A stretch of 32,333 bases of DNA, from the IMG/VR virus record IMGVR_UViG_3300001688_000031. One strand, given 5' to 3'. Numbering within the stretch: position 1 is the stretch's first letter; each line of letters opens with the position of its first letter. Below, piece by piece: positions 1 through 32,333 of the stretch. Source of the DNA: a virus. The position numbers and the translations under genes are program-made. Below the pieces are notes generated by a model, which did no database searches, was not told the DNA's origin, and worked only from the letters and a program-made list of their open reading frames with translations.

Positions 1-88
1 AGGCGTGCGAAGCCACCAATACCAGCCCTTTGAAGTCGTGAAATTCGTGTTCGTGTATTCCGAATTGCTCACGCATTGCGAAGTCGGA
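1..88. repeat. Terminal overlap, copy A: identical to 32246-32333. The contig is a closed circle or a circularly permuted unit of 32,245 bp.
   Basis: Base-by-base comparison of the two ends. A minus-strand reading frame runs through the junction without a stop. Confidence 0.95.
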
Positions 89-681
89 TACGCGACGCGG
101 GAAGCGTCGTTGCTGAACAGGGCAAGAAGCGAACCTTCGGCTATACTGTTTTCGTTTGCAAGTCCCACTTCGGTGGTGGACGCAAGGAACATTTTTGAAG
201 TCACGGTTTCGTAACTGCCGCCGTCGGTTACGGTGTTTTTTGCTACGGTCTGCGTAGTGTCCAAAAGCTCCGCAACGAACTTCGGTTCAAGCATAGCAAG
301 GAAGCCCGCCCACGCGTCGTATTCGTTGTAATTGTCCCATACGTTCGCGTTTGTAGGCGGCGCGTCTGCGCTGTGCTTTGCGCTGTACCATGCGCCCGCC
401 GCCGCGTTGCTGTTCAGCCATTGCAGAAGGTTAGAATGCAAATATCGGTTATTGCCGTATGATTTGCGATCGCTGTTGCTGTTGTTCGGCTCTTTTGCGT
501 CAAACGCCATAAGCTGAATAATTTTTTCAGTTATCAGCGTAACCGAATTTGCAGGATAGCCGCTGTTGTTCTTGTCCGCGATCTTGAAAACCAGCTTTGC
601 ACCGAAGCGGGATTGATACGCCGAAAGAACCGGAACTTCAATCTTCGCACCGACTGCCAATTTGCTTATTGATTGCGACAT
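1..681 (-). CDS. DGR target protein 1, 5' portion. The Met is at 681 and the ORF continues across the circular junction into 32245..31187, about 579 aa in total. The N-terminal domain is of the WWLR...GVRP type (C-type-lectin-like / DUF6273-like).
   Basis: Manual translation of the minus strand from ATG 681-679, with AGGAGG 7 nt upstream, gives MSQSISKLAVGAKIEVPVLSAYQSRFGAKLVFKIADKNNSGYPANSV...KMFLASTTEVGL...AYPTSQCVSNSEYTNTNF with no stop down to base 1. It is in frame with ORF 31187..32317, whose listed first M is really an internal GTG (Val). The ORF track misses it because it runs off the window edge. Confidence 0.85.
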   Translation of the reverse strand, partial: MSQSISKLAVGAKIEVPVLSAYQSRFGAKLVFKIADKNNSGYPANSVTLITEKIIQLMAFDAKEPNNSNSDRKSYGNNRYLHSNLLQWLNSNAAAGAWYSAKHSADAPPTNANVWDNYNEYDAWAGFLAMLEPKFVAELLDTTQTVAKNTVTDGGSYETVTSKMFLASTTEVGLANENSIAEGSLLALFSNDASRVAYPTSQCVSNSEYTNTNFTTSKGWYWWLRTP

Positions 682-1721
682 GGTTTTTCCTCCTTTGGTT
701 TGAATAAGCTGTTGTAATAATGATCCGTGCGCCGGATCAAGTGATAGCAATTACCCTTTGAAGCGTGTCCCCTCCAGCTTTGATAAGATTGTTCGATTGT
801 TTTATCGTCAATCCGTCCCGCCGCTCGAAGGCTGGCAAATTTCTTCAACTTCCGCTTCATGTTGTTTTTGCTCCGGCGGCGCACCTTGCGGATCACCGCG
901 CCGCTTTCCGTCAAATACGTATGAAAGCCCAAGAAATCAACGCCGTTCTTCAACGGGTAAATGTTGGTTTTCGCGTTCAGCGAAAGCCCGCGATCTTCGA
1001 CGAATGCTTCAATCTCTTTCAAACAATGCTGTAAATACTCTTTGTCTTTATGGATCAAGAAGAAGTCGTCCATATATCGCCCGTAAAATTTGATACCCAG
1101 CTTTTCTTTTACGAAGTGATCCAGCCCGTCAAGGTAGAGAAGGGCGAAAAGCTGTGAAGTTTGATTGCCGATCGGTATTCCGACGTTTCCTTCCGTGCTG
1201 TCGATGATAAGATCGACAAGCCACAAAACGTCCGGATCGGAAATCTTCTTGCGGATTAAGGTTTTCAAAACGTCATGCCGGATCGAATAGAAATACTTTG
1301 AAATATCGCATTTCAAAATCCAGCCGTCAACGCCGTTTTGTCGGTAAAACCTCCGCATGAATTCTTGAAGCCTGTCCAGCCCGTAGTGCGTGCCTTTGCC
1401 CACTTGCGAAGCGTAATTGTCCCGAATGAACGATCGCGTCAAAATCGGTTCAAGCACATTATCGCAAAGCGAATGTTGAACAACCTTGTCTTTGTAACCG
1501 TTCGACATAACGACGCGTTTCTTTGGTTCGTAAACCTCGAACGTGTTATACGGTGACATTGTATAGCGCTTCGTCTTTAACTGCGCGCTCAATAGGTTTA
1601 TTGCTTCAAGAAGGTTTACTTCAAACTTTGCCGACGCGCCTTTCCACCTTTTGCCCCTCCGCGCCTTTCGGTAGGCATAATATAGGCTTTCAAAGCTGTA
1701 TACCTTTTCAAACTCTGTCAT
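666..1721 (-). CDS. Diversity-generating retroelement reverse transcriptase (351 aa from ATG 1721; the track ORF extends to 1772).
   Basis: RT motifs include the DGR-typical IGNQTSQ and the catalytic YMDD. GAGGA RBS 9 nt upstream of ATG 1721. An adjacent TR and an Avd-like gene. The A-specific TR/VR mismatch pattern (see findings). Confidence 0.9.
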   Translation of the reverse strand: MTEFEKVYSFESLYYAYRKARRGKRWKGASAKFEVNLLEAINLLSAQLKTKRYTMSPYNTFEVYEPKKRVVMSNGYKDKVVQHSLCDNVLEPILTRSFIRDNYASQVGKGTHYGLDRLQEFMRRFYRQNGVDGWILKCDISKYFYSIRHDVLKTLIRKKISDPDVLWLVDLIIDSTEGNVGIPIGNQTSQLFALLYLDGLDHFVKEKLGIKFYGRYMDDFFLIHKDKEYLQHCLKEIEAFVEDRGLSLNAKTNIYPLKNGVDFLGFHTYLTESGAVIRKVRRRSKNNMKRKLKKFASLRAAGRIDDKTIEQSYQSWRGHASKGNCYHLIRRTDHYYNSLFKPKEEKPCRNQ

Positions 1722-1891
1722 AATAAAAATTTCCTCGCTGTGTGTAACCTTTGCCAGCCGCTTTCGCGTCATGCTCCGGTATCGGCGATCCTGTATTTGT
1801 CCCCGCCGTGGATAGCGGCGACGGGATACACCTTCCTTTGATGATGGTATTCTGCTTTCGGCTTGCGCCTACTCGTTCGCGTGTTCCATCG

Positions 1892-1993
1892 AAGCGGGCG
1901 AACGCCGTTGTTGCCGTTGTACGCGTTGTTGTTGTTCAGCGTGCCGTCCGTGTTGACATTGCGGACGTTGCGGGCGTTCGACGAATTAGGCGT
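1892..1993 (-). repeat. DGR template repeat (TR), non-coding, between avd and RT.
   Basis: 102 nt matching 32150-32251 at 97/102 positions and 20738-20813 at 71/76 positions. On the minus strand it reads ..AAC AAC AAC AAC GCG TAC AAC GGC AAC AAC.. (Asn-codon rich). No ORF covers it. The 119-nt spacer 1773-1891 to the RT start contains a small CGCCG/CGGCG hairpin at 1804-1820. Confidence 0.9.
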
Positions 1994-2018
1994 TGCAAGA
2001 TGTACCCCGAAACGATTT

Positions 2019-2423
2019 TCAAGCCCTCGTTTTATCCCGCTTCTTCCACGCGGTTATCATGTACTTTACTTCAAGCGCCATTTTGCTCCAATATTCGGAA
2101 CTGCTCATTGAAATAAAGCCCATTTCTTGCGAAAGCTCTATGAAAAATAGAAGCTCCTTGCAATAGGTCAGCGCCTTTGCTTGAAGCCTCTGTCGTTCTC
2201 TGTATTCCTGCGCGTCCCGAAGGTCTAATTCGTTCGCTTCGATCGCGCATTCATAAATATCAACCGCTTTATCCTGTATCCTGTTTACAAGGGTAAATCG
2301 GTACTTCTTCGGGAAGCGCTCTGTCGAATTCGTTATTGTGAAGGTGTGCTTTACAAGGTCTTTCGCCTTCACAATAACGTTGAATTCCGAAGGTTCTTTC
2401 CGTTCCCGTTCCGGTCTTTGCAT
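2019..2423 (-). CDS. avd: Accessory variability determinant (Avd-like four-helix-bundle protein), 134 aa.
   Basis: Size, basic and helical character. The FPKKYRFTLVNRIQDKAVDIYECAIEAN pattern is typical of the Avd / 23S-rRNA-IVS four-helix-bundle family. It sits immediately 5' of TR and RT. Confidence 0.75.
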   Translation of the reverse strand: MQRPERERKEPSEFNVIVKAKDLVKHTFTITNSTERFPKKYRFTLVNRIQDKAVDIYECAIEANELDLRDAQEYRERQRLQAKALTYCKELLFFIELSQEMGFISMSSSEYWSKMALEVKYMITAWKKRDKTRA

Positions 2424-2655
2424 ATATGCACCGTCCTTTCCGCATATCCTCCAGCAAAGCGGTATCGTCGGCGCACCCGTCGAAATCGAAGCCCGCTTCG
2501 GTAATGGTCAGCGTTGCCGCGTTTCCTGTTACCGTTGTTCCTGTGATCGTTACCCGCTCCGCGCCGCAATCCCCGCAAGGCGGGGAAAGCTCCGCGAAGA
2601 TATTTCCGATCACGCACGACAATTCCGCCGCCGTGCAAGCGTGCCGCGTTAGCAT
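2269..2655 (-). CDS. Hypothetical small protein (128 aa from ATG 2655). Its 3' 155 nt overlap avd in another frame.
   Basis: ATG 2655 overlaps the stop of the upstream gene (ATGCTAA). The first ~75 codons (MLTRHACTAAELSCVIGNIFAELSPPCGDCGAERVTITGTTVTGNAATLTITEAGFDFDG...) fill an otherwise non-coding gap. The extent is uncertain because of the long overlap with avd. Confidence 0.35.
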   Translation of the reverse strand: MLTRHACTAAELSCVIGNIFAELSPPCGDCGAERVTITGTTVTGNAATLTITEAGFDFDGCADDTALLEDMRKGRCIYAKTGTGTERTFGIQRYCEGERPCKAHLHNNEFDRALPEEVPIYPCKQDTG

Positions 2656-3539
2656 TCGATCCTCTGCAATGCTTCGTTCCATACACCCGTAGAAGAAACG
2701 CCGGAAAGGTCGTCGAACAGGATCAAGAACGGATTTTCCGTAATGTCATTGAAGATCACGGCTTCGATCAAATCAACGCGCGCGTCAAGCGCATTTGTAA
2801 CGTTCATCAGATTAGCCGCCGCGTTTTCGTCCAAAACGTCTTGAAGTCCCTTGAACCAGCTATTGAATTCCGCCGCCGCCTGTGCTTCAAAATCCGCCAT
2901 GTGTTGCTCGAACGCGTCGTACTGCGTGTTGCCTTGCAGTTTAAGCGAATTCATGTACGAAACAAGCGTGTTGTATTCCGCCGCCGAAAGGCTTTGATAC
3001 TCTGCGAACCACGCTTGAAGCTGTGCGTTAAATGCTTCGGTGTCGATCTGATCGACAACCGCCGCCACAACGCCGCAAAGTGAAGTATTCAAACGCTGAT
3101 CCGTGATATTGCTTTGTGTGATTGTAGTTACGCCCGCGCCCACGTAAACGTCCGCCAGCGCAAGCTCGTAAATATCCGCGTCCCTCTGCAATGCGGGCGC
3201 GGTAGGTGAAGCGCTGTACGCGGACGACTTGACTTCCGCCGAAATAATGCGGTTCGTCAAATCCCAGCGCACAACAATTCGATCAATTCGGTTTAGCTGT
3301 CCGTCAGCCGTGCCGATCGTGATTGTTAGATCGCTTGTGTTGTTGTAGAAATAGCCGTTGATCCATGCTTTGCCCGCCTTCAAAAGAAGGTTCATGCCGT
3401 TATCAACGACAACTTGAAGCCCCGTTGAAGGAACGGGGAAAACGCCGTTCCCGATGAACGACGCGAAGTATTCCGCCCAATCCTCCGCCCTGTACGTGCG
3501 ATCGTGCGAAACGCTATTGAAGAAACTTGATTTTTCCAT
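2649..3539 (-). CDS. Tail fibre / receptor-binding-like structural protein (296 aa).
   Basis: Position after Dit and the Gp37-like protein. N-terminal SHDRTYRAEDWAEYFASFIGNGVF pattern seen in phage fibre proteins. Ala/Gln-rich coiled C-terminal half. Confidence 0.55.
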   Translation of the reverse strand: MEKSSFFNSVSHDRTYRAEDWAEYFASFIGNGVFPVPSTGLQVVVDNGMNLLLKAGKAWINGYFYNNTSDLTITIGTADGQLNRIDRIVVRWDLTNRIISAEVKSSAYSASPTAPALQRDADIYELALADVYVGAGVTTITQSNITDQRLNTSLCGVVAAVVDQIDTEAFNAQLQAWFAEYQSLSAAEYNTLVSYMNSLKLQGNTQYDAFEQHMADFEAQAAAEFNSWFKGLQDVLDENAAANLMNVTNALDARVDLIEAVIFNDITENPFLILFDDLSGVSSTGVWNEALQRIEC

Positions 3540-3554
3540 TCTGTGAAGCCCTCC

Positions 3555-4679
3555 TTATTTCGTGATCTGTCGAATTTGCGTCAGAAGCGCGGGCAAACTT
3601 TCGCCGAAGGTAATATCTATCTCTTCGCCGCTCGTTTCGTAGGTTTCCGCGATCTCTGTAATGCGAACGTCAACGCGGACGTTCCAGCGCTTATTGATAC
3701 ACGTTACGCGGTCGCCTAAATCGTAATCAACGCCGTATTGCAAATTCGCGTTTGTGTTGATTTTAGAACCGAACGCCAGCGTTTCGGCGTACTGTTCCAA
3801 TTCCTCCGCGCCGCGCGCTTGAAGCAGGGCGATATATTCCGCGTCGGTAAGCGTGATCGTCTGCTGATCCTCGTTTTCGTATTCCTGCACAATGTCCGTT
3901 GCATTGATGAATACTTCTTCGCGTTCCAGCCCCGCCGCCGCTCCGCCGACTTCCGCCACCTTTCGTGTTTGCCCTTCTTTTTCTTCGCCGCCGACGTATG
4001 CCGTTGTTTTAAGGTTTTCAACGCTGTTCGTGTATTCCTGTTCAACGATATTGTCGAATTCCTGCGAAAAGATACAAGGCGCGTTTCCCGCTGTGTTTCC
4101 GGACGTAAGATCGCGCCCTTTGTATACGGAAAAGGTGTGCTTTCCGGTTCGTGCGTCTGTCACGACGCGAATTCCCAGCTTCGCCGCCTTCGCCGCCGTT
4201 TCTGCCGCAAGCTGTGCGTTTATGTACGCTTCGGACGTGTAATCAATCACGCCGCTTCCGGTGTCTGCGTCGTCGGTTGCAATGCTGAAATTCGGGATAT
4301 TGCGGGAAGCGCCCGCCGCCGTGCAAGTCTGCCGCACGATCGCGTATAGAATGTTTTGCGTTGTGTCCTTTGTAATGATCTGCTTCGTAACGACGCGCTT
4401 TCCGATCCACGAAAGAAGGAATTTGCCTTGAACTTCGATTTCCTCCAAGCCCTGCGAATTCTTCGTAATGTGAATGTATTTGATTTCCGCCGCTTCCTTG
4501 CCGCCGCGCTTGATGATGATATTATCTTTCTTCAACAATGCGACGTGTTCTTCGGTGAAGGGGACAAGCAATTTGAATTCGCCGCAAGTCCAATAGCGGC
4601 GCGTCCAAATAAGCGAAGAAATCTTTTCGACGATCCCTTGAAGCGTCATTTCCCGATTGTATACGTATAATTCCATCAC
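3555..4679 (-). CDS. Siphovirus Gp37-like (ReqiPepy6 Gp37 family) tail protein.
   Basis: N-terminus MMELYVYNREMTLQGIVEKISSLIWTRRYWTCGEFKLLVP is typical of this family. Located directly after the distal tail protein. Confidence 0.65.
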   Translation of the reverse strand: MMELYVYNREMTLQGIVEKISSLIWTRRYWTCGEFKLLVPFTEEHVALLKKDNIIIKRGGKEAAEIKYIHITKNSQGLEEIEVQGKFLLSWIGKRVVTKQIITKDTTQNILYAIVRQTCTAAGASRNIPNFSIATDDADTGSGVIDYTSEAYINAQLAAETAAKAAKLGIRVVTDARTGKHTFSVYKGRDLTSGNTAGNAPCIFSQEFDNIVEQEYTNSVENLKTTAYVGGEEKEGQTRKVAEVGGAAAGLEREEVFINATDIVQEYENEDQQTITLTDAEYIALLQARGAEELEQYAETLAFGSKINTNANLQYGVDYDLGDRVTCINKRWNVRVDVRITEIAETYETSGEEIDITFGESLPALLTQIRQITK

Positions 4680-5566
4680 TACACCCCCAAATATAGGTTA
4701 TTGTGATAGATCGAAACTTCGAGATTTTCCGCGTTTGTGTCCGCCGAATATCTGAAAAGGTTATCGCCCACGGCGATCTGCAAATATGAACTATCAACGT
4801 CAAGATAACGGAATGCGTCTGTCGTTATGCCGCCGCGTTTCAGCTTCACGGCTTTTTCGCCGTATCCGGTGGAAACGGTCAGCACGTCGCCCGCTATCAT
4901 TTCAAGGTTTAGTTTTATGAATTCCTGCGTATCGACGTTTAGAAGTGTCGGATTTGTTACTGCGCCCAGCGCGCGGAATTCAATTCGGATACCGCTTTTC
5001 ACGTCGCCGGAATTGAACACGTTTACGATCAAGGACGGCTGGCGATAGCCGATTTCCCACCCGTCGTAAAGCTCCAGCCCGTCCGGAACGGGGAATTCAA
5101 AGCCGCCGATCCATGTTGCAATGTCTGCGCGCGTTTCTGTTTCCTCTCTCCAAAAAGGATTAAGGCAAGTCAAATTCACCGCGAATTGCTCGAAGATCGG
5201 CTTTCGTGTGAAGATCGGCGCGTCGTCAATCTTGCACCCGATAACCCGCTTGAAGTCGCCGAATTCATACGTCAACGTGCCTTCGTATTGCGGATTTAAT
5301 ACACGGTTCAGCCTTCGGCGCAAGGTCTGCGCCGCCTGTCTGTCCCGCTCTTTGATGTAGCCGACAATATCAATATCGCGGCTTTCAATTCTGTAACCCA
5401 AGTACGTGTCGCCGTCCTGCCCCATGCTGTTTGTGCTGTAAATAGCGTTTCGCACGTCGGAAAGTCCTTTAACGTCCTTGAAGTTTGTGTGATAAAGGGA
5501 ACGCGGGGAAAACTCTATGCTTTCCCCGCGTTCGTTTGTGTAGATCAATCTTTCTTTTATGCTCAT
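4679..5566 (-). CDS. Distal tail protein (Dit, phage tail family).
   Basis: 295 aa directly downstream of the tape measure. Sipho_tail-like sequence. The start overlaps the tape measure stop. Confidence 0.7.
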   Translation of the reverse strand: MSIKERLIYTNERGESIEFSPRSLYHTNFKDVKGLSDVRNAIYSTNSMGQDGDTYLGYRIESRDIDIVGYIKERDRQAAQTLRRRLNRVLNPQYEGTLTYEFGDFKRVIGCKIDDAPIFTRKPIFEQFAVNLTCLNPFWREETETRADIATWIGGFEFPVPDGLELYDGWEIGYRQPSLIVNVFNSGDVKSGIRIEFRALGAVTNPTLLNVDTQEFIKLNLEMIAGDVLTVSTGYGEKAVKLKRGGITTDAFRYLDVDSSYLQIAVGDNLFRYSADTNAENLEVSIYHNNLYLGV

Positions 5567-8496
5567 GCCATAACCTCCCGCGCAATCTGCCGGAACTGTC
5601 GCGCCGCCTGTCGCTGTTGCGCGGCGTAGCTCGTTTCGTTCGCGTAGATGTGTTGTACCACTTCAACGGTCGGCGTTGTCCCTCTCGCGGGCTGTCGTCC
5701 CTCTCCGGAACGAACTTCCGGAACGGCGTTGCTTGTTTCGCGTCGGATCGTGCTTTCAACGGAACGCATTTCGCGGGCGAAGCCTTCGCCCAAGCCCTGC
5801 GCCATAAAAGAACCGATACCCGCAAAAACCTTCGACGGCGAAGCAATGTCCATTTCATCTTCAACCGCCGCCACGATCTCCTGCATCATAGAACGAACGC
5901 GACTTTCAAGCCAGCCGGACATATTTTGAAAGCCCTGCCAAATGCCGCGCACCATCTCTTCGCCCGCGTCCGTGAACTGCGATACGAAGGAATGAAGCGC
6001 CGTAATAATCGGCTGGACAATCTGCGGAACTTTTGCCGTGATCTCCGGAATGCCCGCCACCATGCCTTGTGCAATGCCCTTGTCGATGTTCTGCCCCTGC
6101 AACACAAACTTTTGATTTTGTGCCGTAAAAGCTGTAATGATACTTTGAACGATCTGCGGGATTTTCTGCGTAATCTGAACGATCGCCGTTATCATGCCGG
6201 AAGCAATGTTCTTGTCGAAGTCCTGTCCGGCTTGATTTAGCCTTTGCGCCTGTGCCGTCAATCCGGTAATAACCCGCTCGACGATTGCGTTTACCGCTCC
6301 CGAAAGTCCTTCGATATTTGCAATGATACCGTTATTCACGGCGTTTACTGCTTCGGCGGCTGTAAGCTGTCCCGCTCCGCCCATTGCGGCGGTCATATCG
6401 CTTTCAACGCCGGACATATTATCCGTAAAGCCTACACCCACGCCGTCCGCCATGTTGCCGCCTATGTCGGCGAACACGGTAGAAGGGGAATGAATGCCGA
6501 AAAAGTCCTTGATACCGGATACAAGGGACGAAGCCCAGCCGGATACCTTTTCCCATAGCCAAGAAGCCGCGCCGCTGATACCTTCCCACAATCCGTGAAG
6601 AAGGTTTGCGCCCGCGTTCACAAGCTCCCCGCCCAGCAACGCGAAGGCTTGAACGATACCGGAAACGATCTGCGGAACTGCCTTCACGATTTCAACTATG
6701 ATCGTCGGCAAATTCTGAATGAGCGCCACGAAAAGCTGAACGCCCGCCATAATGATTTGGTCAATGTTTCCGATCAGCGCGTTTACAATACCGGAAACAA
6801 TCTGCGGGATCGCTTGAACGATCGTCGTTATGATTTCCGGCAATGCCTGTATAAGTGCGATCAGAAGGTCAATACCCGCTTGAATGATAAGCGGTATATT
6901 TTCCATGAACGCCGAAACGATCCCTTCGATGATCTGCGGGATCGCTTGAACGATTGTCGTTATGATCTCCGGCAATGCTTCGACAAGCGAAACAAGAAGA
7001 TCAATGCCCGCTTGAATAATCTGCGGAATTGCCGCCAGCAATCCGTCGATCAAGCTGGTTATCAACTGTGGAAGTGCCGCTACAAGAACGGGGATCGCGT
7101 TTATAACGCCCTGCGCCAGCCCTGTGATAAGCTGTAAAGCCGCGTCGATCAGCAACGGGATATTGTCGATCAGCACTTGCACAATGTCCACGACAAGCTG
7201 AACCAGCGTCGGAACAAGTGTCGGCAATGCTTGCGCGATACCCTGCGCCAGCGTCGCGATCATCTGAAAGGCGAATTCAAGGAAGGACGGCACAAGCTCC
7301 GCCAGCTTCTGAATTGCGAACGTTACAAGCCCCAGCAATCCTTCCGTGAATTGCTGTGCCGCGCCCTCCGCTCCGGAAAGCGCGCCCGTCAGCCCTTCGC
7401 CGATCAGCGCTACAAAAGGCGTGATTTCCTGCAAAAGCTCCGCCGCAAGCTGTTTCAGACGGGTAATAATCGGCTCTGCAATCGCACCCAGCGCCGCCAG
7501 CGCGTCGTTAAACTGCGCCGTTGCTTTCTGTGCGTCGATAATATCGCCGTTTACCTCTTTATATTTTGCCGCCGCGTCTGAATACAAGCCGTTCAACGTT
7601 TCCGTGATAAGCGCTTGCCGCTCCTGTTCCGAAGTGCAAGCGTCAAGGCTGGCTTGAAATTCATCTTCCGAAACGCCCGCCCAATTCAAAGCGTCGGCAA
7701 GACTTCCGGTAATAGCGCCCGTTTTCGCGGTTTCGTTCGCGGCTTCGGTCAAGCCTTCAATCGGCAAGCTGTCGCCGAAGGTCGCATAAACGCCCGTGCA
7801 AATATCCGTCCATTCCGCAAGCTCTTTTTCGTTCGTAGTCAGCTTCGCAAGGTGGGCGGCGGCTTCGGTAGCCTGTCCGTCGTCGCCAAGAATGCCGTAC
7901 AACTCCGTATACGTGTTCTTCGCGTCCTCCGCCGAATGTCCCGCCGTTGTGAAGCTCGTTTCAAGTTTACCCATGTTTTCGCGGGCTTCGCGCGTTTCCT
8001 CTGCAAGCCCGAAGAATGCACCCGCCGCCGCGCCGATTGCCGCGCCCATCGCGGTTACTGCCGCGCCGATTGCTTTTCCCGCTTTGCCGACGGCTTCGCC
8101 GACGCTCTCCCAATCCACTTTATTGCTTTTCAGCTTTTTGGAAGTGTCGTCGATCTCGCGCTGAATTTTAATCATGTCGGCTTTTGTGTTGTTTAGGTTT
8201 GTTTGCATTTTCTGATATGCGGGATTTGTCGGTTCAATACCGTTATCGCGCATTTTCTTCAATGCCTTTTCTGCCGCCGCCGCCTTCTTCGCCTGTTCGT
8301 CGAATTGCTTTTGAAGCGTCTTTTGTTTTGCGGTCAGCGCTTCCACGCTGTCCGCATTATCGGCAAACTGTGCCGCCGTCAACTTCATTTCCGATCCGAT
8401 TTCGCGAAGGGAAGAATTTATGTCGGCGCAAGCGGCGCGATATTCTTTTTCGCCCGTTAGGTCGATTGATGTTTTGATCTGCTCTTCTTTCGCCAT
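5563..8496 (-). CDS. Tape measure protein (977 aa).
   Basis: Length, coiled-coil N-terminus, hydrophobic repeat core, and position after the G/T chaperone pair. Confidence 0.9.
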   Translation of the reverse strand: MAKEEQIKTSIDLTGEKEYRAACADINSSLREIGSEMKLTAAQFADNADSVEALTAKQKTLQKQFDEQAKKAAAAEKALKKMRDNGIEPTNPAYQKMQTNLNNTKADMIKIQREIDDTSKKLKSNKVDWESVGEAVGKAGKAIGAAVTAMGAAIGAAAGAFFGLAEETREARENMGKLETSFTTAGHSAEDAKNTYTELYGILGDDGQATEAAAHLAKLTTNEKELAEWTDICTGVYATFGDSLPIEGLTEAANETAKTGAITGSLADALNWAGVSEDEFQASLDACTSEQERQALITETLNGLYSDAAAKYKEVNGDIIDAQKATAQFNDALAALGAIAEPIITRLKQLAAELLQEITPFVALIGEGLTGALSGAEGAAQQFTEGLLGLVTFAIQKLAELVPSFLEFAFQMIATLAQGIAQALPTLVPTLVQLVVDIVQVLIDNIPLLIDAALQLITGLAQGVINAIPVLVAALPQLITSLIDGLLAAIPQIIQAGIDLLVSLVEALPEIITTIVQAIPQIIEGIVSAFMENIPLIIQAGIDLLIALIQALPEIITTIVQAIPQIVSGIVNALIGNIDQIIMAGVQLFVALIQNLPTIIVEIVKAVPQIVSGIVQAFALLGGELVNAGANLLHGLWEGISGAASWLWEKVSGWASSLVSGIKDFFGIHSPSTVFADIGGNMADGVGVGFTDNMSGVESDMTAAMGGAGQLTAAEAVNAVNNGIIANIEGLSGAVNAIVERVITGLTAQAQRLNQAGQDFDKNIASGMITAIVQITQKIPQIVQSIITAFTAQNQKFVLQGQNIDKGIAQGMVAGIPEITAKVPQIVQPIITALHSFVSQFTDAGEEMVRGIWQGFQNMSGWLESRVRSMMQEIVAAVEDEMDIASPSKVFAGIGSFMAQGLGEGFAREMRSVESTIRRETSNAVPEVRSGEGRQPARGTTPTVEVVQHIYANETSYAAQQRQAARQFRQIAREVMA
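6583..7077 (-). repeat. Tandem 132-nt (44-aa) repeats inside the tape measure gene, about 3.75 units.
   Basis: Units start at 7077 (partial), 6978, 6846 and 6714. ALPEIITTIVQAIPQI... recurs. The DNA string ctgcgggatcgcttgaacgat occurs at 6802 and 6934. Confidence 0.8.
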
Positions 8497-8706
8497 TTAT
8501 AACCCCCCTAACACGTCGTCAATATCAACTTCTTTCGGATCGGGCTTGAAACGATCCGGATTGAATTCACGATGAATTTTGAAAAGCGTTAAAATTTTGT
8601 AAGGTGTCATGCGCCATACTTCGGCTTCGCTCCAGCGAAGAAGCGTTACGCCGATATAAAGAAGGCGGGCAAGGTCGATTATTCCTTGCCCGCCGTCATG
8701 TTTTTT
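8497..8706 (-). CDS. gpT-like extension of the tail assembly chaperone, reached by -1 frameshift from ORF 8679..9065.
   Basis: The -1 frame after the slippery site is open to TAA 8499-8497 and reads KKHDGGQGIIDLARLLYIGVTLLRWSEAEVWRMTPYKILTLFKIHREFNPDRFKPDPKEVDIDDVLGGL. It ends immediately before the tape measure ATG. Confidence 0.7.
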   Translation of the reverse strand, partial: KKHDGGQGIIDLARLLYIGVTLLRWSEAEVWRMTPYKILTLFKIHREFNPDRFKPDPKEVDIDDVLGGL

Positions 8707-9065
8707 TCGCCGTCCTCGCCTTCGTCGTCCTCTTCGTCACGTTCGGGCGGTTCGGGCGTGCCGTTGTTGCCCATCGAAAAAGCCTTGAAAATTGCGTTTT
8801 TGACTTCCGCAAAATTTCCGGTGTGAATAAGTCTGCCCACCTGTTTTTCGGTAAGCTCTTCTTCGCCTTCCTCTGCGCCTTCGTTCAGAAGGACGGTCAG
8901 AAGCCAGCGAATATTTTTAATGCTGTCCTTGCCGGAAAGCACTTTATCAAGGCGATCAAAGCCGCCGAATTTGTCCTGCATTTCGTCGATCGCGTTCAAA
9001 CTGAAAAGAAGGTGTCTTTCCTTGTCAAGCTCGATCGGGAAGCGTCCGTCTTTAATTGCGCTCAT
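8679..9065 (-). CDS. Tail assembly chaperone (gpG-like), 128 aa, acidic C-terminus.
   Basis: Lies between the major tail protein and the tape measure, with a slippery site near the 3' end. Confidence 0.75.
   Translation of the reverse strand: MSAIKDGRFPIELDKERHLLFSLNAIDEMQDKFGGFDRLDKVLSGKDSIKNIRWLLTVLLNEGAEEGEEELTEKQVGRLIHTGNFAEVKNAIFKAFSMGNNGTPEPPERDEEDDEGEDGEKNMTAGKE
8700..8706 (-). promoter_or_regulatory. Programmed -1 ribosomal frameshift slippery heptamer A AAA AAC.
   Basis: On the minus strand GAA AAA AAC lies in the zero frame of the chaperone, 7 codons before its stop. This is the canonical X XXY YYZ form. Confidence 0.7.
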
Positions 9066-9118
9066 AACAGAATAAGCGGGAAGCCGTTTCCGACTTCCCG
9101 CGTTCCTCCTTTCCGGTA

Positions 9119-9679
9119 TTAAGTTTCGGTGTTGTTAGGTTCGCGAACAGTAGTGAACCAAGCCGCCGCCACGGTGTTCGTAGGCTCTGCGACGTGTTCA
9201 GCCTTCCACAAGCCGTCGTCGCGCTTGATGAACTGTCCGACGATCTCCGGTGTAGTGAACTCGATACTATCGCCCTTTGTGGTGTAGTTTTCGTTCGGGA
9301 TCGCGAACTTCACCTTGTAAAGCCAAATATACTTGTACTTGCCGCCCGTTTTCTTCGCGCGGAAGCCGATTGCAGTATAAGGCGCTTCGTCGCTGTCAGA
9401 AGCGTAAAGCACGTTGTCCGCGTCCAGCTTCTGCCCAAGCAGGGCGGAAAGGTCAGCGGGAAGAAGATCATTGACGTTCAAAGTCAATTCGCCGGATACG
9501 AATTCTTTAACGATTTCGTCCGCTCCGTCGTCGGCATAAAGGATAGCTTCTGCGACTTCCACGGAAAGCTCCGCCGAAATAGCCTTCGCCATTCGCACGG
9601 GCGTTCCGTAGGTTTCTTTGCCGTTGTCGTCTACGGTAATGGGCGCGCGATAAAGATCGCGCAAACCGATTGTTGCCAT
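9119..9679 (-). CDS. Major tail protein (phi13-like family).
   Basis: MATIGLRDLYRAPI... N-terminus, 186 aa, position in the tail module. Confidence 0.8.
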   Translation of the reverse strand: MATIGLRDLYRAPITVDDNGKETYGTPVRMAKAISAELSVEVAEAILYADDGADEIVKEFVSGELTLNVNDLLPADLSALLGQKLDADNVLYASDSDEAPYTAIGFRAKKTGGKYKYIWLYKVKFAIPNENYTTKGDSIEFTTPEIVGQFIKRDDGLWKAEHVAEPTNTVAAAWFTTVREPNNTET

Positions 9680-9682
9680 GTG

Positions 9683-10012
9683 TCATACCTCCATATACTT
9701 GATTTGTACGGGGATATGATAATACCCCGTGTCTTGCTCGAAGATTTCCGCTTCAATCTCGAACCCGTAAAACCCCGCCGCTTTGACGTTGGCTTTCAAG
9801 GATTGAAGAAGCGTGAAATAATTTTTCTTTGAATACAAGTGTACTTGATACGTGTATTCCTGCGCCCCCTCTTCATCGTCTGAAAAGAAGGTGTCGCGCC
9901 CCGCCACAAGCTGGTACGTGATAAAACAAGCCGCCTTCCCGCCGTATTTCAGACGTTCGACGGGAACGCCCAGCTTTTCAAGCGTAGTTTTCAATAAGCT
10001 GTCAACGTTCAT
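9683..10012 (-). CDS. Tail completion / terminator-like protein (109 aa from ATG 10012).
   Basis: GGGAGG RBS upstream of ATG 10012. Position between the gp10-like protein and the major tail protein. Confidence 0.55.
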   Translation of the reverse strand: MNVDSLLKTTLEKLGVPVERLKYGGKAACFITYQLVAGRDTFFSDDEEGAQEYTYQVHLYSKKNYFTLLQSLKANVKAAGFYGFEIEAEIFEQDTGYYHIPVQIKYMEV

Positions 10013-10415
10013 TTTGTTTTTCCTCCCATACGCGGCGCATTTCCGCCGTTGCTTCCTCCGCCGCGTTAGCATTCGCCCTTGTGAACCACGGGCGCGCGGG
10101 CATATTTGAACGCCCGTAATTCAGCACGAAGCCTTTTTCGGCATTGCGTACCCCGTGCCGATCCTTTCCGGTCGGCGCGATCTCCACAAATTTGCCGCCG
10201 TCGCGCTCCTTCACGGCTGATACTTTGATCGAAGCCGTAAGCGCGCCCGTTGCTCTGCCTGTGCTGTTCAATTTCTTTGTTTCCGTCTGAAACGCGCGTT
10301 TGATAACCTCGCCGCCAGCTTTCAGCATTTCCGGCACGGCTTCTTCAACGATCGCGTCCTGTCGAAGCATTGCTTCCATAACGTCGTCAAGCCCTGTAAC
10401 GGTGAATTTAGCCAT
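10002..10415 (-). CDS. HK97 gp10 family tail-head joining protein.
   Basis: MAKFTVTGLDDVMEAM... and ...NYGRSNMPARPWF pattern. Synteny. Confidence 0.7.
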   Translation of the reverse strand: MAKFTVTGLDDVMEAMLRQDAIVEEAVPEMLKAGGEVIKRAFQTETKKLNSTGRATGALTASIKVSAVKERDGGKFVEIAPTGKDRHGVRNAEKGFVLNYGRSNMPARPWFTRANANAAEEATAEMRRVWEEKQNER

Positions 10416-10755
10416 CTTCGCCGCCCCCTTCCGCTTCCGGAAGGTTTACAAGCGTCAATTCCGTAAATTGTCCGTTGCCGTGCAAATACGTTCGCAATAC
10501 GCGATAGCGCGTCCCGCTCCCCACGGGATATTCAACGGTTTGTTCTCCGGCGTACTCCATTGTGTGAACGTCGAATTTCATTTCCGTTGTGTAGCCCGCT
10601 TGTGCCGCCTTGTAGAACTCCGAATAACCCACGGATTTCTTGTCAGCGAATACCGTTGTCGATGTTTCGTCATGGGGAAGGGGGAAGCCGTTTTCGTCCG
10701 TGCGCGGCGTTTTATCGGTCTGCGCGATCAGTTTGATTTGATCGTTCCAGCCCAT
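10408..10755 (-). CDS. Head closure protein (head-tail adaptor).
   Basis: 115 aa. Synteny and the typical SEFYKAAQAG...Y.V pattern. Confidence 0.65.
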   Translation of the reverse strand: MGWNDQIKLIAQTDKTPRTDENGFPLPHDETSTTVFADKKSVGYSEFYKAAQAGYTTEMKFDVHTMEYAGEQTVEYPVGSGTRYRVLRTYLHGNGQFTELTLVNLPEAEGGGEDG

Positions 10756-11046
10756 TTATTCGCCCTCGCTTTCCGTATGATCTCCGGACAAGGACAACGC
10801 GCATTTCAAATAATCATACGCTTTGCGGTATCGGTCGCCCTCTCCGCCGAAATTATCTTCCGATTTCGCGTAAAGAATGATCGCGCGGTCTAAAAGGGGA
10901 TCGCCCGTTGTGTCGGACGATCCCACTTCCGGAACATTGATACCGACAAGGCGAAGATCAGCGCAAGCGGAATTGATGTAATCCGTCACTTCGTCGTTAA
11001 AAACGGCGGCGGTTTTTCGCAACGCCAGCTTTACCTTGTCAAGCAT
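10756..11046 (-). CDS. gp6-like head-tail connector protein.
   Basis: 96 aa directly after the capsid gene. Pattern of the Phage_connect_1 type. Confidence 0.65.
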   Translation of the reverse strand: MLDKVKLALRKTAAVFNDEVTDYINSACADLRLVGINVPEVGSSDTTGDPLLDRAIILYAKSEDNFGGEGDRYRKAYDYLKCALSLSGDHTESEGE

Positions 11047-11060
11047 TGTTCAACCCTCCG

Positions 11061-12215
11061 TTACGCGGAAGCCTTAACCAGCTTGACGATAGCTTCGCCG
11101 ATAGCGGGCTGGCAATCGAAGATAGCGATACCGCTATACTTGTAACTGTTGGTGTTGATGTCGTATGCGTTCTTCACGCCGATATTTTCGGCAAGGTTTG
11201 CACAAACCTTCTTGAAATCACCCAAGAAGGCTTCGTGATCCTTGACGTAATCGGAAAGCAGAACGGGATAGCCGTACACGAAGTACGCGTTGCCCTGCAC
11301 GGTGACAATGTGGTTCTTGCTGTTGTCCTGCAAAGGCATAAAGTCGGTGAACAAGGTTTTCTTGCTCATGGCGAACTTTGCGTTGCGGTCGTAGCCCGCG
11401 TTCAGAAGTCCGATCAGCGCCTGCACGTTTGCGGCGGTAAGGGAAGCAGAAGCGCCCACGGATACGCTATTAGTAGCGCCCCAAGTGTTCGCCTTGTCAA
11501 TGCCCTTCGGCTGGTTACTGCCTGTGCCGTTGATAAGCAGATCTTCGATCTTGCGGGCGATAGCTTCCGCAAGCATATTGACGATCCAGCTTTCAAATGC
11601 CGCAATGCTCATAGTCATAACGGTATCGGAAATCTGAACCAGCTTGATGATCTCATATCCGGTAAGGGTAACAGTAGTGAAGGTGTCGGCGGCGGCGGTA
11701 ATAGCGGCGTTCTCGGCGTGAATAGCCGCGTCGTTATTAGTGCCTTCAACGGCAAACTTCACAGCGCCCTTGACGTGCAGAAGGGTAACTTCATTCAGCA
11801 TGGGCGCAAGAGTTTTGATCTTGCTGATGATCTCGTTTGCGGTCTGTGTGGGGATAACCTCTGCGCCCGCTCCGGTCACGTTGCTATACGCGCGCTTTTC
11901 AGCGTCGGAAAGGGGAAGGCGGCGAAGCTGTTTCAGCCATGCGGAACGGTATTCGGGGGAAGCAACGGGATCGTCGTTTTCCTCGGTCGCGGTCTGCTGG
12001 GTAAAGGAACGGGAAACAACGCCCGCGCCCTGTGCAATGGTGTTCAGAATGCCGCTACGCTTTTCGGCGGCGGCAATAAGTCCGGCGCGCTCTTCGGTAA
12101 GCTGGCTGGTTTCCTGCTCCAGCGCGTCGATCTCGGCGGCGGTCATTTCTGCGCCGCGCTGTTCGATTTCCTGCTTGATAGCCGCAAGACGGGCTTCAAT
12201 CTCTTTAATTCTCAT
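11061..12215 (-). CDS. Major capsid protein, HK97 family.
   Basis: 384 aa with an N-terminal coiled delta-like region (MRIKEIEARLAAIKQEIEQRG...). Follows the prohead protease. Confidence 0.9.
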   Translation of the reverse strand: MRIKEIEARLAAIKQEIEQRGAEMTAAEIDALEQETSQLTEERAGLIAAAEKRSGILNTIAQGAGVVSRSFTQQTATEENDDPVASPEYRSAWLKQLRRLPLSDAEKRAYSNVTGAGAEVIPTQTANEIISKIKTLAPMLNEVTLLHVKGAVKFAVEGTNNDAAIHAENAAITAAADTFTTVTLTGYEIIKLVQISDTVMTMSIAAFESWIVNMLAEAIARKIEDLLINGTGSNQPKGIDKANTWGATNSVSVGASASLTAANVQALIGLLNAGYDRNAKFAMSKKTLFTDFMPLQDNSKNHIVTVQGNAYFVYGYPVLLSDYVKDHEAFLGDFKKVCANLAENIGVKNAYDINTNSYKYSGIAIFDCQPAIGEAIVKLVKASA

Positions 12216-12219
12216 TGTG

Positions 12220-12840
12220 TTAAACCTCCATCATAAGTTTGATTTTTAGAATTTGCTTCCGGCGCTCCAGCCGCTCCTGCTGTTCCCTCTCGATCACTCC
12301 GTCGAAATAGGATCGTGCCGAAATATCGGTATCGCCGTTCGCCGGATAGCTAACCGCCGAAACGTCGTAAACCTTCTTGATCTTCAAGATCGTTCTTGTG
12401 TGCGTATCCTTGTTATACGCTTCTTCCGCTACGGTGAACGCCCAAGACATTTTGTAAATCAAGCCTTCGTCGATATTCGCATAAAGGCGCTTCGCTTCGT
12501 CTGTAAGGCTCAAATTCGCCGCAACAAACAAGCCGCTTTCCTGCGGCTCTAAAAGCAGGGAAGGCGGCTTGTTTTTCGCCATTTTGTTTCGGGCGAATAC
12601 CATTCCGGAATGATCGAACTGCATAATTACGTCGGACATATCCGCGCCGACAAGGGCGTTGCGGTCGATAACTTCGTAATATTTCACGCCGTCATACTCG
12701 AACATAACATACGGTTTATCGAAAGTCGTTGCGAAGCCTTCAACGTAATAATCCGTGTCAAACCTCTTTTCCGCCGCTTCCGTCGGGATCATCAGCGGCT
12801 GGAACATTTGTCGGTACTCCCGTTCCTTCACTATTGGCAT
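12220..12840 (-). CDS. Prohead serine protease, HK97 family.
   Basis: 206 aa, AAAGGAGG RBS, ...DVSAVSYPANGDT motif. Lies between portal and capsid. Confidence 0.85.
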   Translation of the reverse strand: MPIVKEREYRQMFQPLMIPTEAAEKRFDTDYYVEGFATTFDKPYVMFEYDGVKYYEVIDRNALVGADMSDVIMQFDHSGMVFARNKMAKNKPPSLLLEPQESGLFVAANLSLTDEAKRLYANIDEGLIYKMSWAFTVAEEAYNKDTHTRTILKIKKVYDVSAVSYPANGDTDISARSYFDGVIEREQQERLERRKQILKIKLMMEV

Positions 12841-13993
12841 TTGCTGTTACCTCCTTTCCCAATTCTGATACTTCCGCGTATTCCTTGCGGATATAATACT
12901 TCTCGCCGCCCTCTACGTGCGCCATGTTCCAAATGTCCATAACGCCGTTACGGTTCAGCAAGCCGCGGTCAAATAACTGTGTGCTGATATTCAGCTTCGT
13001 TTGATTGCTTGCGTACTGCAAGCGATTTGCGGTAAATGTGATCGCGTTACCGAAGGACAATTCGCGCGCTGTGTAGGTCATATTCGACATAACCAGCGAA
13101 AGCTGGATCGCGAAAGGCTCGATTTTGCCTTCGTAGTAGGCGTTCCAATCGTCCTCCGTGTATTTGTTTTGCAGGATCGCCGCGTTTGTCCCGAAGTAGT
13201 TAAAAACATTTTCGTTGATCTGTGCCATTTGCGCCGCGTTCACGGTGAAAGGTTTGCTTTCAATCGGCTTCACGTCTGCAAATTTGCTGTCGTAAATAAC
13301 CATTCCGGATTGATTTTCCGCCGAAAGGTTATCCGCCGTAAAGCGCTTTCGCTCTTTGGTTATATCCTCCGGCTTTAACATATTCGCGACTTTTGCAAGA
13401 AAACGGATCGAAGCCGAATTCTTCACGCCTTGAATAATGCCTTGATTTTGTGTGTGGATCAACTGCATTGTCGGGCGAAGCGCGGCGTTACTCTCTCCGA
13501 AGAAGTCGTCTTTGTACTGAAAATTCGTCAGCACTCCGACGCGCTCGAATTCGATTGCCGCTTTCTGCCCGCTTGCGAACGTATAACGCAAAAACGGCGC
13601 GCCGTTGTACTCGACAACTTCGCACCGCTGGGGAAGAACCGGATAATAACCGACGATCCCGCCGAAATCATCTTCGATCGGAACAATGAACGCCGTGTTG
13701 TTTACCGAAAGGATCGTCGCGATCCTGTAAATGAATTTTGATGTATCCATAAACGGATTTGGCTTGAACTGCAAAACCCGTTCAAGGCTCTTGTACGCCG
13801 TGCCGCTGATTTCCGGCTTCAACTTTGAAGCGAAGGACGCGAAAGAATGGATCGCCGCCCGTGTAAGCTCCATTTCGTAGATACTTTCCGGCGCATTGCT
13901 GAAAACGGGCGTATACCCGTTTAGCATTTTGAAATAGCCTTCCGCCTGTATGTCGGCTTTCGGCTTTCGGAAGATTGTTTCAAATACTCCCAT
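12758..13993 (-). CDS. Portal protein (HK97 family).
   Basis: 411 aa directly after the large terminase. Confidence 0.85.
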   Translation of the reverse strand: MGVFETIFRKPKADIQAEGYFKMLNGYTPVFSNAPESIYEMELTRAAIHSFASFASKLKPEISGTAYKSLERVLQFKPNPFMDTSKFIYRIATILSVNNTAFIVPIEDDFGGIVGYYPVLPQRCEVVEYNGAPFLRYTFASGQKAAIEFERVGVLTNFQYKDDFFGESNAALRPTMQLIHTQNQGIIQGVKNSASIRFLAKVANMLKPEDITKERKRFTADNLSAENQSGMVIYDSKFADVKPIESKPFTVNAAQMAQINENVFNYFGTNAAILQNKYTEDDWNAYYEGKIEPFAIQLSLVMSNMTYTARELSFGNAITFTANRLQYASNQTKLNISTQLFDRGLLNRNGVMDIWNMAHVEGGEKYYIRKEYAEVSELGKEVTANANSEGTGVPTNVPAADDPDGSGGKEV

Positions 13994-14000
13994 CGTTTAA

Positions 14001-15653
14001 TCACCCCGCATTTTTAAGCATTTCGCCTATTTCGTTATAATATTTCTGTCGAACTGTCATTGCGTCGATCACGGAAACGAAGCCGTCAATTCGCGCACGC
14101 TGTTCAATCTTAACCGGACGGAATTTCCGTGTTTCAAGATTGTGTTTCAAGGCAACGTTCAAGAAGTGCGCCTTCAACAAATTGTTGTCAGCGATCTTGA
14201 AATTACCGTCTTTGATAACGCCTTCAAATTCGCGGATCACGGGCGCAAGGTTTTCACCCTGCCATACGTCGTCCGTTTGGAAGCCCGCCGCCTTCAAGTC
14301 GTCAATCAGATATTGCGCGCTGTAACGGTCATACCCGATCTTCAAGATATAAATTCCGTATTCGTCGCGAAGGTTCGTGAACCATTCGTAAACGTCGCGA
14401 TAATCGACGTGGTTTTCGCCCGATAGCTTGACGATACCTTGCTTGACAAAAATATCATACGGCACGCCGTCGATCGCTTGCGCGGTTTCCAGCCTGTTTG
14501 CGGGCATGAAGAATTGCGCGAAGCCGTACAATACGCCGTCCCGCTCGATAATCACGGAAGCCGCCGTCAAGTCCGTTGTTTGCGAAAGGTCGATACCGCC
14601 CACGGCGTAGCTGTCGCGGAAATCCGCCAGCTTTGCACGAATGCCCGCGCCGTCAACAACGGGATAATCAAGCCACGCGATAGAAGAATTCTGCTTGATA
14701 TTGCAATACTTCGTCAAGAATTCCGCACGCTTCGACAAGCTCATTTCAGCAACGGCGATTTCTTCTTTGAAGAAGTCCGGCGATACAGAAACGCCCATAT
14801 TCGGATTTGCTTTTTTAAGCTCTTCTATATCGTTCCATTTCTCCACGTCGTCGATCATGTAAAGCAGGGGAAGAAGGCGGCGTTCCTTGCTTCCGCCCTT
14901 CAAAAACGCGGTCGATCGCTTCATAAGCTCGTCGAAAATACCGTCGTTTTCATATCCCGCCGTGCTGATCGAAAGGATCATCGGCTGGCGGCGCGCGCCC
15001 AGCGCGGATTTCATAACTTCATACTGCTTCAAGCCGCCGTCGCCGCGCCACGACGCGACTTCATCATTTACGACTAAATGCGGATTGAAGCCGTCGGATT
15101 TCTTCGCATTGAAGGCAAGCGGCTTGATCGCCGTGTTGCTCTCTTCGATGTAAATATCAGAACGGCGCTTCTTCGCAAGGTCTGAAAGCTCCGGTTCTTT
15201 TTTAATCATCTGATAGAAGTTATCGTATACGATGTTTGCTTGCTCCAGCTTCGGCGCAAGACAATAAATTTTCGCGCCATATTCGCCGTCAAGATACGCC
15301 ATATATGCGATCACAGCGGACGCGAAAAGCGTTTTGCCGTTCTTTCGTCCGATCACGATAAAGACTTCGCGGAATACTCGCGTTCCGTCCTCTTCAACGA
15401 TCCCGAACATAACGGAAACGGCGGCTTTCTGCCACAACTCCAGCTTCAAAAGGTCTGTTCGCCCTTCGCAATGATGGCAAAAGTTTTCTATGAAGCGAAT
15501 TGCCTTGTTTGCCTTCTTCGCGTTGAAGGTGAAAAGCCCGTCTTGAAGCCCCTGCACGATGTATTCATACAGAAGGCGAACCCACTTGCCGACGACTATT
15601 TTTCCGGACGTTATGCCGTCGAAATATTCGTAAATGTAGTTAGAAAACGGCAT
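14001..15653 (-). CDS. terL: Terminase large subunit.
   Basis: 550 aa, Terminase_1-like organisation, with a Walker-like GRKNGKT motif. Confidence 0.9.
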   Translation of the reverse strand: MPFSNYIYEYFDGITSGKIVVGKWVRLLYEYIVQGLQDGLFTFNAKKANKAIRFIENFCHHCEGRTDLLKLELWQKAAVSVMFGIVEEDGTRVFREVFIVIGRKNGKTLFASAVIAYMAYLDGEYGAKIYCLAPKLEQANIVYDNFYQMIKKEPELSDLAKKRRSDIYIEESNTAIKPLAFNAKKSDGFNPHLVVNDEVASWRGDGGLKQYEVMKSALGARRQPMILSISTAGYENDGIFDELMKRSTAFLKGGSKERRLLPLLYMIDDVEKWNDIEELKKANPNMGVSVSPDFFKEEIAVAEMSLSKRAEFLTKYCNIKQNSSIAWLDYPVVDGAGIRAKLADFRDSYAVGGIDLSQTTDLTAASVIIERDGVLYGFAQFFMPANRLETAQAIDGVPYDIFVKQGIVKLSGENHVDYRDVYEWFTNLRDEYGIYILKIGYDRYSAQYLIDDLKAAGFQTDDVWQGENLAPVIREFEGVIKDGNFKIADNNLLKAHFLNVALKHNLETRKFRPVKIEQRARIDGFVSVIDAMTVRQKYYNEIGEMLKNAG

Positions 15654-15656
15654 TTT

Positions 15657-16010
15657 TTATTCGTCCCGCAAGGCTTGCAAGCGGCTTTCTTTTTTCTTTT
15701 CGGGCGGCACAAGGTCGCAAAGCTGTTTGATGATCGCGGCGTGATTTTTCGTCATGGCGATATGCGTTTTCACCGCGTCGCTTTGTTTTGTCCCGCTCTG
15801 ATTTGCGCCGTTTTGGTATTCAACCGTGTATCCCTCTTCGTTGATGATCTCTTGCAATTCTTCAAGGGATACCGCCATAAACGCGGCGTTTTTGATAAGG
15901 CTTTCGACGGTCTGCAACTTGTTTTTGTCCAAGTCTTTGAAAATCCGCTTCAATCGGGAAAGCTCCCGTTTGATTTTCTGATCTTTCGTCAATTCCTTTT
16001 TTGTCGCCAT
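15657..16010 (-). CDS. terS: Terminase small subunit, P27 family.
   Basis: 117 aa, located between HNH and TerL. Sequence pattern of P27-type TerS. Confidence 0.65.
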   Translation of the reverse strand: MATKKELTKDQKIKRELSRLKRIFKDLDKNKLQTVESLIKNAAFMAVSLEELQEIINEEGYTVEYQNGANQSGTKQSDAVKTHIAMTKNHAAIIKQLCDLVPPEKKKESRLQALRDE

Positions 16011-16087
16011 AAATATCGCCCCCTTTCCGGATACCCCACACCCCCTTCAACGCGTACACCCGTTATGCGCGCGCCTGCGGAGTAAAA

Positions 16088-16435
16088 TTAACCTCCCGCC
16101 CTCGGTGTTTCACCCTCCCTAAAATTCCGGCGAATAGGGGGGGATACAAGGTTTCCTTCTTCGTCAAACATATATCGCCGCTTCTTGTCGTTTCGGTGGT
16201 GTTCCTTGTTGTGGCAATCTTGACAAAGCGCTTCGAGATTATCCCACGAAAGCGCGACGTTCGGATCGTTGATATTCTGCTTCGTCAAGTATGTTTTGTG
16301 ATGTGCAATCTTTGCGACGATCGGATCATGCGGCGTTGAACAGCGTTCGCACAAGCCGCCCTTCGACTTCAAGAAACTATCGCGGCACGATCTCCAAGCG
16401 TCGCTATTGTAGAACTGTTCCGCCCACGGCTTCAC
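16088..16435 (-). CDS. HNH endonuclease (packaging-associated). Probable GTG start at 16435.
   Basis: CERC...HH...N...LCQDCHNKEH motif. AGGAGG lies 9 nt upstream of GTG 16435. The longer track ORF start (16462) would abut the terminator. Confidence 0.8.
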   Translation of the reverse strand: MKPWAEQFYNSDAWRSCRDSFLKSKGGLCERCSTPHDPIVAKIAHHKTYLTKQNINDPNVALSWDNLEALCQDCHNKEHHRNDKKRRYMFDEEGNLVSPPIRRNFREGETPRAGG

Positions 16436-16460
16436 GCTGTCCCGCCTCCTTCCTGCATAC

Positions 16461-16499
16461 AAAACAAAAAGCCCTTTGCAGTTACCCGCAAAAGGCTTT
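16461..16499 (-). terminator. Rho-independent terminator immediately upstream of the late (HNH/terminase) operon.
   Basis: Stem 16468-16479 / 16488-16499 (11 of 12 bp) with an 8-nt loop. On the minus strand it is followed by TTTTTGTTTTG. Confidence 0.7.
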
Positions 16500-16539
16500 A
16501 TGTGCGCGCTATTTCGTTTCGCAAAAATTCATCGTAATA

Positions 16540-16568
16540 ATTATACCACGCGCGAAGGTTATTCACAA
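16540..16568 (-). promoter_or_regulatory. Sigma-70-type promoter: TTGTGA - 17 nt - TGgTATAAT (extended -10).
   Basis: -35 at 16568-16563, -10 at 16545-16540, in the intergenic region. Confidence 0.6.
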
Positions 16569-16592
16569 GGGCGGCAAAAGGTCGCCTTTTGG

Positions 16593-17207
16593 TCATTTGT
16601 CAATAGCCCTGTTCCGGTATGTCCCCGCGCTAACTGCCGCCGCAATACCGAATATGCAAACCGCCATATCCGTTACAATCTTGTTGCGCCATCTGCGCGC
16701 GGTCTTAATCTCTTTGAGAATGCCCGCTTCTTCAAGCTCTCCCGCGACTTCCTCCCACGTAGCCGCTTTCCCGCTGTCCCTCGGATTGCCGTTTATATCT
16801 TCCCCGAAGTAATACAAGCGGATCACGACGAATTCTTTTTGCCCCTCGAATAGCGATATTGCCCGCTTCAATTTCTCGAAGCCGAACTTTGTTTCGTTGA
16901 ACTGTCTGCGTTTTTCGTCCCGCATTTCCTCGACGATCTCTTCTTCGGTCTTGCGCTGGACGTATCCTTGCGCTTTCGGCGCGGCGGCAAACGTGCTTCG
17001 CCCTGCGTGATATTCTACGTCGCAATAGCCTTCTTCGTCTGCTACAAGCGCCGCCAGCTTCTTGTAGTTATACAAAAGCGTTTCCGTTGCCTTGAAATAA
17101 TTTACGTAATCGCCCGTGTTCGCCGCGTATGCTTCAAGCGCTCCGGCGCGGGCGGCTTCAAAAATCGCTTCGCGTACCTCTTCCGTAAGCTCTGTTTTTT
17201 TAGCCAT
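16593..17207 (-). CDS. Putative late-gene transcriptional regulator (sigma-70 region-4-like HTH; ArpU/RinA-like).
   Basis: C-terminal FVVIRLYYFGED...TWEEVAGEL...TARRWRNKIVTDMAV resembles a sigma region-4 HTH. It is the last gene before the late operon. GGGGGTG RBS before ATG 17207. Confidence 0.5.
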   Translation of the reverse strand: MAKKTELTEEVREAIFEAARAGALEAYAANTGDYVNYFKATETLLYNYKKLAALVADEEGYCDVEYHAGRSTFAAAPKAQGYVQRKTEEEIVEEMRDEKRRQFNETKFGFEKLKRAISLFEGQKEFVVIRLYYFGEDINGNPRDSGKAATWEEVAGELEEAGILKEIKTARRWRNKIVTDMAVCIFGIAAAVSAGTYRNRAIDK

Positions 17208-17589
17208 GATTTTCACCCCCTAAATATTGCATGATTGTTTCCGCCGCTCTTTCCCAGCCTTCGCACAAAGCGACGCAATAGCCCTGTCGCATAAGCGCTT
17301 CCATCCATTCGGCTTGATGATCGCTTAATCTTCCGCCGCGTTGCCGCTTCAACTCGATATAAAGCCCGTGGAAATCTCCGCGCGGAACGGGCAAGCATAG
17401 ATCGGGAACGCCAGCTTTTACGCCCTCCGCCCGAAGCCGTCCCGCTTCCGCTTTGTGTCTGCTTCCGCCGTTCGGCACGTGGTAAAGCAATTTCAATTCG
17501 GGATATTTCCCGCTTTGCATTGCCGCCCACGAAAAAAGCGTCATTTGTTCTTGTGCTTCCGTCGGAACGGGAAGTTTATTCGCCCGCAT
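17200..17589 (-). CDS. VRR-NUC domain nuclease.
   Basis: GVPDL...YIELK PD-(D/E)XK pattern, 129 aa. Confidence 0.7.
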   Translation of the reverse strand: MRANKLPVPTEAQEQMTLFSWAAMQSGKYPELKLLYHVPNGGSRHKAEAGRLRAEGVKAGVPDLCLPVPRGDFHGLYIELKRQRGGRLSDHQAEWMEALMRQGYCVALCEGWERAAETIMQYLGGENHG

Positions 17590-18076
17590 TTCGTGATCCC
17601 TCCGTTTTCTTTGCGTATCCCAGCGCCTTTAATCCGCCGCCGCAATATTTGCAAGTGTTGCCGTCTGCGTGTGTCGCCGGAAAGACGTTGAATTTTCCGC
17701 ACACAAAGCATTGAAAGGCGATCTTGTCGGTTTTCTCTGCCGTGTATTCGTATTTGTCCGTTTCTTCCTGCGCCCTCTCCCAATCCGCGAATAGAAATAC
17801 GCGTTTTCCTGCCGCTGTCGCTTTTCCGTATTCGTAGATCGCGCCGTTGCTGTCGATCCAATCCGGAAGAAAACAAGCGGCTTCGCATTCGTCAAGCATT
17901 GCGGACGACATACGGATATATGCTTCATACGTGAAGCCCTCCGAAGGCAAAAGCGCCGGATTTAGCACAATGAAGCCGCCTTCCTCCAGCTTCTTTTGTG
18001 CTTCATAGAATTTTGAGCGATAGAACGGATCACCCGTGATTTTGCCCGCAAGATATACGGTCGTTTTTTTCTGCAT
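17576..18076 (-). CDS. DUF4406 / nucleoside 2-deoxyribosyltransferase-like protein with a C-terminal zinc ribbon.
   Basis: VYLAGKITGDP...FIVLNP N-terminus. CFVCGK...CKYCGG at the C-terminus. Confidence 0.55.
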   Translation of the reverse strand: MQKKTTVYLAGKITGDPFYRSKFYEAQKKLEEGGFIVLNPALLPSEGFTYEAYIRMSSAMLDECEAACFLPDWIDSNGAIYEYGKATAAGKRVFLFADWERAQEETDKYEYTAEKTDKIAFQCFVCGKFNVFPATHADGNTCKYCGGGLKALGYAKKTEGSRNAGE

Positions 18077-18090
18077 TTGTCTTTTACCTC

Positions 18091-18786
18091 CTATCCGTCA
18101 AAAAGTGTTGTTTGTGCCTTGCGCTGTTCTTCCTCCAGCAAGTCAAAAAGGCGTAATTGCGCTTGTTCCTCTTCAAGTCGTCTTTGCGCCGCCGCGAAAT
18201 AATCTTCGTCGATCTCGAAGCCGACGTAATCCAGCCCGCCTTGACGATAACAGGCGATCAAGGAACTTGCGCTTCCTGCGTGCGTGTCAAGAATTCGCAT
18301 TCCTTTTCGGGCAAATAGGGAAAGAACCCACGAATACAGCTTCACGGGCTTTTGCGTCGGGTGGATCGTGCCTTCGATCTGCAATTCAACGCGGTTCAGC
18401 GTGAAAATACGTGTCGGCGTGTCAAAGCTGGTATATGCTAATTCGCAATCGGACATAGTAAGCCCGCGTTGTCCCTTGTCCCATATCAACCAGCCCTTGT
18501 GTCCCTGTTGCAGATGCGGAACGAAATAGTTTCCGCCCCATATCACTTGATTTTTTGATACGCGTTCCAATTCGCGGAAGTATTCGGGCGGCGGAATAGC
18601 CTTGTCCCAGCTTTTCCGGATATGCTCTTTCCGGTTATGCTTCGGATTATCGCAAACGCGCTTCTTCTGCCCGTCAATGCCAATACCATAAGGCGGATCA
18701 ACGATCGCAAGATCGAAGAACCCGTCCGGAAACTCTGCCATTCCCTGCATACAATCCATGTTATACAGCTTGTTCAATTCAAGCAA
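18091..18786 (-). CDS. DNA methyltransferase (N6_N4_Mtase family, DPPY motif), TTG start.
   Basis: FDLAIVDPPYGIG, HPTQKPVKL and a C-terminal ILDTHAGSASS AdoMet motif. Confidence 0.85.
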   Translation of the reverse strand: MLELNKLYNMDCMQGMAEFPDGFFDLAIVDPPYGIGIDGQKKRVCDNPKHNRKEHIRKSWDKAIPPPEYFRELERVSKNQVIWGGNYFVPHLQQGHKGWLIWDKGQRGLTMSDCELAYTSFDTPTRIFTLNRVELQIEGTIHPTQKPVKLYSWVLSLFARKGMRILDTHAGSASSLIACYRQGGLDYVGFEIDEDYFAAAQRRLEEEQAQLRLFDLLEEEQRKAQTTLFDG

Positions 18787-19168
18787 TCGCGATCACCTTC
18801 TTTCTTTCTCCCCCCTCCGCCCCCCGCTGGGGGGACAGGCTCAAAGGAATAATTTATGCACATTTCCCCGCGTATGCTGTGGATAAGTGCGCGCCTTTCT
18901 CTGATCGAACTTGTTTATCCCCGTCGCCGCCCTGTTTCTATCACTCCGCCGTCAATCTATCAATAGGCTTTCGCGGCATATCCTCGCGCCGCGTTGCGCC
19001 GCTCCGGTATTCCACGATCCTATTGACATCTTGCCGCCTTCGTGATCTTTGGAAAACAGGCGACGGGGAATAAAACAATTCGATCTTGAAGGCTATCTTC
19101 TGAAACGAAGCGGGCTTCGTTCCCAAACGTTACACATTTACAAGGCTTTGAAATGCTGATCCCCGAAA
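18787..19168. other. 382-bp non-coding structured region: candidate replication origin or regulatory RNA locus.
   Basis: No credible ORF. Nested inverted repeats 18919-18938/19052-19068, 18960-18967/19019-19026 and 18972-18977/18988-18993. Perfect DnaA-box 9-mer TGTGGATAA at 18868-18876. C6-GCT-G6 hairpin at 18820-18834. Stem aacgaag/cttcgtt at about 19105-19122. Confidence 0.5.
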
Positions 19169-19924
19169 TCAGCTTCTTTCCGCCCGTGTCGTTCGCTTCC
19201 GCGTCCGCTTCGGCGGCTCTAATACATATTTGAAATACAGATACCCGTATTTCGTGCTTTTCGTTTCCACTAATATGTAACCCTTCGGCGCGCGCGGCGG
19301 CTTTGCTTCCGTATATTCGCGCTTGATCTCTTTTGCTTCTTCGCGCTCCGGCTTGCGGGCGTTGCGTGTCTGCTTCCAACGGTGTCCGCCTTGTTCCGGT
19401 GTCCAATGATCGAAAAGGTAATTTGCAAGCCCTGTGTAATCCTGTCCGTGGTCGATACCGTCGTAATAATTGTGTTCGCGTAAATGCTCAATACGCAAAA
19501 CGCTTCCGAATTCCCACTTGCTTTCGATGAACTCTTGCGGCACGCCGTCCGATACCATGTGAATATGAAAACGGTGTGTTGTTTTGCCGCGTCCTACATA
19601 TATAAATATAACTGCGTCCGGATACGCGTATTTCAGACGGCGAACGAATAAGTCGCGAACCCTCTTCACGTCTGCGTATTCGTGGCATTCGTGTTCAACG
19701 TCAAACGTCAACGTACTATATAAAGATCGTGGGCTGAAATTCTCATTGAAAGCCCGCGCGTGTTTTCTTCTTGAAATATTGATCCGGTGTTGCTCTCGCT
19801 CTTCCGGTGTCTTGAACCGCTGGCGCGGCTCTGCTTTGCGTATGTCTTGCAGACGATCGGAAACGTTGAATACTTCTTGTTCGCATACAACGCCCGAAAA
19901 TGTCCTTCTTTTTACTCTCCGCAT
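19169..19924 (-). CDS. HUH-superfamily rolling-circle replication initiator (Rep).
   Basis: Motif I LYSTLTFD, motif II RFHIHMV (HUH), and a Tyr-containing motif DYTGLANYLF. 251 aa with a basic C-terminus. Confidence 0.65.
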   Translation of the reverse strand: MRRVKRRTFSGVVCEQEVFNVSDRLQDIRKAEPRQRFKTPEEREQHRINISRRKHARAFNENFSPRSLYSTLTFDVEHECHEYADVKRVRDLFVRRLKYAYPDAVIFIYVGRGKTTHRFHIHMVSDGVPQEFIESKWEFGSVLRIEHLREHNYYDGIDHGQDYTGLANYLFDHWTPEQGGHRWKQTRNARKPEREEAKEIKREYTEAKPPRAPKGYILVETKSTKYGYLYFKYVLEPPKRTRKRTTRAERS

Positions 19925-19942
19925 AATAGCGCCCGCCCTTCC

Positions 19943-19971
19943 TTGACTTTAAGCCGCTTTTATGCTATAAT
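19943..19971 (+). promoter_or_regulatory. Consensus sigma-70 promoter on the plus strand: TTGACT - 17 nt - TGcTATAAT.
   Basis: -35 at 19943-19948, -10 at 19966-19971, extended TG at 19963-19964. Confidence 0.65.
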
Positions 19972-19977
19972 TTAGCT

Positions 19978-20058
19978 ATGTTGAATAGCTCCTTTGCGGC
20001 AACCGTTAAAGGGGAAAAGAAGCGTCCGGAACGTCACGCCGGACGCTTCTTCTTTTTT
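19978..20058 (+). ncRNA. Candidate ~80-nt cis-antisense small RNA (countertranscript) opposite the Rep mRNA leader.
   Basis: Bounded by the consensus promoter above and by a 13-bp GC-rich hairpin (20017-20029 / 20039-20051) followed by CTTTTTT. No RBS-preceded ORF. Confidence 0.5.
20017..20058. terminator. Strong hairpin terminator. It is clear on the plus strand and plausibly bidirectional.
   Basis: 13-bp stem with a 9-nt loop. T6 run on the plus strand and TCTTTTCCCCTTT on the minus strand. It directly follows the stop of gene 20057..20449. Confidence 0.75.
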
Positions 20059-20449
20059 ACCCGTTGTTCATTCCTTCGCCCTGTACGAAATCTTCGCACC
20101 TTGCTTCTTCACAAGGCTTGAAGCGCATTCCGTCCCCGCAATCAATGCAGGGGAAAGGGCGTATCCCGTCCGGAAGCGCGCCTTCGCGTAGCTTTTCGCA
20201 TTGCTCCAGCTTCGCGCATTGATCGCACCAGCACTTCCGGCAATCTCCGATTTCTGTTTTCTGAATAGGGCGTTTCAAGCCCTCTTCGACTTCCTGCGCG
20301 TCGTTCTCCGCCATCATATCCCGCGCGGCGCGTTCAACTTCGTAATCCTCTACACCTTGAAGCAAGCCGCGAAAGAATGGCGCGAACGCGTAACCGATAC
20401 CCAGCCCCGCGCGCAAAAGCATTTCTTCGTCGATCTTAATATCTGCCAT
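20057..20449 (-). CDS. Cys-rich hypothetical protein (130 aa).
   Basis: Long ORF in the operon frame with start coupled to the upstream small ORF. CRKCWCDQCAKLEQC...CIDCGDG...C motifs. Confidence 0.7.
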   Translation of the reverse strand: MADIKIDEEMLLRAGLGIGYAFAPFFRGLLQGVEDYEVERAARDMMAENDAQEVEEGLKRPIQKTEIGDCRKCWCDQCAKLEQCEKLREGALPDGIRPFPCIDCGDGMRFKPCEEARCEDFVQGEGMNNG

Positions 20450-20579
20450 TGTGATTTCCTCGCCCGATCGTTTTAATGATCCCGTTTACAACGCCGTACA
20501 CGACAAGCACCGAAGCGGCAACGCATACAACGCCGCAAAGCATATAGAAGGCGTTTACCATAAAATCAAACATTGTCAT
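20436..20579 (-). CDS. Small hydrophobic peptide (47 aa, one predicted TM segment).
   Basis: ATGA start/stop overlap with the upstream gene at 20576-20579. MTMFDFMVNAFYMLCGVVCVAASVLVVYGVVNGIIKTIGRGNHNGRY. Its 3' end overlaps the next start. Below the ORF-track size cutoff. Confidence 0.4.
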   Translation of the reverse strand: MTMFDFMVNAFYMLCGVVCVAASVLVVYGVVNGIIKTIGRGNHNGRY

Positions 20580-21223
20580 TCGTCAGCCCTCCCGAATACT
20601 TCTTCCGCGTCAATGTCCCATGCCGCCGCAATATGCTTCATCATATCGACGGCTTTTTCTCTCTGATCCTCGGGCGCGTCCTGCTTGTCGTAGCCGCCGG
20701 AAAGATAAGATTTCAAGATTTCGGATTTCAGATTGCAAAGCGGGCGAACGCCGTCGCTGCCGTTGTACGCGTCGTTGCTGTTCAGCGTGCCATCCGTGTT
20801 GACATTGCGGACGAAAGAATTGATCGGGCTGTCAGCGGTAGCCGTCCACCACCAATCATTCGGAAGCGCGGGGATATGTTCGCGGAAAAGTCGGTATTCC
20901 TCGCAAGTGATAAGCCCGACGCGGACGCGATCGCCGCCGTAGGTTTTCAAACCGTCGTCCGCCGTCAAGTCGATGTTGAAATACTCGAACATTTCTTCCG
21001 GCGCTCCTGCCGCAATCAGACGGCGCAAGAATTCGCCGTTCAGATATGCGCGAATGTCAGACGCGGCAAAATCGTTTCGGTTCTTCGCGTCGAACGCTCT
21101 TTCCTCGACGCATTCGGAAGCAATGCACTTCACCCAATCTTCGCCCGTCTGAATAACCGTGAAGGCGATCCCGCCGATCGTGAATTCTGTTTTCGGCTCG
21201 AAGCCGTGTTTGTTTGCTGTCAT
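20576..21223 (-). CDS. DGR target protein 2 (215 aa): a small WWW...GVRP (C-type-lectin-like / DUF6273-like) protein carrying VR2.
   Basis: GAAGGGAG RBS. Homologous to the N-terminal domain of target 1 (...DWWWTATADSPINSFVRNVNTDGTLNSNDAYNGSDGVRPLCNLKSEIL...). Contains the TR-matching segment. Confidence 0.8.
   Translation of the reverse strand: MTANKHGFEPKTEFTIGGIAFTVIQTGEDWVKCIASECVEERAFDAKNRNDFAASDIRAYLNGEFLRRLIAAGAPEEMFEYFNIDLTADDGLKTYGGDRVRVGLITCEEYRLFREHIPALPNDWWWTATADSPINSFVRNVNTDGTLNSNDAYNGSDGVRPLCNLKSEILKSYLSGGYDKQDAPEDQREKAVDMMKHIAAAWDIDAEEVFGRADE
20738..20815 (-). repeat. DGR variable repeat 2 (VR2), partial-length match to TR.
   Basis: Aligns to TR 1892-1969. Differences at TR plus-strand T 1909, 1911, 1927 and 1932 (all t to c) and at 1968-1969. 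There is one non-A difference (1946 g vs 20792 a), which is synonymous (GAC to GAT). Homology stops at about 20813-20815. Confidence 0.75.
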
Positions 21224-21268
21224 TGTTGAAAGCTCCCTTCTTTAATATGTAGGTCTGCGCCCGCTCGA

Positions 21269-21655
21269 TCAGCCTTCCGGCGATACTCGCGGCGTTACTG
21301 TTACGGAAACGTCAAAGCCCTTTTGAACCTCGCGGGACAATTCACGCGTAAGCGCGTCTTTGATTTTGTCGCTTCCGCTCCAGCCCGAAAAGGAATTGAT
21401 AACTTTTTTGATCTCCGCTTTGACGGTTTCTTCGATCTTTGCGTCGAAAATTTCCTTTATTCTTCCTTCGACGCTTCCGTTCATAGCCGAACGGAAATAG
21501 CTGTCCGCCATTTCGCGGATCATATTTTTAATATCTTCGTGCGTGAAGCCCGCTTCGACGATCTTTTCGCGCAAAACCGCGTTGATTGAAAGCGCGTTAA
21601 TCTCTTCCATAACCGCGCCACGCACCATCGTTCGTATCTCTTTTTCAATATCCAT
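21269..21655 (-). CDS. Hypothetical protein (128 aa from ATG 21655).
   Basis: GGGGG RBS upstream. Helical and charged sequence. Confidence 0.6.
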   Translation of the reverse strand: MDIEKEIRTMVRGAVMEEINALSINAVLREKIVEAGFTHEDIKNMIREMADSYFRSAMNGSVEGRIKEIFDAKIEETVKAEIKKVINSFSGWSGSDKIKDALTRELSREVQKGFDVSVTVTPRVSPEG

Positions 21656-21666
21656 AGCGCGCCCCC

Positions 21667-22095
21667 TTAACACTTCTTGCCGCCGTGTCTGTACGGGCGG
21701 CTTTTGTTGTATTCGTGCTTCATGCTGATAATGCGGTCAATGTCGATACCTTCTTTCCCGCACCAATCAAGAATACGAATAATGCAATCCGCCATTTCTA
21801 CGGCGATACCTTCGGGCTTTTTGCTCCTTGCGGAACAAGGCGCTTCCGGATCGTCCGGATTGTAAATCCTGCTTCCGCAAGAAACGTTTTCGTCCGGTCT
21901 GTCGTCTACGCAAAGCCCGCCAGCGTTGCAAGGGAAGTAAAGGTTCGGTCGCCCGCTCCGGTATTCCTCCAGCGCTTCGGACAACTCCGAATGACAAAGC
22001 GCGACGATCTCCGGAAAGCTCCTTTCTTCGTCCCACCAGCCGTGTTCAACGGCGTTTTCGTGAATTTGCTTCGCGACTTCGTTAATTCCTGTCAT
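21667..22095 (-). CDS. MazG-like nucleotide pyrophosphohydrolase.
   Basis: IHENAVEHGWW...LCHSELSEALEEYR...KPEGIAVEMADCIIRILD...KHEYNKSRPYRHG pattern, with a Cys-containing insert. Confidence 0.65.
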   Translation of the reverse strand: MTGINEVAKQIHENAVEHGWWDEERSFPEIVALCHSELSEALEEYRSGRPNLYFPCNAGGLCVDDRPDENVSCGSRIYNPDDPEAPCSARSKKPEGIAVEMADCIIRILDWCGKEGIDIDRIISMKHEYNKSRPYRHGGKKC

Positions 22096-22115
22096 TGCTG
22101 TTCGTCCTCTCTTTC

Positions 22116-22589
22116 TTATTCCGCCATGAAGTCGGCAATTTTCTTCAAAGCGCGATTGTTCGCTTCCGTCTGTTTCTCAATATCAACGACGGTTTCAAGG
22201 GGGACGGCGCTTCGCGTGTGTCCCTCTGCGTTCGTGCAATCGCACCTTTCGCCGTTGTCAAGATGTGCGCCGCAATGGTCGCATACCGTGTATTTCATTT
22301 CCGATCGCTCCTTTCGTATAACCAGCCGCCATAAGCCGTCGGCGCATAGCGTCAAGCCGTTTTCTTTTAAGTAGGCGCGGCGACGGGCGGCTTCCGCCCT
22401 CTCCCAGCCGCAACCCTCGCATCCTCCGCAATCCTTTTTCCTTGCTTCGGGCGGTAGTGTGCATTCGTTCTCTTTCGGTTTCCAATGCTTTGAATACCCA
22501 CTTTTCACGCATTCGTCATAGTGAATGGCGATAATGCTATTCGCGCAAGCTATATTCCCGCAATTTTCACACGATCTTTTTTCACTCAT
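22116..22589 (-). CDS. Cys-rich hypothetical protein (157 aa).
   Basis: Multiple CxxC pairs (CENCGN, CGGCEGCG, CDHCG...CDC). Operon frame. Confidence 0.65.
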   Translation of the reverse strand: MSEKRSCENCGNIACANSIIAIHYDECVKSGYSKHWKPKENECTLPPEARKKDCGGCEGCGWERAEAARRRAYLKENGLTLCADGLWRLVIRKERSEMKYTVCDHCGAHLDNGERCDCTNAEGHTRSAVPLETVVDIEKQTEANNRALKKIADFMAE

Positions 22590-23037
22590 TCTTCACCCGC
22601 TCCCCGTTATAAATTACAAGCATAGAAGGGAAGGGCGCTGGATCAGCGGCGTTGCCTTCTTCGTCCGTGAAGCGAAGCCGCCCGCGTATGAAGCGGATTT
22701 CCGCTTTTCCGTAAATGTAATCGTGAAAATATGTCGTGTCCGTGCGTGCCGGAATGAGTAAAACAACGGGATACCCCCCCCCCCGCGCTTCCTCGAACGC
22801 CTTTTTTACCCACTTGCCGATCTCGCGTCCGTAAGGCGGATTGCAGAATACAGCGCCGCCGCGATCCCAGCTTTGCGAAAGCCCGTCCGTTTCCGGCGTG
22901 TAGTACAATTCGCATTTTGCCGTCTTGTCGGTCGCCGCCGGATCAAGGACGAAGCCGAATTCCTCGTTCAGCGCGTCGAAGAAGTCTTGCGGCGTACACC
23001 AGCACATATTTTTTGATGATAGAAGCGCATTGTTCAT
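22582..23037 (-). CDS. Phage DNA N6-adenine methyltransferase (Dam-type, NPPY motif).
   Basis: WCTPQDFF...FVLDPAA...VFCNPPYG...LIPARTDT pattern. Confidence 0.85.
   Translation of the reverse strand: MNNALLSSKNMCWCTPQDFFDALNEEFGFVLDPAATDKTAKCELYYTPETDGLSQSWDRGGAVFCNPPYGREIGKWVKKAFEEARGGGYPVVLLIPARTDTTYFHDYIYGKAEIRFIRGRLRFTDEEGNAADPAPFPSMLVIYNGERVKNE
22774..22784 (-). repeat. Homopolymer G11 (C11 on the plus strand) inside the NPPY methyltransferase ORF.
   Basis: Counted directly: ata ccccccc cccc gcg. It encodes the Arg-Gly-Gly-Gly of EEARGGGYP. Confidence 0.95.
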
Positions 23038-23696
23038 TCGCCCGCCACCTCGCTTCCTTCGACAATTTCGCCCGTTTCCGGATCGACGTTCAAAGAATAT
23101 TGTTCCGGTTCGGCGGCGCGTTCCCGCTCCGCTTCCTGTTTGCGAAGATCAAGGGAAATCACGCATTCGCGCGTCAATTCCTGCAATTTATCCACAAACT
23201 GTTGATTGATAACGTCATACGGCATAATCACCGCTTGAAGCAGGAAGCCCGCTTTCGCTACAATGTAAGGCGTGCCGCTCGGCGTGATCCTTTCGTAAAG
23301 CTCCAGCACGTCCATAACGTCAGATACGGGCGAAAGATAGCGACTTTCAATGAACACAAGCCCGCGACGTGTTCGCAAGGGCTTCAAGGTTCTTCCCGAA
23401 TACACGATCGAAATTGCTTCCCGTTCGACGGGCTTTTCTGTCCCGTCTATGTCGTCAAGGTTGATACCCTCCGGAACGCCCGTTGAACGAACGTACCAAT
23501 CTTCGCGCTGTTTCTCCGGCACGTCGAAGATCGCTAAAACGCTTTCTTCGTCAAGCAGGGGAAGCCCGATAGCCGGATACACCGCGCCGCCGTCGCCTAT
23601 GTATTGCAAGGTCACGTCGCCTTCATCGTTGCGCCGCTCGAAAAGAACGACGCTTTTATTCTTCTTGCAGATCGCGGCGATATTTTTAATCTTCAT
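23034..23696 (-). CDS. Hypothetical protein (220 aa from ATG 23696).
   Basis: GAGGTGG RBS. The start overlaps the preceding gene's end. Confidence 0.65.
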   Translation of the reverse strand: MKIKNIAAICKKNKSVVLFERRNDEGDVTLQYIGDGGAVYPAIGLPLLDEESVLAIFDVPEKQREDWYVRSTGVPEGINLDDIDGTEKPVEREAISIVYSGRTLKPLRTRRGLVFIESRYLSPVSDVMDVLELYERITPSGTPYIVAKAGFLLQAVIMPYDVINQQFVDKLQELTRECVISLDLRKQEAERERAAEPEQYSLNVDPETGEIVEGSEVAGE

Positions 23697-23940
23697 TTTC
23701 CGCCACCTCGCTTTCCTCCGGTTCGTCCCTCTCGACGACGGGCGCAAGGTTCACGCGATCGGCGCGGATCGTCAGCATGATTTGACAGCCGCAACGCGGG
23801 CAATCAATCGCATTAAAGCGAAGCGGCGGTTTTGTCAGCGTTTCCATAAAGGCGCGCGGCTCTTCCGCCACATAAACCTTTTCTTTGTCCGGCGCGACGC
23901 GGTATCCGCATACGCCGCATTTCTTTTTCTTCTGAAACAT
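23686..23940 (-). CDS. Zinc-ribbon protein (84 aa).
   Basis: AGGAGC RBS before ATG 23940. CGVCGY...CPRCGC. The long track ORF (to 24057) is an upstream read-through of this frame. Confidence 0.6.
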   Translation of the reverse strand: MFQKKKKCGVCGYRVAPDKEKVYVAEEPRAFMETLTKPPLRFNAIDCPRCGCQIMLTIRADRVNLAPVVERDEPEESEVAENED

Positions 23941-23962
23941 TGTTGAATAGCTCCTTTCGTAG

Positions 23963-24274
23963 TTAATATTTGCCGTATACGCGGATCGACGTTTTCCCGT
24001 CCCGCTCTCCGGCGGATACGATAGCCGAAGGCATATACGAAACGCGCAGGAAGTCACGCGCCGCGCGCTTTGCCAGCCGCCATGTAATCAATTTTGCGTT
24101 CGGTTCTTCCGCTCCGGCACTTTCGATCGGATATTCGCAAATAAGAACCGTATTCCCGAACGGGCGGCGCGCTGGGCGCTCCTTCATAAATTCTTTGTTG
24201 CCCTCTTTGCACTTGATGATTTCAAGCGCCTTCGGGAACTGCCAGCCGCCGTTATTTTTCTTGTCTTTTGCCAT
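23963..24274 (-). CDS. Hypothetical protein (103 aa).
   Basis: AGGAG RBS before ATG 24274. Confidence 0.6.
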   Translation of the reverse strand: MAKDKKNNGGWQFPKALEIIKCKEGNKEFMKERPARRPFGNTVLICEYPIESAGAEEPNAKLITWRLAKRAARDFLRVSYMPSAIVSAGERDGKTSIRVYGKY

Positions 24275-24416
24275 GTGTCCCGCTCCTTTTCTGATTGTCC
24301 TTGAACGTGCATTTCGGGCAAACGTAAGGTTTATCGCGTAAATTCAGATTTGCGCTAACGTTCCAACGTTCGCCGCACGTTGAACATATTTCATATCTTC
24401 GCTTTGGTTTCTCCAT
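24252..24416 (-). CDS. Small zinc-ribbon protein (54 aa).
   Basis: MEKPKRRYEICSTCGERWNVSANLNLRDKPYVCPKCTFKDNQKRSGTHGKRQEK. Fills the gap between flanking genes. Below the ORF-track cutoff. Weak RBS. Confidence 0.4.
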   Translation of the reverse strand: MEKPKRRYEICSTCGERWNVSANLNLRDKPYVCPKCTFKDNQKRSGTHGKRQEK

Positions 24417-24427
24417 GTTCTTTGCTC

Positions 24428-25195
24428 TCAATCTTCGTAAGGGCTTTCAAGCGTCCAGCCCCATGTTTCGGTATCCTGCCAGCCGATCGTGAAATGATTG
24501 TGTTTCCCGTCGCCTGTGAAGAAGCAGTATTCCGGCGGAAGAACCCTGCCGACGTTCTCTTCGCCGCTCTTTTCTGCGTGATAGCGTGTCAGCACGTCCG
24601 CCGCCAGCGCTTCAAGCTCCGGAAGAACGGGATAATCCGCCGAATATCCGGAAAACTGATACGGCGCTTCTAAAACCTCCAGCACCGTGTCCGGAAATCG
24701 GGGATCGTCAACGCGGTTCAGTACGCACCATACGCAAGCGGCTTTTTCCGTATCGGAAGCAATGCCGCGCGCTTCGCCGTAAAGCATTTTCGCAAGGGCT
24801 TCAACCTCTGCCGCTGGCGGCGTGTAGGTGGCGGGCTTGTCCTGCTCTTGTGTCACAAGAAGGGCTTGTCCCGCTGCCATTTCCGCCGTCAATCCTGCTG
24901 CCGAATTTGCCTTTTCAATATCGGGTGGATCGTCCGCTGGAAGCTCCGGCGTTGTCCCGCTCCACGGCATAAGCCCCGCAAGCAAGCCCGCTACAATCAG
25001 CACGGCAAGGGTAAAGGCGAACTTCCGGCGCGCCTGTGCGCGTCTGCGGCGTTCCCTCTGTTGCCGCTGTTTTCTCTGATCCTCCGCCGATCGGTAGTAA
25101 TTCCGCGTGTAATCGGTCGCCCGCTCAACACAAGCAAGGCTTCCGCACGTCTGCGGCATTTGCACGATCACGGCGGGCGCTCTTGCCCGCGTCAT
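24428..25195 (-). CDS. Membrane-anchored cell wall hydrolase (SleB/CwlJ-type Hydrolase_2 domain).
   Basis: TM segment FAFTLAVLIVAGLLAGL. LAKMLYGEARG...CVWCVLNRVDDPRFPDTV...APYQF. ATGA coupling to the upstream gene. Confidence 0.7.
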   Translation of the reverse strand: MTRARAPAVIVQMPQTCGSLACVERATDYTRNYYRSAEDQRKQRQQRERRRRAQARRKFAFTLAVLIVAGLLAGLMPWSGTTPELPADDPPDIEKANSAAGLTAEMAAGQALLVTQEQDKPATYTPPAAEVEALAKMLYGEARGIASDTEKAACVWCVLNRVDDPRFPDTVLEVLEAPYQFSGYSADYPVLPELEALAADVLTRYHAEKSGEENVGRVLPPEYCFFTGDGKHNHFTIGWQDTETWGWTLESPYED

Positions 25196-25728
25196 AATTC
25201 AACCCCGCTTGCGTCAAGGGCAAGCCACCAAGCCGGATTGTTCCGGAAGGCGTTATTCGGGCAATTCTCCGCGTCGCAATTCTCCGCGTCACACGAAGAA
25301 CAAAAACGCTTGTGAAATTCATCGTCCCACGGCGCTTCAAGCACCGGAAGCGAACCCAGCAACGCGGCAAGCGTCGCCGCGTCTTTCGTTACGGCTTCAA
25401 ATACCGTCGCGCCGCCGTGATCTGCCTTCGGTTTCGGTGTGCTTTCGCACGCCATGCCAAGCGCCGCACGCTGTTTCAGAACGGCGTAATTGTCGAACCA
25501 CATTCCGTAAAGCTCTTTTTCGCTTGTGCGGATCGCGTGTTCAAGCGCTCGAACCGTTGCTTCGGATAAATCGGGGATTGCGGTTTTGATCCGCTGATAG
25601 TCCGCGTATTCCTCGCAATACCGTTCGTAGATATTCCGATAAACAACGCAATCGTTCTTCGGGCAATCTCTCTTCAACGCTTCGCCGAAATCTGCAAGCG
25701 ACTTGCAAAGAATTAAAGTGTCGGTCAT
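25192..25728 (-). CDS. Hypothetical protein (178 aa).
   Basis: Long ORF with an AAAGGAGC RBS. Contains the tandem CDAEN CDAEN duplication. Confidence 0.65.
   Translation of the reverse strand: MTDTLILCKSLADFGEALKRDCPKNDCVVYRNIYERYCEEYADYQRIKTAIPDLSEATVRALEHAIRTSEKELYGMWFDNYAVLKQRAALGMACESTPKPKADHGGATVFEAVTKDAATLAALLGSLPVLEAPWDDEFHKRFCSSCDAENCDAENCPNNAFRNNPAWWLALDASGVEL
25261..25290. repeat. Perfect tandem duplication, 2 x 15 bp (gcaattctccgcgtc).
   Basis: Read directly. In frame, encoding CDAENCDAENC. Confidence 0.9.
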
Positions 25729-25769
25729 GTTGAAAGCTCCTTTCGTATGCGAACCGCCGTCACGCGGTT

Positions 25770-26024
25770 TTATTCCTCGGTAGCGGCGCGGCGGTTTCCG
25801 CGCTGGGCGATATTGTCTTGAAAAACTGTTTGTGCGCGCTCTGCGCTGTATTTCCTTTGCTTGTTTTCGTTGCGTTCGCCCGTGTAGCCGCGCTTCAATT
25901 CTTCATAAACAGCGGCTACGCTACGCCCCAAATGTGCGGCAATGTCAACCGTGCGCGTTCCCGCGTTGTGCAATCTCTCAATTTCGCGGCGCTGATCGAA
26001 CGTCAAATAACTGTATCCGTTCAT
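25770..26024 (-). CDS. Standalone HTH protein homologous to the N-terminal DNA-binding domain of IS30-family transposases (84 aa).
   Basis: YLTFDQRREIERLHNAGTRTVDIAAHLGRSVAAVYEELKRGYTGE...YSAERAQ aligns with residues ~5-75 of the adjacent transposase (HLTWNDRLKIEKGLKEGLKPLQIAARLHVHNTTIYRELKRGTYTH...YSPDIAQ). GGAAGGAGG RBS. Confidence 0.7.
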   Translation of the reverse strand: MNGYSYLTFDQRREIERLHNAGTRTVDIAAHLGRSVAAVYEELKRGYTGERNENKQRKYSAERAQTVFQDNIAQRGNRRAATEE

Positions 26025-26051
26025 CTTTCAAACCTCCTTCCGCCGTTTTCG

Positions 26052-26095
26052 GATAAAAAAATAAGCAGGAAAAACCGTTTCGGTTTTCTCTGCTT
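26052..26095 (-). terminator. Rho-independent terminator downstream of the transposase gene.
   Basis: Minus-strand stem aagcagagaaaaccg / cggtttttcctgctt (13 Watson-Crick pairs, one G-U, one mismatch) with loop AAA, followed by ATTTTTTTAT. Confidence 0.7.
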
Positions 26096-26169
26096 TTAAT
26101 GATACTCTTAACATTGGAAAAAGTCAAGAGTAAAAGCAGAAAAAATTGAAAAAATTTTATGAACAAATT

Positions 26170-27207
26170 TCAAGCGGCGGCGGCAAGGCATTTTTCAAAG
26201 CGCATTTCGGCGGTTTCAAAGCCTAATATCTCGCGGGGATAGTTATTGATCCACGTTTCGACGCGCTTAATATATGCGGCGGTTACTTTCCGGAAGTCTG
26301 TTCCTTTCGGCAAGAACCGCCGTATCATTTTGTTTATATTCTCGTTTGTCCCTCTTTCGTATGCGCTGTACGGGTGGCAATAATAAACCGTCGTGCGCTT
26401 CTTGTTCCCGTATACCGATTTTTCGATCGCTTCACAATTCAAGAATTCCGATCCGTTGTCAACGGTAATTGATTTGAATATCTTTGCGAACTTCCGTCCG
26501 TATTTCCGTTCCAGCTTGTTCAACGCCGCCACGACGCTTGCGGAAGTGTGATCCGGCATTTTGATAATGATTTCGCGGCGCGTCAACCGCTCCGAAAGAA
26601 CAAGCAATGTTTCCTTCGTTTTCTTCTTTCCTTCGACGCAATCCATTTCCCAATGCCCGAAGGTTTCGCGATCGTTGATTTCCTGCGGGCGGCTCTCTAT
26701 GCTTTCGCCGACGGACGCGCGGGCGGATTTCCTCTTCACGCCGTTATACTTGCGCTTCCGCTTTCCGCCTTGCGGAAGGTTCTTCCGCTCCAGCCGCAAA
26801 AATATTCCTTTGTCGATGTAGTTATAAATCGTCTTTTCGCTGATCTCCGTTTTGAAGGAAAGCCCCAGCGTCTTGATCTCTCCGACAACGGCGGCGGGCG
26901 AATATCCTTCGTCAACAATCTTCCGTTCGATGTACTCCGCCAATTCGCGATCGTCGCCGATCTTCAATTCTCCGCCTTTTGCCTTCAAGTTTGCTTCATA
27001 GCGCTGTTGTGCTATGTCCGGCGAATAGCGTTCTTCGGTCGTCAAGTCGGAATTCAAATGCGTATACGTGCCGCGCTTCAATTCTCTGTAAATCGTGGTA
27101 TTGTGAACGTGAAGGCGCGCCGCGATCTGCAACGGCTTCAAACCTTCCTTCAATCCCTTTTCGATTTTAAGACGATCGTTCCACGTCAAGTGTTTGTGCA
27201 TTGTCAT
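26170..27207 (-). CDS. IS30-family DDE transposase (345 aa from ATG 27207).
   Basis: N-terminal HTH, GHWEMD, DNGSEF and YCHPYSAYERGTNENINKMIRRFLPKG motifs typical of IS30-family enzymes. GGAGGA RBS. I could not find flanking inverted repeats by eye. Confidence 0.85.
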   Translation of the reverse strand: MTMHKHLTWNDRLKIEKGLKEGLKPLQIAARLHVHNTTIYRELKRGTYTHLNSDLTTEERYSPDIAQQRYEANLKAKGGELKIGDDRELAEYIERKIVDEGYSPAAVVGEIKTLGLSFKTEISEKTIYNYIDKGIFLRLERKNLPQGGKRKRKYNGVKRKSARASVGESIESRPQEINDRETFGHWEMDCVEGKKKTKETLLVLSERLTRREIIIKMPDHTSASVVAALNKLERKYGRKFAKIFKSITVDNGSEFLNCEAIEKSVYGNKKRTTVYYCHPYSAYERGTNENINKMIRRFLPKGTDFRKVTAAYIKRVETWINNYPREILGFETAEMRFEKCLAAAA

Positions 27208-27220
27208 TTCCTCCCCGATA

Positions 27221-27252
27221 TAAAAACAAAAGGGCGGCATATCCTGCCGCCC
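27221..27252 (-). terminator. Rho-independent terminator after the RHH-like gene.
   Basis: Stem gggcggca / tgccgccc (27232-27239 / 27245-27252), followed on the minus strand by TTTTGTTTTT. Confidence 0.7.
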
Positions 27253-27259
27253 ACGCCCG

Positions 27260-27442
27260 TTACTGCTTGCGTGCCGCTTCACAAAAGGAAGCAATAAATC
27301 GCTTGATCTCTGTTGTCGGTGTCGTTCCTTTGATTTCGCAAGCCTTCTTGAATTCCTCTAACACTTCCGGTCGAAGATCGAGCGGGAAGCGGGTGTAATT
27401 TTTCCGGATATGCTTTTGCTGTGCCGTGTAGTCCTTGTTCAT
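27260..27442 (-). CDS. Small ribbon-helix-helix-like DNA-binding protein (60 aa).
   Basis: TRFPLDLRPEVLEEFKKACEIKGTTPTTEIKRFI fits a beta-strand plus two helices RHH layout. It has its own promoter and terminator. Confidence 0.5.
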   Translation of the reverse strand: MNKDYTAQQKHIRKNYTRFPLDLRPEVLEEFKKACEIKGTTPTTEIKRFIASFCEAARKQ

Positions 27443-27467
27443 GCCGCCACCTCGTTTCGTTTTCTAT

Positions 27468-27496
27468 ATTATAATATATACGTGCGTATATGTCAA
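27468..27496 (-). promoter_or_regulatory. Perfect consensus sigma-70 promoter TTGACA - 17 nt - TATAAT, with an inverted repeat in the spacer.
   Basis: -35 at 27496-27491, -10 at 27473-27468. The spacer contains atatacg-ca-cgtatat. Confidence 0.65.
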
Positions 27497-27552
27497 TAGA
27501 TTTTCCAAAATTGCCGCAAAACAAAGCGACGACGGGATCATTCCCGCCGCCG

Positions 27553-27798
27553 TTATTCGTCTATGCCTAAAAGCCAATTTACCGAAACGCCCAGCACTTC
27601 CGCGAATGTCTTTAACTCGAAATCAGATACGAAGCGCGTTCCGATCTCAATTCGGCTTATGCTGTCCCGCTCCATGTTTACGCCCTTCAACTGTATTCGG
27701 GCGGCTAAATCCTCTTGTCGCAACCTCTTCACAACGCGGGCTTCCCGTAATCGGTCGCCGCAAATATTCTTTTTCCCGCCATAATCATATATTTTCAT
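27553..27798 (-). CDS. XRE-family HTH transcriptional regulator (Cro/CI-like), 81 aa.
   Basis: GDRLREARVVKRLRQEDLAARIQLKGVNMERDSISRIEIGTR... is a typical HTH_3. Confidence 0.8.
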   Translation of the reverse strand: MKIYDYGGKKNICGDRLREARVVKRLRQEDLAARIQLKGVNMERDSISRIEIGTRFVSDFELKTFAEVLGVSVNWLLGIDE

Positions 27799-27823
27799 GC
27801 TTTACGCCCTCTTAATTCTTATC

Positions 27824-27833
27824 ATTTGCAAAT
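27824..27833. promoter_or_regulatory. 10-bp perfect palindrome ATTTGCAAAT in the divergent intergenic region (operator candidate).
   Basis: Read directly. Lies between the XRE gene start and the plus-strand promoter. Confidence 0.3.
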
Positions 27834-27858
27834 TATGTGTGAATATTCTGCTTTATTC

Positions 27859-27887
27859 TTGATTTTAGCGCATTAAAGGCGTATAAT
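27859..27887 (+). promoter_or_regulatory. Sigma-70 promoter TTGATT - 17 nt - TATAAT for the HIRAN-like gene.
   Basis: -35 at 27859-27864, -10 at 27882-27887. Confidence 0.6.
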
Positions 27888-27951
27888 TGTGTTAAAGGTC
27901 AGAATGGGCGAACTATTCAAATAAAGTTTACAAACGGAAGGGGGATATACC

Positions 27952-28479
27952 TTGAAGAAATCTGTTATCGCGCTATGGATCGCCGCCGCGCTGTTCCTTG
28001 CGTGTTCGTTTACATTCCTGCCGGACGGGATCGGCGAATTTATTTGCGGCGTTGCGATCGCCGTCGTGCTTGCCTTTCTCGGATATAGGCAACACAAAAA
28101 GCCGAAAGAAGCGCCCGCCGCTTCCTCTCCAGCGCCCGCCGACGATAGCCCGTATGAATTCATACGAACAAAGATCGCGGGCGTTACATTCAAAGACGGA
28201 CGGAAAAGCCGTCAAACGATCCTGCGCCGCCTGTATTGGAAAGACGAACCCTTCGACAAAAACGCCGCCGAAGTCACGCTTGAACGCGGCGAATACGAAG
28301 GAAAGCCCGCTTTCGCTGTAATGCTCAACGGCGAAAAAGCCGGATACGTACCCGCCGAACACGCGCAATTCGTCGAAGATAACTTCGATCGTTGCGACGG
28401 CGTAACACATATCGAAGCGTATTGCGGCAAAGATGATATATACGGCGCGGAAATCATCATTCGTTTTCGCAAAATCTGA
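27952..28479 (+). CDS. Membrane-anchored HIRAN-like domain protein (175 aa, TTG start).
   Basis: Two N-terminal hydrophobic segments and a Pro/Ala linker. This is followed by KIAGVTF...VTLERGEYEGKPAFAVMLNGEKAGYVPAEHAQFV..., which resembles the HIRAN pattern. GGGGGA RBS. It is the only credible plus-strand gene. Confidence 0.55.
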   Translation: MKKSVIALWIAAALFLACSFTFLPDGIGEFICGVAIAVVLAFLGYRQHKKPKEAPAASSPAPADDSPYEFIRTKIAGVTFKDGRKSRQTILRRLYWKDEPFDKNAAEVTLERGEYEGKPAFAVMLNGEKAGYVPAEHAQFVEDNFDRCDGVTHIEAYCGKDDIYGAEIIIRFRKI

Positions 28480-28491
28480 ACCAAACAAAAA

Positions 28492-28529
28492 AATCCCCCG
28501 TGAAGGCTCGAAAGCCCGCACGGGGGATT
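28492..28529. terminator. Bidirectional terminator between convergent genes.
   Basis: 11-bp stem aatcccccgtg / cacgggggatt. T-runs on both strands (plus: ATGTTTTGTGT; minus: ATTTTTTTGTTTGG). Confidence 0.8.
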
Positions 28530-28586
28530 ATGTTTTGTGTCAATTAAACCGCTACGCGTGAAGGGGGAAAGACGCGCGGCGGTTCT

Positions 28587-28919
28587 TTATTCGCCTTCGG
28601 TCTGTCCCTCTTCAATAACGCCGAAATATGCAGGAAGATCAAAGACGGCGGCTTCAATAAGTTTGTCCAAGCTGTCCGCGTCAATCTTGAAGCCCTTTTC
28701 GGTCAAAAAGTCGATAACATACGCTTTCTTTTCCGCGCCCCTGCCGCTTCCGGTGTAAATCTGTTCGGCGGCTTCGACGGCAACCGTTACCCACATTTCG
28801 ATCTGCTCGAACTGTGCGGCGGAAGTCTTGCTTCTGATCCAAGGGATCACGACGGCGGAAATAATAGCCGCAATCAGCATGATAACGGCTTCAATAATCA
28901 TGTTAAGATCAATAGTCAT
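28587..28919 (-). CDS. Holin, LL-H family.
   Basis: An N-terminal TM (IIEAVIMLIAAIISAVVIPWI), then WVTVAVEAAEQIYTGSGRGAEKKAYVIDFL, characteristic of this family. Confidence 0.7.
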   Translation of the reverse strand: MTIDLNMIIEAVIMLIAAIISAVVIPWIRSKTSAAQFEQIEMWVTVAVEAAEQIYTGSGRGAEKKAYVIDFLTEKGFKIDADSLDKLIEAAVFDLPAYFGVIEEGQTEGE

Positions 28920-29214
28920 TGTTTGTATCCTCGCTTTCTGTTACTTCGATTTGTTCTTTTTTCTTGATACGTCCGACGATCACTTCGGCAATTCTCTTCG
29001 CCATCATTACGCCGCATTCAATCACGACGGCGCGGAAATACCATTCGATCAATACCGTTTGTTCCGTCCGCGTGACAAGGAACGAAACATATTGCGCGGC
29101 AATGAAGATCAATGTTGTAATTCCGATCGCTACAATGAACCGTGTTGCGAAGCGTTCGTCAACAAGGAAGCCGCGTTTCTTCGCGTGCTTCGGTTTATAT
29201 CTGCGTTTTGCCAT
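28909..29214 (-). CDS. Membrane protein, possible second holin or antiholin (101 aa).
   Basis: Basic N-terminus and TM FIVAIGITTLIFIAAQYVSFLV. Located between the endolysin and the holin. Confidence 0.5.
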   Translation of the reverse strand: MAKRRYKPKHAKKRGFLVDERFATRFIVAIGITTLIFIAAQYVSFLVTRTEQTVLIEWYFRAVVIECGVMMAKRIAEVIVGRIKKKEQIEVTESEDTNNDY

Positions 29215-29277
29215 TTTGTCCCCCTTCCTTTAACGCGCGGGCGCGTTGCGTAACACGTTTCGCGCGTTAGAATTGCG

Positions 29278-30282
29278 TTATACCAGCGTTAGATCGTCGG
29301 TGTTTACTGCCGCGACGACAACGCCGCCGTAAATGATAACGGCACGCTTGCCGCTGATTTCCTTTACGATGTGATCGCGGTTATAGACGAAAGAAGCAAG
29401 GCTTCCGCCGTTGTAGGTTTTAGCGCCGTTCTTGACGCGCACTTTGTCGCCCTCTCCGATCTTCTGTGAAGCCGTCCCGTTTCCGCCGGAAGTCGTAATA
29501 AAAGCGTCGGTATATCCCGCCGCCACCAGCTTCTTTTTCATTGCTTCGGCATTCGCCTTCACGCTGTACGCTCCGACTTGCACTTTGTAAAGCCCGCCGA
29601 CGTTCACAACGTAGGTATCGAAGCCCGCCGCCTTCAATTTCGCTTCAAGGGCTGTCGCGTTCGACTTATTCTTGAACGCGCCTGTCTGCACCTTGTAAAG
29701 CGTCTTTTCGGCTGTCTGTTCCTGCTTCTCTTCCTGCTTCGGCTCTTCAACGACAACGCCCAGCCGCTTGTTTACCTCCGCCGCGATCTCTCCGTGAAGG
29801 TTATACAGATAATCGCCGGGGCAAGACTTGTTCGCGTAGTCCCTGTGAACGGTCATGTTGCACCCGTTCTTGTGGTTCACGCGGTCGCTTTTGTTTGTAG
29901 ACCATACAAGCCGCTTGATCCCGTTTCGCTTGCAAATATCGGTCACAAGGTCAAGAAGCGCGGCGTATGCCTTTTCTTTTACTGCGTATGGGTGGGTGGT
30001 GTCGCTTGCAACCTCGATCGTGATTGCTCTATGATCGTTTGCGGCGTTTGAAGTACACCACGAACGATCCTTTTCTTCGACATACATTCCGATACGCCCG
30101 TCGTAGCCGATACCGTAATTTGAACTTGCCTGTCGCGAAGTCGGCTTGAAGATTTCGCCGATCCGCTCCGCTGAACATTGCCCCACAACGCAATGAATAG
30201 TGATCGTGTCGATCGCGTGATTTCGCGGGCTGTTTTTGTTCGGGGAAATGATCGTGCAATCCACCAAACTGCTGTTACTCAT
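29278..30282 (-). CDS. Endolysin: N-acetylmuramoyl-L-alanine amidase (Amidase_2/PGRP type) + SPOR domain + C-terminal SH3-like domain.
   Basis: IHCVVG...HRAITIEVASD...HRDYANKSCPG. SPOR-like YKVQTGAFKNKSNATALEAKLKAAGF...YKVQVGAYSVKANAEAMKKKLVAAGY. AAGGAGG RBS before ATG 30282. Confidence 0.85.
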   Translation of the reverse strand: MSNSSLVDCTIISPNKNSPRNHAIDTITIHCVVGQCSAERIGEIFKPTSRQASSNYGIGYDGRIGMYVEEKDRSWCTSNAANDHRAITIEVASDTTHPYAVKEKAYAALLDLVTDICKRNGIKRLVWSTNKSDRVNHKNGCNMTVHRDYANKSCPGDYLYNLHGEIAAEVNKRLGVVVEEPKQEEKQEQTAEKTLYKVQTGAFKNKSNATALEAKLKAAGFDTYVVNVGGLYKVQVGAYSVKANAEAMKKKLVAAGYTDAFITTSGGNGTASQKIGEGDKVRVKNGAKTYNGGSLASFVYNRDHIVKEISGKRAVIIYGGVVVAAVNTDDLTLV

Positions 30283-30341
30283 TGTTGATACCTCCTTCGG
30301 ATAAAAAGACAACGGCGGGGAAGTCCCCCGCCGTTGTCCGT

Positions 30342-30644
30342 TTACTCTTTTTGATCCATTCTCTGTTCGATATGGTCAAGTCGCTTGTGCGCCTGTTTTG
30401 CAGACGCTTCAACGGAAACAAGCCTTCCGACGAAATCGGTATTCGTCTTTCGCTGTTCCCGCTGTTCTGCCTTTACGTCGTCAATGCCGCCTTTGATGTA
30501 GCCCAATTCCGTAAGAATTGTTGCGTCGCTCTTTGCTTCTTTGGCTTTGTCGCTGTCCCTGTTGCGGACGAAAGCGACGTACCCGAATACAATAGCGCAT
30601 ACGGTACTAACAACGGAAAGAACGGTCATCATAGTTTCGCCCAT
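30342..30644 (-). CDS. Small membrane / coiled-coil protein (XhlA-like lysis accessory candidate).
   Basis: An N-terminal TM (TVLSVVSTVCAIVFGYVAF) followed by a charged coiled coil. Located in the lysis cassette. Confidence 0.45.
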   Translation of the reverse strand: MGETMMTVLSVVSTVCAIVFGYVAFVRNRDSDKAKEAKSDATILTELGYIKGGIDDVKAEQREQRKTNTDFVGRLVSVEASAKQAHKRLDHIEQRMDQKE

Positions 30645-30647
30645 GTG

Positions 30648-31190
30648 TTATTCCTCCCCGCTGTTTACTTTCTCCCATTGCCACATACCCGCCGTGTCGG
30701 GCGGATATACGCAATTAGGCATATCAGCCGTTGCAAGGTAAACTTCGCCTTTGTAGCTGTAATATTTACCCGCTTCAACGTTGACGACAATTCCCGCCGT
30801 TTCCGGATACGGGATCGGATCGTCGATCGTGCCGCTTGCGCTGATCTCGATATGGCGATAATATGCGAAGGTCGTTTCGACGGGATACGCGGCAACGTTT
30901 GAAGTGTGCGGCGCGATAACTTCGTAATAATAATCGCCGTATTTGAAGATTTCGCCGATCGTGTTGTATGCGTGCTTGTCCTTGAATTCGTCGTATGCGA
31001 TAAGCTCCGCCGATTGAAGGATCATTTCGTCAGTAATGACATTCGTATTCGCCGCGCGATCCTGCACGATCTGCGCTTTGAAGGAAAGGGAAAGCAAGGC
31101 GGCGTTGTTTGCTTCCGCCACCTTTACTGCTTCAACCTCTTTTTGGAGCGCGGCGTTACCGCCGCCGTTTTTGTTATGCGTTACACTCAT
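30648..31190 (-). CDS. Hypothetical phage protein (180 aa), possibly with a carbohydrate-binding C-terminus.
   Basis: The ORF is in operon with overlapping stop/start. The C-terminal aromatic pattern YSYKGEVYLA...PPDTAGMWQWEKV is reminiscent of CBM5/12. The functional call is weak. Confidence 0.5.
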   Translation of the reverse strand: MSVTHNKNGGGNAALQKEVEAVKVAEANNAALLSLSFKAQIVQDRAANTNVITDEMILQSAELIAYDEFKDKHAYNTIGEIFKYGDYYYEVIAPHTSNVAAYPVETTFAYYRHIEISASGTIDDPIPYPETAGIVVNVEAGKYYSYKGEVYLATADMPNCVYPPDTAGMWQWEKVNSGEE

Positions 31191-32333
31191 TCAAAGTTAC
31201 CCCCGATCCCCGATACCCAGCAATTTGTCAGCGCCGTTCCGCGCTTTACTGTTACACGGATATTCAAGCCGTATTGTGCCGCCGTGTTCATCGTATTTTC
31301 AAATACGTGGGCGTGTCCGGCAATAACGGCGTTCGTGCAATCTTCCCAAACGGGGGAAGTGTCAAACGGATTGTTCGTTGCTTCAACCTTGAATTCGCCG
31401 CCTGCCGGAATATCGCGCGTTACTGTGATATTACAGCGTGTCGGCTGGCTCTCTGCTTCCAGCGGTTCGGTCAGCGTAATAACGAAGCCGTCAATCGCCT
31501 TCGTGAAGGTCAATGTACGGACGGCGCTATTTCCTGCGCTGTCGGTCGCCGTGATCGTGATTGTGTGGATCGCGTTTGAAAGTGCTGTGAAGCTGTCGTC
31601 GATAACGGAAAGCGTCTGCGTTTCGCCCAGCTTGACGTTATTCTTCGTCGCATGAACTGCGCCGTCGATCTTTTCAACGACATTCACAATGTCCGCGTCT
31701 GGATCGGTCACGCTGTATTCGTAGGTGAAGCCCTCGCGCTTCACGCCAAGATCAGCGTTTGCGCCGCTGATAACGGGCGGCTGATTGTGAATTACGGCAA
31801 TATCGCCGCTTGTGGTATACGCGGAATAATTGCCGTAGCTGTCTTTTGCGCGGACGCGGTATTTCAGCGTGTTCCACGCGGTCGAAACTGCTTCCGTGAA
31901 GGTTCTTGCGGCGGAACTCTGAACTTCTGTCCACGCTCCGCTGTTGTAGGAACGTTCAAAGCAGTATGTCAGCGCGTCGCCGTCCGGATCGGTCGCCGCC
32001 GCGCAAGATACTTCGATATTCTGTCCGCTGTATGTCTGTGCGGGCGCTGTGATACCGGAAGGCGCGGAAGGCGCGCTGTTGTAGATAATTTCGTAATTAC
32101 CATCTGCGTTTGTGGTATCAGATACCAAGATTGAAGATGATAGATTACAAAGCGGGCGAACGCCGTAGTTGCCGTTGTACGCGCTGTTGTAGTTCAGCGC
32201 GCCGTCCGTGTTGACATTGCGGACGATGCGGGCGTTCGACGAATTAGGCGTGCGAAGCCACCAATACCAGCCCTTTGAAGTCGTGAAATTCGTGTTCGTG
32301 TATTCCGAATTGCTCACGCATTGCGAAGTCGGA
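31187..32333 (-). CDS. DGR target protein 1, 3' portion (continues from 681..1 across the junction): VR1 followed by ~320 aa of Ig/FN3-like beta-rich domains.
   Basis: In frame with 1..681. ...WYWWLRTPNSSNARIVRNVNTDGALNYNSAYNGNYGVRPLCNL, then SAPSAPSGITAP...TDPDGDALTY...VTDPDADIV... repeats typical of Ig/FN3-like modules. Confidence 0.85.
   Translation of the reverse strand, partial: PTSQCVSNSEYTNTNFTTSKGWYWWLRTPNSSNARIVRNVNTDGALNYNSAYNGNYGVRPLCNLSSSILVSDTTNADGNYEIIYNSAPSAPSGITAPAQTYSGQNIEVSCAAATDPDGDALTYCFERSYNSGAWTEVQSSAARTFTEAVSTAWNTLKYRVRAKDSYGNYSAYTTSGDIAVIHNQPPVISGANADLGVKREGFTYEYSVTDPDADIVNVVEKIDGAVHATKNNVKLGETQTLSVIDDSFTALSNAIHTITITATDSAGNSAVRTLTFTKAIDGFVITLTEPLEAESQPTRCNITVTRDIPAGGEFKVEATNNPFDTSPVWEDCTNAVIAGHAHVFENTMNTAAQYGLNIRVTVKRGTALTNCWVSGIGGNFE
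32113..32127. promoter_or_regulatory. Palindrome tggtatc-a-gatacca located 22 nt 3' of VR1 (candidate DGR homing hairpin/cruciform).
   Basis: Read directly. It sits where BPP-1-type DGRs carry a hairpin downstream of the IMH. Confidence 0.4.
32150..32251 (-). repeat. DGR variable repeat 1 (VR1).
   Basis: 97/102 identity to TR. All 5 differences (32167, 32184, 32191, 32200, 32226) are at TR adenines on the coding strand. They recode Asn/Thr codons to Ile, Ala, Tyr, Ser and Tyr. Confidence 0.9.
32246..32333. repeat. Terminal overlap, copy B (identical to 1-88).
   Basis: See copy A. Confidence 0.95.

Follow-up and report, generated by a model that had tools for sequence, protein, structure and literature searches.

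The minus strand of the window, by which we mean the whole stretch of 32,333 nucleotides analysed (IMG/VR record IMGVR_UViG_3300001688_000031), carries a series of features consisting of an avd gene, a non-coding template repeat (TR), a spacer (Sp), a reverse transcriptase (RT) gene and the beginning of a first target gene, and a second target gene lies elsewhere on the map (Table 1). The first and the last 88 nucleotides of the window (1-88 and 32246-32333) are identical, indicating that the contig is circular with a length of 32,245 bp. The reading frame starting at 681 and the frame carrying the variable repeat VR1 are thus a single gene for a 579-aa protein wrapping the circular junction, which puts VR1 about 2 kb downstream of the TR. 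A sequence-only reading of the same DNA had described a complete diversity-generating retroelement (DGR) cassette at 666-2423; the concrete details of that description all hold, but the system is not confined to that interval, as the wrap-around 579-aa target and the remote second target also belong to the system. The variable repeat of the second target (VR2) is 18.8 kb from the main cassette on the map and 13.4 kb around the circle. The same reading had noted an overlap of 16 nt between the ATG of target gene 1 (681) and the RT stop codon (666-668), and the coordinates agree. Structural, lysis and replication phage modules are all complete in the window, with the tail module running in the order TMP, Dit and minor tail protein, then the DGR, and target gene 1 at the module end. 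An IS30-like DDE transposase is also encoded. No sheath gene was found in the window, and an Rfam scan of the whole window gave 0 families at the gathering threshold.

Table 1. Features of the retroelement and its targets, in window coordinates.
Feature	Position	Strand	Basis or remark
Target gene 1 ("tentaclin"), 5' part, codons 1-227	1..681	-	continues across circular junction at 32245
RT of DGR type, 351 aa	666..1721	-	Pfam RVT_1 3e-16; PHROG 1423 4.9e-135
Spacer (Sp) RNA region, TR to RT	1722..1891	-	RNAalifold and pair counts
TR, 102 nt, 29 adenines, non-coding, between avd and RT	1892..1993	-	TR/VR alignment
Conserved non-coding element GGGGTACATCTT, avd stop to TR	1997..2008	-	predicted 5' strand of a 12-bp duplex closing the TR loop
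avd, 134-aa basic accessory protein	2019..2423	-	PHROG phrog_3206 "Avd protein of DGR" 1.6e-29
Target gene 2, 215 aa	20576..21223	-	Pfam DUF6273 5.9e-12; PHROG 9958 5e-43
30-nt element TGCAATCTGAAATCCGAAATCTTGAAATCT 3' of VR2	20708..20737	-	counterpart of the VR1 element; sequence comparison
VR2, 76 nt, matches TR positions 27-102	20738..20813	-	in the 215-aa protein
Target gene 1, 3' part, codons 228-579	31187..32245	-	VR1-encoded DUF6273 end, then Ig/FN3-like beta-sandwich domains
30-nt element TGTAATCTATCATCTTCAATCTTGGTATCT directly 3' of VR1, absent from TR	32120..32149	-	candidate IMH-like target-recognition sequence
VR1, 102 nt, aa 226-259 of target 1	32150..32251	-	97/102 identical to TR
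88-bp terminal direct repeat	32246..32333	.	identical to window 1-88; assembly overlap, circular/circularly permuted genome

The RT contains both motifs reported for it earlier, GIPIGNQTSQ and the catalytic YMDD, the former being of the signature type [I/V/L]GxxxSQ that replaces QGxxxSP in DGR RTs (PMC7826257). Its start at ATG 1721 has GAGGA 11 nt upstream and gives the same length, 351 aa, as the annotated orthologue of the related phage nd12; an alternative in-frame ATG upstream at 1772 would give an RT of 368 aa. The best match among solved structures was Brt of the Bordetella phage (8ub7_A, E 8e-45; 33% identity over 335 aa); the highest-ranking group II intron RT had an E of 1.8e-19. The chain was identified as Brt because its sequence equals the BPP-1 brt translation, and R69 and I184 of the present RT are the equivalents of Brt R74 and I181. 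A tblastn search with the RT found phage RT genes, including published DGR RTs (BPP-1 brt, crAss-like phages, Faecalibacterium phages). It could be argued that the RT comes from another retroelement, such as a group II intron maturase, a retron or an Abi/DRT defence RT, and that the repeat arose independently of it, by duplication or by gene conversion between paralogous domains. The lowest E among NCBIfam models was indeed that of the group II intron RT/maturase (TIGR04416, 1e-34), followed by weaker matches to Drt3a and Retron St85. However, the scores are far under the curated cutoffs (120 vs 300, 71 vs 200 and 40 vs 235 bits, respectively), no Rfam group II intron or retron ncRNA family reached its gathering score, Brt is the closest relative among solved structures by a wide margin, and the motif is IGxxxSQ instead of QGxxxSP. 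In view of the curated cutoffs and the absent RNA families, assignment of the RT to group II introns, retrons or DRT systems was rejected, and the explanation as a whole is so improbable as to be negligible. Sequence and motif comparison instead supports grouping the RT with the DGR RTs.

The identification of the gene upstream of the RT as avd rests on profile HMMs. The earlier description of a basic, Avd-like protein of 134 aa agrees with its pI of 9.2 and with its match to the PHROG Avd family. The match to NCBIfam DivGenRetAVD (E 5.6e-11, 42.7 bits) is under the curated cutoff of 80, and that to Pfam bAvd (E 2.6e-6) is under the gathering score. BLASTP against the BPP-1 Avd gave no similarity, and phmmer against the PDB gave no meaningful match.

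The TR, which ends 170 nt before the RT start, consists of A29 C37 G23 T13. All 29 adenines fall in codon positions 1 and 2 of the target frame, with 10 AAC and 2 AAT codons; the sequence-only reading had placed most of the adenines within AAC codons. A stop codon is unreachable, and up to ~1e17 VR1 peptide variants could be formed without one. Recomputing the alignment of the TR (1993..1892) with VR1 (32251..32150), ungapped, again gave 97 matches in 102 positions, and tabulation placed the five mismatches where they had been put by eye (plus-strand 1909, 1926, 1933, 1942 and 1968), all at adenines of the TR on the minus strand (3 A>T, 2 A>G), with none of the 73 non-A positions differing. 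The chance of all five falling on A, given 29 A in 102 positions, is 0.0014. VR2 has five differences from the TR, four of which are A>G; the fifth is a synonymous C>T (GAC>GAT) matching a TR allele of other clades, and this one non-A difference suggests that VR2 may lack recent rewriting over that stretch. An A-free sequence, GGCGTTCGCCCGCTT, is common to the TR and both VRs. A-tolerant matching of the TR and of TR 40-mers to the window detected only VR1 and VR2.

Joined across the junction, the tentaclin matches Pfam DUF6273 at aa 45-263 (1.2e-34), and VR1 encodes the last 34 residues of this N-terminal domain. In target 2 the DUF6273 match spans the VR end only (aa 123-167). At the level of sequence, target 1 fits the definition of the tentaclin family, in which a VR-bearing, C-type-lectin-like N-terminal DUF6273 domain is followed by one or more Ig-like domains. 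AlphaFold2 (AF2) models of target 2 and the full tentaclin, built on shallow alignments of near-identical homologues only, did not confirm a C-type lectin fold of DUF6273 with the VR as a surface beta-hairpin: they had pLDDT below 50 in the DUF6273/lectin-like regions and 70-90 at about aa 290-480 of the tentaclin, where beta-sandwich domains are predicted. The Ig/FN3 part alone was usable for Foldseek.

Comparison to related genomes indicated the same adenine-specific divergence across the lineage as in this genome. We compared TR with VR1 in 65 related IMG/VR contigs, and of the 891 mismatches in these pairs 873 fall on adenines of the TR, so the variation away from these sites that would have spoken against the sequence-only reading was not what we observed; the differing sites amount to 47% of A and 0.2-0.9% of C, G and T. 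Two relatives, L004 and L005, have the same TR and different VR1 copies, changed at A sites only, and relatives 96-97% identical overall have 11-18 mismatches inside the 102-nt VR1. Hypervariability is confined to the VR: among 58 tentaclin homologues (at least 90% identical) the entropy is 1.17 bits at aa 226-259 and 0.10 elsewhere. These data also bear on the duplication or gene conversion mentioned above. The repeat region common to the two target proteins would suit it, but neither process can place the differences on TR adenines in these proportions or explain why the coding copies vary when the non-coding master copy retains its A's. Together with the Brt-like RT, the Avd and the codon positions of the adenines, the mismatch pattern supports the reading of the cassette as a DGR.

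In such a DGR, the avd-TR-Sp-RT region would be transcribed, and the RT together with Avd would reverse-transcribe the 102-nt TR, the priming probably taking place within structured spacer RNA just 3' of the TR. The TR adenines would be miscopied and the other bases copied faithfully, and the cDNA would take the place of the homologous variable repeat, either VR1 in the 579-aa tentaclin or VR2 in the 215-aa DUF6273-related protein. We consider it highly probable, as one joint statement, that this mechanism with its two recipients operates and that the window represents the complete genome, assembled as a circle of 32.2 kb, of a temperate, siphovirus-like phage of gut Oscillospiraceae with a DGR. 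The cassette could also be an intact-looking but inactive relic with ancestral VR differences, as VR1 of the window is changed at only 5 of the 29 A sites, the fewest among 66 TR/VR1 pairs (typically 10-16), and VR2 carries the synonymous difference shared with the TR of other clades. A just completed low-mutation homing, however, equally predicts a VR close to the TR. All ORFs are intact, the catalytic and signature motifs of the RT are present, the spacer RNA is conserved, and the TR retains all its adenines, unlike that of one relative (L068), which itself carries adenine mutations. Moreover, the VR1 sequences that go with the same TR in the closest relatives (96-97% identical) are unrelated, indicating homing within that divergence time. 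A relic is thus improbable, and the DGR of this particular genome is presumably active at present.

The spacer is predicted to form a conserved RNA fold. According to RNAalifold and pair counts in 15-18 relatives, 99.2% of the cells are paired and four pairs have changed on both sides, and the covariation score was reached by 0 of 500 shuffles. No Rfam match was obtained for the spacer RNA. In the prediction, GATGG (1890..1886) pairs with CCATC (1847..1843), and the downstream part forms a stem-loop (about 1824..1801) followed by an A-rich tail. RNAalifold further pairs GGGGTACATCTT, which is nearly invariant across related loci even with a differing avd 3' end, with AAGGUGUAUCCC in the spacer, and AAGGTGTATCCC (1834..1823) would be the 3' strand of this closing duplex. 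The relatives show no compensatory change and two one-sided breaks in the duplex, which is therefore a prediction only; one spacer variant, U>C in L014 and L021, suits an alternative local helix better. The arrangement resembles the template:primer duplex and cPRT Stop of BPP-1, in which the spacer RNA is likewise predicted to pair with the TR 3' flank and a segment upstream of the TR (bioRxiv 10.1101/2023.10.23.563531).

The 30-nt element follows the A-free end of the repeat at both VRs and is kept in the 65 relatives. Outside the TR homology it is the only sequence common to the two otherwise dissimilar target genes. Its consensus, TTTGYAATCTnnAATCTnnnATCTTGGTATC, contains three AATCT repeats ~8 nt apart, and it may serve in target recognition. 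A conserved hairpin or cruciform was not found 3' of VR1 and VR2 (z-scores -1.5 to +2.4), which differs from BPP-1; an imperfect inverted repeat at 32098-32142 was rejected as a BPP-1-like hairpin (z -1.5), and it has no conserved counterpart in nd12 or at VR2. A tentative and rather unlikely extension is that this lineage defines its retrohoming targets by the coding-embedded 30-nt element rather than by an IMH and cruciform, with the TR looped out by the 12-bp duplex. In that case this lineage would offer a natural setting in which to dissect how DGRs with internal VRs and multiple targets recognise their targets. Occasional mis-targeting or recombination could have produced the adenine-mutagenised TR of L068, which would still serve as template, and the VR2-type flank found on the VR1 copies of L027 and L037.

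It is likely that the DGR serves to re-tune the specificity with which binding proteins putatively exposed on the virion recognise their ligands, be they host receptors or gut glycans, although the location of the proteins in the virion and their ligands are our inference. Receptor-binding protein genes are usually found at the end of the tail module, where target gene 1 lies. It is quite possible, though somewhat less likely than not, that the DGR is real but its large target is a Hoc-like capsid decoration for adherence to mucus or host glycans rather than a tail receptor-binding protein, with only target 2 involved in host recognition. The 3' part of the tentaclin matches PHROG 10993, named "Hoc-like head decoration" (1.8e-112), and Foldseek with its Ig/FN3 part found tandem FN3/Ig arrays; the PHROG name, however, is annotation only, and the position of the gene speaks for the tail. 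A gut-bacterial IgA protease (9qa6_A) is also matched, in its N-terminal domain, by the DUF6273 profile (4.5e-14), and binding to host or microbial carbohydrates has been discussed by Baykov et al. (PMC10743442) and in a 2026 Mushuviridae preprint.

The same DGR system has already been published for the close relative nd12, where the targets are a "tentaclin" (DUF6273 and Ig-like) and a second, small protein (Baykov et al. 2023, Int J Mol Sci 24:17324; GenBank OR777946), and subsequently for Toutatisvirus and Faecalibacterium prophages. The order avd-TR-RT-target, which the sequence-only reading had set apart from the familiar arrangement, is thus real but not new: its avd-TR-RT core is class B1 of Wu et al. 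2018 (PMC5758913), and it is described for nd12 and FP_Toutatis. Over 88% of a 25-kb query (window 1-25000) nd12 is 84.5% identical at the nucleotide level. It has the same order with a remote target 2, a target 1 of likewise 579 aa (83% identical, gap-free), and a 102-nt TR with 28-29 A serving both VRs, VR1 near the 5' third of target 1 and VR2 near the 3' end of target 2. All 13 mismatches in nd12 VR2 are at A. On the other hand, the TRs differ at 9 of 102 positions, and target 2 of the window, 78% identical to the C-terminal 212 aa of its nd12 counterpart, is without the 85-aa N-terminal extension termed DUF3310-like by Baykov et al. The paper calls nd12 a "small myovirus", in contrast to the lack of a detected sheath gene here, and reports no prophage relatives.

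The DGR hotspot of the Faecalibacterium phage FP_Toutatis and Toutatisvirus (Egorov et al., bioRxiv 10.1101/2024.10.15.618418) and the Faecalibacterium prophages Lelie and CP11 (PMC11792537) also have the TR between avd and RT. There, a "Hoc-like" gene with DUF6273 and Ig-like domains right downstream of the RT holds the first VR, and a small gene with DUF6273, some 17.5 kb off, holds the second, both at the C-terminal end of DUF6273. Yet theirs is another phage lineage with no megablast similarity to the window phage, and in Toutatisvirus the hotspot is flanked by an integrase instead of the IS30-like transposase. Among the matches listed (30 tblastn records from across the whole ranking), FP_Brigit had the closest RT of the Faecalibacterium phages (46.5% identical). 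With the prototype BPP-1 (mtd-avd-TR-brt) the window phage shares, in addition to the RT features, an Avd gene directly upstream of the TR, adenine-specific mutagenesis and a GC-rich, A-free 3' repeat end common to TR and VR. It differs in having its target downstream of the RT instead of upstream of avd, two targets, a VR1 internal to the protein instead of C-terminal, a DUF6273 instead of an Mtd-type domain, and an Avd that BLASTP does not align to that of BPP-1.

The understanding of DGRs is unchanged by the finding. The call was clean and correct, for a system that is known, and it illustrates that careful reading of nothing but raw sequence can reveal a DGR. Our additions are modest: a fold predicted for the DGR RNA, in which some pairs covary, the 30-nt element that follows both VRs, the relative with the adenine-mutated TR, a complete circular genome from a distinct branch of nd12-like phages, and related prophages in Oscillospiraceae isolates. 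The latter were detected in Hominicoprocola fusiformis CLA-AA-H269, Oscillospiraceae CM18GR_63 and Neglectibacter caecimuris M00184, and their presence in cultured bacteria opens the system to experiment. The nd12-like phages and tentaclins are abundant across human gut metagenomes, with more than 3,000 tentaclin clusters at E <= 1e-10, some of which have tens of thousands of members.

The cassette in the window is a genuine diversity-generating retroelement (DGR) and its lineage has been active recently. When aligned without gaps, the template repeat (TR) and the variable repeat of target 1 (VR1, 32251..32150) are identical at 97 of 102 positions, and the five mismatches (plus-strand 1909, 1926, 1933, 1942 and 1968) all fall on TR adenines, with 0 of the 73 non-A positions differing (p = 0.0014 for such placement on TR A, hypergeometric). 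The sequence-only reading had given the same counts, and each of its numerical statements was borne out. Each of the 29 TR adenines occupies codon position 1 or 2, ten of the TR codons being AAC and two AAT; stop codons cannot be reached from the TR, which allows about 1.3e17 VR1 peptides. Because of the terminal overlap, the ORF of target 1 resumes at 32245 and stops at 31187 to give one 579-aa protein, which is 83% identical in a gap-free alignment to the 579-aa target of nd12 (OR777946). This close published phage relative shows 84.5% identity over 88% of a 25-kb query (window 1-25000, megablast).

Features of the DGR and associated genes in the window
Feature	Position or length	Strand	Remarks
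avd	2423..2019	minus	134 aa
Gap avd-TR	25 nt	minus	
TR	1993..1892	minus	
Spacer TR-RT	170 nt	minus	
RT	1721..666	minus	351 aa; GAGGA 11 nt upstream of ATG
Target 1 start	ATG 681	minus	16-nt overlap with RT stop; exits the window's left end
Target 2	21223..20576	minus	215-aa ORF holding VR2
30-nt element directly 3' of VR1	32120-32149	minus	TTTGYAATCTnnAATCTnnnATCTTGGTATC
30-nt element directly 3' of VR2	20708-20737	minus	TTTGYAATCTnnAATCTnnnATCTTGGTATC
IS30-like DDE transposase	26170-27294	minus	PHROG 4646, 7.8e-137; Pfam HTH_38 + rve

The reverse transcriptase (RT) matches Pfam RVT_1 (3e-16) and PHROG 1423 (4.9e-135), and its best solved match by far is 8ub7_A (E 8e-45 vs 1.8e-19 for a group II intron RT), the chain of which was identified by sequence comparison as the product of BPP-1 brt. 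The RT aligns with Brt over nearly the full length at 33% identity and keeps IGxxxSQ, YMDD and the equivalents of R74 and I181, two Brt residues that have been shown to promote adenine mutagenesis (PMC7826257). A group II, Drt or retron RT was also considered, but NCBIfam scores for all of these were far under the cutoffs; there was no Rfam match to any family in the window. In tblastn the RT found 157 phage records, and the 30 displayed were nearly all annotated RT genes, including the published DGR RTs of BPP-1 (brt), crAss-like phages and Faecalibacterium phages. The accessory protein (pI 9.2) matches the PHROG 'Avd protein of DGR' at 1.6e-29, the NCBIfam and Pfam matches being sub-threshold. 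The adenine-specific TR/VR1 differences, the Brt-like RT and the PHROG match of Avd thus show that the element was correctly called a DGR from the sequence.

Scanning IMG/VR with the RT gave 80 loci (RT identity 82-99%); the TR was taken from every locus itself and VRs were then sought within that locus. Across 65 TR/VR1 pairs, 873 of 891 mismatches were at TR adenines, and the proportion of sites differing was 47% for A vs 0.2-0.9% for C, G and T. The mismatches were likewise at A in nd12 (14/14 in VR1, 13/13 in VR2) and in a fecal contig (16/16). Two related loci (L004 and L005) have exactly the TR of the window and different VR1 sequences, and relatives that are 96-97% identical overall have 11-18 mismatches in the 102-nt VR1. 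In 58 protein homologues at least 90% identical, mean Shannon entropy was 1.17 bits at aa 226-259 vs 0.10 elsewhere, with peaks coinciding with the AAY codons. An RT outside the DGR clade, together with variation not restricted to TR adenines, had been proposed as the finding that would speak against a DGR; since the RT has its affinity with Brt and the variation is limited to A, this refutation fails on both counts.

Two of the related loci differ in their template or targets. The TR of L068 (9735-9836 in IMGVR_UViG_3300045988_019455), upstream of the RT, has about 11 A>N changes in its 5' two-thirds compared to the sister TRs of L064, L066 and L082, and its VR1 has the same substitutions and further ones, almost all of them at adenines that this TR still has (a single G>A being the exception). 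It seems that this template was itself mutagenised, or converted from a VR, yet is still used as a template. In L070 (IMGVR_UViG_3300008058_000057), about 2 kb downstream of the TR, the VR just after the RT leads into a target-2-like C-terminus (..MKKRAEAVDMMKHIA) in place of a tentaclin; therefore, target content beside the RT varies in the lineage.

Searching the window for the TR with mismatches allowed at A gave one further copy, at 20813..20738. This VR2 is 76 nt long, spans TR positions 27-102 with 22 of the TR adenines, and differs from the TR by four A>G and one synonymous C>T. The Pfam match of target 2 is to the C-terminal end of DUF6273 (5.9e-12). Its nd12 counterpart is 78% identical over the C-terminal 212 aa and has an N-terminal extension that is lacking here. 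The sole non-A difference of VR2 (GAC>GAT) is the TR allele in other clades, for example in loci L057 and L064 (..CCGATGGC..), and the part of VR2 with GAT may predate the current TR sequence of the window or may have come by recombination. The TR and both VRs have the A-free GGCGTTCGCCCGCTT in common. The 30-nt element, with three AATCT units, comes after both VRs but not after the TR, and the two target genes both carry it, yet are otherwise dissimilar apart from the TR homology. No conserved hairpin was found downstream of the VRs. Among related loci, the 30-nt element was noted in L001 as well, and the VR1 flank of L027 and L037 is the VR2-type version of it, which suggests recombination between VR1 and VR2.

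The spacer shows strong conservation and a predicted secondary structure, with 99.2% of cells paired; four pairs have changes on both sides, the covariation score was reached by 0 of 500 shuffles, and slid controls fall to 27-48% paired. Directly 3' of the TR/VR homology boundary, a helix is predicted between GRUGG (1890..1886) and CCAYC (1847..1843), with a switch between G:C and A:U in about half of the sequences. Folding of the avd-distal/TR/spacer RNA of 18 relatives added a 12-bp duplex of GGGGUACAUCUU (2008..1997, just upstream of the TR) with AAGGUGUAUCCC (1834..1823), followed by a predicted stem-loop with two covarying pairs and then an A-rich tail. No covariation was found in this closing duplex and two one-sided changes break the pairing, so it is a structure that we infer. 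The predicted topology matches the template:primer duplex and 'cPRT Stop' in the cryo-EM structure of BPP-1 (bioRxiv 10.1101/2023.10.23.563531).

In AF2 models from shallow alignments pLDDT was <50 over the DUF6273 regions and does not confirm a C-type lectin fold; the Ig/FN3 part of tentaclin gave a confident model that matches FN3/Ig tandems. With the tentaclin alignment as a profile, aa 48-272 of target 1 (window 1-540 + 32110-32245, minus strand) match the N-terminal DUF6273 domain of an IgA protease from a gut bacterium (9qa6_A, 4.5e-14), the structure of which is solved; no function is given for that domain in the ThomasA paper.

The DGR of the window adds a member to an already published kind. 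Baykov et al. 2023 (PMC10743442) described this very cassette, with two targets for one TR and with variation restricted to A, in nd12 and nd12-like phages, naming target 1 tentaclin (an N-terminal C-lec/DUF6273 domain and three Ig-like domains) and describing target 2 as a lone C-lec domain. The same layout has been reported from FP_Toutatis and 173 Toutatisvirus phages (bioRxiv 10.1101/2024.10.15.618418), and large and small DUF6273 targets from Faecalibacterium prophages (PMC11792537). Previously, Wu et al. 2018 (PMC5758913) reported avd-TR-RT cores in which the target position varies, with VRs that are internal and, within prophages, targets that are not adjacent. The sequence-only reading had singled out the order avd-TR-RT-target as unusual; the order is thus real, but had been described before.

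An 88-bp terminal direct repeat (1-88 identical to 32246-32333) indicates that the window is a circularly assembled 32,245-bp genome. Every ORF matched here to a protein family is on the minus strand. The PHROG matches make up a complete module of siphovirus type, which runs TerS, TerL, portal, protease and major head protein; neck and adaptor proteins, tail terminator and major tail protein; tape measure, Dit and minor tail protein; a phrog_1220 structural protein, an unknown gene, Avd, RT and tentaclin; and a further unknown gene, a holin-like gene and endolysin. The PHROG family matched by tentaclin is named 'Hoc-like head decoration' (1.8e-112). The tail/neck module at 8600-12300 (major tail protein, chaperone-like protein, tape measure, Dit) is siphovirus-like, and no sheath gene was found among the 30 ORFs scanned, including the whole head-to-tail block from TerS to endolysin, in contrast to nd12, which its paper calls a small myovirus with a sheath gene. 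The proteins scanned in the window include no tyrosine or serine integrase; in the place where one could be expected the phage has the IS30-like transposase, which may serve for integration or else belong to an IS that inserted there.

No prophage relatives were found in the 2023 description (PMC10743442). Among GTDB species representatives, nd12-like prophage segments (~81-84% nucleotide identity) are present in the isolates Hominicoprocola fusiformis CLA-AA-H269, Oscillospiraceae bacterium CM18GR_63 and Neglectibacter caecimuris M00184. Therefore, the host of the window phage is most likely a member of Oscillospiraceae. The segments L086, L088, L090 and L094, with 81-84% nucleotide identity to the window, lie in large contigs from these cultured Oscillospiraceae and in a genome that bears the label Oscillospiraceae bacterium isolate B35_35_AM_H.
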